Positions 1 to 64,000 are shown, counted from the first letter of the stretch. The stretch: 64,000 bases of DNA from Synechococcus sp. (GCA_047285535.1 JBJBDC010000001.1:2432136-2496135), one strand, 5' to 3'. Program-made: numbers and translations. The notes: a model not told the origin generated them from the letters alone.

Positions 1-813
1 AATTAAACTCCTATATGTTTAGGTTTGGTGCGCCATGATTTCTCAATTTCTTTCATTCGTTGAGTTTTAAAGAAGATAAAACTACCTGCCTTTACAGGTT
101 TATTGGTATCGCTTGGGAATATTAGTTATTGCTCGCTCTATTTTCCAGAAAATTATCAATTGAAGGCAGGCATTTGCTTTGCTTGAGTTAGTGGCGATAA
201 ATCATTGTCTAACCATACGTGTTTTTTGAGATTCCCGCCAAGAATAGTCCATAGTCTTCAATACTGCTGTATCGTTTGGCGACTACGTTGGCTGGCTTGA
301 TGTATTATTTAGATTTTAAGTTCTTGCGGTTAATATTTAAGTATGATGCTCATAATGCCACAGATAATCAAGAGATGTAATCCTTAATATTTCGTGCTAA
401 TGGCTTATTTGCGGCTGGTGGCGGGATAAAATTAAAGCTAAATGTCTCAAAGTGCAAGTCATGGATGAAATACGTCGGCATCTTCTGGAGCGGTAGAAGA
501 ATTTGAAATTTTCATTGAGATTAATCCTGGCATGCAGTGAGATCTTTCTTACGTCGATCGATTCACTTATTCTTTGAAAAATTATTTGAAGTTTAAATAT
601 ATTGTTTTCACAGGAGAAGCGATTCTACTATGACGTAATAAATTTGGACTGTCCAGGGCTGAGGTTGTTTTCTTTCTGATTTTACGCGTAGACTGTAGTC
701 ATATTATTGATTGGCAATCCCATGGACCTCATTGCTATATTACTTGCGAAATGATCTAGGCATATTGCTCTTTGTAGTGTTTGAGACTTTTAAGAAATGT
801 ATTTCTGGGCCCT

Positions 814-1800
814 ATGAAGTTTGATTTAAAACAAATAGTACCAATCTCGCTTGTTATACCTTGTTTGGCAACTTGTGATCAGTTGCTACCTCTAATGCAT
901 GCTTTATATGCATCTAGTGTTTGGCCAAAGCAAATAATTGTTGTGAATGTATTGACCACTGTAGATCAAGCATCATGTATTAGTGTTTTTGCATCTTCTG
1001 AGTTTGCTGAACGAGTAACTTTTGTCTCTACGGATAGATTGCTTTATCCTGGTGAGGCTAGAAATTATGCAATCCCATTTGTAAAATGTGAGTTACTTGC
1101 TTTCTTGGATGTCAATACATTGCCCACATTTGATTGGCTTGAGTCCACTTACTCTGCTGTTGCGTCCGACAATTTAGATGTTATTTTTGGCAAAACGCAG
1201 TATTGCTCGGATAGAGCTTTTGAGCAATCGGTTATTGATTCTACCTTTGGCAGGAACCCTGTAACAACTCTGCCAGGTTCAATGATGACCATTTGGTATT
1301 TTAATTGCGTTGGGCATTTTTTGCCTAAGATTCGTTCGGGTGAGGATACCGACTGGCTTATTCGTTCTAATCATTTTCTTGACAGTTCAAAAGCATACTC
1401 AACTCCTTTGCTTTACAATCAGGTGCCCAAAACATATGCTGCATTGTTTGTGAAGTGGTTCCGTAATTATTCTAGTTGTGCGCCTATTTGCTTTCACTTG
1501 CAATATCAGCGAGCAATCTATGTCTTTGCTGGCTCATTGGTTGCCATTCTCATTGCATATAACTGGAATTCTGTGATTGCTTCTTGGGACTTTGATAACC
1601 CCTTCTACACTCACAATATCACTAAAATTGTCTCGTTACTTTTAATCTTCCTCTACTTTGCATTTCGTGGAATCTATTTGCCGTTAGTTCGAGGGGTCCC
1701 TTTGCGTTGTTTGCTGCCATTTCGATTTATGCGACTTGGACTTATTTGCCTTGTTATTGACATATCTAAATTGCTTGCTTTCTTGACCTGTCGAGTTTAA
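814..1800 (+). CDS. Glycosyltransferase family 2 protein with C-terminal membrane segments
   Basis: ISLVIP, PGEARN, LAFLD and SGEDTDW motifs of the GT-A fold. ATG at 814 preferred over TTG at 781. AT-rich. Confidence 0.8.
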   Translation: MKFDLKQIVPISLVIPCLATCDQLLPLMHALYASSVWPKQIIVVNVLTTVDQASCISVFASSEFAERVTFVSTDRLLYPGEARNYAIPFVKCELLAFLDVNTLPTFDWLESTYSAVASDNLDVIFGKTQYCSDRAFEQSVIDSTFGRNPVTTLPGSMMTIWYFNCVGHFLPKIRSGEDTDWLIRSNHFLDSSKAYSTPLLYNQVPKTYAALFVKWFRNYSSCAPICFHLQYQRAIYVFAGSLVAILIAYNWNSVIASWDFDNPFYTHNITKIVSLLLIFLYFAFRGIYLPLVRGVPLRCLLPFRFMRLGLICLVIDISKLLAFLTCRV

Positions 1801-2474
1801 GAACCCATTCACTTTGTATAAGCTACAGCTTAGGTCGTGAAGCTTGATTTTCATGAGTTGTTTTTCTGTCAGCAGAATGCGATTGCTCGCCTCCGCTTGG
1901 CTGCCCATCTAGCATCAGAATTTTAGTAGTACTTGGTCGCGTCTGGTTCTTGTTTATTAGTGCTGTATTTTGAGTATATTCTATCAGTCGTCTCACTTGC
2001 CTTTGTCGTTCCTGTGCTTTGCTTTAGGGCTTGTGCTTTTGCTTCTCCAAGTTGATGTTATCAAAAGACTTGATGCTGTGCTTTTCCTCTTGGTTTGAAT
2101 ATGCAATTGCTTGAGTTTTTAAAAATTAGTTCTCTTAGGGTGGATTTTCGCTTAATACCACAAAGCTCTATTCTTGACTAAACATAACAGAAGGCTGTGA
2201 TCAATTCTAATTCGTCAATGAGAAGTCAATTCTTTTGGTATTTTTAGTGTTTCATTGGTTGCTTCTGTTTTGGAGGTATTGCGTATCCAGAGCCTTCAGG
2301 CTTAGAAAAGATGTAATGTATTGCTGGTAAGGTGTTTGGATAAATGCAATATAGAGCTTTTCTAGGGTGTTGTGCATGCGCAAGCTTGATCATCCAGTTT
2401 CGAAAAACCTTTTCGCTTTTCTACTTATTGCACATTTCTGAATGGGTGGGAGTTGATCAATTGGCTGAAAAGAA

Positions 2475-3113
2475 ATGTTCTTAAGGGTTTCAGCAGCTGT
2501 TGCTGTTTTCTGGTTTTGGTTTGGTTGGCCATGGATCCGTCCAGCCTTGTTGCCAGTCTCTGGTCGTCCCTGGTTGGTGGTTCTTGATGGTTACCATCGC
2601 CTTGATATGGCTTTGACATTGCAGAGAGGAATGAAATATCGCAGATGGCCCATTCTGTTGATCACCTGTCCAGCGACCGATCAGCCGAACTCTTCTCAGA
2701 AAGCCCGAGCTTCTCCACCGATCCTGGTGGTTCAGGAGCATCCACCACTGGGCGGAGATACAGCGGGGCAAGCGGTGGCTTTAGCTGAGTGGTTAAAGCG
2801 GCTTCCTGCGCAATCACGCCCAAGGCGGGTGTTGCTTCTCAGTGATACCCACCACTTCCCTCGAGCGTCCTGGTCGGCGCAGGTTGCTGTTGGTGGGGGT
2901 GGAACACTGGTCCAACCCTGGGTCGTTGATTCCGAGGCCCCTCGCATTCTTTTGCGGCGTTGGTCTTGGAAACGTTTATGGCCTGCACTGCGAGATGTGC
3001 TGCGCCTGCAGGTCTGGCGGATCAGTGGATCCACTGGCTCTGAATTGGATTTAGAAAAGCGCCAAAAGAAGAGCAAGGCTTGCTTCGCTTTAAACCAGCT
3101 TCGATCAAAGTGA
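2475..3113 (+). CDS. YdcF/ElyC/SanA-like (DUF218) protein
   Basis: N-terminal TM; DTAGQA...VLLLSDTHHFPRA resembles the DUF218 'T..NA...LVTS.YH.PRA' motif; ends with a RDVLR helix. Confidence 0.65.
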   Translation: MFLRVSAAVAVFWFWFGWPWIRPALLPVSGRPWLVVLDGYHRLDMALTLQRGMKYRRWPILLITCPATDQPNSSQKARASPPILVVQEHPPLGGDTAGQAVALAEWLKRLPAQSRPRRVLLLSDTHHFPRASWSAQVAVGGGGTLVQPWVVDSEAPRILLRRWSWKRLWPALRDVLRLQVWRISGSTGSELDLEKRQKKSKACFALNQLRSK

Positions 3114-3182
3114 CGCTTGAGTCATCAGGTTTGTGTTCAGCGAGGAGCAATGGACAGGAGCGCGAGCCAGTCCCACATGCCC

Positions 3183-3577
3183 TCAATCCTGCTGATCCCA
3201 AGCCTTGAGGATGCTCAAGATTTCACGGGCCGTTGTTAAAGCTTGATCTGTTTCGTCTGGGTCGAACAGCTCAGAAGGCGGGGTTGCATCCATTGGGTAG
3301 CGGGATTGGATTGACATTCTGCTGAGGCTTCGCAGTGGTAGACCTTCTAAAGCTTGGGTATCAGGCCTAACTCCTTGAGCCGTTTCACCAGGTCGTTGAG
3401 CACATGCGTGTGCGGTGGATCCAGGCCCAATTCCAGCAGTGCGCTTTTTAAGCCCTTTTCGGCTGCTTGTGATGCGAAGAAGCACGCTTGGGCTAAATAG
3501 CCGTTGTTTTTTGCCAGTTGAGCTAAATCGAGGTCGTTGTGGGCCTGGCGCAGCCATGCATCCGGTCGGGCATTCAT
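3183..3577 (-). pseudogene. HEPN-domain toxin, frameshifted
   Basis: N-half MNARPDAWLRQAHNDL..ACFFASQAAEKGLK..PHTHVL is in one frame and C-half DTQALEGLPLR..IQSRYP is in another. One base appears to be missing near 3362. Start overlaps the MNT stop (ATGA). Confidence 0.8.
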
Positions 3578-3924
3578 GGGATCTCCGCCAGTAACGGGAT
3601 AGCGACCTTGGCAGCGTTGCGCCAAACGACTGAGTCGCTTGCTGGCAACTGAGCCCAGGCCTCACGGTCGAGTCCGATCACATCCTCAGCCAGGCCTGAA
3701 TCGAGCAATTGATCAACCCATGTTTCCGCCTCATGTTTGTTGGCAGCCACTACAAGAAGATCGGTATCTGACAAGCCGTCCCAATCGCCTCGAGCACGGG
3801 AGCCAAACAGATAAATCTGATCGGGACGTTTGGAACTGGACTCCACTAAATCTCGTAGCGAGCTACGTAGTGCACTTAGCCATCGGGTATGACGTTGAAT
3901 GCGTAAGGCCGCCAGACTGTTCAT
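3574..3924 (-). CDS. Minimal nucleotidyltransferase (MNT/MntA-type antitoxin)
   Basis: IYLFGSRARGD..SDTDLLVV motif; directly upstream of the HEPN gene. Confidence 0.88.
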   Translation of the reverse strand: MNSLAALRIQRHTRWLSALRSSLRDLVESSSKRPDQIYLFGSRARGDWDGLSDTDLLVVAANKHEAETWVDQLLDSGLAEDVIGLDREAWAQLPASDSVVWRNAAKVAIPLLAEIP

Positions 3925-4633
3925 GGTTGGTAATGGCCTGTTCAAAGTGAAGGTGCCAGAAAATTGGCTTAAATCTCTTCTGCAATGGAATCTAGCTAAA
4001 TCAAGCTGGCTCATTCTTGAAGCCAATGGAGTCGTTCCAGGGCGTCAAGATCAGCACCTTTTGGAGGTCGGTGAATCCAGCGCTCTGCCTTGGGAATGGG
4101 CTGGGCCGTTTTGATCAACCAGTAGGGGAGCGCAAAGATGACTCAATCTTTACCTCAACTTGAGGGCATTCAATTCTTTCGATTTGATGTTATTAAGTAA
4201 AAAATTGATGTGGAAAATTCACCAGCTTGATGACATTGTTCATGTTGCCGCGTTCGTTTTGCTCCGCCAGCGTCAAAGCACGCTTGGGACGTTGATTAGT
4301 GCTTGGCTCGGCAGGTTCTTTCTGGGTCCGCAATTGAGGTTCGCAGAACGAGGTTTCACAGCGCTCAGGATTGCCTCAGTTGCCTTTAAGCGCTTCCTAT
4401 TGAGTGGTTGCATAAAGCTTGTCAATTGACCTGCTGAATGGCGCCGAGCGTCTTGACTCAGTTTTCAGGGAAGTCTTGGCTTAGTTCGTTTCAGTCAGCA
4501 GGCTTCTCATGGCTGTAACAGGTCACAGAGATTGCCACTGCTTTCATTGGTTCTGACGTGCGACTGTATGGCTGAGGGTCTTGCGCTTGGCACTATCTGC
4601 TGATCGATTGCAGATGAGTAGTACGGTTCGCTG

Positions 4634-4942
4634 ATGGATGTCTTTACCGTCTTCCCGAAATATCAAGTTGTCATTCCTAAGCGTGTCCGCGAGCAATTTG
4701 ATCTCAAGCCAGGTCAGGGGTTGCAGGTGATCGCCTTGCCTGGAAGGATTGAGCTCGCACCAAGTAGGCCTGCTGTTGCGTTGCGCGGTTTCCTCGAAGG
4801 TGAAAACACATTTGAGCGAGAGAGTGATCGTCTGCGACGTAAGTCCATCAGGTTGTGGATTCCTCAGGATGGATTGAGGTGTTTACCGATGGACCTCAGG
4901 CAGAGCGTTTCCTTGAGGTTCTTCAAGACGAACATTCTTTGA
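4634..4942 (+). CDS. AbrB/MazE-type antitoxin (VapB-like), probably with a lost stop codon
   Basis: PKYQVVIPKRVREQFDLKPG AbrB-fold motif. The expected end ...FERESDRL is followed by CGA rather than TGA, so it reads through into vapC. Confidence 0.7.
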   Translation: MDVFTVFPKYQVVIPKRVREQFDLKPGQGLQVIALPGRIELAPSRPAVALRGFLEGENTFERESDRLRRKSIRLWIPQDGLRCLPMDLRQSVSLRFFKTNIL

Positions 4943-5223
4943 TCGTGCCTTCCATAACAATCTTCGAAGTGTTCAAGTGGATCCTTCGTGAGCATGGTGA
5001 AGCTCAGGCCATCCAGGCGATAGCCATGATGCACCGCGGCAAGATCATTCACCTTGATGACTCAATGGCCATGGCTGCTGAGCAGTTCAGTCATGCTCTA
5101 TAGCTGCCCATGGCAGACAGCATCATCCTGATGCCTGCGAGGCAAAACAAGGCACGGTTCTAAAGCATGGATTCAGATTCCAAGGGTCTGGTAGATGTTG
5201 AATTCATTTTGAAGGTGAGCTGA
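4855..5223 (+). pseudogene. vapC: PIN-domain VapC toxin with two in-frame stops
   Basis: VDSSGWIE...TIFEVFK...AAEQFSHAL*LPMADSIIL..RF*SMDSDSKGLVDVEFI. Stops at 5101 (TAG) and 5161 (TAA). Confidence 0.85.
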
Positions 5224-5284
5224 CCAGGTGATCACTGATCTGCAGTTCTTGAACAGCGCCGATGGATTTCAGAATCTTCGATCG

Positions 5285-5458
5285 CTATCCACCTTGCTTG
5301 CGACTCAGGTACAGCACTTTGTGTAAGCCATTGCAATACTCAGCTCGCTGCCACCCAAGCGCCCGCGAGCCATAGCAGACAAAGTTCTTCACATGGGATG
5401 GGTAATGATTTAGATGCAGTCGCTGTTCGCTATCGGCTTGCGGAAGCCCGAGGATCAT
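5285..5458 (-). pseudogene. Degraded minimal nucleotidyltransferase remnant
   Basis: Hand translation MILGLPQADSEQ..HVKNFVCYGSRALGWQRA keeps the YGSRA.G motif; similarity is lost afterwards. Confidence 0.55.
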
Positions 5459-5464
5459 TGCTGC

Positions 5465-5626
5465 TGAACATCACGGCTACCCGCACCTCATCCCATAAGC
5501 GGCTGATGCCACTCACTCCTTGATTGATAAGTACTTTTTTGAGTAGAAGACAGCCATGCTCGCCATGGCCAGTGCTCGCTTGTCATTGTCCATACTTGAT
5601 AGAAAGCGCACATCGGAGCCTGCCAT
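5465..5626 (-). pseudogene. Degraded HI0074-like nucleotidyltransferase substrate-binding (HEPN-like) remnant
   Basis: MAGSDVRF..DNDKRALA and, in another frame, LINQGVSGI..DEVRVA resemble segments of this family. Lies directly upstream of the MNT remnant. Confidence 0.4.
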
Positions 5627-5842
5627 CGAAACCAATAATCCACTGAATGCCAAATGCCAATCAGCTATTGCCTGGATGTGGGTCTCAAAAAAAGCGTTGA
5701 TGAGGAATTGAATTAGCTGTTGGACTCCCTCTGGATGGTGGTTCTTTGACCCAATTGAGCTCTCTGGTTCCGTCGCTGCTGTGCGTAGGACAATGTCCGA
5801 TGCTTAACGTCACTCTGTGTTGCTGACTCTGATGAGGCCCTC

Positions 5843-7597
5843 TTGAGCGCCTTGGTCACCTTGCTGTTGTTGGTGTTGGCGATTGCCTGTTTCATTGGCG
5901 GTTGGCTGGCGCCAGAACTTGTGGCCTTGCTGGCTGCAGGCCTTTTCATCGCTACAGGGGTCCTTACGCCTAACGAGGCTCTAGCGGGATTTGGCAGCCC
6001 AGCCCTGATTACGTTGCTGGGCTTGTTTGTGCTGTCCAATGGCCTGCTGCATAGCGGTGCCTTGGATCGTTTGCGTGAATTGCTGGCGTCGCCGCGGATC
6101 CGTAATCCGAGTCAATTGATGGTGGTGTTCGGTTTTGTCGTGGCGCCGATCTCCGGGTTCATCCCCAACACTCCAATTGTGGCGATTTTGTTGCCGGTGG
6201 TGCAGGGCTGGTGCCGCCGCCGAGGGATCAGTCCATCCCGGGTGTTGATGCCACTGTCGTTCGCCACCCTGATCGGTGGCACCATCACCCTGATTGGCAC
6301 CTCCACCAGCCTGCTCGCCAGTGATCTGGTCACCCGGCTGGGCTATGGCTCCTTTGAATTGTTTTCCTTCACCCCAATCGGCATTCCGGTGTGGCTACTG
6401 GGGGCTGGCTATCTCGTGATTGCCGGCCGTTCTCTGCCTGACCGCGGTGATCAAAGCGACGACAACCTGCAGGCGTTGAGCCGTGATGGCTACCTCACGG
6501 AAGTGGTGATTCCGCTGCGTTCGCCGCTCTGCGACGTGACCCTGCATGAGAGCAGGCTGCAGCGCCGTTTTGATGTGGATGTCCTTGATGTGCACCGTCA
6601 GGGCCAACGGCTGCAGCCACCTCTGGCTCAATTGCGTTTGCAAGCCGCCGATCGCTTGTTGTTGCGCTGCAGCAGGCAGGAGTTGTTGCGTTTGCAGCAA
6701 GATCGCATGGTGGATTTGGCCGGCACCCTTCTTGCCGAGGAATTGCCCCACATCCGCCATGCCGAAGTGTTAGTGCCTGCTGGTTCCTTGTTGGCTGGAG
6801 CCACGCTGCGCGAGCTGCGCTTTCGCCAGCGTTTCAATGCCACGGTGCTCGCCGTCAACCGCGCCAGCAGCTCCGTGCGGGATCGCTTAGGCCGGGTTGT
6901 GTTGAGAGAAGGCGACATGTTGCTGCTGCAGGCCCCGCTCGATGCCTTGCGCGGTCTGCAGCAATCCAGCGATCTGGTGGTGCTCGATCAGCTTGACGAG
7001 GATCTCCCCTCCACCCATCGCAAGGGATTGGCCATCAGCGTGATGCTCGCGGTGTTGCTGTTGGCTGGGTTCAATCTGATGCCCCTGGTGGCTGCCGTGC
7101 TGTTGGGTGTGGGGGTGTTGGTGATCGGCAAGTGCCTTGATGCCGGAACGGCCCTGCGCTCGATTCGCTGGGATTTGTATCTGCTTCTGGGGGGTCTTTA
7201 TAGCTTCAGTGTGGCGTTGCAGAAAACGGGTCTGGCGGATCAGGCGGCCACAAGCTTGCTCACAGTGCTGCAAGACGCTTCTGCCTACGGCGCTCTGTTG
7301 GTGATCTACGCGATCACCTTGTTGACCACCGAGTTGCTGAGCAACGCGGCAGCCGTTGCCCTTGTGTTGCCGATTGCCGCTGGAGTGGCCCAGGGATTGG
7401 GCCAGCCGACCATGTTGTTTGCCACGGCCGTGGTGATTGCGGCAAGCCAAAGCTTTCTCTCGCCGATTGGCTATCAAACCAACTTGATGGTGTATGTCCC
7501 TGGGCGTTATCGCTTCCTGGATTTTTTCCGCTTCGGCTGGCCCTTGTCACTCACTTACACCTTGATGGTGCCCCTGTTGTTGCTCTGGTTTGCTTAA
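5843..7597 (+). CDS. SLC13/DASS family permease with two TrkA-C domains (Na+/sulfate or dicarboxylate transporter)
   Basis: [23 protein letters not shown] and [14 protein letters not shown] motifs; many TMs. Confidence 0.92.
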
Positions 7598-8160
7598 AGC
7601 TCCAACAGGCCAGGTGGTGGGGTGAGGAGCAACCAGCCCTCCTCCAGGTGCACGTCGGGCACGATCGCCTCCACGAAGGGAACCAACACCGTTTTGCCAT
7701 CCTTCAGCTTGATCTCCAGCAGGTCATTCCCACCGCTGATCAGGTTGCTGACGGTGCCGATCGCTGCGTCGTTGCTCGTCAGGCGCGCTTCCAGTCCCAC
7801 CAGATCCAGCAGGTGAAATTCGCCTTCGGCCAGATCGGGACGGTCAGAAGCGGGTACAAGCACGGTTTGGCCGACGAGCGCTTCGGCGCTGGCCCGGTCA
7901 TTCACTCCCTTGAGGCGCACAACAAAAAGGCTTTTGCCAGGAAGCTGCCGGCCAGCGAGAAGTTCCACTTCCTTCGGAGTGGATCCCTTGGCTTGCAGCC
8001 AGCGAGGGCCAGGTTCGGTAAATCGTTCTGGAAAGTCACTGGCAGGGTTCAGTCGCAGCTCGCCCCGCAACCCTTGAGCTCCCACCAACTGTCCGATCGG
8101 CAGCCAATCGTCGGGACTGCTTTGATCAGCTGAAGGCGTTGGCGGAGTGGAAGTCATCAT
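7594..8160 (-). CDS. rimM: Ribosome maturation factor RimM
   Basis: [24 protein letters not shown] and [12 protein letters not shown] motifs. Confidence 0.97.
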
Positions 8161-8193
8161 TCGATAATGACGCCACGACTGCCCGTTTCTTGT

Positions 8194-8376
8194 ATGGCCT
8201 CCGCTGCCCCGATCTTGCCTGGATCCACGGTCACCGTGGTCGACATCCGTTCGATTTACAACGGTTACACCGGTTTTGTGCAGCGCATCAGTGGTGATCG
8301 TGCTGCCGTTTTATTTGAGGGTGGAAATTGGGACAAGCTCGTCACCATGCGGTTAAGCGATCTCAACGCCGCCTGA
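8194..8376 (+). CDS. ndhS: NAD(P)H dehydrogenase (NDH-1) subunit S
   Basis: [41 protein letters not shown] is characteristic of NdhS. Confidence 0.95.
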
Positions 8377-8380
8377 TGCG

Positions 8381-9190
8381 ATGAATCTGCGTCTGCGCCT
8401 TCGGCGCGTTGTTCTTGATGCCGACACTCGGGCAGGCCGCATTTACAACCTGATTATTTTTGGCACGATTCTCGCCAGTGTGGCTGGGCTGTTAGTAGAG
8501 CCCACTCCCACCTGGATTGCTGCCTCGGATCAATCACCGGATTGGACGCATGGTCTTGAGCGAATTTGCTTAGCGGTGTTCATCGCCGATTTTCTGCTGC
8601 ATTTGTGGGTGACCCCAAAGCCGTCCAGTTATCTGTTCAGTTTCTACGGCTTAATCGATTTCTCAGCCGTTCTGTTTTTTTTTATCCCCCAGATCAGCAG
8701 CGGCCTCATCCTTTGGATCTTCAAATTCGGCCGGGTTCTGCGGGTGTTCAAGCTGCTGCGCTTTCTCGATGAAGCCCAGTTGCTCGGGAATGCCTTGAAG
8801 GCGAGTGCACGCCGTATTGGCGTGTTTTTATTTTTTGTGGTGATGGCCCAAGTGGTTTTGGGTTACCTCATGGTGTTGGTGGAAAGCCGCCATCCTGAAA
8901 CCCAGTTTCAGACGGTTGGAGAAGGCGTGTATTGGGCCATCGTCACGATGACCACCGTGGGGTATGGCGACATTGTTCCCCAGACGGTGCTCGGACAATT
9001 GTTGGCTGCCGTTGTGATGCTGCTGGGCTTTGGCATCATTGCCATCCCCACTGGAATTATCACGGTTGAAACGATGCAGCAGGCGCGTCGTGGTGAGCGC
9101 GTGTGCGGGAGGTGTGGGGCGCAGACCCATCGCACCCAAGCTCTGCACTGTGATCAGTGCGGCGCCACGCTTCCGCCCGTCTCGGCTTGA
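8381..9190 (+). CDS. Voltage-gated potassium channel (ion transporter) with C-terminal Cys-pair zinc ribbon
   Basis: TMTTVGYGD selectivity filter, RVLRVFKLLR S4 segment, CGRC..CDQC tail. Confidence 0.93.
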   Translation: MNLRLRLRRVVLDADTRAGRIYNLIIFGTILASVAGLLVEPTPTWIAASDQSPDWTHGLERICLAVFIADFLLHLWVTPKPSSYLFSFYGLIDFSAVLFFFIPQISSGLILWIFKFGRVLRVFKLLRFLDEAQLLGNALKASARRIGVFLFFVVMAQVVLGYLMVLVESRHPETQFQTVGEGVYWAIVTMTTVGYGDIVPQTVLGQLLAAVVMLLGFGIIAIPTGIITVETMQQARRGERVCGRCGAQTHRTQALHCDQCGATLPPVSA

Positions 9191-9909
9191 GGTTTGAGGA
9201 GGGCAACTTTGGCGGCTGTCTGCTCAGCCTGGCGGCGTGATCCACCCCAGGCTTCTGCTGCTTGGCTGTTTTGGATGAACACCTGGCAATAAAAACGACG
9301 GGGGTCTCCGTGGCGATGGCTGATTTCCTGGCATTCGTAGGTTGGTAGACCGAGTCCCTGGGCCTGTGTCCATTCCTGCAGAGCGGATTTGCTATTTCCG
9401 CGAGTGGGATCAGCGAGTATTTCATGGCTGGTCTGGCGCCAATAGGGCGTTAGCCAAGCCTGCACGGGCTGGACGTTGCCGCTGATTCGATAGATCGCGC
9501 CCATCAGGGCTTCGCAGTGCTCCGCGCGCAGGGTGGCGCGAGCCGCGCGATCACCTTTGGCTTTGGCGCCAAGGTTCAGCAGTGATTCAATCCCAATGGA
9601 TGTGCCCAGGTTGGCCAGCCAGCGGTCACTCACCAGTTGGGCCCGTAGGGAGGAGCGTTCTCCCACGGGGAGTTGGGCATGCTCTGCTTCGATGAAATCC
9701 GATGCTGCCAGCCTCAGCACCGCATCTCCCAGAAATTCCAGTTGTTCGTGATGGCGGGCGAGTCCAGTGGAGGTGTGGGTGAGGGCTTCGTCTAATAGGG
9801 CGAGCTGCTCGTTGCTGAGCTCGCTGTTGTTGCTAAGACTTGGCTCTGGAACCAGTTGGTTCCAGAGAGCTTGGAGCTGCTGCTTGCGCTTGGGAGGGAT
9901 CACAGCAAC
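9132..9909. repeat. 778-bp direct repeat, copy 1 (partner 11855-12632)
   Basis: From gcacccaagctctg to cacagcaac the sequence recurs at offset +2723; no difference seen by eye. Confidence 0.95.
9154..9903 (-). CDS. rnc: Ribonuclease III (copy 1)
   Basis: EQLEFLGDAVL signature; C-terminal dsRBD (KSALQEWTQ...AEQTAA). Confidence 0.95.
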   Translation of the reverse strand: MIPPKRKQQLQALWNQLVPEPSLSNNSELSNEQLALLDEALTHTSTGLARHHEQLEFLGDAVLRLAASDFIEAEHAQLPVGERSSLRAQLVSDRWLANLGTSIGIESLLNLGAKAKGDRAARATLRAEHCEALMGAIYRISGNVQPVQAWLTPYWRQTSHEILADPTRGNSKSALQEWTQAQGLGLPTYECQEISHRHGDPRRFYCQVFIQNSQAAEAWGGSRRQAEQTAAKVALLKPQAETGGSVAPH

Positions 9910-10193
9910 ACTTGGAGCAGTAAATTGTTTTGTCCGATTCTATTCATCTTTACTGGCTGCGAGGATTAAAGCCTGTGAATTTCCTCGATTTTTAAATTTC
10001 ATTAGAAGGCTAGAATTGTAGAGATTGATATGATGAAGATCCTTCTTGAATTGGCATATCTTTAAGGTAAAACGAATTAGCCTCGATGGGCTGATGATTT
10101 TTTGGGTGTTTGTTTTGATTGTCTTGGTGTTGTTTAGGGATATGCCTTGAGTGGGCGTGCTACTTTCACTCTTGAGAGTTGATTTGACTAATA

Positions 10194-11567
10194 GTGATTG
10201 AGCTAGAGACTATAGGAAATGCAACTCTCATCTTATCTGAAGACGATTGTCCGATTTTGTCGAGTGATGTTTGGCTTGATGATTATCCAGCATATTTTGG
10301 ATCTTGGGCTCTCTCTCATGAGGTTCCTCTCAAGCAGCGTCATAAGATATCAAAATGCAAATATATTTTTATCTCTCATTTTCATCCGGATCACCTTAAT
10401 CTTGCTTCTCTTAGGGGCTTCAAAAACGCTACGATTCTTCTTGCGCAGCATTATGGATCAAGACTTGAGAGGGATTTGCGGAACGCTGGATTTACAGTTA
10501 TTAATTTGCCCTCTAGGAAGTGGATTCAGATCGCCAAGTCATTGAGAATAATGCTTTTCAATAATGAATTGCAAGATTCGGCTCTTATTGTTGAAGTCGA
10601 TGTTGATCATGAGAAAAGTCTCATTCTGAATATGAATGACTCGGCTGGCATAGGGTTCTCCAGTGAGGTCTCCAGTTTGTCGGCAAAGTATAAAAATTCT
10701 TTTTGGCTTTCTATTCATGGATATGGAGACGCCAACATGATCAATCTTTTTGATGTAAGTGGACGGCGTATTGAGCCTTTAGCGGCTAAGAAAAAGCCTG
10801 TTGGAGTGGATATATTTAAAAGCATGAAGAGATACAGTTGTAATTATGCAATTCCCTTTAGTTCATTTCACCAATATCAGAGATCTGATTCTTTTTGGGC
10901 TAATAAATACACCACTCCTCTAACAGCGTATTCGGATGGCTTTCCTGTGTTCGATGGGTATACTTTGCTTCCTGCTTTTCAGAGAATACAGTTCGATGCT
11001 TCGGGGATTCACATCCAGTCTATTGCCCCGCCTAAGAAAAATATTGTCGCACCTCTCAGCGAGGCTCTGTTTGGTGATGATTGGTCTGTTTCGCTTTCGG
11101 TAAAAGATTTAGCTTGTTGCACGGATTATTTCCAGTCAATTTTTCATATTGTTGAAAAATTTGCAAGGATTGAATTGGTTGTCGGTGGAGTTCTTAGTAA
11201 TGCACTTCCATGTGGAAAAGGCCGCGCTGTTTTGCGTTTTGAAGTGCCTCGGAAATCGTTAATGAGAGCTGTTAGGAGGGAGGTTTTTGATGATCTTCTG
11301 ATTGGTAACTTTATGAAAACTACTCTTGTGCGCGCCCGCTCTCTTTATAGTCCTGATTTTACACGTGTAGTTGCAAAGTATGCAGATAATGGCCGTGTTA
11401 AGACTCCAGAAGAGTTAAAGAGCTACTTTGCCTATTACAATGAAGGTAGGATTTATTCCGATCAATTGCAGGAGAAAATTACTAAAATAAAAGCGGGCAT
11501 TTCTGGTTTAATTCCTGGTAAGGGAAAACGCTTTTTGAAAGATCTGATTCATTGGGATAAAATTTGA
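10194..11567 (+). CDS. MBL-fold metallo-hydrolase (UlaG/CMP-Neu5Ac hydroxylase-like, no Rieske domain)
   Basis: GNATL, DVWL...YFGSW, ISHFHPDH (HxHxDH), DSAL and LNMND motifs. AT-rich. Confidence 0.75.
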   Translation: MIELETIGNATLILSEDDCPILSSDVWLDDYPAYFGSWALSHEVPLKQRHKISKCKYIFISHFHPDHLNLASLRGFKNATILLAQHYGSRLERDLRNAGFTVINLPSRKWIQIAKSLRIMLFNNELQDSALIVEVDVDHEKSLILNMNDSAGIGFSSEVSSLSAKYKNSFWLSIHGYGDANMINLFDVSGRRIEPLAAKKKPVGVDIFKSMKRYSCNYAIPFSSFHQYQRSDSFWANKYTTPLTAYSDGFPVFDGYTLLPAFQRIQFDASGIHIQSIAPPKKNIVAPLSEALFGDDWSVSLSVKDLACCTDYFQSIFHIVEKFARIELVVGGVLSNALPCGKGRAVLRFEVPRKSLMRAVRREVFDDLLIGNFMKTTLVRARSLYSPDFTRVVAKYADNGRVKTPEELKSYFAYYNEGRIYSDQLQEKITKIKAGISGLIPGKGKRFLKDLIHWDKI

Positions 11568-11854
11568 TTGTCTTTTATCTCAAGTCCCGTTTGCCTTATT
11601 GGATTGTAGGGTCTTTGTAATGTATGGATTTAATGGCAGCGTTTGTTGTATTGGGCTTGTGATATTTGCTTTCCTTCGATATAAACTTTTCTCTAAAGGG
11701 CTCGCGAGAAGTGCATGGCCTGGATTTGTTCTCTGTTACCAAGAAGAGAGATTATCAACTGTTTACGATCTCGAGTCGAGCATAAAGAAGCAACGGGAAA
11801 GATCGCCCCCCTTCGTTGATAGTCCATACTCCCAGCAGGGGTTTCCCAATCCAG

Positions 11855-12632
11855 GCACCCAAGCTCTGCACTGTGATCAGTGCGGCGCCACGCTTCCGCC
11901 CGTCTCGGCTTGAGGTTTGAGGAGGGCAACTTTGGCGGCTGTCTGCTCAGCCTGGCGGCGTGATCCACCCCAGGCTTCTGCTGCTTGGCTGTTTTGGATG
12001 AACACCTGGCAATAAAAACGACGGGGGTCTCCGTGGCGATGGCTGATTTCCTGGCATTCGTAGGTTGGTAGACCGAGTCCCTGGGCCTGTGTCCATTCCT
12101 GCAGAGCGGATTTGCTATTTCCGCGAGTGGGATCAGCGAGTATTTCATGGCTGGTCTGGCGCCAATAGGGCGTTAGCCAAGCCTGCACGGGCTGGACGTT
12201 GCCGCTGATTCGATAGATCGCGCCCATCAGGGCTTCGCAGTGCTCCGCGCGCAGGGTGGCGCGAGCCGCGCGATCACCTTTGGCTTTGGCGCCAAGGTTC
12301 AGCAGTGATTCAATCCCAATGGATGTGCCCAGGTTGGCCAGCCAGCGGTCACTCACCAGTTGGGCCCGTAGGGAGGAGCGTTCTCCCACGGGGAGTTGGG
12401 CATGCTCTGCTTCGATGAAATCCGATGCTGCCAGCCTCAGCACCGCATCTCCCAGAAATTCCAGTTGTTCGTGATGGCGGGCGAGTCCAGTGGAGGTGTG
12501 GGTGAGGGCTTCGTCTAATAGGGCGAGCTGCTCGTTGCTGAGCTCGCTGTTGTTGCTAAGACTTGGCTCTGGAACCAGTTGGTTCCAGAGAGCTTGGAGC
12601 TGCTGCTTGCGCTTGGGAGGGATCACAGCAAC
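11855..12632. repeat. 778-bp direct repeat, copy 2
   Basis: Matches 9132-9909; includes the last 59 nt of the K+ channel gene and all of rnc. Confidence 0.95.
11877..12626 (-). CDS. rnc: Ribonuclease III (copy 2)
   Basis: Translation identical to copy 1. Confidence 0.95.
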   Translation of the reverse strand: MIPPKRKQQLQALWNQLVPEPSLSNNSELSNEQLALLDEALTHTSTGLARHHEQLEFLGDAVLRLAASDFIEAEHAQLPVGERSSLRAQLVSDRWLANLGTSIGIESLLNLGAKAKGDRAARATLRAEHCEALMGAIYRISGNVQPVQAWLTPYWRQTSHEILADPTRGNSKSALQEWTQAQGLGLPTYECQEISHRHGDPRRFYCQVFIQNSQAAEAWGGSRRQAEQTAAKVALLKPQAETGGSVAPH

Positions 12633-12906
12633 CGTGATGGCATTCCCAACCCATGGTTCAGTTGGCTTTTCGCTTCTTGGCTGCTGCTAGGAGCGCTGAA
12701 GGAGGGATCGCATCAACTATTCGTATAAATTAGAAATTAGATCTTGAAAATATCGGATAAACTTAACAGCACCTCTCACGATCCTGGTTGAGTGAGATTA
12801 CGAGTAGCCTATAGTTTCGATGCGTTTGGCTCGCAGTTACTGATAATTTCGCGAGACAAGGGATGATTGAGTTGATTGAATTCGCTAAAGTTTAATCGCG
12901 AATGGA

Positions 12907-13542
12907 TTAACTCTGACACTCCCAAATTCCGTTGGAATACTTGACTCCTGATCCTTGTTGCGCGCAGCCGGCTTTGATAAAGGCAGGATCAAGTTGCGTA
13001 TTTTGATCAACTTTTTTGTTGTCACTGCAATACCAGCCGGCACCTCGGGTGCCGCTATTTGAAAATCCTGGATTGCTTGAACATCCTGTGTGGATGTAGG
13101 CTTTTTCTAGGCAGGTCCAGCCTTCACCGTTAGAAAGATAGTCAACATAATAGTAATCACTGGTGCAACCTTTTTGGATGTTGCAATTGTCCAGCCTGGT
13201 GTTGTTGGTGATTAGCTTTCCATCTTTGCAATACCATCCGGCGCCCATGCTGTTGTTTTCGTCGCTGCTGTAGCCAACTCCAGCCTGGCAATTGGTATGA
13301 ATGAAGCAACGGTCATAATTGCCAGTTGAATTAATCTGGGGCCCTTGATTTTGGGGCCCTGCATTTTCAAAGAGGCCGTGATTTTCACCGTGAATATCTA
13401 GCTCTGGCGGCTTTCCGCCTCCAAGTTTTAAATCGATCCCAACTTCAGCAAAGGCCTTCGGTGGGCTAAAAATTCCCAAAAGTCCTATCGAAAGACAGGC
13501 TATTAATCCTGTACGACTTGTAATTTGAAATAAAGAACTCAT
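12907..13542 (-). CDS. Secreted cysteine-rich hypothetical protein with two internal repeats
   Basis: Signal peptide ending PKAFA; IHTxC...GAGWYCxDxK...NTxLD...I..GC...NG.W.C occurs twice. Confidence 0.7.
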   Translation of the reverse strand: MSSLFQITSRTGLIACLSIGLLGIFSPPKAFAEVGIDLKLGGGKPPELDIHGENHGLFENAGPQNQGPQINSTGNYDRCFIHTNCQAGVGYSSDENNSMGAGWYCKDGKLITNNTRLDNCNIQKGCTSDYYYVDYLSNGEGWTCLEKAYIHTGCSSNPGFSNSGTRGAGWYCSDNKKVDQNTQLDPAFIKAGCAQQGSGVKYSNGIWECQS

Positions 13543-13706
13543 TTTTAATGATTGTCCAATGAGTTAGTAGCTAGCGCAGTGTTCTGGTGTGAGAGCCTTC
13601 CTGAAAAATTTAAGGCTTGTTGCGCTGTTGGACGTGTTTTGCCCCTGAGCTTGAACATGATGAGTTAAGGCTTGGCGTTTAAAAAAGATTTAGGGCTGAT
13701 TGGGGT

Positions 13707-14094
13707 GAAAGCAGGACATAAGCCGGGTTCTGTTCTCCCTTGCAAAGAAGGGGGGTGATCATCTATCTGGGATCGCCGTTACCGACGACCTCGAGCGGCG
13801 CACTAAGGCGGAACGGGGCAGATGGCCAACCGTCGTTCCTCGGCCTTGCTCCCAGCCGGGGTTTACCGAGCCAGCACCTCTCGATGCTGCTGGTGCGCTC
13901 TTACCACACCTTTGCACCCTTGCCTGTGCCAGCGAGCCGGCCATCGGCGGTGTGTTTCTGTGGCACTCTCCTCACGGTCACCCGCACTGGGCGTTACCCA
14001 GCAAGCCTGGCCATCGGGGAGCCCGGACTTTCCTCAACGAATAACAGCCGCCCTAGAGCGACAGTCATCAATTGCGATCACCTCGCCTGCTTTC
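13707..14094 (-). ncRNA. rnpB: RNase P RNA
   Basis: Minus strand carries GAGGAAAGTCCGGGCT and AACAGAACCCGGCTTA universal motifs, with P1 ends gaaagcagg/cctgctttc. Confidence 0.97.
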
Positions 14095-14116
14095 AAACCC
14101 CATAATGACTGTTAGT

Positions 14117-14190
<74 letters not shown>

Positions 14191-15277
14191 TTAAGTCACT
14201 CCAAGGGATCTCAAGAAATGGGCACAGCGTGCCCACTGCCAAATTCATCGTTTGTGCCCACTCCGTGTCCACTTGGAATTTCAGTGGCTCCCAGAGCAGG
14301 CTCAGATTCGGTGATCGCGCCCAGCATTCCGATCACTCGCATCGTCTCCTGCATGTGGTGCCCAAGCATCCGATAGGCCGCGGCGACGGCTTCAGGATCT
14401 CGGGTCTCGATGCATCCGATCCAATCGGTTTCCAGTTGATCCAGTTCAAACACAACTCTTAAACAGAACCGTTCAACAGCGAGCATCTAGAGGACTGCAG
14501 TCAATCCTCAGTTTGGGCACTTTGGAAGCAAGCGAAAAAGACCGCATTGCATGATGCCGCCTGGCCTGGGACTCAAGGCCAGGGTGAGGGGTCCGCTCAC
14601 CGTGACCTGTCTGGCTTTGTCCCGTCGAGCGGCCGCTCCACGGCTGTAACACTTCGCGATGCCAGCCATTCTCAGGGCTGCTTAAGCGGACGAATCTGGA
14701 GGATCCCATCGTGAGCCGCTCACGATGGACCATTCCCGGCCAGCACCGTTCGCAGGAGGCTTGCCTAGTCGACAGAAGCGATATTTCGTAAACCTGAATC
14801 ACACAGTTGAGGACGTAGTTTCTCTGTTGTTACTCCAATAGTGACGCCGCTTGTCATTAATCCAAGGGCCTTGTCCTCCTGATTGATACGCCTCAGAGCT
14901 TGCTCAACAATTCAGATGCATGAGTGAGCATTGATCATCTATCCACAAATATCAGTCCACTCGCAGAAACCAAGCCGACAACGCTTCTCAGCTTCAAGAC
15001 TGGCAATAGTTTGATCGTCTAAGCGAGGCAGCAAGTGCCCCTTACGTGAATGACGAATCGTGGACGGGGCAGGCAATTTCCTGTGAAGGAGGATTGAGAA
15101 CTCCAGGAGTGAAACACAAGGTTTCTGATGGCGAACGTGGATTATGAATGCATCACGGGAGGCAAGGGTAATGAAGAGATACGCATACTTCAGCTGTCAA
15201 CCTAGAGCAAATAAAAATAAACATTATGCGAAGTTGCTCTAGTCGAGTAGCATTAAAAGAATAATGTAAACCTAACA

Positions 15278-15784
15278 ATGGAGCCATCGAAAGATATACT
15301 TGCAAGAGCCCAGCAAAGGTCTAACGACAGGAAAATTGTTAGCAACTCACAAAATAATTATCAGAATCATTTAGTGACTCATAATTCAATTCAATCTGAT
15401 CGGCAACTTGCGATAGCCTGGGCTAAATCTACTGGGCTAGTACATATTCCTAATAAGCCGCATGAGTTCAGCCCTATGTTGTGCTTAGTTTTAGCATTCT
15501 TTTTAGTATTTATAGGCGGAGTTATCTATTGGTTGTGGTGTAAAAATCAAAAAGATTCCTACAATGAATCCATAAGTGAAGCTGTCGCAGCATGGAGAGC
15601 GAATGGATCACCAAATCCATATCAGCATATGACCGGTACATCACAGATTCCCGTCACCCAAGAGTTAAATACAACTAGCCAAAGCCTTACGGACAAGTTA
15701 AACGAACTGGCACAGCTTCGAAAATCAGGAGTTCTAACTGAAGAAGAGTTTCAGTCCGCAAAGAAAAAAGAACTCAATTTATGA
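15278..15784 (+). CDS. Membrane protein with C-terminal SHOCT domain
   Basis: One TM; C-terminal LTDKLNELAQLRKSGVLTEEEFQSAKKK. Confidence 0.8.
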   Translation: MEPSKDILARAQQRSNDRKIVSNSQNNYQNHLVTHNSIQSDRQLAIAWAKSTGLVHIPNKPHEFSPMLCLVLAFFLVFIGGVIYWLWCKNQKDSYNESISEAVAAWRANGSPNPYQHMTGTSQIPVTQELNTTSQSLTDKLNELAQLRKSGVLTEEEFQSAKKKELNL

Positions 15785-16021
15785 AGTCTACTGCTATGAA
15801 TTAAGTTGTTGTCAGGTTCATCCAGTGAGTCTGTTTCAAACAAATGAATTCATGACTTCTTGGGGAAGCCTAAGATCTTCTGACTCCAAACCTCTTTATT
15901 TTTCCACTTAAAAACAAAGAGATCAGTTCCTTACAGCGTGGATGGACCTTTAGCCTGCGCCTGCCATTGCCATCAGACAAACCACTGTTCGTATGAGGCT
16001 TGCCTGCTACTGAATCACAAA

Positions 16022-16219
16022 GGGGAATGCTTTAAGCAGTTGCCTCTGATCAATGCACCTTGAAACCCAAATGACGTTAGCTCTTCTGCAGGAGCTACTG
16101 ATGGCACTGAGGGCTAATGACGTTGATGGCTATAAAGCATTGTTAGCACTTGGGGTTGAAGAACTTGGAAGGGATGTAGCTGGTGAGGTTGAGTCGGAAT
16201 GGATGGTGCCACTTTTAGT
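16022..16219. repeat. About 198-bp imperfect direct repeat A (partner 21731-21928)
   Basis: ggggaatgctttaag...caatgcaccttgaaacccaaatgacgttag...ggatggtgcc recurs at offset +5709. Confidence 0.92.
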
Positions 16220-16274
16220 GCTGAGGCAGAACAGAAGTTTCTCTTCAGAACTAAACAACCCTTCCAGCCCATGA
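16053..16274 (+). pseudogene. Small hypothetical protein, 3'-truncated/chimeric copy
   Basis: Matches the 21762 copy up to WMVPLLV, then diverges. Confidence 0.6.
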
Positions 16275-16690
16275 GCTGGTCAACCGAACTAATTTTAACG
16301 GTGTTTGCACCAGGGGAAAGCTTGGGACCATTCACTTGTTGCATAACAATGTTTCTATGTAACAACGAACAACAACCTTCAACAACAACAACCTCACCCC
16401 ACTCCTGAATCAAAGGCTCGATCTCTGGGATCAACAGGATGCCGCTCAAAGGGATGGCGTATTTCACAAGGCTCTCTTGCTTGGTGCAGGCATAGGATCA
16501 AGGAAGTATCACGACGGAAGGGATCCGCCAAATACCCCCCATATGGGGGATACAGGCATAACCAAGAACAGGCAGGATGCAGAAAGGCGCGAAGGAGGCT
16601 CATCTGTAACAAACCTAACAAAATCGCTCAGGCATGACCATGCTTTAAATAGCGAACAAGCTCACAAAAAACTCTTCCAGAAGAAAAACA

Positions 16691-18043
16691 ATGAGCGATT
16701 CAGAGCAAAACAATGAAGATAGAGTCAAGGTATTTCCTGTTCAACTAACAAGCTGGATTGAAGGCCAGCCTGACCTGGCATACCTTGTAGAAGCAGCGAA
16801 CAGCACTCCTGCCCTTTACAAGACAGGCAGCGAAAATCTAAAAGTCGCCCCACAAAGAGAAGATATCGTCAATAAAAAATACAGCAGCACTACCGCAAAG
16901 GTCAGGGAATTTGTCTGGCCTTCTGCCAGAAGCATGCGTGGAGATTGCTTCGGGACAAAAACATTTGACGAAACATGTGCAAGGGCAGCCAACACAATGG
17001 CTGGGAGCACACTATGGGATGCTGTAAGCACAGTTCCATTTGTACAATTTGCCTTAATTAACTACCTAAAATTTGCCTCTCTGCCAGTTGCTTTTATCAT
17101 CTCTATAGGACTAATGGTTCTATCAAATGTAGCTGGAAGAACAGGGGCCAATAGAGCCAAAGGAAGAGGCGCAATAGCTAACTATGGACTGGCCTTTTTC
17201 ATCCTACTTTCGCTTGTAAAAACGCTCCTATCCGGGGTTGGCTTCGATATCCTCGTCAACAAGGACGGAATCACAAAAGAATATGCACAGCAAGTACTTA
17301 GCGAGCAAATAGAGAAAAAGCAGTCAACCGTCGAAGAACTTCAAGCTCTAAAAAACCCGAAACTGATTAATCTGCAATCCGCATGTCAGCCACTACGCGA
17401 TAAACTAGGCAATATCAACAAAGATTTGCAACCTGAGGAACACAACACAACATGGGTCATGGCATTTGGCACATGGAAGCAGAAACAGACAATGGTGGGA
17501 CTAGGAAACGATGCACTTATTAAAAAGTTCGGAGGAGTAAGTGGAATTCCAGGAGTCTGCAACCAGGCAAGCGCACAGCTAGCTCTAGATCTCAAAGATG
17601 CAGAACAAATGCGAGAGGAGATCAGTTTGGCTCAAAACAAACTTGGCAACGAAACAGCATTAGACATTCTTCAGAGCGATTTTCCTAAAGTTTTCAGCAA
17701 TGAATTCAAGATCACCGAAGATGGGGTTGTCGAAATAAGGTCAGGTCAAGAAGTTGTAGGACAAGCATTTACACAGTTCTTTAACAAGATACAAGATCCA
17801 GAAAGGATATTTGAACTTGGAATATCACTCTTTTGGATGGGTGTCAGCATCATCCTTAGCGTGATGGCAACAATACTCTTGTGGGCTCTTTCTAATACAA
17901 AAGAAATGAAAATGTCTTACAACACAAAGCTGCTGAGGTACAGAATGGACCTTCTACAGTCCTATCAAGACAACCTGCCATTGGCACTGAAGCTAAGGCG
18001 AGAACGTAGAGCTCAAGAACAACAAAATGGAGGACAATCATGA
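16691..18043 (+). CDS. Uncharacterised membrane protein (N-terminal TMs, large helical extracytoplasmic loop, C-terminal TM); gene 1 of the ZorAB-like operon
   Basis: Hydrophobic stretches at about aa 110-185 and 375-400; coiled-coil-like middle; ATGA overlap with the next gene. Confidence 0.8.
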   Translation: MSDSEQNNEDRVKVFPVQLTSWIEGQPDLAYLVEAANSTPALYKTGSENLKVAPQREDIVNKKYSSTTAKVREFVWPSARSMRGDCFGTKTFDETCARAANTMAGSTLWDAVSTVPFVQFALINYLKFASLPVAFIISIGLMVLSNVAGRTGANRAKGRGAIANYGLAFFILLSLVKTLLSGVGFDILVNKDGITKEYAQQVLSEQIEKKQSTVEELQALKNPKLINLQSACQPLRDKLGNINKDLQPEEHNTTWVMAFGTWKQKQTMVGLGNDALIKKFGGVSGIPGVCNQASAQLALDLKDAEQMREEISLAQNKLGNETALDILQSDFPKVFSNEFKITEDGVVEIRSGQEVVGQAFTQFFNKIQDPERIFELGISLFWMGVSIILSVMATILLWALSNTKEMKMSYNTKLLRYRMDLLQSYQDNLPLALKLRRERRAQEQQNGGQS

Positions 18044-18540
18044 CTGGTTCAACCGCATGGATCCCACTAAGTAAAAGGTCGACTGACATTCAAAATAAAG
18101 TCCAAAAAATTTACGAGCTTTATGCAGATCAAAAGGTATTCCAAGAAGCACTCGATGCTTACGAATCTGAAGATTGGGGACTCATCCCGGATGGTCTTTT
18201 TTATAAAGGGTTAATAGAATGTCAACGCCAAAAGCGGCTTATATCTGCCAGTGAAATCAAAAGGCTGCAAACATCTCTAGCCAACGAGAGAACAGGTGCC
18301 GAGGAAACTTATGAAGACGAGGGGATAGAAGTCTTCACAGCACCCTCTGATGAATTAGGCCAACCGCTCAAGTGGTTTAGGGCCAATCCACCTAATAGCA
18401 ACATCAAGAATCAGGCAGAGGATGAATTCAGAATCAGATTGTTAGACCTGTACATCGCTCACGTCAGCAAGACGGGAGAGACTTACTTTCCCCCCCTAGA
18501 GGAAAAGTTACGCACAAGAGCAGACTTCTTTGAGGAGTGA
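18040..18540 (+). CDS. Uncharacterised soluble acidic protein; gene 2 of the operon
   Basis: 166-aa ORF tightly linked to both neighbours; GGAGG upstream. Confidence 0.75.
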   Translation: MTGSTAWIPLSKRSTDIQNKVQKIYELYADQKVFQEALDAYESEDWGLIPDGLFYKGLIECQRQKRLISASEIKRLQTSLANERTGAEETYEDEGIEVFTAPSDELGQPLKWFRANPPNSNIKNQAEDEFRIRLLDLYIAHVSKTGETYFPPLEEKLRTRADFFEE

Positions 18541-18543
18541 TAT

Positions 18544-20043
18544 ATGGAATGGATACTTGACAACATCTCAACAGCCGGCCTCTCAATCCTATCCATTCAG
18601 TCATTCATTTTCATCATAACCATATGGCTGAGCATATATCAAGAGAAAAAGCTATCCCCACTAAAGAAGAAACTAAAAAACTGCAGAGAACAGATTGCAG
18701 ATAATATCAACTTAATAGACACAGAGAGTTCAAAGAATCGGGCGTTAGAACTCGCAATCGAATGCAAAGAAAGATATCAACATGCAGCCTCTGCAATTGA
18801 GAACATAAGCGCTGAGACCATTGCAGCTAACACAATTGATGAATACCAGATCATTAGAAAAGGGCCAAAGAAATGGACATTGGGAGAGGTAAATGAACTC
18901 ATTACTGGAGCACCAACATTTCTAATTACACTTGGACTAATAGGTACTTTTTATGGACTCATTCAAAATATGGCGAAGCTCTCTCTACTCTTGACTACGC
19001 AGGAGAACCTAGGCCAGACAGAGGGGTTGATTAACAACTTTGCAAATATCTTTCCCGCCATGGGAGCAGCATTCTCAACCAGTCTTGCTGGTGTATTTTA
19101 CAGTTCAATGATTTGGATTCTAAGCATCCTGTTCGGCACAATTAACAGCAGGGAAAAGCTGGAACAATCAATGTGTGATTACTTAGAACATATTGTTCAA
19201 GTGAACTGTAGAACCTCGTCATTAAGTGCAGCACTCGACAGAATGGAAGATATACTTACAGATTATTTAAGCAACTTCACCAATATCGTAGGGGGTACTA
19301 TTGAAAAATCAGTAGACAGAGCAATAGGCAATTTAGTAAATACACTAAAGAATCACGTTGATAATACGGCAGCTTTTACTAGAGAGATTGAAATAAGCTG
19401 CGGTCAACTAAAAGGTGCTGGAGAAGTCTTTTCTATTGCCGCAGAGCAACTCCACGAAAGCTCTTTTGCAGACGAATTCTCTAATGCCTGCTCAAAATTT
19501 ATAGATCATACTAATTTACTAGAGCAAGCATCGCAGAATATTAAAGTCAGTTCTTTAAATCTAAGCAGGAGCATCAATGATCTCAATGGCGTCATTGAGA
19601 GTACAGGAGAACTTCAGTCAGCACAGCTTAGTGAATTAGCTCAGTCAAGCAAGACGATGGCTTTAACATCATCATCATTGGTAGATTCGAACGACCAATC
19701 GATACGAGAACTGAACAATGCGGTACTTTCGATACAAAGTATTCAAAAGAGAGGGATGACATGGCTGAGCATGAGAGCCAAAACAGACGAAAAAATAACA
19801 GCTTTAAACGACGACCTTAGAAAAATAGTTGTGCAGTTTAGCGCTGTAAATGAGAGAATAATTTCATCATCTCAATCGACTTTTGACACTTACAAGCAAG
19901 AGGTAAATCGCATTACAGAATACGCCAGAGAATTGACGAAGCTCAGCAATGATAGGAGAAAGGATTATGAAGCCATAAGAGAAGGCCTCAATCAAATCAA
20001 ATCAATTGACGAAAAAGTGAGCAGACTCTCAAGCGATAAATGA
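18544..20043 (+). CDS. ZorA-like MotA/TolQ/ExbB proton-channel protein with a long helical cytoplasmic tail
   Basis: TM1 near the N-terminus, TM2 APTFLITLGLIGTFYGL, TM3 AAFSTSLAGV, then about 290 aa of helical tail. Confidence 0.8.
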   Translation: MEWILDNISTAGLSILSIQSFIFIITIWLSIYQEKKLSPLKKKLKNCREQIADNINLIDTESSKNRALELAIECKERYQHAASAIENISAETIAANTIDEYQIIRKGPKKWTLGEVNELITGAPTFLITLGLIGTFYGLIQNMAKLSLLLTTQENLGQTEGLINNFANIFPAMGAAFSTSLAGVFYSSMIWILSILFGTINSREKLEQSMCDYLEHIVQVNCRTSSLSAALDRMEDILTDYLSNFTNIVGGTIEKSVDRAIGNLVNTLKNHVDNTAAFTREIEISCGQLKGAGEVFSIAAEQLHESSFADEFSNACSKFIDHTNLLEQASQNIKVSSLNLSRSINDLNGVIESTGELQSAQLSELAQSSKTMALTSSSLVDSNDQSIRELNNAVLSIQSIQKRGMTWLSMRAKTDEKITALNDDLRKIVVQFSAVNERIISSSQSTFDTYKQEVNRITEYARELTKLSNDRRKDYEAIREGLNQIKSIDEKVSRLSSDK

Positions 20044-20666
20044 GAAAGAAAAAATACTCATCATTAACCAATGAGCACAATACATGGATGTCACTGACAG
20101 ACATGCTGTCAAGCACTCTGATGATTACATTCTTATTTATTGCAGTAACAACATTGATCAGGGCGATGAACGCAAAACCACCCGTTATCAATTTACCTGA
20201 TACCGAAGAGTATAGATTTAACACTGGCAGCTTTAATGTGAGTCAAAGCTTCTCAAGGGCATTGAATGAGAATGCGATCCCTGAAATAGAAAGCACTATC
20301 TTCTGCTACGGGATTGATACAATTGAAATCGTCGGACATACGGATGGAAGACCAAATACAGGACGTGGAAACATAGATCAAACCATAGAAGCGGCATTTC
20401 GCACTTCAGATACGAAGAAAGTCATCATAGGGAGTAATCTCGATCTAGGTTTTATGCGAGCAATGGCAGTCAAAACCGAGATTGAGAAGACCCTTCTAAA
20501 GCAGGGGATTCGGCAAGTAAACTTTAGAATTCTATCTGCAGGAAGTACAATTAACGAAGATGGTGAATTCATGCCTGCAACAAACAAAGACCAACGCTCA
20601 CGAAGAAGAATTGAGATCCGATTTCTGAGAAGATCAAAAACACCATTCATACCTCAATGCAATTAG
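20040..20666 (+). CDS. ZorB-like MotB/OmpA-domain protein
   Basis: WMSLTDML TM with the conserved Asp; IEIVGHTD, LGFMRAMAV and RRIEIR OmpA-like motifs; ATGA overlap with the ZorA-like gene. Confidence 0.85.
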   Translation: MRKKKYSSLTNEHNTWMSLTDMLSSTLMITFLFIAVTTLIRAMNAKPPVINLPDTEEYRFNTGSFNVSQSFSRALNENAIPEIESTIFCYGIDTIEIVGHTDGRPNTGRGNIDQTIEAAFRTSDTKKVIIGSNLDLGFMRAMAVKTEIEKTLLKQGIRQVNFRILSAGSTINEDGEFMPATNKDQRSRRRIEIRFLRRSKTPFIPQCN

Positions 20667-21163
20667 TACATACATCAATAGAGTCTCCTAAGCGCATTAT
20701 GTAGTGTGGAGATACCAAGTAAATCTTTGGCGAGAGTGAACGGCCCTGCGGTAGTTTGAAATTCACGATCAGGCCGCGCTCTAGGTCGCCTTATAGAAAG
20801 CCACACTTGGCGATACCAGCCTGCCGCTCAATCCGCTCTATATATACTTTCACCCACTGAACACAACATATTTGGATCCAAAATAATGGCAACCGCTACA
20901 TCTTGCGGTGGGCCCTGGTTTGATGATAAGTAGAACATGAAATCTTGAAGCAACGCCATAGATGCATAAGATCAGGTTCTTTATTGACCGCTGGTAATTG
21001 CTTAGGTGGTTCAACTGCTGGTGGTGTTACCTGATCAACTGGAGTGACCTTTTCACGCCAGTTGGGTAATGGATTACTAGGTCGGCGTTTTTTAGGCATG
21101 AGTTAAAACCATATTCTGCTTAGGCAAAGCTTTTGGAGTGCCAGGCTGGATCTCGATCAGCAG

Positions 21164-21243
21164 CCAGCCAGCGGGTCAGGCTGATTCGATAGGAACGACA
21201 TCCTCTTCTGTCACATTCACTAACTCACCGCCACGAGCGGGGT
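21164..21243. repeat. About 80-bp imperfect repeat B (partner 23178-23257) ending in a hairpin
   Basis: gtcaggctgattcgatagg ... caccgccacgagcggggt is present in both copies. Confidence 0.8.
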
Positions 21244-21368
21244 TTTTTAGTGCCTTATAAACATTGTGAACAAGATCACAACCACGGTTGAGCTAGGTCA
21301 TCGAATGAGCTGTTGAATCCAGAGAAGGTGAGTTCACAGGAGGCACAGCCTCCACAGCATCTTGAATC

Positions 21369-21656
21369 ATGGGCCTTGAAAATTTTAGAAAGATTGGCAT
21401 TCTCACTCTCCTATCATTGAGTATTGCCTCAAGCTTCTTTAATGGAGTAAGTGCAACTCAAGGATTTGTTAAACACAAATCCTTGGCAACGCAAAAGGAT
21501 TGGGTTTCTTCGGAATTGCAAAGAGTCTCTGGCGCACAAGCAAGTGCAAGAAAATGGCAACCAAAGTGGTGCGGGAAAAAGAAGAAATGGAACGGCAATA
21601 AGAGACGTTGCGTCCAAAGAGAAGGATTCTTAAAGTGGAAATTCGGATGGGAGTAG
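21369..21656 (+). CDS. Small secreted basic hypothetical protein
   Basis: Signal-peptide-like N-terminus, Lys/Trp-rich C-terminus with two Cys; followed by a terminator. Confidence 0.55.
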   Translation: MGLENFRKIGILTLLSLSIASSFFNGVSATQGFVKHKSLATQKDWVSSELQRVSGAQASARKWQPKWCGKKKKWNGNKRRCVQREGFLKWKFGWE

Positions 21657-21697
21657 AAGAAAGATAAACGTATATCTACTTAAAATCTATGGATGTT

Positions 21698-21724
21698 AAC
21701 CCCGCCACAAGCGGGGTTTTTTAT
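21698..21724 (+). terminator. Intrinsic terminator
   Basis: aaccccgc-cacaa-gcggggtt followed by a T-run. Confidence 0.75.
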
Positions 21725-21761
21725 TGCAGCGGGGAATGCTTTAAGTAGTTAGCTCTGATCA

Positions 21762-21980
21762 ATGCACCTTGAAACCCAAATGACGTTAGCTCTTCTGCAG
21801 GAGCTACTGATGGCACTGAGGGCTAATGACGTTGATGGCTACAAGTCTTGGCTTGCCCTTGGCATTTAACAGCTTGGAAGGGATGTAGCTGCAGAAGTTG
21901 AATCGGAATGGATGGTGCCTTTATTAGTTGAAGAGGAGAGAGACAGGCTGATGGCTTGGCAGCTGGGAGTCAGCCTCTAA
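21762..21980 (+). pseudogene. Full-length copy of the small hypothetical gene with an internal TAA
   Basis: MHLETQMTLALLQELL...LALGI*QLGRDVAAEVESEWMVPLLVEEERDRLMAWQLGVSL; stop at 21867. Confidence 0.75.
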
Positions 21981-22056
21981 CTCTTTTGGGGGATAGAAAA
22001 GCAGTGATCACTAACCGTTTGGGGGATGCGTGGACATCGTTTGATGAGAGGCTTAA

Positions 22057-22458
22057 ATGATGAATAATTCAGCCGCCTTGGTCCTACTCCTGCTTGCGGG
22101 ATGCTCCTTGAAAGCAGCGCTTCCAACTGTTGCAATTCAGCGTTGCTACGACGGCGATACTTGCACGACATCCTCAGGAGAGAAGATTCGACTGGCTTGT
22201 ATCGACACGCCAGAGGTTTCAGGTCACAAGGCTGACCCCGTACCGGCCAAGGCAGCAGGCGATTACCTACGCCGCATGGTCGTAGGCAAACAGCTGGAGA
22301 TACGCCGCATCACGAAAGACAGGTATGGCCGAACGGTGGGTGAACTGTATCTATCTGGCCCCCACATCACCCGGCGGAACGTGCAGCGGGAAATGGTTAG
22401 GAGTGGTCATGCAGTGGTCATACCTAAGTACGCCAAGCAGTGCCCCTGGACGGGATAA
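22057..22458 (+). CDS. Thermonuclease (SNase-like) lipoprotein
   Basis: LLAGC lipobox; DGDT, IRLACIDTPE and DRYGRTV motifs. Confidence 0.92.
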   Translation: MMNNSAALVLLLLAGCSLKAALPTVAIQRCYDGDTCTTSSGEKIRLACIDTPEVSGHKADPVPAKAAGDYLRRMVVGKQLEIRRITKDRYGRTVGELYLSGPHITRRNVQREMVRSGHAVVIPKYAKQCPWTG

Positions 22459-22504
22459 GAAATTGCCGAATCTCAGTTTATTTCTGATCCGACAAACAAC
22501 CCAG

Positions 22505-23080
22505 ATGCCCAACTATTCACCCTACACAGAAAGCACAAAGCAGCGCATCGTGAAGTATGTGCACCAATATCCCGCGCATACAGGAAGGGAAATTGCAATT
22601 GCCCTGGGATTGGACAAGTCAAGGGTTAATAGTTTCCTTTACTCCGAAGGCAGAACGAGATTCAATCTAAGAGTTGACAATTGGCGATGGACTGCCTATG
22701 CCTGGACGCCGCCCACTCAACCGCGTCCGCCTGAACCTGATCCAACCCCAAGGCGATATTCAATTTGCGACGCACTAATCCAGATAAATATTACCGATGC
22801 AACGCTGAAAATTCGAGCGATGAATGAAACGACAGTCAATCTTGTATTTGCAGAAGATAAATACAACCTGCTAGATGATCGACTTAAAGCAGAACTTGCA
22901 ATTAGGAGGCAAGAGCTATTAGCAAGCAAGCCGACTGAAGCGAAGCACAAATCACCTCTCAGTAATCCATTGGTTTTAATTGCTATCGGCCTAATGGCAT
23001 TTTTCTTTATAGGTAATCTTATGAATAACTCCTCAACAGAACCCTCTCCGACAAGATCAATACCTGAATCGACCAGATAG
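22505..23080 (+). CDS. Hypothetical protein with an N-terminal winged-helix-like segment and a C-terminal TM
   Basis: GREIAIALGLDKSRVNSFLY resembles an HTH; Pro-rich linker; TM near the end. Confidence 0.6.
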   Translation: MPNYSPYTESTKQRIVKYVHQYPAHTGREIAIALGLDKSRVNSFLYSEGRTRFNLRVDNWRWTAYAWTPPTQPRPPEPDPTPRRYSICDALIQINITDATLKIRAMNETTVNLVFAEDKYNLLDDRLKAELAIRRQELLASKPTEAKHKSPLSNPLVLIAIGLMAFFFIGNLMNNSSTEPSPTRSIPESTR

Positions 23081-23414
23081 TTCTTTTCATGGCTGAGGCG
23101 TAGTTACTTGATCCCAGTTGCCCCTGCTTCTGCGTGGTTTTTCCATGGCTCCAAGCTGAGTTACCAAGATTACCTATCCAGCAAGCGAGTCAGGCTGATT
23201 CGATAGGCTCGAAATCTTCCTCAGTCCCATTCGCTAGTTCACCGCCACGAGCGGGGTGTTTGATTGTCTGCTGAAAAAAGCTGTTTAATCATGATTGAAC
23301 TTAAGCCTTAGCTGTTATTGATGAATTTTGCGTGTTCGGTCAATGGTCGGTTTTCACTGTCACGAATCAACCAATGATCCAGCAATCATTATTAGACCTT
23401 CAAATTCATTGAAA

Positions 23415-23585
23415 ATGTCTACTGAAATTCTCAATTGGCATATTGTCGCTCAGGCAATGGAAGCTGCTGGGGCTACATCAAGTCAGATGTATCTGCGTGC
23501 TAAAGCACTTTCCAAAGGCAAACTTGATCCAATGCCAACCAGCTTGCCAGAAGCTCCTTACAGCATTTCTGCAGTCGCAAGCTGA
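23415..23585 (+). CDS. Small hypothetical protein
   Basis: MSTEILNWHIVAQAMEAAGATSSQMYLRAKA, a compact ORF of a kind typical of picocyanobacterial islands. Confidence 0.55.
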   Translation: MSTEILNWHIVAQAMEAAGATSSQMYLRAKALSKGKLDPMPTSLPEAPYSISAVAS

Positions 23586-23639
23586 TAGCTGAAATCACAA
23601 ATAGCCCCGCGTAAGTGGGGCAACCACTTTGTTTTGACT

Positions 23640-23852
23640 ATGAAAAATCATCATCTATCTGTTGAGCAAAAATTTAATCTTGAGGCTGCTTATCGACAAA
23701 TTGATGCCTGTGACGACATCAATCAACTGCGTCAACTCACGAAGCATCTCATTACTTCACAAGAGAATGAGAAAGCTTTTGCGCGCGAAGCAATCAAACA
23801 TATGCGCAGGGAAATTGAATCCTTGACGGTAAAGGGTCTTGATTTCCAGTAG
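23640..23852 (+). CDS. NblA-like small helical protein (candidate phycobilisome-degradation adaptor)
   Basis: LSVEQKFNL resembles the NblA LSLEQ.F.L motif; 70 aa; two predicted helices. Confidence 0.55.
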   Translation: MKNHHLSVEQKFNLEAAYRQIDACDDINQLRQLTKHLITSQENEKAFAREAIKHMRREIESLTVKGLDFQ

Positions 23853-23933
23853 TTAGCTTGTGGCAAGCATCTACATGTTTTTGTGTTATTGCTGACTTGT
23901 TAGTAATCTATTGACCTTAGATCAAGAAATTCG

Positions 23934-24140
23934 ATGGGTTCAAACCCACCACCACCACCAGATTGTCTGCAACTAAAGCAACCTCAGCGGCAGGTGGCGA
24001 GTGTGGTGAAGGCAGACCTAAGCGACCTCGATCGCGTTGATATGCTCTCCAGCAAAGTGCAGATCCTGGAGCAAATCGCTACGGATGCCGTTGCCGCAAT
24101 CCGGTTGCTGAACGCACTGGTTGGCTTTGGAAAAAGTTAA
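23934..24140 (+). CDS. Small hypothetical protein
   Basis: 68-aa ORF whose stop overlaps the stop of the convergent regulator. Confidence 0.35.
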   Translation: MGSNPPPPPDCLQLKQPQRQVASVVKADLSDLDRVDMLSSKVQILEQIATDAVAAIRLLNALVGFGKS

Positions 24141-24844
24141 AGCGAAGGATTGATAAGGCCGTAAGCCATCGCCATCACCGCTAATTGAGTTCGATCACGC
24201 GCTCCGAGCTTGCCCATCGCGTTGACCACATGTGTCTTGACGGTTTCCACAGAGATATTGAGCGTGCTTGCAATCAGCTGATTTTTGAATCCATGGGCAA
24301 TGGCAGAGACAACGTCAACTTCTCGCTTCGTTAGGTCTTCAATCAATGTTGGCTTCTTAAAAATTGGCTTTTGAGAAGCCAGTCGACGAATTTCTTCAGG
24401 GTAATAAATCTGACCTTCAGAGAGTGTTTTTAGGGCTTGAATGAAATCTCCGTGACCTGTTCCTAAGCTGGATTTAAAGATCACACCGTTTGCATAGGCA
24501 TCCATCGCTTCATTCACCACATCTTTAGTTTCACGGACGAGCACAATCAATCGTTGACAGCTTGGACGCTGGGCATGAACCCGCTTAATCAAGTCGATTC
24601 CGTATCCGGTTTCCAGATCTGAACTACAGATCAAAAGATCGGCTTTCGCTCTCATCACTAATCCAAAACCTTCGTCTTCCGTAGTGGCAGCTCCACACAC
24701 CACAGGTCTGAGTGGTTCAGTGAGACAAAGGCTCATTAAGGCCAGCCTGTCTCCCATACAGAGCACGACACGCTTGTTTTGAAGCAGCTCCTTGGCTTCG
24801 GCTACAGCTCCCTGAAGAATTTGCGACTTAAGGAGCAGCTCCAT
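24137..24844 (-). CDS. NarL/LuxR-family response regulator with an atypical receiver
   Basis: LTKREVDV...NQLIA..LNISVETVKTHV LuxR HTH; the receiver lacks the acidic residues. Confidence 0.9.
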   Translation of the reverse strand: MELLLKSQILQGAVAEAKELLQNKRVVLCMGDRLALMSLCLTEPLRPVVCGAATTEDEGFGLVMRAKADLLICSSDLETGYGIDLIKRVHAQRPSCQRLIVLVRETKDVVNEAMDAYANGVIFKSSLGTGHGDFIQALKTLSEGQIYYPEEIRRLASQKPIFKKPTLIEDLTKREVDVVSAIAHGFKNQLIASTLNISVETVKTHVVNAMGKLGARDRTQLAVMAMAYGLINPSL

Positions 24845-25214
24845 GCAAAGCGATCATCATCAGAGCCTTTCTAGGCATTCAGACCTTGGGCTGCCACCAA
24901 CATTAAGACAAGGACGAGTCTTTTTAATCTCTTGCAGGTCGAGCAAACAATCAATACACATAAACCAATCGCAAGGTTAGTTATGACAGCTTGAAGCCCA
25001 TTGGATTCTTCAGGCATGAGCCATATTCAAAACAAGGTTTCCGGGCCAGCCGAATAACCACTTGCTGAGCTAGCACCTTGCAATAAGCACTCTTACACCT
25101 CCCCCATTAGGGGGAACAAAGAGACCAAACAAGCTCTGAGGATCCCCCGATTGGGTGATGACATGAATTAACAAATAAGAGAAAGTAGCTCTGCTCATCA
25201 GGTAAGGCTCAAGA

Positions 25215-28200
25215 ATGAGTAATGTATTCAGCCAAGACGTCGTAGGCATTGAGTTAACAGGTCTTTCTTTGTCGTCTAAGATTATCAATCTAGATGGAAG
25301 TGACGAGAGGGTATGGGCCACAATTAACTTCCAGGAAGACTTGTCAGGTTTTGACAGAGGATACCTTGGCTATTATTCAAATGATTTAGATAAATACATC
25401 TCATTGCCTTTTATTTATGACCATGAGATAGATAAAACATCGGCTCAAGGTTATATGAATATTAATCAATATGCGGCAAGTGGAACTTACGAACTGGATT
25501 CAATTGCCCTCCATGATAAAGCTGGGAACTCGTTTTATGCCAATCATGACGATGATGGTTGGGAAGACTATCTTGCCAGTGCTGGTGTTGTTGACACGTC
25601 CTTCGAAGTTAAAAACACTAATCAGGATGTTGAAGGTATTGAGTTAACAGGTCTTTCTTTGTCGTCTAAGATTATCAATCTAGATGGAAGTGACGAGAGG
25701 GTATGGGCCACAATTAACTTCCAGGAAGACTTGTCAGGTTTTGACAGAGGATACCTTGGCTATTATTCAAATGATTTAGATAAATACATCTCATTGCCTT
25801 TTATTTATGACCATGAGATAGATAAAACATCGGCTCAAGGTTATATGAATATTAATCAATATGCGGCAAGTGGAACTTACGAACTGGATTCAATTGCCCT
25901 CCATGATAAAGCTGGGAACTCGTTTTATGCCAATCATGACGATGATGGTTGGGAAGACTATCTTGCCAGTGCTGGTGTTGTTGACACGTCCTTCGAAGTT
26001 AAAAACACTAATCAGGATGTTGAAGGTATTGAGTTAACAGGTCTTTCTTTGTCGTCTAAGATTATCAATCTAGATGGAAGTGACGAGAGGGTATGGGCCA
26101 CAATTAACTTCCAGGAAGACTTGTCAGGTTTTGACAGAGGATACCTTGGCTATTATTCAAATGATTTAGATAAATACATCTCATTGCCTTTTATTTATGA
26201 CCATGAGATAGATAAAGCATCGGCTCAAGGTTATATGAATATTAATCAATATGCGGCAAGTGGAACTTACGAACTGGATTCAATTGCCCTCCATGATAAA
26301 GCTGGGAACTCGTTTTATGCCAATCATGACGATGATGGTTGGGAAGACTATCTTGCCAGTGCTGGTGTTGTTGACACATCGTTTACTATTTCGCGCAAGG
26401 TAAGTGGAAATCATTCGCCAATCCTCAGCGGTACTCCTGTTGTTCTCGCCAATGGCACAGAAGATGTTGACTACATTCTTAAAGCCTCCGATCTGCTTCA
26501 GGGTTATAGCGATCCCGATGGTGATTCTCTTTCAGTAACTGACTTAACCAGTTCGGTTGGCTCTCTCACCAATAACGGCAATGGCACCTGGACACTGAAC
26601 ACTCCAAAAGACTTCAACGGTAAGATTAGACTTTCCTATTCAGTTGTTGATGGCAAAGGTGGTTCCCTTACTGCACAAAATAGCTATTCGCTGCCTGATC
26701 TAAACAAGTCGCCAAGCTTTCCTGCTTTCATTGAGCTGCGTGATCTTGATGGCAGTAATGGATTCAAAATCAATGGCATTGATGAATTTGATCGTCCATT
26801 TCGAGTCAGTGGCGCGGGAGATATAAATGGTGACGGTATTGATGATCTCATTATCGGTGCAACTGGGGCTTATGCAAATGGTAATGCTAATTCTGGAGAG
26901 ACCTATGTTATCTTTGGAAGCAATAAGGTTTTCAGTAGTAGCTTTAACCTTTCTGATCTGAATGGCAAAAATGGCTTCAAGATAAACGGCATTGGAAGGA
27001 ATGACTTTTCAGGAAGCTGTGTCAGCAGTGCAGGCGATGTCAACGACGATGGTAACGATGATCTGATCATCAGTAGCACGATGCGAAACAAGGTCTGGGT
27101 TGTTTTTGGTAGCAATAAGAGTTTCAGCAGCAGCATTGAACTTTCTGACCTAAATGGCAGAAATGGTTTCACCATCTATGGCTCAGGAGGCATTATTAGT
27201 GACGCAGGTGACGTCAACGGCGATGGTATCGATGATCTGATTCTTGGCGATGCTGGGGCAGATGCCAATTACAGGAGGAATGTTGGTGAGGCCTATGTGA
27301 TTTTTGGCAGCAAGTTGGGTTTCAACAGCAAATTCAATCTGCACTCTGGCGCACTTTCAAACCTGAATGGCGCCAACGGTTTTGAGATAATTGGTATTGA
27401 TCAAGATGACTACGCTGGCGGCTCAGTCAGTGGCGCAGGTGATGTTAATGGTGATGGTATCGATGATCTGATTATCGGTGCATCTGGAGCTGATGCAAAT
27501 GGTAAGCAAGATTCTGGAGAGACGTATGTTGTCTTTGGCAACAAAAAGGGTTTCAGCAGTAGCACTAAACTTTCTGAACTAAATGGCAATAATGGCTTCA
27601 AGATAAACGGTATAGGACAGCATGACAGATCAGGAAACTCAGTCAGTGGCGCAGGTGATGTGAATGGTGATGGTATCGATGATCTGATTATCGGTGCAGT
27701 ATATGCCGATGCAAATGGTAATGTACGGGCTGGGGAGTCCTATGTTGTCTTTGGGAATAATAAGGCTTTCAACAGCACCGTAGAACTTTCTGACCTGAAT
27801 GGAATCACTGGTTTTCAGATAAACGGTATCGACGCAGAGGACAGATTAGGAAGCTCCGTCAGTGGCGCAGGTGATGTTAATGGTGATGGTGTCGATGATC
27901 TGATTATCGGTGCATCTGGAGGCGATCCCAATGGCGACAAAATCGGTCAGGTCGGCGGTGCCGGAGAGACTTATGTGGTTTTTGGCAGCACTAAGGGTTT
28001 CAATAGCATCCTTGAACTTTCTGACCTTAATGGCAGCAAGGGCTTTAAGATTAATGGTATTGATACAGGTGACAGCTCTGGCGGCTCAGTCAGTGGCGCA
28101 GGTGATGTAAATGGCGACGGTATTGATGATCTCATTATCGGTGGAACTGGGGCTAATGAAAGTTATGTGGTCTTTGGCAGAAGCAGTTCCAATGACGACG

Positions 28201-31200
28201 AGCAAGGGAACAACAAACCTATTCTCAGGGGTACTCCTTCTTTCCTTGCTAATGGCGCAGAAGATCTTGCCTATGTGGTCAAAGAAACAGATCTTTTAGA
28301 GGGATATTCCGATCCCGATGGCCACAGTCTTTCGGTTGCTGGTCTAACAAGTTCGATTGGTTCTCTCATTGAAAATGGCAATGACACCTGGACTCTGAAT
28401 ACTCCAAAAGACTTCAACGGCAAGATTGAACTGTCTTATGCAGTCATTGACGGGAATGGTGGTTCTGTTGCTGCACAAAACAGTTTTTTACTGACCGCTG
28501 TTAATGACGTTCCGATTCTTAGCGGACACTATGTTGTTCTTGCCGATGGTACAGAAGATGTTGCCTACACAATCAAAGCCACCGATCTCCTTCAGGGGTA
28601 TAGCGATGTTGATGGTGATGTCTTATCTATTAGCGATTTGACTACATCGGTTGGTTCTCTCGCCGACAATGGTGACAGCACTTGGATGTTGACAACACCA
28701 GATAGTTTCAACGGAAGCATTGATCTGTCTTATTTCGTCATTGATGGCAACGGTGGTTCGATAGCTGCCACAAAAAAAGTCTCATTGACGGCCGTCAATG
28801 ATGCGCCCATTCTCACTCGCCCTCGTGTTGATCTTCGCCCTCCTGTTGATCTTGTCGATGGCACAGGAAATGTTGCCTACACAATCAAAGCCACCGATCT
28901 ACTTCAGGGGTATAGAGATTTTGATGGTGATGTCTTATCTATTATCGATTTGACTACATCGCTTGGTTCTCTCGCCGACAATGGTGACAGCACCTGGACG
29001 CTGACAACACCAGATAATTTCAACGGAAGGATGCTTCTGTATTATTCCGTCATTGATGGCAACGGTGGTTCGATAGCTGCCACAAGAGATGTCTTATTGA
29101 CGGCCGTCAATTATAATTATGCGCCCGTTGAGGACAAAATTATTGGTACGTCTTACAGGGATGTTGAAACAGCAGGCACGACAGATCTGGTGACAGACAG
29201 CCTCGGTGGCGTGTATGCGCGTAGCTTCGGAGGCACGCTTGATGCCATTACTTACAACGGCAGCCAGATGAAAGATGGCTTCTTTGCTGGATGGTCCATC
29301 AAAGGGGCGGAAACCATCGATGGTGTCAACAATGTCACCTGGAAACACAGCTCTGGTTCCATTTCAATCTGGAATACAGATGCCAATTGGAATTACACAG
29401 GTGGTGCGTTTTATGGCTCAGCGAATACCTCAGAAGGACTGCAGTGGGAAGCAGCTTTTGATCAGGACTTCAATGAGGACAAAATTATTGGTACGTCTTA
29501 CAGGGATGTTGAAACAGCAGGCACGACAGATCTGGTGACAGACAGCCTCGGTGGCGTGTATGCGCGTAGCTTCGGAGGCACGCTTGATGCCATTACTTAC
29601 AACGGCAGCCAGATGAAAGATGGCTTCTTTGCTGGATGGTCCATCAAAGGGGCGGAAACCATCGATGGTGTCAACAATGTCACCTGGAAACACAGCTCTG
29701 GTTCCATTTCAATCTGGAATACAGATGCCAATTGGAATTACACAGGTGGTGCGTTTTATGGCTCAGCGAATACCTCAGAAGGACTGCAGTGGGAAGCAGC
29801 TTTTGATCAGGACTTCAATGAGGACAAAATTATTGGTACGTCTTACAGGGATGTTGAAACAGCAGGCACGACAGATCTGGTGACAGACAGCCTCGGTGGC
29901 GTGTATGCGCGTAGCTTCGGAGGCACGCTTGATGCCATTACTTACAACGGCAGCCAGATGAAAGATGGCTTCTTTGCTGGATGGTCCATCAAAGGGGCGG
30001 AAACCATCGATGGTGTCAACAATGTCACCTGGAAACACAGCTCTGGTTCCATTTCAATCTGGAATACAGATGCCAATTGGAATTACACAGGTGGTGCGTT
30101 TTATGGCTCAGCGAATACCTCAGAAGGACTGCAGTGGGAAGCAGCTTTTGATCAGGACTTCAATGAGGACAAAATTATTGGTACGTCTTACAGGGATGTT
30201 GAAACAGCAGGCACGACAGATCTGGTGACAGACAGCCTCGGTGGCGTGTATGCGCGTAGCTCCGGAGGCACGCTTGATGCCATTACTTACAACGGCAGCC
30301 AGATGAAAGATGGCTTCTTTGCTGGATGGTCCATCAAAGGGGCGGAAACCATCGATGGTGTCAACAATGTCACCTGGAAACACAGCTCTGGTTCCATTTC
30401 AATCTGGAATACAGATGCCAATTGGAATTACACAGGTGGTGCGTTTTATGGCTCAGCGAATACCTCAGAAGGACTGCAGTGGGAAGCAGCTTTTGATCAG
30501 GACTTCAATGAGGACAAAATTATTGGTACGTCTTACAGGGATGTTGAAACAGCAGGCACGACAGATCTGGTGACAGACAGCCTCGGTGGCGTGTATGCGC
30601 GTAGCTCCGGAGGCACGCTTGATGCCATTACTTACAACGGCAGCCAGATGAAAGATGGCTTCTTTGCTGGATGGTCCATCAAAGGGGCGGAAACCATCGA
30701 TGGTGTCAACAATGTCACCTGGAAACACAGCTCTGGTTCCATTTCAATCTGGAATACAGATGCCAATTGGAATTACACAGGTGGTGCGTTTTATGGCTCA
30801 GCGAATACCTCAGAAGGACTGCAGTGGGAAGCAGCTTTTGATCAGGACTTCAATGAGGACAAAATTATTGGTACGTCTTACAGGGATGTTGAAACAGCAG
30901 GCACGACAGATCTGGTGACAGACAGCCTCGGTGGCGTGTATGCGCGTAGCTCCGGAGGCACGCTTGATGCCATTACTTACAACGGCAGCCAGATGAAAGA
31001 TGGCTTCTTTGCTGGATGGTCCATCAAAGGGGCGGAAACCATCGATGGTGTCAACAATGTCACCTGGAAACACAGCTCTGGTTCCATTTCAATCTGGAAT
31101 ACAGATGCCAATTGGAATTACACAGGTGGTGCGTTTTATGGCTCAGCGAATACCTCAGAAGGACTGCAGTGGGAAGCAGCTTTTGATCAGGACTTCAATG

Positions 31201-31235
31201 AAGACAAAATGATTGGAGCTGATCCACTTGCGTAG
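25215..31235 (+). CDS. Giant repeat-rich surface/adhesin protein (Ig-like repeats, cadherin-like domains, FG-GAP propeller, Trp-rich C-terminal repeats)
   Basis: 2006-aa ORF; GDVNGDGIDDLIIGA FG-GAP repeats; TED..Y...DLL.GYSD.DGD cadherin-like units; tandem 130-aa and 115-aa repeats. Confidence 0.9.
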   Translation: MSNVFSQDVVGIELTGLSLSSKIINLDGSDERVWATINFQEDLSGFDRGYLGYYSNDLDKYISLPFIYDHEIDKTSAQGYMNINQYAASGTYELDSIALHDKAGNSFYANHDDDGWEDYLASAGVVDTSFEVKNTNQDVEGIELTGLSLSSKIINLDGSDERVWATINFQEDLSGFDRGYLGYYSNDLDKYISLPFIYDHEIDKTSAQGYMNINQYAASGTYELDSIALHDKAGNSFYANHDDDGWEDYLASAGVVDTSFEVKNTNQDVEGIELTGLSLSSKIINLDGSDERVWATINFQEDLSGFDRGYLGYYSNDLDKYISLPFIYDHEIDKASAQGYMNINQYAASGTYELDSIALHDKAGNSFYANHDDDGWEDYLASAGVVDTSFTISRKVSGNHSPILSGTPVVLANGTEDVDYILKASDLLQGYSDPDGDSLSVTDLTSSVGSLTNNGNGTWTLNTPKDFNGKIRLSYSVVDGKGGSLTAQNSYSLPDLNKSPSFPAFIELRDLDGSNGFKINGIDEFDRPFRVSGAGDINGDGIDDLIIGATGAYANGNANSGETYVIFGSNKVFSSSFNLSDLNGKNGFKINGIGRNDFSGSCVSSAGDVNDDGNDDLIISSTMRNKVWVVFGSNKSFSSSIELSDLNGRNGFTIYGSGGIISDAGDVNGDGIDDLILGDAGADANYRRNVGEAYVIFGSKLGFNSKFNLHSGALSNLNGANGFEIIGIDQDDYAGGSVSGAGDVNGDGIDDLIIGASGADANGKQDSGETYVVFGNKKGFSSSTKLSELNGNNGFKINGIGQHDRSGNSVSGAGDVNGDGIDDLIIGAVYADANGNVRAGESYVVFGNNKAFNSTVELSDLNGITGFQINGIDAEDRLGSSVSGAGDVNGDGVDDLIIGASGGDPNGDKIGQVGGAGETYVVFGSTKGFNSILELSDLNGSKGFKINGIDTGDSSGGSVSGAGDVNGDGIDDLIIGGTGANESYVVFGRSSSNDDEQGNNKPILRGTPSFLANGAEDLAYVVKETDLLEGYSDPDGHSLSVAGLTSSIGSLIENGNDTWTLNTPKDFNGKIELSYAVIDGNGGSVAAQNSFLLTAVNDVPILSGHYVVLADGTEDVAYTIKATDLLQGYSDVDGDVLSISDLTTSVGSLADNGDSTWMLTTPDSFNGSIDLSYFVIDGNGGSIAATKKVSLTAVNDAPILTRPRVDLRPPVDLVDGTGNVAYTIKATDLLQGYRDFDGDVLSIIDLTTSLGSLADNGDSTWTLTTPDNFNGRMLLYYSVIDGNGGSIAATRDVLLTAVNYNYAPVEDKIIGTSYRDVETAGTTDLVTDSLGGVYARSFGGTLDAITYNGSQMKDGFFAGWSIKGAETIDGVNNVTWKHSSGSISIWNTDANWNYTGGAFYGSANTSEGLQWEAAFDQDFNEDKIIGTSYRDVETAGTTDLVTDSLGGVYARSFGGTLDAITYNGSQMKDGFFAGWSIKGAETIDGVNNVTWKHSSGSISIWNTDANWNYTGGAFYGSANTSEGLQWEAAFDQDFNEDKIIGTSYRDVETAGTTDLVTDSLGGVYARSFGGTLDAITYNGSQMKDGFFAGWSIKGAETIDGVNNVTWKHSSGSISIWNTDANWNYTGGAFYGSANTSEGLQWEAAFDQDFNEDKIIGTSYRDVETAGTTDLVTDSLGGVYARSSGGTLDAITYNGSQMKDGFFAGWSIKGAETIDGVNNVTWKHSSGSISIWNTDANWNYTGGAFYGSANTSEGLQWEAAFDQDFNEDKIIGTSYRDVETAGTTDLVTDSLGGVYARSSGGTLDAITYNGSQMKDGFFAGWSIKGAETIDGVNNVTWKHSSGSISIWNTDANWNYTGGAFYGSANTSEGLQWEAAFDQDFNEDKIIGTSYRDVETAGTTDLVTDSLGGVYARSSGGTLDAITYNGSQMKDGFFAGWSIKGAETIDGVNNVTWKHSSGSISIWNTDANWNYTGGAFYGSANTSEGLQWEAAFDQDFNEDKMIGADPLA
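25248..26377 (+). repeat. Three near-identical 390-bp tandem repeats
   Basis: attgagttaacagg at 25248, 25638 and 26028. Confidence 0.95.
29130..31199 (+). repeat. Six near-identical 345-bp tandem repeats
   Basis: gaggacaaaattattggtacg at 29130, 29475, 29820, 30165, 30510 and 30855. Confidence 0.97.
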
Positions 31236-31894
31236 TTGAAGGTAAGGGAAGATGAAACCAATACAAATCAGACGAAGAGTTGTACTGCCGCCTTGAAGGC
31301 AACCAGCTTGCCCATCATCGTTGCAGGCAGTTAGTGGATAGTGGGTCTGATGGGTTTGCAGATCAGGAAGCGATTGCAGACATCTGGGATGATCCAGCAG
31401 GCAGAAGATCCTCCTGATTGCAAACGCGAACAGAGTGATGCCGAGATCGGAATTGCATCTGTCAAAGGGTGAGAGCAGTGCTCTCACTTTTCAGTCAAAC
31501 TGTTCTTATAGAGGATTGCAAAGGCACGTGCGTAGAGGGATGAGATGCGCTTCTAATTTTTTCTTAGAAGGAAATCTATGTGGATAATAAAAATCGATCT
31601 ATTGTCCTTATTGAGAGGCAAGTTCTCAGATGTTGTAATCCCTTGGTTTTGCCTAAGAGTCAATTTATGCCGTTTTCAGGCTTCGATGGAAGGCTTTTGA
31701 TAGTCGGCTTGATTGGGTGTTTTGTGGATTGCTGACACGATTCAGGCTTCTCGACTAGTCAAGGCAATGATCATTGCCCGTTTTGCCCATAAGAATGCGA
31801 TGCTGGTGTTTAAGGTTCTGTCAGAACTAAAGTGGCTGAAAAGGTGAATGCTGTCAAGTAATATCTATTTCTGCCTGCGTCTGGCCTTGCCCTT

Positions 31895-32080
31895 ATGTCG
31901 TCCTATCAAATCATTCAATGTGATATACACAGTGAGTTGATTTCTGGAACCTATGAGACATTGGAATCAGCGAGAATCGCTTGGGATCAATTGATCGGTA
32001 AGCGTGAGGAAATGAATTACATATCCATGGAACTTGTGGATGATGAGTTGGACATTATTGATACCTTCTATTGGGACTAG
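31895..32080 (+). CDS. Small acidic hypothetical protein
   Basis: 61-aa ATG ORF with protein-like composition. Confidence 0.45.
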   Translation: MSSYQIIQCDIHSELISGTYETLESARIAWDQLIGKREEMNYISMELVDDELDIIDTFYWD

Positions 32081-32217
32081 TGAGTGAGTGATGTCATCCG
32101 TTGCTCTGTGCTGAGTGGAAGGGGGTCTTCCTTCAGTCTTGCTTTGACCTCAGCGTCCACATCTCCATCGAAAGTCCCAGTGCGATGTCTTTCAACCTCT
32201 GACCATGTTGGATTTGG

Positions 32218-32982
32218 GTGAAGACCGACAGGTCTTGCCAGGATGAGTGCGTTGACTGTCGTCTGCATCCTGCTGACGTGCTTCTGATTCTTCCTGCCAT
32301 CGGCATGATGCTTGGTGGCCTTCTGGGTAGCAGCTTTCGTCCTGGTAAACGCCTGAGAGGCGTAGTGGCTCATCTCGTGGGAGGTCTGGTACTCGGTATT
32401 GCTGCCGCCGATCTCATGCCAGCTGCAAGCAGCAGTGGCCATCCTCTCGCGTTGGCCCTCGGCTTCTGCCTCGGCTTCTCCCTGCTGCTTGTGATCAACG
32501 CTGTTTTGCAGGATTCCGAGGATAGTTCTCACCTCAATCGGTCGCGGCCGATGTTGCTGCTGCTGCTGCCTTTCCTCGTGGACAGCCTCATTGATGGTCT
32601 GGTCGTAGGGATTAGCAACGATGCAGCCCAGCAGGGCTGGGTGATTCCACTGGCAGTCAGTATGGAGATGGGACTGGCCGCGCTGGGACTCGGGACTTTG
32701 CTTGGCCGTGGGGCAGGCCGCTGGCGCAGCACCTTGGGTGGGGGGCTGATGGCGCTCACTTATCTGATTGGTCTCACGATCAGTGTGGTCCTCACGCAAG
32801 GCCTGCAGGGTCCAGCTCTCACTGCAATGCTCGCCTTCGGCACTGCGGCACTCATTTACCTGGTGGTGGAAGAGGTGATGAAAGAGGCCCACTCCCGCGG
32901 AGAGGATGATTCCGGCGTGGTGAATGTGGCCTTTTTCATTGGATTGCTCTGCATCTGGCTTCTAAATACCGTGCACGCTTGA
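32218..32982 (+). CDS. ZIP (ZupT/GufA-like) family metal transporter
   Basis: Multiple TMs; DSLIDGLVVG and LIYLVVEEVMKEAH ZIP-like motifs. True start probably downstream. Confidence 0.8.
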   Translation: MKTDRSCQDECVDCRLHPADVLLILPAIGMMLGGLLGSSFRPGKRLRGVVAHLVGGLVLGIAAADLMPAASSSGHPLALALGFCLGFSLLLVINAVLQDSEDSSHLNRSRPMLLLLLPFLVDSLIDGLVVGISNDAAQQGWVIPLAVSMEMGLAALGLGTLLGRGAGRWRSTLGGGLMALTYLIGLTISVVLTQGLQGPALTAMLAFGTAALIYLVVEEVMKEAHSRGEDDSGVVNVAFFIGLLCIWLLNTVHA

Positions 32983-33735
32983 AGGGTGAGTTTTCGATTG
33001 AAGTCTCTTTCTTGACGACGTTTCAACGGTTAAGACAATCCTTTCAGTGCAAGAGACCGCTTTCCCCCTCCCCTCAGGGGGGTCAGCGATCTCTTGCACT
33101 GACTCTCGTTGGGTTCTCGTTTGGCGATCAGTTGCGAGTAGGTGGTCAGTGCTGTGGGCTTGGCAACCAAGCTTCAGGTGGCGGTCCGATGTTGATCTCA
33201 GGCCTGGATTGCAACCTCTCAGCGCTACGACTCTCACCAGTAGTGGCCAATTTCAGGCCACAACTCAACCAACTCTGGGCATCCAGAGGGGTAGAACACC
33301 TGGGAGCAGCTTTTGATCATGGGATCGACGCTCACTGGCCACTAAGAGATCATTGCCAATCAGATGGGCAACGCAGGATGGAATCTCCCGATCAATTGGA
33401 TCCAGCAGGGTTTGATCCCTTGGCCATGATCTCCATGTGGGAGGACATGCACGCTCTAGTCAGGCAATGGGAAAAGAAGCACGGCGCTACTGCCAAGATT
33501 GCGTCCGTGGCTTTCGAGGAATTTGCTGCAACGTTGATCGTTAAAGGTCCTGAGATCAAAAAGGATTGAGCCTCTGGTTGGGTAAGGAGGCAGCCAGAAG
33601 TGAATCAATCCGTCAATGTGCTCCCGTACAAACCGGCAGAAAAGGTCTTCAAACCGAACCTTTCATGACGGTTGGCCCATCTTTCGAGCTGAACGAAGCA
33701 GCACTAGACCGTTGAGGTCCCTCTCGGAGACAGCC

Positions 33736-33993
33736 ATGACGACCACCACACTTCGCTACAACGGCAAGGCTTTTATCTACGCCCCGACGGGCCTCATGGT
33801 CCAAGAAGATGAGGGGCTTAGCCATCGTGATGTCAAAGAACCTCAACTAGAACTTGCTGCATCCGATGCTGGCTTGAGTGTGTATGAGCGGGCAGAAAAG
33901 CTCAACGGGCGATTAGCCATGCTTGGCATTGTGGCGCTTGTTGCCACCGAGGACTTGTTGCATCAGGGCTTGCTTCAAGCTCTTGGACTCTGA
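33736..33993 (+). CDS. hli: High-light-inducible protein (HLIP)
   Basis: [14 protein letters not shown] chlorophyll-binding motif; GGAG upstream of the ATG. Confidence 0.88.
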
Positions 33994-34038
33994 CCCGAAT
34001 CAAGACGGGTTGCCATCGGATCTCTCTTGGAGATAACC

Positions 34039-34146
34039 ATGACTGAGACACCAAAATTCAGCTTGCGTCGTTTGGCCTGCTGGTCAGCTGACAGCCTTGA
34101 TCTCATCTTGCTCACAGGTCAAAATCTTCTGAATCAAATCAGTTGA
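34039..34146 (+). pseudogene. Degenerate short HLIP
   Basis: MTETPKF...LLTGQNLLNQIS keeps the termini of 35-45-aa HLIPs but lacks ExxNGRLAM; GGAG upstream. Confidence 0.5.
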
Positions 34147-34873
34147 TGACCAGCTTGGATCCGGGTGATACCTCACCCGGGTGACCCTTATCCGCGGGAT
34201 GTCTGAGCTAGATCTTCAAGGATGATTTCCACACTCCCTCTGGGCGGCGCACTTTTTCAAGTCAAGCAGCATGAAGGGCTTCTCCAGAATGGCCACTCCC
34301 TTCCGTTGCTTCAGGCCAGTTTGAGTCCGTGGAGGCTTTTTTTAAAGAGTTCCTGTTGGGTCTATGCATTCTTCGGGATTGGAAATTTCGGACGCTTTCG
34401 AATTCAATTCAGACTATGGAGCACCAGGGAGAAACATATCCAGAATCATCTTTCTGGCTAGAAGCATGAGCCATCACCTCCCTCTGCTGGTGAGCTGGCC
34501 AGGGTTTCCGTTGTGTCATGCAGCGCCGCATCGCTTGTTCGCGCCACAACCCTCTTTGACGATCACACGAACATTGTTCAGGCACTTAGCGGCCACGAGA
34601 AATTTGCTTTGGAATCATCTTTTCATACTGCTTCAAAGAGGATGGTTCTCTTTAGAACAATGGAGTCTTAAGGGATGAATGCTTGAGCTGTGTATTCATC
34701 GAGACCTGGCTTTGGTAGGTATTTTTGAATCAATCTTTTTTTGCAAATCAGTGGATCTAAGCGTTTGTTCAGGCTCTGCAAGTCCCGTAAGCGATTTGCT
34801 TTTTTCTTTTTCCTTTTGGTTGGCTGACAAGCAGGCTTCCCCTGGCTAGTGATAGAGCAATCATTCTCAAACG

Positions 34874-35374
34874 ATGTTTCGTCCTTTGTTGATTGCATCA
34901 ACGTTGGCGTTGGTAGGAATCATGCCTTTGCATGCAAACCATCACCACGGCGGTCATCACGGCGGTCATCACGGCGGTCATCACGGCGGTCATCACGGCG
35001 GTCATCACGGCGGTCATCACGGAGGACACCACGGTGGCGGATGGCATCATAATAATTGGAATTGGTATGCCAATAGACGTGCCGCTTGGGGTATTGCAGG
35101 CTTGGCCACTGGTGCGATAATTACATCTGCAATTGCAAATTCTCGCGCTCAAAATTCACCCACAATTGTTGTTCCAGAAACAAATCGAAGACTTGAGTAC
35201 GATTTTGATCAAACATCTCCGCAGCCTTTAAATGTTAGTTTCACCTATATGGTCAATGGAGTTCGAGTGAATGCTGAAGCCAATTGTCAACAAGGGCTCA
35301 TTGATGGAAATCCTCCAGAAAGTGCAGCAGATGTGCATACTCTGAATGCAGTCTGCCATGCTGCAAGCAATTAA
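34874..35374 (+). CDS. Secreted His/Gly-repeat protein
   Basis: Signal peptide, (HHGG)x8, a hydrophobic glycine-zipper-like segment and a C-terminal two-Cys domain. Confidence 0.8.
   Translation: MFRPLLIASTLALVGIMPLHANHHHGGHHGGHHGGHHGGHHGGHHGGHHGGHHGGGWHHNNWNWYANRRAAWGIAGLATGAIITSAIANSRAQNSPTIVVPETNRRLEYDFDQTSPQPLNVSFTYMVNGVRVNAEANCQQGLIDGNPPESAADVHTLNAVCHAASN
34943..35038 (+). repeat. 12-bp tandem repeat x8 (catcacggcggt)
   Basis: Directly visible. Confidence 0.95.
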
Positions 35375-35956
35375 TGATTGCTAGGTATCTATCTTTTGGC
35401 GAATAAATAGATCAAGGATTTGGTTGGTGGTGGGATTTCATTGACACCTGCTGATTCGTTGTTCAGCCCAAATATTGGCTGAGGCTTTTGCTAGACGTCT
35501 CTGCGATTGTGTTAACTGTCATGTAAGGGCAAAGAGTTATCTGTTCTTTTTTTCGGGCTCTTTGATCCCATCCTCCATCATTGATACCATTCCCGCTAGT
35601 AGGGCTAAGCAAGTCACGAGCATGAAAATCCATGTTCCTATCACCAGTGTGCTTGTGTCACCGTAAACGAGTGAAGAAGGCCACGTCTCCATAAGCAGAT
35701 AATGCATTGTTTTTATGCGAAGATCCTTAACCTTCTCATTCTGTATGAATAAATTAGTTCTCAAATATGACTGTCCATTGTAGCCAACAGCAATGATGGC
35801 TGTATTTGTTGATTCCTTGAGCCATGTCAATGCGTGGATAGGGTGGATCTCCTTTTGGAGCCGGTGGCCGTCGAAACTGTGCCCAGCCACTTTCTCTGCT
35901 ACCCCGAGGCAGCCTTGTCACTCATATGTTTTCTCACATTGCAGGTGCAGAAAGGT

Positions 35957-36214
35957 ATGAATGACTCGGAATCGCTCGTTTTGAAGATGATTCAAGTTGA
36001 TGCGTCGAATGTCTTCGAGCATCTGATCCCTGAGGGAGCCAATTTCGTTGAGATTGCTATGTCTCCTTCGAGATTCCAAGCCAAAAAGAAGGCATATGAA
36101 CCCCATCCCAATATGAATGAAATTTCGCCTATGCAGATCGTGAGACGAGGATTTGTCAATCACGTCAGCTCTATTATGAATGGTGATGTTGTCTTCGTCG
36201 AAGAGGAACATTGA
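35957..36214 (+). CDS. Small hypothetical protein
   Basis: ATG preceded by AAAGGT; protein-like composition. The antisense ORF is less convincing. Confidence 0.45.
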   Translation: MNDSESLVLKMIQVDASNVFEHLIPEGANFVEIAMSPSRFQAKKKAYEPHPNMNEISPMQIVRRGFVNHVSSIMNGDVVFVEEEH

Positions 36215-37100
36215 AATTTCTGTGCACTTGATCATGATTACTTGGAAAGGTCTTGAGGAATAGAAAAATCTACTAGTGGATTTATGATTGATTGTCATTC
36301 TGTTCTCTATTTTTAAATGTCTTGCTTGTAGCTTTGTTCCTGAGCTGAGAGTATAGTCTGGGTTTAATGTTCTCTTTCAGCCTTCATCATTAGCAATCCT
36401 CGTTGGGAGCTTGTCCTGCCTAAGGGTATGATTATTTATCTTTTTGTTTGAGCCGATTAGCACAATTTGGATTATTAGGCTCTCCATCACGTTGAGTGTT
36501 TGTTGATGATACCATCTAGTGAGTAAGTATTTTTGTTTGTGATCTTGACCCAGTGCCTGGTGCTATTTGCTGGAAATAATTTAGGCCTTCGCTAGGGAGC
36601 TGTCTTGTTTAAACGTATTCGCTACTTAGGGGGAGTTGGTCTTCAAATGAGGTCCCAGGATTCATTTGATCGCTCACTTCTCTTCTTAGCATTAGCCAAA
36701 AAATGCTTGTTCATTGCAACCATTATGGGAAGTGCATTAATCATGGGCCAAGCTGAAGCGAAGAAAAAGATCACAATCTCAAGCTAATATCAGTCAATAA
36801 TAAAGCAGAGTTGAAGAGGTCTAGATGCATGAATAATGGAGCATTAAGTAAGTTGATGAGTGCCAACATGCATGTGTTTAAATAAGATTCTACTGTGAAT
36901 TGTGAGCCTGAAGTCCACATCGCCTAAGGCTAACTCGATCCATGAAGCTTGCAATGCAATGCTTCTGTTTGCAAGCACCTCCTTTGAAGGGATTTGTTTC
37001 TTTCAAATCCTGCATGAGTAGATATGTATGAAGCTAAAATAGCAGACTTTTCTTCAGAGCTATGCTATAGCATTTGCCTATTGTTTCTAAGTGTATTCAC

Positions 37101-37469
37101 ATGCTCACATTGAAAATACGAGCGTTTAATAAAAAAATTGCGCTCTTCGTTACTGAAAAAGTAGGAACAATGGGCTGTGCCTACTTGTTCTCCTTGCTTG
37201 CATTGATTTCTCTTCCAGAGGCCCTTGCAAGTGAAGACCCCTTGGAAATCGTTTCTTGGATTGCGCAAACATTTCTCCAGCTAGTGCTTTTGCCAATTAT
37301 TATTGTTGGTCAAAATATTCAAGGTGAGATCAGTGCTCAGCAGGCTGTCACTGACAGTGAGACATTAGTCGCCATTCATTCAATGGCTTCTGAAATTCGT
37401 GATCTCAATCTGCAACACCAACGTATTTTACGCGATCTTGAAGGTGGTTCTTCCGAGGGTTTTGCCTGA
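37101..37469 (+). CDS. DUF1003-like membrane protein
   Basis: IALFVTEKVGTM...FLQLVLLPIIIVGQN followed by a coiled coil. Confidence 0.7.
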   Translation: MLTLKIRAFNKKIALFVTEKVGTMGCAYLFSLLALISLPEALASEDPLEIVSWIAQTFLQLVLLPIIIVGQNIQGEISAQQAVTDSETLVAIHSMASEIRDLNLQHQRILRDLEGGSSEGFA

Positions 37470-38124
37470 TTGAGTTAAGTGTCTTATTGAGCTTAGTTGA
37501 TCATCGGTTGAGATTGTATTGATTGTCAATCTTGAATGCTATTTGACTTGACTTGACTTGACTTTGTTGCAGTTCGTTTGTACGTGAACTTGGCTTGTTC
37601 TTGTTTCATTTCCACTTCTAAGCTCTTGCCAGTAAAAGTTGTTGCAATTTCTACTATTTCCTTTTTTGTTGTGAATCCACCATGCAGATGTTGTTAAATC
37701 AATCAATGCAAGAGGTCTCATGCTGAGGTTAATGTTCCGCATTGCGCGAGGTTGTTGAATTTTTTGATGGTCCATGTTGAATGATCGTAATGACTCGTTT
37801 TTTCACCTTGTACAGCGATTCGTAGGTGCGAAATAATCACCATATTGGCAGTTTTAAGGTAAGACTGTCTTCATTCGTTTTTTGGCGTGAAAATATATTC
37901 TATTGATGCAGACTTGTTATGCATGTTTCTGATGTCACGGTTGCGTGAACGCCTTTACGGATTTAGTTTGTGGCTCTTCGGGTAAATTTGATTGTAATAA
38001 AAAGACTGGAATCGTCTCTGTCAAGTTGTCCTTATGGCTTTGAAGTGAGTCTCTTGATTTCTGTCGCTATGGAGATTGATGCGCTCGAGAGTTTTTGGCT
38101 GTTGGTCAAAGCTGAGGTGTCAGT

Positions 38125-38508
38125 TCACATACCTTTGCGGTCTAGTGCATCTGTGAGTCGTGTAATTGCAGATGCAAGTTGAGCTTGAGAATCTGGAGCT
38201 GCTTCGGCAATGGCTTCTTGCTTCCGTTTTGAAGCCTCAATGGTCCTCACAATCACGAAGCAGACAAAGGCAATCACTAGGAAGTTGATAAGCGCAACAA
38301 TGACTGTTCCAGCTGGCCATGAATTGATTGAATCTACGTTGGCTGCCTTTAGCGCTGGCTCCAATGCCTTTGTCGTGACCAAAGTAACGATTGCGCCAAC
38401 CACTTTGCCGAAGGCGCCTGCGATGACGACAGCTATCGCAAGGTCAACGACATTGCCTTTGTTGATGAAGGCTTTGAAATCTGCTAGCAGGCTGGACTTT
38501 CGGGCCAT
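38125..38508 (-). CDS. mscL: Large-conductance mechanosensitive channel
   Basis: DFKAFINKGNVVDLAIAVVIAGAFGKVV and INFLVIAF motifs. Confidence 0.96.
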   Translation of the reverse strand: MARKSSLLADFKAFINKGNVVDLAIAVVIAGAFGKVVGAIVTLVTTKALEPALKAANVDSINSWPAGTVIVALINFLVIAFVCFVIVRTIEASKRKQEAIAEAAPDSQAQLASAITRLTDALDRKGM

Positions 38509-39027
38509 TGATCAAAAATTGATTGTCTTACTGATAGAGATCCAGCATGAGGTTTGGTGATTAAGTGATATAACTTATTGAAGTATTTTTGGTTTTGCTG
38601 ACTGATTGCCTGGACTTTCGTCGTGCGCTTGTGATTGGATGATTGTGTGCAATTGGGTACTGAATAAGTACGGCGGCAAATCACAAGGATTGGCTGGATA
38701 AGAGCAGTGTGAGCTTCTTTTGCACATTGTTTTTCGTTCAGCCCAAGGATGTGCTGAGACTGAATCTTGTCGATCTCTGGCTTGAGGAGATATTCTCACC
38801 TTGACCAGGGTTGTTTGTTTAACTTTCCTAGTCCGTCAAATTTTAAGGGTCTGCCTTGCTAGGCAGCGATGGGTGTTTTGAGTTGTGTAGGGTTTATGGC
38901 TCATCGAATGATCTCTAAGGCGGCGCAGGAGCGCGTGTGTATGTGCATCTGATGAAGCGAGTTGTTTGGCTTGAGGGGTAGCCATAAGGCACAGTTTCGT
39001 TAACGTTGATGGAGTGAATCCGGATCC

Positions 39028-39369
39028 ATGCACCAGCTTCACGATCTCAGGCTCCGCCTTTTGGTTCAGCAAGAAAGTGAGCGGATTGCTGATAGTCATA
39101 CAGAGGATCTTGATCTGTCTTTGGTGCAGGCCCGCTGCCTCTGCTGGCTCGCCTTGCTAGCTGAGGCACACGAAGATCAAGCCAGCGATGCTGAAAGACG
39201 GTGTGATACGGAGCAAGCGATGGGATGGTTCGCTGATTCCATGCGGATTCGGGATGCGATCCAGGTGGTGAGTTCCATTGAAATTCCACTGCCTGGGGCC
39301 ATGGGTGTGGATGTCAAAGAGGTTGGCGATCAGTCTGGGTTTGATCAGGACCCACCGCTGGCAGCCTGA
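39028..39369 (+). CDS. Hypothetical protein (probably picocyanobacterial core)
   Basis: Clean ORF with core-like GC, co-oriented with the next gene. Confidence 0.7.
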   Translation: MHQLHDLRLRLLVQQESERIADSHTEDLDLSLVQARCLCWLALLAEAHEDQASDAERRCDTEQAMGWFADSMRIRDAIQVVSSIEIPLPGAMGVDVKEVGDQSGFDQDPPLAA

Positions 39370-39396
39370 CAAGATGCCATGATGGTATTGATTTGA

Positions 39397-39867
39397 GTGA
39401 GAGGGTCTGCATTGCCTGAAGAGCCCTGTCAATGTCCTGACTGTCAACGCTTTTACCGAGAGCATGACCGCCTAATTCGAGAATCACCCACCCTGCGTCA
39501 ACAGCAGGAGTTGAGTTGGGCTGCCCTGCAAGCGTTTAGAACGTTGTCGGGTCGTGTTTTGGAAGATCTTCAAAAGCAGCATGGATCCCCCAGCGCTGAG
39601 GCTCAATCCCATGCCACTCCCATTGGTGGTGGAGACGAACCAGTCGATCCCATCCATCAAGCCATGGCAGACCTTGAAAACATTAATGCTCACTTATTTT
39701 CCATCGAAACGTTGATGGAACGTATTTTTGATGTGCGCGTTCCCGACGATATTGAACAGAAATTCCGTGAATTGGCTGGTGAGCTTGCACCAGACCCACT
39801 GAATGCCGATCGTCTTCGCTTGAATCGACTGTTACACCAAACCCCTGATCTGCCAGATCGTGGTTAA
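39397..39867 (+). CDS. Hypothetical protein with N-terminal CxCxxC
   Basis: PCQCPDCQRFYREHDRL; helical; core-like GC. Confidence 0.75.
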   Translation: MRGSALPEEPCQCPDCQRFYREHDRLIRESPTLRQQQELSWAALQAFRTLSGRVLEDLQKQHGSPSAEAQSHATPIGGGDEPVDPIHQAMADLENINAHLFSIETLMERIFDVRVPDDIEQKFRELAGELAPDPLNADRLRLNRLLHQTPDLPDRG

Positions 39868-40198
39868 TCCTAAACCAGGTTTGATTCATCAAGTCCTGGG
39901 TTGATCAATATTGACTTGAATACTATTTTGAAAGCAAATCTTGCTGGCCTAGGCGTATTTAGAGGGCGCTGATTTTATAAGTGCTTTAATGGTGATCTTG
40001 ATCTGCGGCGATCAAATAGCGTGCCTACATTTGCATGATTTCTGTTGATACGTTTCTGCTCAGTATGAATGAACCAGTGTGCGAAAAAAGACCTCCACAT
40101 GATCAAGGCTTCAAGAGTTTGCATCATAGAGGCCTAAGCTTTTTGACTTGAAGCAGCAGGCCTCAGCAACAGATCAATGAGGTTTCGTAAGAGGCCTA

Positions 40199-42721
40199 TC
40201 AGCGAACATCGCAGGTGATTTCAACAGGCATTGCCTCAACGTTCCAGATGTCGCGGCAGTAGTCACGGATGGAACGATCGGAGGAGAAGAAGCCACTTCT
40301 GGCGGTGTTCAAGACCGACATCCTGTTCCAGTGATGGCGATCAGTCCAAGCCAGGCTGACTGCATCTTGCGCACGCAGATAATCGGCGAAATCAGCCATC
40401 ACGAAGAAAGGATCATTGCCTGAGAGATTGTCGATGAGGGGGCGAAACAGCTCACCGTCTCCATTACTGAAGTGACCAATTTCCACCAGGCGGATCGCCT
40501 CGGCAAGCTCGGGTAGAGATTCAATCACTTCCCAAGGTCTGTAGCCACCTTGCTTCAAGGCAACAATCTCTTCAACGGTTTTACCGAACAAGAAGAAGTT
40601 TTCGGAACCAACATGTTCGCGGATCTCTACATTGGCTCCATCAAGGGTGCCAATCGTGAGGGCTCCATTCATGGCGAACTTCATGTTGCCGGTGCCCGAT
40701 GCTTCTTTGCCAGCCGTAGAAATCTGTTCGGATAGATCTGATGCTGGATAGACCTGTTCACCTAATTTGACGTTGTAGTCAGCGAGGAAGATCACCCGCA
40801 AGCGTCCATCCATGTCTGGATCGGCATTGATCGTTTCGGCAATCCCGTTGAGGAAGCGGATGATGAGCTTGGCCATGTAGTAGCCAGGTGCGGCCTTCCC
40901 TCCAAAAATGACTGTTCGCGGTGCCATGCCCGCGGCTTTTCCGTTCTTAATCCTGAGGTATTGGGTGATGACCTGAAGAGCATTGAGGTGCTGGCGTTTG
41001 TATTCATGTATGCGTTTCACCTGCACATCAAACAGACTGGAGGGATCCACCAAGACGCCAGTATTCCGGTGGATGTAATTCGATAGCTTGCGTTTCACAG
41101 AGAGCTTCGTGCTCTCCCAGTGATCTAAGAAGCCAGTGTCGCTCTGACGATCCTCAAGCTTGCGCAGGATCTCCATATTGGTGATCCAGTCAGGTCCAAC
41201 ATGTTCATCTAACAAGGTGGAGAGTTGAGGGTTGGATAGCGCGACCCAGCGACGTGGTGTGACGCCATTGGTCACATTGGTGAATTTTTCAGGCCAAAGC
41301 TCGGCGAACTCCGGCATCAGTTGGTCACGGACCAAATCGGAGTGGAGTGCGGCCACGCCATTCACGTGATGGGCGCCGATCGTGGCGAGATGGGCCATGC
41401 GGATGGCCTTGCCGCCTTCCTCATCAATGATCGAGAGTTTGCGCTGTATGGCCTCGTTGCCGGGATAGCGCAGGCGGACCTGCTGTAGGAAGCGTCGGTT
41501 GATTTCGTAAATCAGCTCTAAATGGCGCGGCAACAGACTCCCGAAGAGATTCAAATCCCACTTCTCGAGCGCCTCGGGAAGCAGGGTGTGGTTGGTGTAA
41601 GCGACGGAGCGTCTGGTGATGTCCCAGGCGTTGTCCCATTCGAAGTGGCGATCATCGATGAGCAGACGCATCAGCTCGGCTACGGCGATCGCGGGATGGG
41701 TGTCGTTGAGTTGGACGGTCCAGTAGTCAGGAAAGTCTTCAATAGCCAGCCCTCGATTGTCGAGGCTGCGCAGCATGTCTTGGAGAGAGCAGCTCACAAA
41801 GAAGTGCTGTTGTTTGAGTCGAAGGCGCCGACCCTCATCCGTTCCATCGTTGGGATACAGCACTTTGGAGAGGGTTTCGCTGCCCACCTTCTCTTCCACT
41901 GCCCCGTAGTAATCGCCAATGTTGAAGGCATAGAAATCGAAGCTCTCAGTTGCGTCTGCACGCCAGAGGCGCAGTCGGTCACAGGTGTTGACCCGGTAAC
42001 CGAGCACAGGCACGTCGTGAGGGACTCCAATGGCGTGATCGGAGGGAATCCAGCGTGAGCGGTAATTGCCTTTGTCGTCGCGATAACTCTCGGTGCGTCC
42101 ACCAAAACCAACAAAGCAAGCTTGATCCGGTTGGGGCAGTTCCCAGGGCCAACCACCCTTCAGCCATTTATCGGTGACCTCAACCTGCCAGCCATCACGG
42201 ATCAGTTGGTCAAAAATTCCAAATTCATAACGGATCCCGTATCCAGTTGCCGGAATCTGCAAACTCGCCAGTGATTCCATGTAGCAAGCTGCCAATCGAC
42301 CCAGGCCGCCATTGCCCAGTCCAGGCTCTTCTTCGACTTCGATGATCTGCTGAAGGGATTCAATGCCAAAACGTTTGACTGCTTCTTCGGCCCCCTTCTG
42401 CATGCCCAGATTGAGCAAGTTATTCGCAAGTTGCGGTCCGATGAGGAATTCAGCTGATAAGTAGGCAACTGTTTTTTGCGGTCTGGCTCGAATCGCTTCC
42501 AGGCTGGCTAGGTAACGGGTCATCAGCCGATCACGCACGGCATAGCTCAAGGCCATGTAGAGGTCGTGACGGCTGGCAGAGGGGGCAAGCTTGCCAAGTG
42601 TGAAAAACAGGTGTTCGGTCATGCCATCGAACACGTCATCCGCATCCAATCCGGCTCGCTCTGGGTCGGCGTAGCAGCCAGGGGTTGGAAGGCGAAGATC
42701 GAGGGGTTCTGAGCTGCTCAT
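40199..42721 (-). CDS. glgP: Glycogen/starch phosphorylase
   Basis: GLGNGGLGRLAAC, QLNDTHP, KRIHEYKRQ and EASGTGNMKF (PLP lysine). Start set at MSSSEP. Confidence 0.98.
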   Translation of the reverse strand: MSSSEPLDLRLPTPGCYADPERAGLDADDVFDGMTEHLFFTLGKLAPSASRHDLYMALSYAVRDRLMTRYLASLEAIRARPQKTVAYLSAEFLIGPQLANNLLNLGMQKGAEEAVKRFGIESLQQIIEVEEEPGLGNGGLGRLAACYMESLASLQIPATGYGIRYEFGIFDQLIRDGWQVEVTDKWLKGGWPWELPQPDQACFVGFGGRTESYRDDKGNYRSRWIPSDHAIGVPHDVPVLGYRVNTCDRLRLWRADATESFDFYAFNIGDYYGAVEEKVGSETLSKVLYPNDGTDEGRRLRLKQQHFFVSCSLQDMLRSLDNRGLAIEDFPDYWTVQLNDTHPAIAVAELMRLLIDDRHFEWDNAWDITRRSVAYTNHTLLPEALEKWDLNLFGSLLPRHLELIYEINRRFLQQVRLRYPGNEAIQRKLSIIDEEGGKAIRMAHLATIGAHHVNGVAALHSDLVRDQLMPEFAELWPEKFTNVTNGVTPRRWVALSNPQLSTLLDEHVGPDWITNMEILRKLEDRQSDTGFLDHWESTKLSVKRKLSNYIHRNTGVLVDPSSLFDVQVKRIHEYKRQHLNALQVITQYLRIKNGKAAGMAPRTVIFGGKAAPGYYMAKLIIRFLNGIAETINADPDMDGRLRVIFLADYNVKLGEQVYPASDLSEQISTAGKEASGTGNMKFAMNGALTIGTLDGANVEIREHVGSENFFLFGKTVEEIVALKQGGYRPWEVIESLPELAEAIRLVEIGHFSNGDGELFRPLIDNLSGNDPFFVMADFADYLRAQDAVSLAWTDRHHWNRMSVLNTARSGFFSSDRSIRDYCRDIWNVEAMPVEITCDVR

Positions 42722-42972
42722 TGAGAGGAAGATATGGCGTTTGCTTTTTGGTTTCCAGACAGTTTGATGCGGTTGGGCCAAGAAAGCCTTGAAAGGTGCA
42801 GGAACTGTGACCGAGCCTTCTTGGTTAGTGGTTGCTTCCTGGATCTTGAAACCTTGCTTCAAGTCCTCATTGCCTGGCCATGAAGCCCTCAGGTTTTGTT
42901 GTCAAGAGCAAGCCGGCGTTCGCAATGTGCGGCCTGAAAACCCATTTGCCTTTATGGTCCCGCTGAGAAATC

Positions 42973-44379
42973 ATGCCGATTCTGATGCTCGCCGTTGCGA
43001 TGCCACCTTTCTTATTGCCGTTGATGGGAGAAATGTCTGCCCACGATCTCGAGATGGCTGGGACCCTGATTGGGGTTGGCCGATTCATGTTGATCTTTGT
43101 GGCGGCGCGTGCCCTAGCCGAAGTGCTGGTTCGCTTTCAGCTCCCCACAATTTTGGGTGAGCTTTTGGCTGGAGTGCTCATCGGCGCGTCTGGTCTTCAT
43201 CTATTGGTGCCGCCTGAAACCCAAGTTGAGCTCAGCAATGGCTTGGTGACTGTGTTGAGTTCCTTGGGCAATATCCCGCCCGAATCTGTCAACGAGCTCT
43301 ACAAGGAGAGCTTTCCTTCCTTGGAGGCAGTGGCACAGCTGGGACTCTTCGCTCTGTTGTTCCTGACGGGGTTGGAGAGTGAGCTCGATGAGCTCATCGC
43401 GGTTGGCACTCAGGCTTTCACGGTTGCTGTTGCAGGAGTGGTGCTGCCTTTTGCTCTCGGGACTTGGGGCCTGATGGCCATCTTCCATGTGGGGGCCATT
43501 CCAGCAATTTTTGCGGGTGCATCGATGACGGCAACCAGCATTGGAATTACCGCCAGTGTGTTTGGAGAACTCGGTTACTTGAAAACCCGTGAGGGACAAA
43601 TCGTGATCGGTGCTGCTGTTCTTGATGACATCCTCGGCATTGTGATCTTGGCGGTGGTGGTGGCCTTGGCTTCAGGCGGCAACCTTGAAATCGGACCGAT
43701 TGTGAAGTTGGTTGCAGCAGCAGCAGTCTTTGTTGTTGCTGCGATTGGTCTGAGTCGGTCTGCCGCACCGGCATTTGACTGGCTGATCGACAAGCTCAAA
43801 GCACCCGGTGAGGTGCTTGTCGCGTCGTTTGTGATTCTTGCGCTCAGTTGCTTCACCGCTACAGCGATCGGACTCGAGGCTGCTCTGGGTGCCTTCGCTG
43901 CCGGCCTCATCCTGAGTAGTTCCAAGCACAATCACGCCATTCAGCAGGCCGTTCTGCCGATCGTGACTCTCTTCGCCACAATTTTCTTTGTGCTGGTGGG
44001 AGCCGGTATGGATCTATCCGTGATTAATCCTTCCGATCCTTCCAGTCGCACAGCCTTGATCATCGCAGCCTTCCTTTTTGTGATTGCGATCATCGGAAAG
44101 ATTGCCGCTGGTTGGGCCTTTGTCAGTAAGCAACCCACCCGTCGTCTGGTGGTTGGTCTTGGAATGATGCCTCGTGGAGAAGTGGGTTTGATTTTCCTTG
44201 GCCTTGGTACTAGTGCCAAACTCCTCTCGCCATCTCTGGAAGCTGCCATTTTGATCATGGTGATCGGAACAACTTTCCTGGCACCGGTGCTGCTCAGATT
44301 GGTTATTGGTGGGGACAAGCCCGATGATGACGACAAGGTCAAGAGCGAAGTTGCGGCTGATCCCATTGGTTTGATCTAA
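42973..44379 (+). CDS. nhaS3: CPA2-family Na+/H+ antiporter (NhaS3-like)
   Basis: TATSIGIT, AAVLDDILG and GMMPRGEVGL motifs. Confidence 0.9.
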   Translation: MPILMLAVAMPPFLLPLMGEMSAHDLEMAGTLIGVGRFMLIFVAARALAEVLVRFQLPTILGELLAGVLIGASGLHLLVPPETQVELSNGLVTVLSSLGNIPPESVNELYKESFPSLEAVAQLGLFALLFLTGLESELDELIAVGTQAFTVAVAGVVLPFALGTWGLMAIFHVGAIPAIFAGASMTATSIGITASVFGELGYLKTREGQIVIGAAVLDDILGIVILAVVVALASGGNLEIGPIVKLVAAAAVFVVAAIGLSRSAAPAFDWLIDKLKAPGEVLVASFVILALSCFTATAIGLEAALGAFAAGLILSSSKHNHAIQQAVLPIVTLFATIFFVLVGAGMDLSVINPSDPSSRTALIIAAFLFVIAIIGKIAAGWAFVSKQPTRRLVVGLGMMPRGEVGLIFLGLGTSAKLLSPSLEAAILIMVIGTTFLAPVLLRLVIGGDKPDDDDKVKSEVAADPIGLI

Positions 44380-44402
44380 GTCCAGTTGATCGCCTTTTGG
44401 GG

Positions 44403-44717
44403 TTAGTTCTCCTGCCTGCCCGCGATAACGAGAAACAAACTCCAGCCAATGGTGATCCAAGCCAAACTGGAAGCCCATCCAGGGCCCAGGGCCCTGGCCA
44501 GAGCGAGTTGGGTCATCACTCCCACCGCAAGAGCGAGTAAGAGGCTGCTGATGACCAAAGCGGCCTGGCGCCAGGCTCCACTTAGAGGCCCCTCCTTCAA
44601 GCTTGCTTCCAGCCGTTCAAGTGGAACGCTCAAGGGCAGATAGAGGGCGAGGGCCCAAAACAACCCCCCGCTCAAGGTGCTGCGTTGCAGCAGTGGACCC
44701 ATCTCGAATGTATCCAT
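44403..44717 (-). CDS. Small membrane protein
   Basis: Three TMs; FWALALY...LGPGWASS pattern. Confidence 0.7.
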   Translation of the reverse strand: MDTFEMGPLLQRSTLSGGLFWALALYLPLSVPLERLEASLKEGPLSGAWRQAALVISSLLLALAVGVMTQLALARALGPGWASSLAWITIGWSLFLVIAGRQEN

Positions 44718-44787
44718 CGTTTGGAGTCGCCTAGCGCTGCAGAGGGTTGAAAAGGATGCCTAGCATCCGCTCCTAACGAGTTGGAGT

Positions 44788-45678
44788 GTGGTGGGAGAGA
44801 GTTGGTGGCACTTTCAGGACCATGCGGTGCATGGTCTTTGCCGAGCTCCAGAGACGGGAGAGGCTTTGGTCCGTGCCAAAACGAGACCAGCGGTGCTGCT
44901 TGTTCATGGCTTTGGTGCTTCAACCGACCATTGGCGCCATAACATCCCAGTACTGGCAAACACGTATGAAGTGCATGCCATTGATTTACTTGGTTTCGGT
45001 CGCAGTGCCAAGCCAGAAGGGCTCTGTTATGGAGGCCCTCTGTGGCGTGACCAGTTGGTGAGCTATGTCCAGGAGCGCATTGGCCGCCCAACGGTGATCG
45101 CTGGAAATTCCCTTGGGGGGTTTGCCGCTCTGGCGGCTGGTGCTGCTTTGAAAGACCAGTCGGCAGGAGTGGTGCTGCTGAACGCTGCGGGTCCTTTTAG
45201 TGATGAACAGCGATCGTCACCGACTGGCTGGGCAGCGATTGCGCGACGGACCATTGGTTCCGCCTTGCTAAGAAGCGCAGTGGTGCAACGCCTGTTGTTT
45301 GAAAATTTGCGCCGGCCTGCCACGATTCGTCGCACATTGAATCAGGTGTACATCGATCGCACCAATGTCGATGACGCCTTGGTGGAGTCCATACGCGTGC
45401 CTTCGCTGGATCCAGGGGCCTTCGGGGTTTTTCGTACCGTCTTTGATATTCCAAGAGGTCAACCTCTGGATGAGTTGTTTGCCCAGTTGCAAGCCCCCCT
45501 GTTCCTGCTTTGGGGGATTCGTGATCCCTGGATCAATGCAGCAGGACGTCGCGCAAGCTTTCAGCGCCATGCTCCGGAGAACACCCATGAAGTGGTCCTA
45601 GAGGCCGGTCATTGCCCCCATGATGAAGTTCCCGATCAGGTGAATCAGGCCTTACTCGATTGGCTGGCTGCTCTATGA
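44788..45678 (+). CDS. Alpha/beta hydrolase
   Basis: [14 protein letters not shown] nucleophile elbow, GHCPHDE. Confidence 0.95.
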
Positions 45679-45761
45679 AGCTGAGGGAACGTTCGGTTGA
45701 TCCCGTTAGAGATTTCTTTGGATCTTTACCCTTCGAGGACACTGAAGAAACTCGCGGGTGA

Positions 45762-46622
45762 ATGGCCATGACGCTTCGTCAATTATCGGCGCCTTATGCC
45801 CACTGGGAATACGTTCATCCCCAGACCGGAGATTGCTTGCGCCTTGTGCCCGAGCGCGGCGGATTGGTCACTGAATGGCTCTGCAATGGCAGGGATATTC
45901 TTTATTTTGACGCTTCGCGTTTCGCAGATCCAACCAAGAGCATCCGTGGTGGGATCCCTGTCTTGTTTCCCATTTGCGGCAACCTGCCTGGCGACCGACT
46001 GGCCTTGGCGAGCTGTGAGACCACCCTCAAACAACATGGATTTGCTCGCGACTTGCCCTGGCAGTTGACTTTGCTTGATGACCAGAGCGGAGTGTGCCTT
46101 TGCTTGAAGGACACTGAGGAGACCAGGATGCATTACCCCTTCCGCTTTCGGGTCGAGATGGTGGTCCGTCCAGTGAGTGGAGCGCTGGAGATCAGCATCA
46201 CGATTGGTAATGCCAACGATGGCGGTGAGCCGATGCCGTTCAGCTTTGGTCTGCATCCTTACTTCAAGGTGACGGATTTAGACAGCACGCGCATTGAGGG
46301 CCTGGCACCCACTTGCTTCAACCATCTCGACATGGCAACCACTGAGACCTTGGGGCAATTGAGTCGATTACCCGAAGGAGTGGACTTTTTAACCCGGCCG
46401 GCTGGACCTGTCTCCCTGGTGGATGAGGCAGCGGGCACACGCGTGCAGCTCCAGCATCAAGCCCCTATGGATCTCACTGTTGTTTGGACCGACCCTCCTC
46501 GCGCCATGGTTTGCCTAGAGCCCTGGACTGGACCTCGTCAGTCTTTGATCAGTGGTGATCGCAAGCTGATGCTGACTCCTGGCGAGAGTCTTCAGCTGAG
46601 CTGTCGCTATGTGGCGAGTTAA
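45762..46622 (+). CDS. Galactose mutarotase / aldose 1-epimerase family protein
   Basis: RGGIPVLFP, HGFAR, GLHPYF and CLEPW motifs. Confidence 0.93.
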   Translation: MAMTLRQLSAPYAHWEYVHPQTGDCLRLVPERGGLVTEWLCNGRDILYFDASRFADPTKSIRGGIPVLFPICGNLPGDRLALASCETTLKQHGFARDLPWQLTLLDDQSGVCLCLKDTEETRMHYPFRFRVEMVVRPVSGALEISITIGNANDGGEPMPFSFGLHPYFKVTDLDSTRIEGLAPTCFNHLDMATTETLGQLSRLPEGVDFLTRPAGPVSLVDEAAGTRVQLQHQAPMDLTVVWTDPPRAMVCLEPWTGPRQSLISGDRKLMLTPGESLQLSCRYVAS

Positions 46623-46643
46623 GGAGCAATCTTCCCATTGGAG

Positions 46644-47843
46644 TCAGTCGTGGGGCGCTGCCACGCCTGGAAGCCTTCCTCTGGAGAGTTGTCCTTTGGG
46701 GTCAAACTGTCGTTTCACCGCTTCGATCAGGGGGCGAGAGGGGGCATCCAGCCAGGCCGGTAGCGACCCTGGCTGGATGAGCACGGTGAGCTGACCACCT
46801 AACGCCATCACCAATCTCCGCAGAGCCTCGATTTTGTACTCCTCCGTCGGAGAACCGCAGGACTGCCAGACTTCGCCGCTTCCGGCTCCAGCGGCGAGCT
46901 GCCAATGCCAATCCTTGAGAGCAGCGCATTCTGTTGAGCTGAGCAAGGGCTGGAGCTGGGCGGGCGGTAGGCAGAGGCGTAGCAGCCAATGCGGTTCTCC
47001 ACTCGTGGACGATCCTTCAGGGATGGGGTCATTCCAGGGCAGTCGTTTCTGATTCAGCTGATGCTGGGAGGCCAGTGCCTCGAGCCTGTTGAGTTGGTCC
47101 TCCACCGCACAATCACTGATGCTTGCTACACCCAGAGCAATTCGTGAACCGTGTTCAGGGCTGAGTTCCCAGTCAATCCAGTCTGGCGTGAAGCTGCTGC
47201 CAACAACCTCGGCTCGGAATGCTTCGAGATGCTCGAAGTCGCCATCGAGGATGAGCTGACCACGGGGTTGACGAATCGGTTGCACCCGCAAGGTAAGACC
47301 GGTGATCAGGGCGAGACTGCCCCAGCTGCCGCAGAGCAGGCGCATCAGGTCATAGCCCGCAACGTTTTTCACCACCCGGCCGCCGGCGCGAGCGCTGACT
47401 CCATCCGTGCGGATCAAACTGATACCGATGATCTGGTCACGTACCCCTAAATGTCGCTGGCGTAAGCCCCCGGACAGCCCCCTGGCAACTAGTCCGCCGA
47501 TCGTGCCAGACGATTGTGGTGATGTCGCGGCACGGCCCCAGGGCCAGTTGAGTGGCAGCCATTGATGGTGTTCTGCCAGGGCCTCCTGGAGGACTGCCAG
47601 GGACATCCCCGCATCCACCGTGATGGTGAGGTCGTCCACTGCGTGATCGACGATTCTGTTGAGATGGCGCATGCTCACCACCGGCCCTGAATCCTGGAGT
47701 GGAGCTCCCCAGTGCAAACGGCTGCCCAAGCCCGAAGGGGCCCACGGCCGACCTTCAGCATGCAAGTCGCTGATGAGGTGGCCCAGCTCCTCAAGAGAAT
47801 TCGGTGCTATCACCGCCGTAGAGAGAATCCCTTGTTCAGCCAC
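46644..47843 (-). CDS. glcE: Glycolate oxidase FAD-binding subunit
   Basis: GTIGG, GGRVVKNVAGYDL and KRQFDP motifs; glcF nearby. Confidence 0.88.
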   Translation of the reverse strand: MAEQGILSTAVIAPNSLEELGHLISDLHAEGRPWAPSGLGSRLHWGAPLQDSGPVVSMRHLNRIVDHAVDDLTITVDAGMSLAVLQEALAEHHQWLPLNWPWGRAATSPQSSGTIGGLVARGLSGGLRQRHLGVRDQIIGISLIRTDGVSARAGGRVVKNVAGYDLMRLLCGSWGSLALITGLTLRVQPIRQPRGQLILDGDFEHLEAFRAEVVGSSFTPDWIDWELSPEHGSRIALGVASISDCAVEDQLNRLEALASQHQLNQKRLPWNDPIPEGSSTSGEPHWLLRLCLPPAQLQPLLSSTECAALKDWHWQLAAGAGSGEVWQSCGSPTEEYKIEALRRLVMALGGQLTVLIQPGSLPAWLDAPSRPLIEAVKRQFDPKGQLSRGRLPGVAAPHD

Positions 47844-47884
47844 GTGAGCGAAGAGGCCAGATCAGAACACAAGACGATCGTGCC

Positions 47885-49315
47885 ATGAAGATCGTTGTGA
47901 TCGACGACGATCCCACCGGTTCTCAAACGGTGCATAGTTGTCCGCTCCTGTTGCGTTGGGATGTAGAGGCGTTGCGTCGGGGTTTGAGACACCCATCGCC
48001 ACTGCTGTTCGTGTTGTCAAACACTCGGGCCTTGACGCCTGAGGCCGCGGCGACCCGCAACCGCGAGATTGTCCAAGCCCTGGTGCTGGCCATGACTGCT
48101 GAAGGCATTCAAGAGGATGAACTGCAGCTGGTCAGCCGAGGTGATTCCACATTGCGTGGTCATGGTGTGCTCGAACCACAGGTGCTTGCGGAGGCATGGG
48201 AGGAGTGCTTTGGAGCCGTGGATGCCACCTTGCATGTGCCTGCATTTTTAGAGGGAGGGCGTACCACAGTGAATGGGGTTCATCTCCTCCATGGTGAGCC
48301 AGTCCACACCACAGCCTTTGCGTGTGATCGCCTCTTTGGTTACAGCACCAGTGATCTGGCGGAGTGGCTCGACGACAAGAGCAGCGGGCGGATTGCAGCC
48401 GCGTCAGTGCAAAGGCTGACTTTCGATCGCTTGGAGCAGGCACGTTTGGCTGAGCTTGTCGCCTGGTTAGAGGCTCTGGAAGGTAATCAGCCCGTGGTGG
48501 TGGATGCGTTGGAGCCGGAGCATCTCCGGGTGCTGGGAGCGGGGATCTGGATGCTGCAGGGGCACAAGCGCTTTTTATTTCGTTCGGCGGCGAGTTTGCT
48601 CAATGGGCTAGTGGATTCAGGCCCGTCGCCTTTGGGACCACAGCCCCTTGATGCCCCGGGCCTGGTGCGCATGCGCAGGTTCGATCCCGATGGTCACCCA
48701 CTCCCTGGGTTGGTCGTCGTGGGATCCCACGTGCCGATGGCTGATCAGCAGTTGAAATCTCTGCTGGCAAATCAGCGTTGCCGTGGAATTGAGTTGCCGG
48801 TCGCACGCATTTCCCGAGTGCTGGAAGGTGGGTCCCCTGACCTTCTTTTGTCTGATTTGGAGGATGAATGGCTGCTTCAGCTTCAGCTGGCGCTGCAGGC
48901 AGGACTCACTCCGGTGCTGTTTACGAGCCGTGGGGAGTTGACTTTTGGATCTGGTGAGGCGGCATCTGAGCGGCGGCTGCGCTTTGGACGGGAGTTGGCA
49001 TCGCTCATGGCTCGTTTGGTGGCCTCCGTGGCACCGGGGCTTGGTTACCTGATCAGCAAAGGAGGTATCACCACAGGCACCCTGCTGCTAGAGGGTCTGG
49101 GCCAAGACGCCGTGCATTTGGAAGGTCAACTCTTGCCAGGTTTGTCTCTGGTGAGGCCCATGATTTCTTCTGATCAAACTCAAGAGTCCGCTCCATCCCT
49201 TCCTGTCATTACGTTCCCGGGCAATCTTGGTGAACCTGACACCCTGACTCAGGTTTGGTGCTGGTTTGAAGGGTTGGATCTACAAGCCAACGGCAGTCAT
49301 CAGTCCGTTCTTTGA
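47885..49315 (+). CDS. Four-carbon acid sugar kinase family (DUF1537) protein
   Basis: VVIDDDPTG, SRGDSTLRGH, SKGGIT and FPGNLG motifs. Confidence 0.93.
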   Translation: MKIVVIDDDPTGSQTVHSCPLLLRWDVEALRRGLRHPSPLLFVLSNTRALTPEAAATRNREIVQALVLAMTAEGIQEDELQLVSRGDSTLRGHGVLEPQVLAEAWEECFGAVDATLHVPAFLEGGRTTVNGVHLLHGEPVHTTAFACDRLFGYSTSDLAEWLDDKSSGRIAAASVQRLTFDRLEQARLAELVAWLEALEGNQPVVVDALEPEHLRVLGAGIWMLQGHKRFLFRSAASLLNGLVDSGPSPLGPQPLDAPGLVRMRRFDPDGHPLPGLVVVGSHVPMADQQLKSLLANQRCRGIELPVARISRVLEGGSPDLLLSDLEDEWLLQLQLALQAGLTPVLFTSRGELTFGSGEAASERRLRFGRELASLMARLVASVAPGLGYLISKGGITTGTLLLEGLGQDAVHLEGQLLPGLSLVRPMISSDQTQESAPSLPVITFPGNLGEPDTLTQVWCWFEGLDLQANGSHQSVL

Positions 49316-50590
49316 TTTGACCTCCCCGGGCTTGGAGCTGAAAGGACCAACACCGGCTGAACGAGCGAGCAGTTCCATGGGATGGCGAACCTCGGGGCCT
49401 TCTTGGCTGAGATGGCGCCTGAGTTGCAGGCTGCAGCCGATATTGGCGCTGGCGACAATCTCGGCTCCGGTGCTGCTGAGGTCGGCAGCCTTGAGTTGGC
49501 CGAGCTCCGCTGCTTCCTCCGGTTGCACCAGGTTGTAGATGCCGGCACTTCCGCAGCACACCCCCGCTTCTGTGGCCTCTTTGAGTTGGAGTTGAGGAAT
49601 GGCGCGCAGCAAGTCTCTCGGTTGGGCAGCAATCCCCTGGCCATGAATCATGTGGCATGCATCGTGATAGGCCACGGTGCAGGGCAGCGGTGTAAGGGCC
49701 TCCCGAAATGAGTCTGAGAGCCCTTGATTGAAAAGGAATTCGTGGACGTCCAATACCGGAGCGTTGAAGTTTTCGCTGCTATCCAGAAGCTCCCCATAGG
49801 CCTTCATGGTGTGGCCGCAACCGGAGGCGGCCACCAGCACCGCATCCAAGGCTTCATCGGCAAAGCTCTGCACTAACTCGCTAGCCAGCTTCTGGGTTTG
49901 TTTGAGTTGCCCTTGGTGATGACTCACTGCACCACAGCAGCCTTGATGGGCTGGGATCACCACCTCGAAGCCATTGGCTTGAAGGACGGCCACCGTGGCT
50001 GCGTTGACCCCAGGATCAAAGCACCGTTGGACACAGCCGAGCACCAATCCCACCCGGCCGCGTTGCTCTCCTCGTGCAGGAGAAACATGTGGGAAGCAAT
50101 CGAAAAAACCCTCTGGTGGTAAAGGCGGGAGCAGCGCTTCCATCGCTTCGAGTTGTGGACCCAGAAGTTTTAAAAGACCTGTGCGCCGTGTAAGGCGTTG
50201 TAATCCTGTTCCTGCGTAGGTGCGTAACGGAAGCAGAAGTGCTCGCAGCCGGTTGGGGTAAGGCAGCACCTGGAGCAGCAGGTGACGGAAGCTGGTTTGC
50301 CAGCTGCTACGGAATTCAGGTTGGTTGAGTTTCGGACGGGTTGCTTCGATCAGCTGGTCATAACGAACTCCTGATGGACAGGCGCTGACGCAAGCGAAGC
50401 AGCCCAAGCAGCTATCGAAATGGCTGGCCACTGTGGCATCCAGTTCAAGTTCACCGACTTCGATCGCTTTCAGGGTGTGGATGCGTCCACGTGGGGAATC
50501 CATCTCTGTGCCAAGTACCCGGTAGCTCGCGCAGGTAGGCAGGCAAAAACCGCAGTGAACACAGGGGTCGCTTGGATCGACAAAAGCCAT
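49280..50590 (-). CDS. glcF: Glycolate oxidase iron-sulfur subunit
   Basis: Two CxxCxxCxxxC ferredoxin motifs and two CCG domains. Confidence 0.92.
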   Translation of the reverse strand: MAFVDPSDPCVHCGFCLPTCASYRVLGTEMDSPRGRIHTLKAIEVGELELDATVASHFDSCLGCFACVSACPSGVRYDQLIEATRPKLNQPEFRSSWQTSFRHLLLQVLPYPNRLRALLLPLRTYAGTGLQRLTRRTGLLKLLGPQLEAMEALLPPLPPEGFFDCFPHVSPARGEQRGRVGLVLGCVQRCFDPGVNAATVAVLQANGFEVVIPAHQGCCGAVSHHQGQLKQTQKLASELVQSFADEALDAVLVAASGCGHTMKAYGELLDSSENFNAPVLDVHEFLFNQGLSDSFREALTPLPCTVAYHDACHMIHGQGIAAQPRDLLRAIPQLQLKEATEAGVCCGSAGIYNLVQPEEAAELGQLKAADLSSTGAEIVASANIGCSLQLRRHLSQEGPEVRHPMELLARSAGVGPFSSKPGEVKSKNGLMTAVGL

Positions 50591-50809
50591 AGGTCAATTC
50601 TGGCCTGAATCACCCCGTTGCTGTGTACAGGCGCTTAATGATTTCGTCTCCATTAAGGCTGATTGCTCGTCAATCTCCGCAGGAGACTGGATCTGCCTTT
50701 GGTGTGAAAGAAAAAGGATGAAGCAATCAACGGTCGCTACGGGAGGCTCTATTGGCTGAGCCCCTGCTTGGGTCCCTCAGGAGTTTGAGGTGTTGAAGAC
50801 TTTCTGTCA

Positions 50810-52009
50810 TTGGGACATGGGGAGGCTGAGTCAACATCGCGACGGGGTTGGGAGCTGAAAGAGGGTCTCGGGATGCATCAATGCAATGCCGTTGGTCCTC
50901 TACCCGCCAAAGTCAGCACAACGTTGTTGATTAGCCAAGTGCTTCGTCTGCTGCACTCGCGTTGGTTGTGGCTACCGCTTGTTGCCATCAACTTGTGGGC
51001 TGCCCAGAGCCTGATTAAAGGCTTGGGACCGATTCCGGTGATGTTGATCACGGCGGCGTTGCTGGCGTTCATTCTTGCTCAGCCTGTGGCGTTATTGATG
51101 GCCTGGGGGTTAAGGCGCTCGGTTGCACTTGCAATCGTTCTGGGGGTGATGGGTTGCGCCATGGTGGTCTTGGCTGGGCTCTTGATGCCCCTTTTCTTTG
51201 AACAGCTGCAGGCCCTGATCAGTGGCCTTCCGCTCTGGATTCAATCGGCGATCAGCAATCTGCAGCACCTTGACAAAAATTTGGATCGTTTTGGCGTCAC
51301 GGTCTCCCTGCAGCCATTACAGGACTGGCTGCGAGCGTTGCTTCAGCAGATGGCAGCACGGGTTGGTCTGGAGGGCCCGCGTCTTATCGGCTCCGGTTTG
51401 GGTGTCTTGCTCCATCTTGTCCTGGAGCTTTTTCTCGTGCTTTTTTTGCTGATGGGAGGTCGCTCTCAGGTGGAGTGGCTGCTGGGCTGGATAGCGGTTC
51501 AATCCAGAGAGCGATTGATCATCATCAGCGATCGGGTGCTACGCACCTATCTGTGGGGGTGGACGGTCACTGCTGTTCTCTACGGCATCGCTTTATGGCT
51601 GGTGTTGTGGCTCTTGAAGATTCCCTATGCCCTGGTATTTGCGGTGTTGGTCAGCGCCACCACTCTGGTGCCCTATGCCGGTGCGATTTCAATCCTTTTA
51701 CTTTCAGCTTTATTGATGCTTGTGGCTCCAGCAGAGGGACTGCGTTTTTTGCTCGGTGCGATCCTCACTGGCCAGGTGATGGATCACACGGTCTATCCCA
51801 TGTTGATGAACAGGATTTTTAGTTTCCCTCCGGTTTCGGTGATTTTGATTGTCTTGCTGGGAGGTCAGTTCTTCAGCTTGCTTGGTCTTCCGGCTGTTTT
51901 GGGATTGCTCTTGGCGCTTCCCATTGCTGCGACGTTGCGGGAGCTGCTTCAGGCCCCAGATCTAGGGAAACCTTCTTTCCCAGAATCTGAAGACCATATG
52001 TCGTCCTGA
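50810..52009 (+). CDS. AI-2E family transporter
   Basis: LLAFILAQPV, VPYAG, YPMLM and LLLALPIAA motifs. True start probably downstream. Confidence 0.85.
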   Translation: MGHGEAESTSRRGWELKEGLGMHQCNAVGPLPAKVSTTLLISQVLRLLHSRWLWLPLVAINLWAAQSLIKGLGPIPVMLITAALLAFILAQPVALLMAWGLRRSVALAIVLGVMGCAMVVLAGLLMPLFFEQLQALISGLPLWIQSAISNLQHLDKNLDRFGVTVSLQPLQDWLRALLQQMAARVGLEGPRLIGSGLGVLLHLVLELFLVLFLLMGGRSQVEWLLGWIAVQSRERLIIISDRVLRTYLWGWTVTAVLYGIALWLVLWLLKIPYALVFAVLVSATTLVPYAGAISILLLSALLMLVAPAEGLRFLLGAILTGQVMDHTVYPMLMNRIFSFPPVSVILIVLLGGQFFSLLGLPAVLGLLLALPIAATLRELLQAPDLGKPSFPESEDHMSS

Positions 52010-52026
52010 GCTCGTTTTGGTTCCAA

Positions 52027-53451
52027 TCAGAACCTTTCGATGATCGCTTCAGCAAAGCCACTACAGCTCACTGGATCCACTTTGGGTTCCATCAAGCGGG
52101 CAAGGTCATAGGTGACCTGCTTGTCCTTAATGGCTGCGCTGAGCCCTTTGGTGATGAGATCAGCAGCCTCCTGCCAACCCAGGAACTCCAGCATCATCAC
52201 GCCACTCAAGATCACTGAACCTGGGTTGATTCGATCCAGTCCCGCATGCTTAGGCGCTGTGCCATGGGTGGCCTCAAAGATGGCGGCGGTTTCGCCGATG
52301 TTGGCCCCTGGAGCCATGCCAAGACCTCCCACCATCGCGGCAGCGGCATCGGAGATGTAGTCGCCGTTGAGGTTGAGGGTGGCTAAAATTGAATACTCCT
52401 GAGGCCGGGTTTGGATCTGCTGGAAGATGCTGTCGGCGATGCGGTCATCCACTAACACCATGCTTTTCCATTTTCCGTAGCCGTGGCTTTCGCCAATCGC
52501 TGCGAGTACATCTCTCACTTCCGAATCGATCGCCTCTTTTTTTTCAGGCGTCAGGCTGTCGTAGCCAGGCTCAATCATGCGTGCATTGTCCTGGGCGCTG
52601 AGAGAGTGATCCCGATCGAGATTATCGAGAATCCAACTTTCTCGTTCCGTGATGCAAACATCGCGGAATTCAGTGGTGGCTAGCTCATAGCCCCAGTCGC
52701 GGAAAGCTCCTTCCGTGAACTTCATGATGTTGCCTTTGTGCACCAGCGTGACGTGACGCTTGTTTCCTTCCAAGCGCAGGGCGTGTTGGATGGCTTTGCG
52801 GATGTGGCGTTGGCTGCCGTGTTTGCTCACGGGCTTGATCCCGATGCCGGATCCATCTGGGATCTGTCGCTTGCCGAGCTTGCCGTTCGCGGGAATGACC
52901 ACCTCATTGAGATGCTTGCGCAGCTCTTGGCCGATCGGGTCGTCTGCTTCCCACTCAACTCCCATGTAGATGTCTTCGGTGTTTTCCCGATACACAATCA
53001 CGTCTAAATCTTCTGGATGCTTGTGCGGGCTTGGTGTGCCTTCGTAATAGCGGCAAGGGCGGACGCAGGAATAGAGATCAAACAGCTGACGCAGTGCCAC
53101 ATTCAGAGAGCGGATGCCGCCACCGATGGGTGTGGTGAGCGGTCCTTTTATGGCCACTCCATAGCTGCGGATCGCTTGAAGGGTGTCCTCAGGAAGATAT
53201 TGATACGTGCCATACAGGTCGCAGGCTTCATCGCCGGCATAGACCTTGAACCACTCGATGGTTTTTTCGTCGTTGTATGCCTTAGCAACGGCAGCATCCA
53301 GCACTTTTTGGGTTGCAGGCCATATGTCAACACCTGTGCCGTCGCCACGGATGAAAGGAATGATCGGGTTCTTGGCCACCACGGGTTGGCCATTTTCGAA
53401 GCGGATTGGGGTGCCCTTTGTGGGGGCAGTGAGCTTCTCAAACTGAGCCAT
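52027..53451 (-). CDS. icd: NADP-dependent isocitrate dehydrogenase
   Basis: [37 protein letters not shown] and HGTAPK motifs. Confidence 0.98.
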
Positions 53452-53554
53452 AGCTTTTTGATGCCGCCGCGCGGCTTTATTCCTAAGAGGAGCCTATGAC
53501 TCAGAGTCTCGAGGTCGATCTCTACAGTTCGACCTGACCTACCTTTCGCGACCG

Positions 53555-54505
53555 ATGTCGAAACCACTAGGTGTGTGGGTAGTAGCTGCTTGTTTCAACG
53601 AGCAAACAGTGATTACTGATTTCATCGAGCGTGTGGTTGCTCTGCCAGAGGTGGAACGCTTAGTGCTCATTGATGATGGATCCACTGATTCCACTGTGGA
53701 TCAAATTCGTAGTTGGCAAGATCGACAAGCTGATCGTTGTCAAACAGCATCGTTGACACTGTTAGAACTCACGCGCAACTTCGGCAAAGAAGCAGCAATG
53801 CTGGCTGGATTGGACTATGCCCGAGGCCAATGTGCTGCATTGGTGCTAATTGATTCAGACCTTCAGCATCCACCTGAGCTGATCTTGGACATGGTGGAGC
53901 AATGGCGTAATGGTGCGGAGGTGGTTACAGCGGTTCGTGATGATCGTGATCAGGAATCTCGCTTAAAGGTCGCAAGTGCGTCCTGGTTTTACCGAGTCTT
54001 TAACAAGCTCGTAGACTCCATTCAACTTAAGGAGGGCGCTGGGGACTATCGGCTGTTGTCTAGTCCTGTAATCGACGCCCTAACTAGCCTGAGGGAATCA
54101 AGCCGCTTTTCTAAAGGACTTTTGCCTTGGACAGGATTTTGTAGCGTTGAACTCCCTTATCAGCGTGTCAATCGTATTGGCGGCAAGACCTCATGGAGTC
54201 CACTCAAGCTTTGGGGTTATGCGTTAGACGGTATTTTTTCATTTTCAGTGCTGCCTCTAAAGGTGTGGACAGTAATCGGAGTATTGGTTTCACTGATGAG
54301 CATGGTTTATGCACTTGTGATCTTGCTGGATACCTTGTTGACTGGAATTGATGCTCCTGGTTTCGCAAGTTTGATTGTGGCAATTCTTTTCCTTGGTGGT
54401 ATTCAACTGATTGGAATTGGAGTTCTTGGTGAATATATCGGTAGGATTTATGTAGAGTCCAAGGCAAGGCCGCATTATTTTGTCCGCAATGTTTATGAGG
54501 CCTAG
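53555..54505 (+). CDS. GtrB/ArnC-like polyprenol-phosphate glycosyltransferase (GT2)
   Basis: IDDGSTD, RNFGKEAA, DSDLQHPP and GEYIGRIY motifs; two C-terminal TMs. Confidence 0.93.
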   Translation: MSKPLGVWVVAACFNEQTVITDFIERVVALPEVERLVLIDDGSTDSTVDQIRSWQDRQADRCQTASLTLLELTRNFGKEAAMLAGLDYARGQCAALVLIDSDLQHPPELILDMVEQWRNGAEVVTAVRDDRDQESRLKVASASWFYRVFNKLVDSIQLKEGAGDYRLLSSPVIDALTSLRESSRFSKGLLPWTGFCSVELPYQRVNRIGGKTSWSPLKLWGYALDGIFSFSVLPLKVWTVIGVLVSLMSMVYALVILLDTLLTGIDAPGFASLIVAILFLGGIQLIGIGVLGEYIGRIYVESKARPHYFVRNVYEA

Positions 54506-54522
54506 GACGCTCTGTATAATAT

Positions 54523-56439
54523 TTAAAAATTATTTTGTTTTGCGGGTTGGATCTCGGAATTGATTTTGTTTATTTCAAAAATTTGGCCGTTGACTCTATT
54601 TGTCTTTTGATGATTAAAGCCATAGATTAAATTTAGATAGTGAGCAGGTATTTCTGGATACATTCTTTCTTCATTTGTCCTGTCAATATTAATAAAAAAA
54701 TCACCCTGTTTGGGACTGTATGTTGAATCTGATGATTCTCCAGTTCCGTCCTTGATTTTGAAGGTATTTGTTTCCGGATTCCACTCAATAAGTGCATTGT
54801 AGCGGAGACGATTTAAATGCCTTGACTCGCTAAACCAAGAATCTTTGCTGTAGATAAGATTGACTTGGCGCCCTTGGTCTATGTGCTTTCTTGTAAGTTT
54901 ATCTAGTGTATCATAAGTTTCTTCCCATGAATTATGAAGCTCATGAACCCTTGAGGCGTGACCATAAAAAGATGTTTGAGTATCAATATGCTCTAATCCG
55001 ACTATCAATATGCTTCCACCAACGCCAATAGCATTGATAATTTCTTTTCTTTTTGTTTTGCTATTTAGTTGGCCTGAGACCAGGGTCCATACCCATAAAA
55101 TATTTAATACAGATGCGAATACGAACGGCAAGTATAGATAGCTATAGCCCTCAATGCTTATGAGAAAATAGAGAGCGATTGCGTAAAGAATTGACGCAAA
55201 ATTGATGGCATCTAAAAGATTGGCTTTCATTTTTCCCATCAGAATTAATCCGTATCTGATGCTCGCTATTGAGGCTAGAATCCAGAACCTGAGATCGGGA
55301 TTGAAAATGCTTGTTTTGGATTTATCGGCGTAAGACTCATTGGCTAAATATGTACTCGGGATAAGAGATAAAAATATATATGTGATCGCAAATATTAAAA
55401 ATAGATAGCATAGCCACAGCTCTAGCTTGTTGTGGCTGTAAAAATTTTCCCATCTTGCCTTCCATGTGTTTGTGTTGAGTTGCTTTATGGAAGTATTTTG
55501 CTCATCTTCCCAGAGTGACGTCATCCTAAAGATAATGATCAAGACGGGCGGCGCTATGAATAAAATAAAAGCTATGTCTTTGAAGAAAATTCCCAAAATC
55601 GCTACTATAATTGATACGTAAAAGGAAGTCTGGTCCCTGTCCCTTTGATAGTTTAACAATGATATGCAGTAAATCGAAAAAAGAAAGGTCACCATTCTCT
55701 CTGCAAAATGAAGCTGAAAAAATGCATTGCCAACTGAAGCGTTGAATAATAGTAGGATTGATGAGATAAGGAGGAGTGAGGGTATGTTTTTTCGGAAGCT
55801 AATTCGCTCAATCAAGCGCTTGCTTAGAATGACGATGGTTATGAGTTCAGCTGCACTTGCTAGCATGAAAACTTTTACATAAGGGGTAAACCAGCTAAGG
55901 ATGTGTAGGTCTTGATGCGCGAGAGGGAATAATCTGTAGTCGGTTCGACGCAATGTTTCATTTACAAATTCGTATCTGATTGAAAAATTGTTTAATAAAT
56001 TGTTTTCGAAAAGTTCTTTCATCCACCCCATCAGTTCGCCGTGAAACCAAGTGGCTTCATGCAGGAGAACAATTGTGTATGCAGCGAATATGGTTGTGGA
56101 AATTGGATTCTTTCTTATAAATACCAGAGGCCTTGTGCCAAAAGGTTTGTTTTTTGGATCGTGTGTTGGTGATTTTGAATTTGCGACTATAGCTTTTTGC
56201 GTTAGCGTTAAAATGACTATCAGAAGTATAATTAAAAAGCTGTCGTAAGCGATTCCCAGGTATTGGCCTGCCAAGTCTTTTCCTGCTTGAGAATCTGGAT
56301 CGGGCAGAAGTTGTCTATTGTTTTGAATCCAAAGCCAAATACCCAGCCCGAAAGCACAAATTAATGTGGATATCAATGTTGTTTTTAATAACAATGTATC
56401 CCGTTCGTTATGGGTGTTGGTTTTATCAGCCTTGTTCAT
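54523..56439 (-). CDS. Polytopic membrane protein, probable GT-C transferase
   Basis: More than 10 TMs; YRLFPL, FAERM and FFKD loop motifs; AT-rich; lies between GtrB-like and GtrA-like genes. Confidence 0.65.
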   Translation of the reverse strand: MNKADKTNTHNERDTLLLKTTLISTLICAFGLGIWLWIQNNRQLLPDPDSQAGKDLAGQYLGIAYDSFLIILLIVILTLTQKAIVANSKSPTHDPKNKPFGTRPLVFIRKNPISTTIFAAYTIVLLHEATWFHGELMGWMKELFENNLLNNFSIRYEFVNETLRRTDYRLFPLAHQDLHILSWFTPYVKVFMLASAAELITIVILSKRLIERISFRKNIPSLLLISSILLLFNASVGNAFFQLHFAERMVTFLFSIYCISLLNYQRDRDQTSFYVSIIVAILGIFFKDIAFILFIAPPVLIIIFRMTSLWEDEQNTSIKQLNTNTWKARWENFYSHNKLELWLCYLFLIFAITYIFLSLIPSTYLANESYADKSKTSIFNPDLRFWILASIASIRYGLILMGKMKANLLDAINFASILYAIALYFLISIEGYSYLYLPFVFASVLNILWVWTLVSGQLNSKTKRKEIINAIGVGGSILIVGLEHIDTQTSFYGHASRVHELHNSWEETYDTLDKLTRKHIDQGRQVNLIYSKDSWFSESRHLNRLRYNALIEWNPETNTFKIKDGTGESSDSTYSPKQGDFFINIDRTNEERMYPEIPAHYLNLIYGFNHQKTNRVNGQIFEINKINSEIQPAKQNNF

Positions 56440-57692
56440 GGATTCTGTGTGTGTTGGATCATGTTAAGTAGGGCATCCCTTTCTAATTGGCGATAGTTTG
56501 ATGATGCGAAAGAATGAGATAGTTTAAAACCTTCTGCTGTAAGGTCGGTATTGAGAGGTGCGCTTGGATGAGCCAGAATGATAGGAGGTGTTTCCTGCTT
56601 GGATAAATCAGGCTGCTTGCACAGAATGTTCCACGCTGCTTGAAGAGGTACCGTTGTCATCTGGCCTGTAAAAATCACACCGGCAAAGCTACTATTTGTA
56701 GCGATCTTTTGCCTTTTTATGCGAATGCTGGCGATTTGGCTTAATACCTGAAGAATGATCCATTTTAGGAGGCCTGCCCTTCGCCAAGCATCCCACCAGT
56801 AACTAAGGGGAATACCAGTTGGTAGTGGCTCTCTTGTCGTTCTGATCCAAGTGATATTTACTGTTTTGCTGTGCTCGAGGATGACATCTAGGACCATGGG
56901 TACAAGATGAATGTGCTGATGACCATCGATGAAAATTTCACGATGGCCAGTCATCTTTTGATACAGTTTGAGTTGACTACCTATTTCATGGCGTAGAGCT
57001 CTCTTGAGTCTCTTGTGGAGTGGATATCCTGAAGGAAGTAATGACGCTAAGAGCCATTGCCCAAAACTAATCTGTAAGTGACCTCTTGAATTGATTAAGC
57101 TTTTGATTAAATTTTGAGAGGCTGTTGCAGGTCCTTCTGTGAGGCATAGATGAAGACATAGATGCAAGCCATCATTTTCTGCTTCGAGCACTTTCCATTC
57201 CTTGATACCTTGTTCTGCAGCTGACCCATTGACCAGCAGACTGGTACCAGTTAAATATCCTTTGCGAGATAATTGAAGAATTGCTTGATTGGTTTCGTGA
57301 CTTAGCCCAAGGTCGTCTGCATGGATTCTTGGGACTGGTCCCGGTCGACGAAAAAGAGCGCTGAATTTAGCGGCTTGTGACCAGATGAAGGCATTTAATG
57401 CTGTAGGTGTAAAAATAAGTATCCCAATCTTGACCGCATTTGGAAAAAAGACAGGAAGCGTTAGAGGGAGTATTCCGCAAACTGTCAGATTCAGGCTGTA
57501 TTGGATAGCGAGCCATCGCTTCGCGAAGTTTCTTCCTTCAGTTTCTTTTCGAAATGCATATCTGGCATGACCATAATAGCCTGTCAATGATGCTAAAAGA
57601 AAAGCGACTGGATTCGCAATCCAGATTGGCATGATCCGCACCAAAAATATTAATGCAGCTCCGTGGACGACAGCCGCGACAATGCCAATCAA
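56436..57692 (-). CDS. GtrA-like flippase fused to a YdjC/ChbG/HpnK deacetylase
   Basis: N-terminal four-TM GtrA-like part (ANPVAF, HARYAF), then HADDLG, LHLCLTEG, IDGHQHIH and AHP. Confidence 0.88.
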   Translation of the reverse strand: MIGIVAAVVHGAALIFLVRIMPIWIANPVAFLLASLTGYYGHARYAFRKETEGRNFAKRWLAIQYSLNLTVCGILPLTLPVFFPNAVKIGILIFTPTALNAFIWSQAAKFSALFRRPGPVPRIHADDLGLSHETNQAILQLSRKGYLTGTSLLVNGSAAEQGIKEWKVLEAENDGLHLCLHLCLTEGPATASQNLIKSLINSRGHLQISFGQWLLASLLPSGYPLHKRLKRALRHEIGSQLKLYQKMTGHREIFIDGHQHIHLVPMVLDVILEHSKTVNITWIRTTREPLPTGIPLSYWWDAWRRAGLLKWIILQVLSQIASIRIKRQKIATNSSFAGVIFTGQMTTVPLQAAWNILCKQPDLSKQETPPIILAHPSAPLNTDLTAEGFKLSHSFASSNYRQLERDALLNMIQHTQNP

Positions 57693-58338
57693 CGCATATA
57701 AGCTTGCTCGGGTGATGAGTGAAGTCAGGGATTTTGATTTTAAAGACTCAACATTAATGGTGATTGGACGCTTCTCGAGCTAACCTTCAAATATTGCCAA
57801 GAGTGATACACAACCTAATCGCCTCTGAATCGCTCAAACTGAAATTAGTCGAAACTTTTGCTACTGCTATTCCATTGTTGACGGGAGTATCGAGATGTTA
57901 TGGCTAATCTCGGACAATGGTGTAATGAGTTTCACTCAACTCTTGCTTGAGCTTAAAGGCCTGAATCTCTCTCTTCACTTTTCACGATGGCTCACCAATT
58001 TACCAGCTTGCAGCGATCCATCCTATTAGAGCATTGCTTTTAGGTCCTTTCAAGACACCGCTTTCGACATGTCCTTGGTGCCTTGCGTACTTCCTGAATG
58101 GTTTGTTTGAAGAGGGTGATCGGGTTGGCTGGAAACTTTGGGTGTCTGGCTTACGACGGGGAGTCCATCCATCCAGCATGGAGCGATTAAGTCAGTTGAA
58201 CGTAAGCAGGGGTGAGTTTTTGGGGCTTGTCAATTCGCCTGTATCTAAAGACGTCACTCCGTAACCCTTCGCAAAACTCCAAGGCTCTTCCCCCCATGCT
58301 GCTTTTAAGGTCAAGGGATCGCTATCTCCTTACTCTGA

Positions 58339-59052
58339 ATGTCTGTCGATCTTGCCTCTCAGCTCCGTGAAGGAACCAAGAAATCTCACACGATGGCTGA
58401 GAACACTGGCTTCGTTAGCTGCTTCCTCAAGGGTGTGGTGGACAAGCTCAGCTATCGCAAGCTCGTTGCGGATCTGTTTTTCGTTTATGAAGCGATGGAA
58501 GAGGAGATGCATAGGCTAAAAGAACATCCTGTGTTGGCTCCGATTGCTTTCGAACAGCTGGACCGAGTGTCAGCTCTTGAGGAAGACCTTGCCTTTTATT
58601 TCGGCTCAGACTGGCGTCAGGAAATCGAAGCATCGCCTTCTGCACAGGAGTACGTCAATCGGATTCGCGAGGTAGCTCAGACAGCCCCCGAATTGCTGGT
58701 TGGTCATCACTACACTCGCTACTTGGGGGATCTTTCCGGCGGTCAGATCCTGAAGAACATTGCTCAAAAGGCGATGAACAACCCCACAGATGATGGACTT
58801 CACTTTTATGTGTTTCCAGAGATTGAGGACGAAAAAGCTTTCAAAACCACCTATCGCTCTGCAATGAATGCATTGCCGATTGATCAGCCTATGGCCGATC
58901 GAATCGTTGAAGAAGCCAATCATGCCTTCCACCTCAATATGAAAATGTTTCAAGAGCTGGAAGGGAATTTGGTGGCCGCTATCGGTAAGGTCCTGTTTGG
59001 TTTCCTCACTCGCCGTCAGCGAACTGGAAGTACTGAGACTGTTGTGGCTTAA
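58339..59052 (+). CDS. ho1: Heme oxygenase (biliverdin-producing)
   Basis: LREGTKKSHTMAEN, HHYTRYLGDLSGGQIL and EANHAF motifs. Confidence 0.97.
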   Translation: MSVDLASQLREGTKKSHTMAENTGFVSCFLKGVVDKLSYRKLVADLFFVYEAMEEEMHRLKEHPVLAPIAFEQLDRVSALEEDLAFYFGSDWRQEIEASPSAQEYVNRIREVAQTAPELLVGHHYTRYLGDLSGGQILKNIAQKAMNNPTDDGLHFYVFPEIEDEKAFKTTYRSAMNALPIDQPMADRIVEEANHAFHLNMKMFQELEGNLVAAIGKVLFGFLTRRQRTGSTETVVA

Positions 59053-59055
59053 GTT

Positions 59056-60126
59056 GTGCTCAAGTCCATTCGCGTACTGGTGCCAGGCACCAGTACGCGT
59101 TTTCGTTGTGGTGGGCTGAGCGTTGCATTGCAGACGGCTCGTTTGCTGAGCTCACTTCGTCCAACCGAGGTTGTGACGTACAGAGCAAGGGAACCCGCTC
59201 ATCCATATCTTGATGATTTGCTCCGGCTTGAGTCTTCTCCAGGTGATTCGCTATGGCTTGTGAGCTGGGGATTTGATGTTCCTGGCCTCTTAAAGCAGTT
59301 GCAGTTTAGAAAGGTGGCTTATCAAGCTCACAGCACTGGATATGGTTTCAACCTGCCACCTGCTGTGCCAGTTATCGCAGTTAGTCGGAATACTTTGGGC
59401 TATTGGGGTGACAGGGCCCCTCGCAATCCTTTATTCCTTGTACCTAACGCCTTAGATCCGCAGTGGCAGGAAAGAGGTAGGAGGAGGTGTGGCTCTACTC
59501 CTCCTAGAGTGGTAGACGTGCTCGTCCAGCAACGTAAGAGCAGCCCGTACGTGTTAAATCAACTTGTTCCTGCGCTACGCGCAAAGGGCTTGAACGTTCA
59601 AGTGCAGACAGGTTGGGTGGATGACTTAGTAGAGATGTTTAACAGTGCCACGGTCTATCTCTATGACACGGCGGAATATTGGCGCGGTCAAGGAGTCAGC
59701 GAGGGTTTTGGATTGCCGCCTCTTGAGGCGCTCTCGTGTGGGTGTGTTGTCTTCAGCAGTTTCAACCATGCGCTTGCTGACACCCTTTCTCCTGGTGAAA
59801 CGGCCTATCAAATTGGTCAGGGTTCATTAATGAATGATGTTGTACGTATCTGTTCAGCTGTGTCAGATCCAGAGCATTGGCGGCCAGATCCAGATATTCT
59901 TGATTGCCTGCTCTCCGATCATTCAGAAGCGATTTTTTGTGATCGTTGGCGACTCGTTTTAGATTATTTGGATGGCCAAGAAGAGCTAGGAGGTCTTGGG
60001 TTGGATCCCCAACACGCTTTGCGTTCTGCTTCCACAAGGCGGCTTCGCTGGCAGGCTCGGCTTAAAAAAATTAAGTCTTTGCTGGCCACAGGAGCCAATC
60101 GGTTGCCCGGCTGGCTGAGGGTTTAA
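59056..60126 (+). CDS. Glycosyltransferase (GT4-like)
   Basis: CGGL; EGFGLPPLEALSCG. Confidence 0.88.
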   Translation: MLKSIRVLVPGTSTRFRCGGLSVALQTARLLSSLRPTEVVTYRAREPAHPYLDDLLRLESSPGDSLWLVSWGFDVPGLLKQLQFRKVAYQAHSTGYGFNLPPAVPVIAVSRNTLGYWGDRAPRNPLFLVPNALDPQWQERGRRRCGSTPPRVVDVLVQQRKSSPYVLNQLVPALRAKGLNVQVQTGWVDDLVEMFNSATVYLYDTAEYWRGQGVSEGFGLPPLEALSCGCVVFSSFNHALADTLSPGETAYQIGQGSLMNDVVRICSAVSDPEHWRPDPDILDCLLSDHSEAIFCDRWRLVLDYLDGQEELGGLGLDPQHALRSASTRRLRWQARLKKIKSLLATGANRLPGWLRV

Positions 60127-60182
60127 TGATTGGTGTTCGTGTAGATCTAAAATCTAGATAAATAGCGGATGATTGGTCTGCC

Positions 60183-62039
60183 GTGGGAGAGATGGGCAAA
60201 CCAGTTCAGATTTTGAGAAGCAAGACATGGTCCGAATTGCGGGAATTATTTGCTGAATTGCCACCTCAGCGCATTTGGTTCTTTTGTTTCGTTTTATTGG
60301 TATCACTACTCCAGGGCTTGTTTGACATGCTTCTGGTCGGATTGCTTGCCCGTTTTGTTGGGGTGCTGACTGGGGCAAAGCTTGGGGATCAGGTCCCTGG
60401 GATCTGGTTTTTCGGAGGTCGATTTCTCGACCAAGCTGCCTGGATTGTGGCTCTGCTGATTGTTGCTTACTGGTTTGCTTCTGGTTTGCGTTTTGCATCT
60501 GCTTATTTGCAAAGCGTTTTGGCTGCAGATATTTGGAGTGATTTAGTTAATAAAGTCTACTCCAATTTGATGATGCAGCGCTATGAGTTCTTTACGCAAA
60601 AGCGGACGGCGGTGCTTTCCGAGCGCTTTAATCGTGTGCTTGGTAGAATGTCAACCACGGTTCTTTCGCCGTTGATTGTTATTGTTGGAAATGGCGTAAC
60701 TGTTGCAGTATTACTAATAGGCGTGGCCATTGTTCTTGGCTTGAAAGCTTGGATGGTCTTCGCCCTCATGCTGTGTTGCTATTTAGTGACATCGCTGCTC
60801 ATTGTTCCTTATCTAAGACTTGCATCCAAGCAAAGGGTGCGTTTTTCGCGGCGAATTAATTTGATTTTTTCCGAGTCAATTCGATCCATCCGTGATGTTC
60901 AGCTTTATTCTTCTCATCGTTATTTTATTGATCAATTCTCTAGAGATGGAATCGTTGCTAAGCGGTATGAGAGGTTGTCAAGATTGCTTCCAGATGTCCC
61001 TCGGTTCGTAATTGAGCCGATGGCAATAACGATTCTTTTTTTGGTGGGATTGGTGCCTTCTTTGGTGGTAGGTAATGGACAGGCGTTGAGAGATGCTTTG
61101 CCTGAACTCGCCACCATGTTGGTAGTGCTTTTACGTATGTCTGCCCCACTTCAAAATGTGACCCGAGATCTCAACAAACTGAGGGGGGCCTTGCCGGAAA
61201 TTCAGGATGCAATGGAGTTGTTGCGAATGAAAGGACACAGAATGTTGTTGGGCTCTCCAGGTGTTCCTTCAGCTGAAGGTGTCATGCCACGAGGATTGAT
61301 CGAGTTGCGAAATGTTGGGTTTAGTTATGAAAACTCTTCAGTTGAAGTTGTTTCGGGGATTGATCTTGCAATTCCAATTGGATCTCGAATTGCTTTGGTC
61401 GGTAAAACTGGCAGTGGTAAATCAACCTTGGCTCATTTACTTCTTGGCTTGTTGGAACCAACTGATGGTGAGTTGTTACTCGACGGTGTACCTGTCACGG
61501 ATGAAGAAATTCCAGCTTGGCAGGCTAATTGTGCATTTGTGCCCCAAGACATTCGTCTGCTGGATGCAAGTGTAAGGGAGAATGTTGCATTTTGTCAGGA
61601 TCCTGAATTGATTGACGATGATGAGGTTTGGTCCGCGCTCAATGCAGCCCAATTTGACGAATTTGTTGCCCAAATGTCGTATGGTTTGTATACAATTTGT
61701 GGGGAAAATGGCGTCCTTCTTTCTGGTGGACAACGCCAGCGATTGTCCTTGGCAAGAGCTTTTTATCGGAGAGCTAAATTATTAGTCCTTGATGAGGCGA
61801 CAAGTGCTCTTGATAATAAAACCGAATATGATGTCATGAATGCTCTTGATTTGGTGGGAAGGCGTTGCACGATTGTTGTGATCGCTCACCGAATGTCAAC
61901 TGTTCGGAAGTGTGATCGAATTTATGAACTTGATGGCGGCAGAATAAAGTCAGAAGGTGATTTTCGAACTTTGCTCGAGTCTTCGTCAAGTTTCCGTGAG
62001 ATGACATTGCTGGATGAGAGCGGCTTAAGCAATGGCTGA
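60183..62039 (+). CDS. ABC exporter, fused permease/ATPase (polysaccharide/lipid flippase-like)
   Basis: TM domain plus GKTGSGKS, LSGGQRQR and LDEATSALD. Confidence 0.95.
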   Translation: MGEMGKPVQILRSKTWSELRELFAELPPQRIWFFCFVLLVSLLQGLFDMLLVGLLARFVGVLTGAKLGDQVPGIWFFGGRFLDQAAWIVALLIVAYWFASGLRFASAYLQSVLAADIWSDLVNKVYSNLMMQRYEFFTQKRTAVLSERFNRVLGRMSTTVLSPLIVIVGNGVTVAVLLIGVAIVLGLKAWMVFALMLCCYLVTSLLIVPYLRLASKQRVRFSRRINLIFSESIRSIRDVQLYSSHRYFIDQFSRDGIVAKRYERLSRLLPDVPRFVIEPMAITILFLVGLVPSLVVGNGQALRDALPELATMLVVLLRMSAPLQNVTRDLNKLRGALPEIQDAMELLRMKGHRMLLGSPGVPSAEGVMPRGLIELRNVGFSYENSSVEVVSGIDLAIPIGSRIALVGKTGSGKSTLAHLLLGLLEPTDGELLLDGVPVTDEEIPAWQANCAFVPQDIRLLDASVRENVAFCQDPELIDDDEVWSALNAAQFDEFVAQMSYGLYTICGENGVLLSGGQRQRLSLARAFYRRAKLLVLDEATSALDNKTEYDVMNALDLVGRRCTIVVIAHRMSTVRKCDRIYELDGGRIKSEGDFRTLLESSSSFREMTLLDESGLSNG

Positions 62040-63198
62040 TGTGTTGATTCTTTCTACAGCTGATTGGGATCATCCTTTATGGACTAACAAGCAGCATTTA
62101 GCTATTTCTTTAAGGGATCTTGGTCATCGTATTGTCTATGTGGAGTCTCTTGGCCTAAGACCGCCACGTTTGCAGGCTGGTCGCGACATCCGTAGGATTT
62201 GGCGACGACTCCGCCGAGTTTTCAACCCTCTCCAGCAACGCTCCCCGGGTATCTGGGTGTTGTCCCCACCAGTGCTGCCTGGGGTTATTTCTGGTTGGGG
62301 GCTCAAATTCAATTCTGTTGTCTTGGGCTTGTGTTTGTCCTTGGTACGCTGGCGATTAGGTTGTCAAGAGCTTTTGTTGTGGAGTTTTAATCCACTTACT
62401 TCTCTTTATTTAGATTTAAAAGCTTTTTCTCAGACGGTTTATCACTGTGTGGATCGTCTTCAGGCCCAGCCAGGGATGCCAGTTTCACTTCTTGATTCTG
62501 CAGAAAAAGAGCTTTGTCAATTAGTAAATGTGGTTTTTACTACTGCCCCTTGCTTGCAGGAGAGGCTTGCTCCTTGGAATCCTGCGACTTACTTTTTTGG
62601 CAATGTTGCAGATGTCGATCATTTTTCATCCGCGCATCTCTGTGCCAGTGTACGCCCGGCCGATCTTCCAGATACGCAAGGTCCTTTGTTGATTTTTATC
62701 GGTGCGATTGATGCCTACAAACTTGAGCTGGAGCAGTTGTATAAGCTGATCCAGCGCACTCCAGGATGGACGTATGTCTTTATTGGTCCAGTGGGAGAAA
62801 GCGATCCTTCCACAAATGTTGAACCACTGAATCGATTAGCAAACTTTCATCTACTTGGAACGCGAGCTTATCGAGACTTGCCTGCCTATCTGGCTTATGC
62901 GGATGTGGCGTTATTGCCATTGCGTATTAATGATTACACACGGCATATGTACCCAATGAAATTTTTCGAATACTTAGCTTCAGGTTGTCCTGTTGTTGGG
63001 ACTGCTATACCGTCGCTGATTGATCAAGCAGATGTAGCGAATCTGTGCGATCCCACCGCAGATGAGTTTGAAACAGCAATCTCTAAAGTTCTCAAGGGAG
63101 ATGGTCCACCACTTGAGAGGCGTTTGGAACGCGCCGAACAAAACACTTATCAACGTCGTAGTGCGGCGATGCTTGATTGTCTTCCTAGGCCTTTGTAA
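62032..63198 (+). CDS. Glycosyltransferase (GT4, TuaH-like)
   Basis: DW..W..KQH, YHCVD and PMKFFEYLASGCPVV motifs. Confidence 0.9.
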   Translation: MADVLILSTADWDHPLWTNKQHLAISLRDLGHRIVYVESLGLRPPRLQAGRDIRRIWRRLRRVFNPLQQRSPGIWVLSPPVLPGVISGWGLKFNSVVLGLCLSLVRWRLGCQELLLWSFNPLTSLYLDLKAFSQTVYHCVDRLQAQPGMPVSLLDSAEKELCQLVNVVFTTAPCLQERLAPWNPATYFFGNVADVDHFSSAHLCASVRPADLPDTQGPLLIFIGAIDAYKLELEQLYKLIQRTPGWTYVFIGPVGESDPSTNVEPLNRLANFHLLGTRAYRDLPAYLAYADVALLPLRINDYTRHMYPMKFFEYLASGCPVVGTAIPSLIDQADVANLCDPTADEFETAISKVLKGDGPPLERRLERAEQNTYQRRSAAMLDCLPRPL

Positions 63199-64000
63199 TG
63201 AGGCGTGTAGCTTTCTACATTGACTCTTTGAAGTTAGGTGGTGCAGAACGGGTCACCCTGCAATGGTCTTCATGGTGTCAGCAGGCTGGCTGGGATGTAG
63301 TACTACTCACTCGAAAGCCTCCAAGTTGGGATTTTTATCCTTTGCCACCTGGTGTTCGACGGGAGGTGGAACCTCCAGATAAGGCCTGGGTCAGATGTCT
63401 CGGGCCGCTTGGTTTCCCCTTTCGAGTAAAGGCCCTACACCATTGGTTGAAGCATGAGCAAGTGAGTCTTGCGATTGGTGTGACTTCGCTCCCTGCCATC
63501 AAGTTGCTCTTCGCGGCCCGCGCTCTTGGCCTGCCTTGTGTCGTCTCAGAGCGTAATTTTCCCCCTTTGAAACGAATTGGTCGGGTTTGGAGTGTTCTCA
63601 GACGGATCAGCTATCCGTGGGCTGCATTGCATTTAGTCCAGACCGATAAAGTGGGTTCTTGGATGGCTCTCAATCTCGGTGCACGTCGTCAGCTTTTGTT
63701 GCCCAATTCTGTGCAATGGCCTCTGCAGAACTTTGACCCTAGGGTCAATCCGCAGAGATGGCTTGATGAGTCAGGGGCGCGACCATTAGATCCTGTCATT
63801 CTCGCCGTCGGAACGAAGGCAGAACAGAAGGGTTTTGACCGTCTGGTGCGGTGGTGGATTCCATTGGCCTTTCGCCACCCATCGCTGCATTTGGTGATTC
63901 TCGGTTTGGATGCGCTGCCTTATCACGGTCGTGATCAGCAGTCTGACTTAAGGGATCTTTTGAAGGCATATCCTGAATTGACTTCTCGATTGCATTTCCC
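63198..64000 (+). CDS. Glycosyltransferase family 4, truncated by the window end
   Basis: Hand translation MRRVAFYIDSLKLGGAERV...VVSERN...QKGFDRL; TAATG overlap with the previous gene. Confidence 0.85.
   Translation, partial: MRRVAFYIDSLKLGGAERVTLQWSSWCQQAGWDVVLLTRKPPSWDFYPLPPGVRREVEPPDKAWVRCLGPLGFPFRVKALHHWLKHEQVSLAIGVTSLPAIKLLFAARALGLPCVVSERNFPPLKRIGRVWSVLRRISYPWAALHLVQTDKVGSWMALNLGARRQLLLPNSVQWPLQNFDPRVNPQRWLDESGARPLDPVILAVGTKAEQKGFDRLVRWWIPLAFRHPSLHLVILGLDALPYHGRDQQSDLRDLLKAYPELTSRLHF

Follow-up and report, generated by a model that had tools for sequence, protein, structure and literature searches.

A four-gene operon in a 64,000-nucleotide stretch of Synechococcus sp. DNA (the window) may encode a mobile phage-defence system that couples an ion motor, anchored to peptidoglycan, to a portable membrane module, a reading to which we give an even chance. 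Synechococcus, both marine and freshwater, accounts for much primary production and is heavily attacked by cyanophages, and we know of few Synechococcus defences. If the operon protects against phage, it would represent a Zorya-like architecture with a membrane-protein output and not a nuclease, would provide the first functional handle on the protein family C3a124, and would be a case of one membrane module that can work with an ion-driven motor as well as with CRISPR type III loci.

Organization and genomic setting of the operon

The ORF listing places four genes, overlapping or near-abutting and all on the + strand, at positions 16691–20666 (Table 1). ATGA start/stop overlaps of 4 nt join genes 1 and 2 at 18040 and genes 3 and 4 at 20040, and a 3-nt spacer (18541–18543) lies between genes 2 and 3, as read from the sequence. 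An earlier description made from the DNA alone (the sequence-only reading) had claimed four co-oriented, tightly linked, AT-rich genes; its coordinates, overlaps and gap were all reproduced, and the GC content of the operon is 0.414, versus 0.488 for the whole window and 0.56–0.58 for the flanking core DNA (6–10 kb and 40–53 kb). Promoter and terminator scans gave results at chance level.

Table 1. Coordinates of the operon genes and the nearby tRNA gene, with products as predicted.
Feature	Position	Strand	Description
gene 1	16691-18043	+	450 aa; C3a124-family membrane protein
gene 2	18040-18540	+	166 aa; acidic soluble partner of gene 1
gene 3	18544-20043	+	499 aa; ZorA-like 3-TM channel subunit, long C-terminal tail
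gene 4	20040-20666	+	208 aa; ZorB-like, single TM helix, OmpA-type peptidoglycan-binding domain
tRNA-Arg(CCT)	14116-14191	+	ARAGORN

The low-GC segment carrying the operon probably has the tRNA-Arg(CCT) gene as its integration landmark. An exact 14–45-nt repeat of the tRNA 3′ end, which could delimit the island, was searched for downstream and none was found. The same low-GC stretch encodes a 2006-aa repetitive surface-type protein 4.5 kb downstream of the operon.

Scanning 34 other ORFs of the window with PADLOC revealed no recognised defence gene near the operon and no cas gene; the only matches were a mad3-like one, 40 kb distant, and one to a LuxR-type regulator that is probably spurious. 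An SNase nuclease, whose gene neighbours the operon in the window and also in strain WH7803, was considered as a fifth member, but tblastn finds SNase near only two of seven four-gene loci and it was consequently left out of the system.

Genes 3 and 4 resemble ZorA and ZorB

Hydropathy analysis assigns to gene 3 three TM segments (residues 7–33, 119–140 and 179–200) followed by ∼300 non-membrane residues, and its translation contains GLIGTFYGL and AFSTSLAG, in agreement with the MotA-like TM motifs and long tail described earlier. The gene 4 product has one TM segment by the same analysis, with D21 inside it, and contains the motif WMSLTD. D21 is invariant in 7/7 gene 4 orthologues, as are the OmpA-type hallmarks GHTD, GSNxDLGxxRA and RRIExRF. 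The TM aspartate and OmpA-like domain attributed to this protein are thus backed by motif conservation, but not by the Pfam OmpA model, which left gene 4 unmatched at E ≤ 0.1.

The claim of a ZorAB-like pair was supported by PADLOC models and by solved structures. Gene 3 matched PADLOC ZorA1 (PDLC00597) with E 1e-16 over residues 18–432, and gene 4 matched ZorB2 with E 3.8e-10. When orthologue profiles were compared with solved structures, the top match of gene 3 was the ZorA chain 8vvn_C (E 3.6e-7; MotA chains, 0.26–9) and that of gene 4 was the ZorB chain 8vvi_A (E 1.9e-5). Residues 12–50 of gene 4 align to 8vvi_A without offset, D21 falling on D21 of that chain. Passages of PMC11890865 identify 8vvn and 8vvi as type I and type II ZorAB, and D21 as the critical aspartate in 8vvi_A.

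The similarity is remote. Gene 3 scored 21.3 bits against NCBIfam ZorA_2, for which the cut-off is 100, and a PDB search with its single sequence gave no match. In PHROGs, genes 1–3 were unmatched and gene 4 had just one match, at 0.0018, to a family without assigned function. Grouping with the housekeeping ExbBD/TolQR proteins, which would have spoken against a Zorya-type pair, was also checked: neither gene 3 nor gene 4 matched a MotA, ExbB or TolQ family, or a MotB, ExbD or TolR family, in Pfam and NCBIfam at E ≤ 0.1. Taken together, these comparisons indicate that genes 3 and 4 are remote relatives of ZorA and ZorB, far under the curated family cut-offs, and support a ZorA/ZorB-like rather than a MotAB/ExbBD-like nature.

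Sequence evidence for a portable gene 1/2 pair

Gene 1 matched the PADLOC model PDLC01074 (C3a124) with E 3.2e-33 (113 bits, model positions 4–359 of 371), and a whole-genome search with the C3a124 model recovered a match in the window genome at E 1.8e-32. On this evidence gene 1 is a member of C3a124, a cyanobacterial membrane family. Shah et al. catalogued C3a124 in 2018, without assigned function, as accessory cluster 124 of type III-B CRISPR loci, and its CRISPR association was first based on four members (PMC6546367); that association could reflect co-location in islands only. The two partners had been called unknown in the sequence-only reading, which no longer holds for gene 1 and does hold for gene 2, for which no Pfam, PADLOC, NCBIfam or PHROG family was found. 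DUF4407 was also a candidate for gene 1, with an atlas score of 0.77, but none of 151 phylum genomes exceeded the family cut-off, the window genome was unmatched, and it was rejected.

Strong TM segments were predicted in gene 1 by hydropathy at residues ∼125–148, 163–186 and 375–400, with a weaker one at ∼97–122 and a loop of ∼185 residues. With charge taken into account, the predicted topology has four TM segments, both termini inside and a helical domain of ∼185 aa outside. The AF2 model is all helical (pLDDT 82). Two cysteines, C232 and C290, are nearly invariant, and the outer-face domain probably contains a disulfide. Foldseek against PDB returned nothing at E ≤ 0.001, and the best result of a wide VIA-align search (Z 7.8) consisted just of generic helical hairpins, over residues 182–344; a Z of this size does not exceed the noise stated for helical models, and gene 1 was therefore given no fold assignment. 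These searches gave neither a CARF or other sensor domain nor a fold match suggesting pore formation. Phage records were searched for relatives of gene 1 and none was found, a result that speaks neither for nor against defence.

Hydropathy shows no TM segment in the gene 2 product, whose composition is acidic (D+E 30, K+R 21); its AF2 model is weak (pLDDT 68) and Foldseek gave no fold match (best E 0.87). Its C-terminal motif of ∼35 residues, LLDLYIxHVxxTGETYFP, is common to small proteins encoded after C3a124 genes elsewhere (hhalign on this motif: probability 90%, E 1.5e-6, 35 columns), and four relatives carry it fused C-terminally to the gene 1 part. At the sister loci that lack ZorAB, gene 2 follows gene 1 in 3/3. 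Genes 1 and 2 are thus, to judge from these sequences, a portable pair found also without ZorAB; the multi-TM protein with a large helical loop and the acidic soluble protein are as first described.

Gene 1 shares only 17–22% identity with its distant C3a124 relatives. Of the 13 distant loci scanned, 6 have Cas, CARF, WYL or Csx genes at a distance of no more than 4.5 kb, and 10 have a pentapeptide-repeat protein as third component beside gene 1/2. Fused gene 1–gene 2 forms adjoin Cmr6, Csx1 CARF-HEPN, Csx16 and WYL genes, and on plasmid pSYSA of Synechocystis 6803 a homologue is located beyond csx18-cas1-cas2; a literature search found no paper on the pSYSA homologues. The window genome (99.99% complete) had no match to three CRISPR-Cas marker models (Cmr6, CARF-HEPN and Cas1). 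The proximity to defence genes that had been suggested as a check is therefore seen for relatives of gene 1, as CRISPR-signalling genes, and not beside the operon in the window.

Recurrence and mobility of the four-gene set

A locus search with the gene 1 sequence alone retrieved nothing, and an alignment-based search retrieved nine loci; L009, which comes from an archaeal MAG, matched by chance over 30 residues and was set aside. All four genes are present in 6/6 Synechococcus loci of sufficient length (L001, L003–L007), co-oriented in four and with the gene 4/gene 3 pair convergent in two; the lowest identity across the six is 39% for gene 1 and 25% for gene 3. A strong gene 1 orthologue occurs in 5 genomes of a 301-genome family sample, with gene 3 within ∼1.2 kb in every one. 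The four-gene synteny, whose recurrence the sequence-only reading had wanted examined, is thus a repeated feature. Gene 1 proteins linked to ZorAB group together on a single branch (support 100/99), present in 100% of 200 bootstrap trees.

These data bear on whether the two pairs, an orphan ZorAB-like one and gene 1/2, are simply neighbours in a variable island, each working by itself. Each does occur alone (gene 1/2 forms without ZorAB, L055–L062 and L035–L054; ZorAB-like pairs without gene 1/2, L063–L068), but we consider such independence highly improbable: adjacency is kept in all six loci despite the divergence of gene 3 and the convergent rearrangement, the five strong orthologues all adjoin gene 3, the ZorAB-linked gene 1 proteins make up a single branch, and the genes share 4-nt start/stop overlaps.

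The WH7803 copy of the set sits after the tmRNA gene and not tRNA-Arg. Horizontal mobility of the set is supported by strong gene 1 + gene 3 pairs in 5/301 genomes, by the GC content of 0.414 and by the tRNA-Arg or tmRNA sites.

The distribution also matters for an alternative outside defence, in which the motor would energise gene 1 as a TolA/TonB-like transducer spanning the periplasm; its task would be envelope maintenance, uptake, motility or the handling of surface proteins. We regard this envelope machine as unlikely. PMC11890865 states that related 5:2 motors drive Ton uptake, gliding and flagella, and a sister class of motor sits in tubulin-like gene sets; the long helical hairpin of gene 1 on the predicted outer face, the lack of defence neighbours in the window and the surface-type protein downstream are consistent with the same role. 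Against it, the distribution is patchy, the operon sits at tRNA or tmRNA sites, relatives of gene 1 repeatedly adjoin CRISPR-signalling genes without any motor, and Pfam and NCBIfam gave no TonB- or TolA-like match, in addition to no MotA, ExbB or TolQ match.

Proposed mechanism

For the preferred reading, a motor coupled to a membrane module in defence, we infer that the parts bind each other, which way the signal runs, that the membrane is the target, and the defence function itself. Gene 4 would anchor to peptidoglycan through its OmpA-type domain and carry the channel aspartate, D21, while gene 3 would form the channel ring, its ∼300-residue tail projecting into the cytoplasm. The cytoplasmic gene 2 protein would dock on gene 1 through the conserved motif. 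Phage entry would disturb the envelope and activate the motor, the ZorA-like tail would relay the signal to the gene 2/gene 1 complex, and gene 1 would then depolarise or permeabilise the membrane, aborting the infection.

Genes 1 and 2 might be a portable membrane-acting effector cassette driven by different immune sensors, type III CRISPR-Cas signalling in many cyanobacteria and a Zorya-type motor in a Synechococcus clade, which would make the operon a fourth Zorya architecture; we advance this only tentatively, as a possibility that is more doubtful than probable. If true, it would be the first Zorya architecture to use a membrane effector where others use a nuclease, and would link CRISPR accessory modules directly to Zorya in evolution.

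The roles could conceivably be reversed, gene 1/2 serving as sensor or regulator, with its outer-face domain detecting envelope damage or a phage component, and the ZorAB-like channel, once open, collapsing the membrane potential. The conserved domain of ∼185 residues on the predicted outer face of gene 1, with its two conserved cysteines, would suit a sensor, and the varying third components beside gene 1/2 (ZorAB-like here, pentapeptide-repeat in most of the distant loci) fit a constant sensor with variable outputs. Type III CRISPR accessory proteins usually act as effectors, which argues in the other direction. That ZorAB acts as a proton-channel effector was proposed early on, as quoted in a passage of PMC8565338, but the Zorya work, in passages of PMC11890865, gives sensing to ZorAB and effector roles to its partners, and we hold the reversal to be quite unlikely. 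Testable models are available for the two forms of the module: WH7803 carries the four-gene one, and plasmid pSYSA of Synechocystis 6803 the one linked to CRISPR.

Comparison with known systems

Like the MotAB, ExbBD and TolQR 5:2 stators, the operon combines a channel subunit bearing a G-x-x-G-T-F type TM motif with a single-pass subunit bearing a TM aspartate and a peptidoglycan-binding domain. Unlike them, it matches none of their Pfam or NCBIfam models at E ≤ 0.1, has no flagellar, TonB or TolA genes among its neighbours, and has a long cytoplasmic tail, a trait of ZorA.

Among picocyanobacteria, the closest other relatives of gene 4 are found in FtsZl1-type gene sets (HMM E 8.5e-62 to 1.9e-70), whose ZorA-like subunits are related to gene 3 (E ∼1e-41 to 1e-48). 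Neighbouring genes in these sets encode, among others, a Tubulin_2-like protein (∼500 aa) and a ∼1100-aa protein, and gene 1/2 is absent. Makarova and Koonin reportedly noted OmpA-family partners of FtsZl1 in 2010. Since these tubulin-like sets are not known for defence, the kind of motor is not defence-specific.

With C3a124 the operon shares the size of gene 1, its plan of TM segments plus helical domain, and the small partner with the common motif that follows. It differs from the catalogued cluster in having no type III-B CRISPR-Cas module beside it, and from most of the distant loci in having a ZorAB-like pair in place of the pentapeptide-repeat protein.

Zorya types I–III consist of a ZorAB core with ZorCD, ZorE or ZorFG (structures 8QYD, 8VVN and 8VVI). 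The operon lacks ZorC, ZorD, ZorE, ZorF and ZorG, as the sequence-only reading had recognised: the PADLOC models of Zor partners matched neither genes 1–2 nor the 34 other window ORFs that were scanned. The window genome also gave no EH_Signature, DUF3348 or DUF2894 match, these being domains of ZorC/F/G type, in a search whose positive controls were silent for EH_Signature and DUF3348, and a literature search found no paper on a Zorya form with partners of the gene 1/2 type. In place of the known partners, the operon encodes a small acidic protein along with a membrane protein of several passes, and no nuclease; its similarity to ZorAB remains under the curated cut-offs, and its tail is ∼300 residues long, the ZorA chains in PDB having 696–729 aa in total. 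Common to the operon and Zorya are the ZorA-like subunit, with three TM segments and a long tail in the cytoplasm, the ZorB-like subunit with a peptidoglycan-binding domain and a TM aspartate at the type II ZorB position (D21), the tight linkage to partner genes and the mobile, patchy distribution.

Layout of the operon and its ZorAB-like pair

The four genes of the operon (see the table of positions) are separated as the sequence-only reading had described: both ATGA overlaps and the 3-nt gap were verified on the sequence. Scans for an operon promoter and terminator gave results no better than chance.

Genes 3 and 4 had been proposed to encode a pair resembling ZorAB, the motor core of the anti-phage system Zorya. 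Pfam at E <= 0.1 gave neither a MotA_ExbB nor an OmpA match for the two proteins, and for gene 3 returned only sub-threshold coiled-coil noise. The sole relevant NCBIfam match was antiphage_ZorA_2 (21.3 bits versus a cut-off of 100), with no MotA, ExbB or TolQ model matching. In PADLOC, gene 3 matches ZorA1 (PDLC00597, 1e-16, residues 18-432) and gene 4 matches ZorB2 (PDLC00641, 3.8e-10). The best match of a gene 3 profile built from seven orthologues was the ZorA chain of 8vvn (3.6e-7), followed by ZorA of 8qyy and 8qyk (about 2e-3), with MotA chains at 0.26 or worse; the gene 4 profile best matched the ZorB chain of 8vvi (1.9e-5). The accessible text of PMC11890865 assigns 8VVN to type I ZorAB and 8VVI to type II, with critical ZorB aspartates at D24 and D21, respectively. 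Residues 12-50 of gene 4 align with 8vvi_A 12-50 at zero offset, so that D21 of gene 4 is the equivalent of the critical type II aspartate. This residue is unchanged in 7/7 orthologues, in which GHTD, GSNxDLGxxRA, RRIExRF and two cysteines are also invariant. Hydropathy indicates three transmembrane (TM) segments and a tail of ~300 residues in gene 3, and one TM segment in gene 4. The database relatives of gene 3 (n=49) either lack annotation or bear wrong labels, 'methyl-accepting chemotaxis protein' being one. Taken together, the profile and model scores, the D21 match and the TM plan bear out the proposed kinship: genes 3 and 4 follow a ZorAB-like plan and by sequence have ZorAB as their nearest family, yet are remote relatives of it.

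Positions of the operon genes and of the other features discussed
Feature	Location	Strand	Description
Gene 1	window 16691-18043	+	ORF, 450 aa
Gene 2	window 18040-18540	+	ORF, 166 aa
Gene 3	window 18544-20043	+	ORF, 499 aa
Gene 4	window 20040-20666	+	ORF, 208 aa
tRNA-Arg(CCT)	window 14116-14191		2.5 kb upstream of operon
SHOCT-domain protein	window 15278-15784	+	shortly upstream of operon
Staphylococcal-nuclease-family gene	window 22057-22458	+	1.4 kb downstream of operon
Staphylococcal-nuclease-family gene, WH7803	L001:12155-12775	-	230 bp downstream
Repeat-containing ORF	window 25215-31235	+	2006 aa
Protein matching mad3	window 60183-62039	+	618 aa; 40 kb from operon
C3a124, X and pentapeptide cassette	L036, L039, L042-L045, L047, L050, L053, L054		about 8-12 kb in each
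pSYSA pair, gene 1/gene 2-type	L081, NC_005230.1 97173-99015		449-aa gene and overlapping 171-aa gene
Genes 1/2 with two further genes	L057:4507-9477	-	further genes of 472 and 556 aa
Divergent upstream gene	L056:9649-10752; L057:9625-10800	+	shared by the two loci
Second ZorAB-like class	L063:8011-18879; L065:51-10709; L066:136-10483; L068:7254-13756

Gene 1 and its link to gene 2

Gene 1 can no longer be called an unknown partner, as it matches the catalogued family 'C3a124' (PADLOC PDLC01074, 3.2e-33). The name, absent from one supplement of the PADLOC paper, was traced to Shah et al. 2018 (PMC6546367), the accessible part of which lists cluster 124 (4 members, association score 44.42, representative PCC7418_1341, subtype III-B) as function unknown, a larger protein averaging 430 aa with no domain match. 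With E <= 0.001 as threshold, an HMM search of 1.84 billion representatives yielded 260 family members, of which some measure 560-900 aa, and a word-based search found 63 relatives of like length, the best name among them being 'putative conserved membrane protein'. AF2 predicts, with confidence (pLDDT 82, pTM 0.62), a structure that is helical throughout. Hydropathy and a positive loop at 150-162 point to four TM helices and to an inside location of the two termini; residues 186-372, a domain of ~185 residues containing the nearly invariant C232 and C290, would face outside. The structural searches proposed earlier led from the gene 3 and 4 profiles to ZorA and ZorB chains, but gave no fold match for the other two proteins: neither Foldseek nor a wide VIA-align search returned a specific match for gene 1, and a fold search with the gene 2 model was likewise empty.

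Pfam, PADLOC, NCBIfam and PHROGs offer no family for gene 2, which has 24 close relatives, each of ~166 aa. Its model, of moderate quality (pLDDT 68), shows two helical parts with a disordered acidic linker between them. The C-terminal 35 residues resemble (hhalign probability 90%, E 1.5e-6) the N-terminal region of X, the unannotated proteins encoded after C3a124 genes elsewhere among cyanobacteria. Four relatives, one each in L058 and L059 and two in L060, are fusion proteins: the gene 2 motif continues the gene 1 part at its C-terminal end, past the last TM helix and hence on the predicted cytoplasmic side, in the order in which the separate genes lie. No other evidence speaks as strongly for the gene 1 and gene 2 proteins forming a working unit.

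Recurrence of the four-gene set

Scanning species-representative genomes with an alignment as query gave nine loci. All four genes are present in each of the six sufficiently long ones (L001, which is WH7803, and L003-L007); they are co-oriented in four of these, while in two genes 4/3 are convergent with genes 1/2. Across the six loci identity falls to 39% for gene 1 and 25% for gene 3. Two short contigs show nothing but gene 1, or gene 1 plus the beginning of gene 2, and the remaining locus was discarded as a chance match. The check on synteny came out in favour of a real four-gene operon, now better defined than when first seen.

Among 301 genomes sampled evenly from the window's family, gene 1 had a match at E <= 1e-10 in 16 and gene 3 had a match in 21. 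Strong gene 1 orthologues (E < 1e-190) occur in five genomes (G000, the window's own, G665, G495, G633 and G566), and in all five a strong gene 3 lies no more than about 1.2 kb away. For the gene 1 family, 29 proteins hand-chosen from the fetched loci were used to compute a maximum-likelihood tree. The seven ZorAB-linked proteins form one branch (support 100/99; 100% of 200 bootstrap trees), whose sister comprises three forms from picocyanobacteria that possess gene 2 and lack ZorAB, the fused forms being next out. The tree is rooted at its midpoint only and gives no order of events.

Relatives of gene 1 in CRISPR neighbourhoods

Of 401 genomes sampled from the phylum, 19 match the PADLOC C3a124 model (11/155 genera). 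Stretches of 20 kb were taken around 20 C3a124 places, and 13 of them were annotated with a simple longest-ORF caller. Ten of the 13 show the order gene 1 relative, X and pentapeptide-repeat protein, a cassette often found near CARF, WYL or Csx genes, with X apparently fused to the C3a124 protein in L053; in the other three the gene 1 relative is followed only by a ~175-aa protein. No convincing ZorAB-like neighbour was found in the 13 loci, the single match being at E 0.00098. Cas, CARF, WYL or Csx genes lie within 4.5 kb in six (L035, L036, L043, L044, L045 and L052), and NYN, STAND-TPR, CHAT or kinase genes accompany others. The expected association with defence genes holds for some relatives of gene 1 but not for the window operon, near which PADLOC detected no known defence gene among the 34 other window ORFs scanned.

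Among picocyanobacteria with weaker gene 1 matches, 7 of 11 genomes were examined. The fused forms of L059 and L060 adjoin Cmr6, Csx1-type CARF-HEPN, Csx16 and WYL genes. L055, in which a search of all ORFs revealed gene 2, is near a RES-Xre pair and a NACHT-TPR protein. In genome G633 a fused form linked to CRISPR exists alongside the four-gene set with ZorAB. Nine plasmids carry gene 1 relatives, including pSYSA of Synechocystis 6803, where the pair lies past csx18-cas1-cas2; a literature search found no paper on these two pSYSA genes. Shah et al. used a CRISPR3 plasmid-interference assay in their work. The window's genome has no Cmr6, CARF-HEPN or Cas1 match, so here the gene 1/2 module must work without CRISPR.

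In L057, which has no ZorAB, genes 1/2 are followed by two unannotated same-strand genes that may represent a third kind of partner. The divergent gene upstream is common to L056 and L057 (64% identity), the L057 copy containing DUF4145.

ZorAB-like motors in tubulin-like gene sets

Picocyanobacteria contain a second ZorAB-like class (ZorA-like 543-600 aa, ZorB-like 200-209 aa), its ZorB-like subunit being near gene 4 (E about 1e-62 to 1e-70). These sets lack genes 1 and 2; their neighbours are a Tubulin_2-like protein (~500 aa), a larger protein (~1100 aa) in which one stretch is weakly FtsA-like, and several unknowns. Such a set resembles an FtsZl1-type operon equipped with an ion-driven motor of its own. 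In its accessible part, the 2010 paper by Makarova and Koonin (PMC2875224) describes OmpA-family partners in FtsZl1 operons and proposes membrane remodelling. Since the second class sits in tubulin-like sets, motors of this type are not bound to one function, which counts against, or limits, a defence reading of the operon.

Genomic context and mobility

GC content is 0.414 in the operon, versus 0.488 in the window and 0.56-0.58 at 6-10 kb and 40-53 kb. The suggestion of a tRNA-linked island agrees with this low GC and with the tRNA-Arg gene upstream, but a search downstream for a repeated tRNA 3' end came up empty, leaving the borders of the foreign-looking segment undefined. In WH7803 the four genes directly follow the tmRNA gene; for this strain, PMC5490813 cites transcriptomes of infection by Syn9. 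The tRNA and tmRNA sites, the low GC and the rarity of the operon (only 5 of the 301 genomes sampled) mark it as accessory, horizontally moving cargo, a pattern typical of defence genes, though not exclusive to them.

The small membrane protein upstream of the operon has a C-terminal SHOCT domain (Pfam 3e-07) and also matches phrog_2700 (5.4e-08). The staphylococcal-nuclease-family gene downstream starts with a lipoprotein-like signal (…LLLAGCS…) and shares 39% identity with the WH7803 copy; tblastn showed none near the other five four-gene loci. The 2006-aa ORF, in the same low-GC stretch, has several long near-identical internal repeats (units of about 135 aa N-terminally and about 115 aa C-terminally) and no PADLOC match; by composition it looks like a surface protein. 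The distant 618-aa protein matches mad3 (1.5e-28) and, weakly, mad8, and may belong to a methylation-associated defence system.

Comparison with Zorya

In the operon a remote ZorAB-like motor is joined to a second module, the C3a124 membrane pair of CRISPR type III neighbourhoods. Our literature search found no paper on this combination, although supplements and online tables may hold more. Of the proposed Zorya variant, the proximity of genes 3 and 4 to ZorAB stands, but membership of a described type does not: lacking a ZorC-G partner and scoring under the curated cut-offs, the operon falls outside Zorya types I-III. Its putative function is probably that of a Zorya-like system with a membrane-acting partner.
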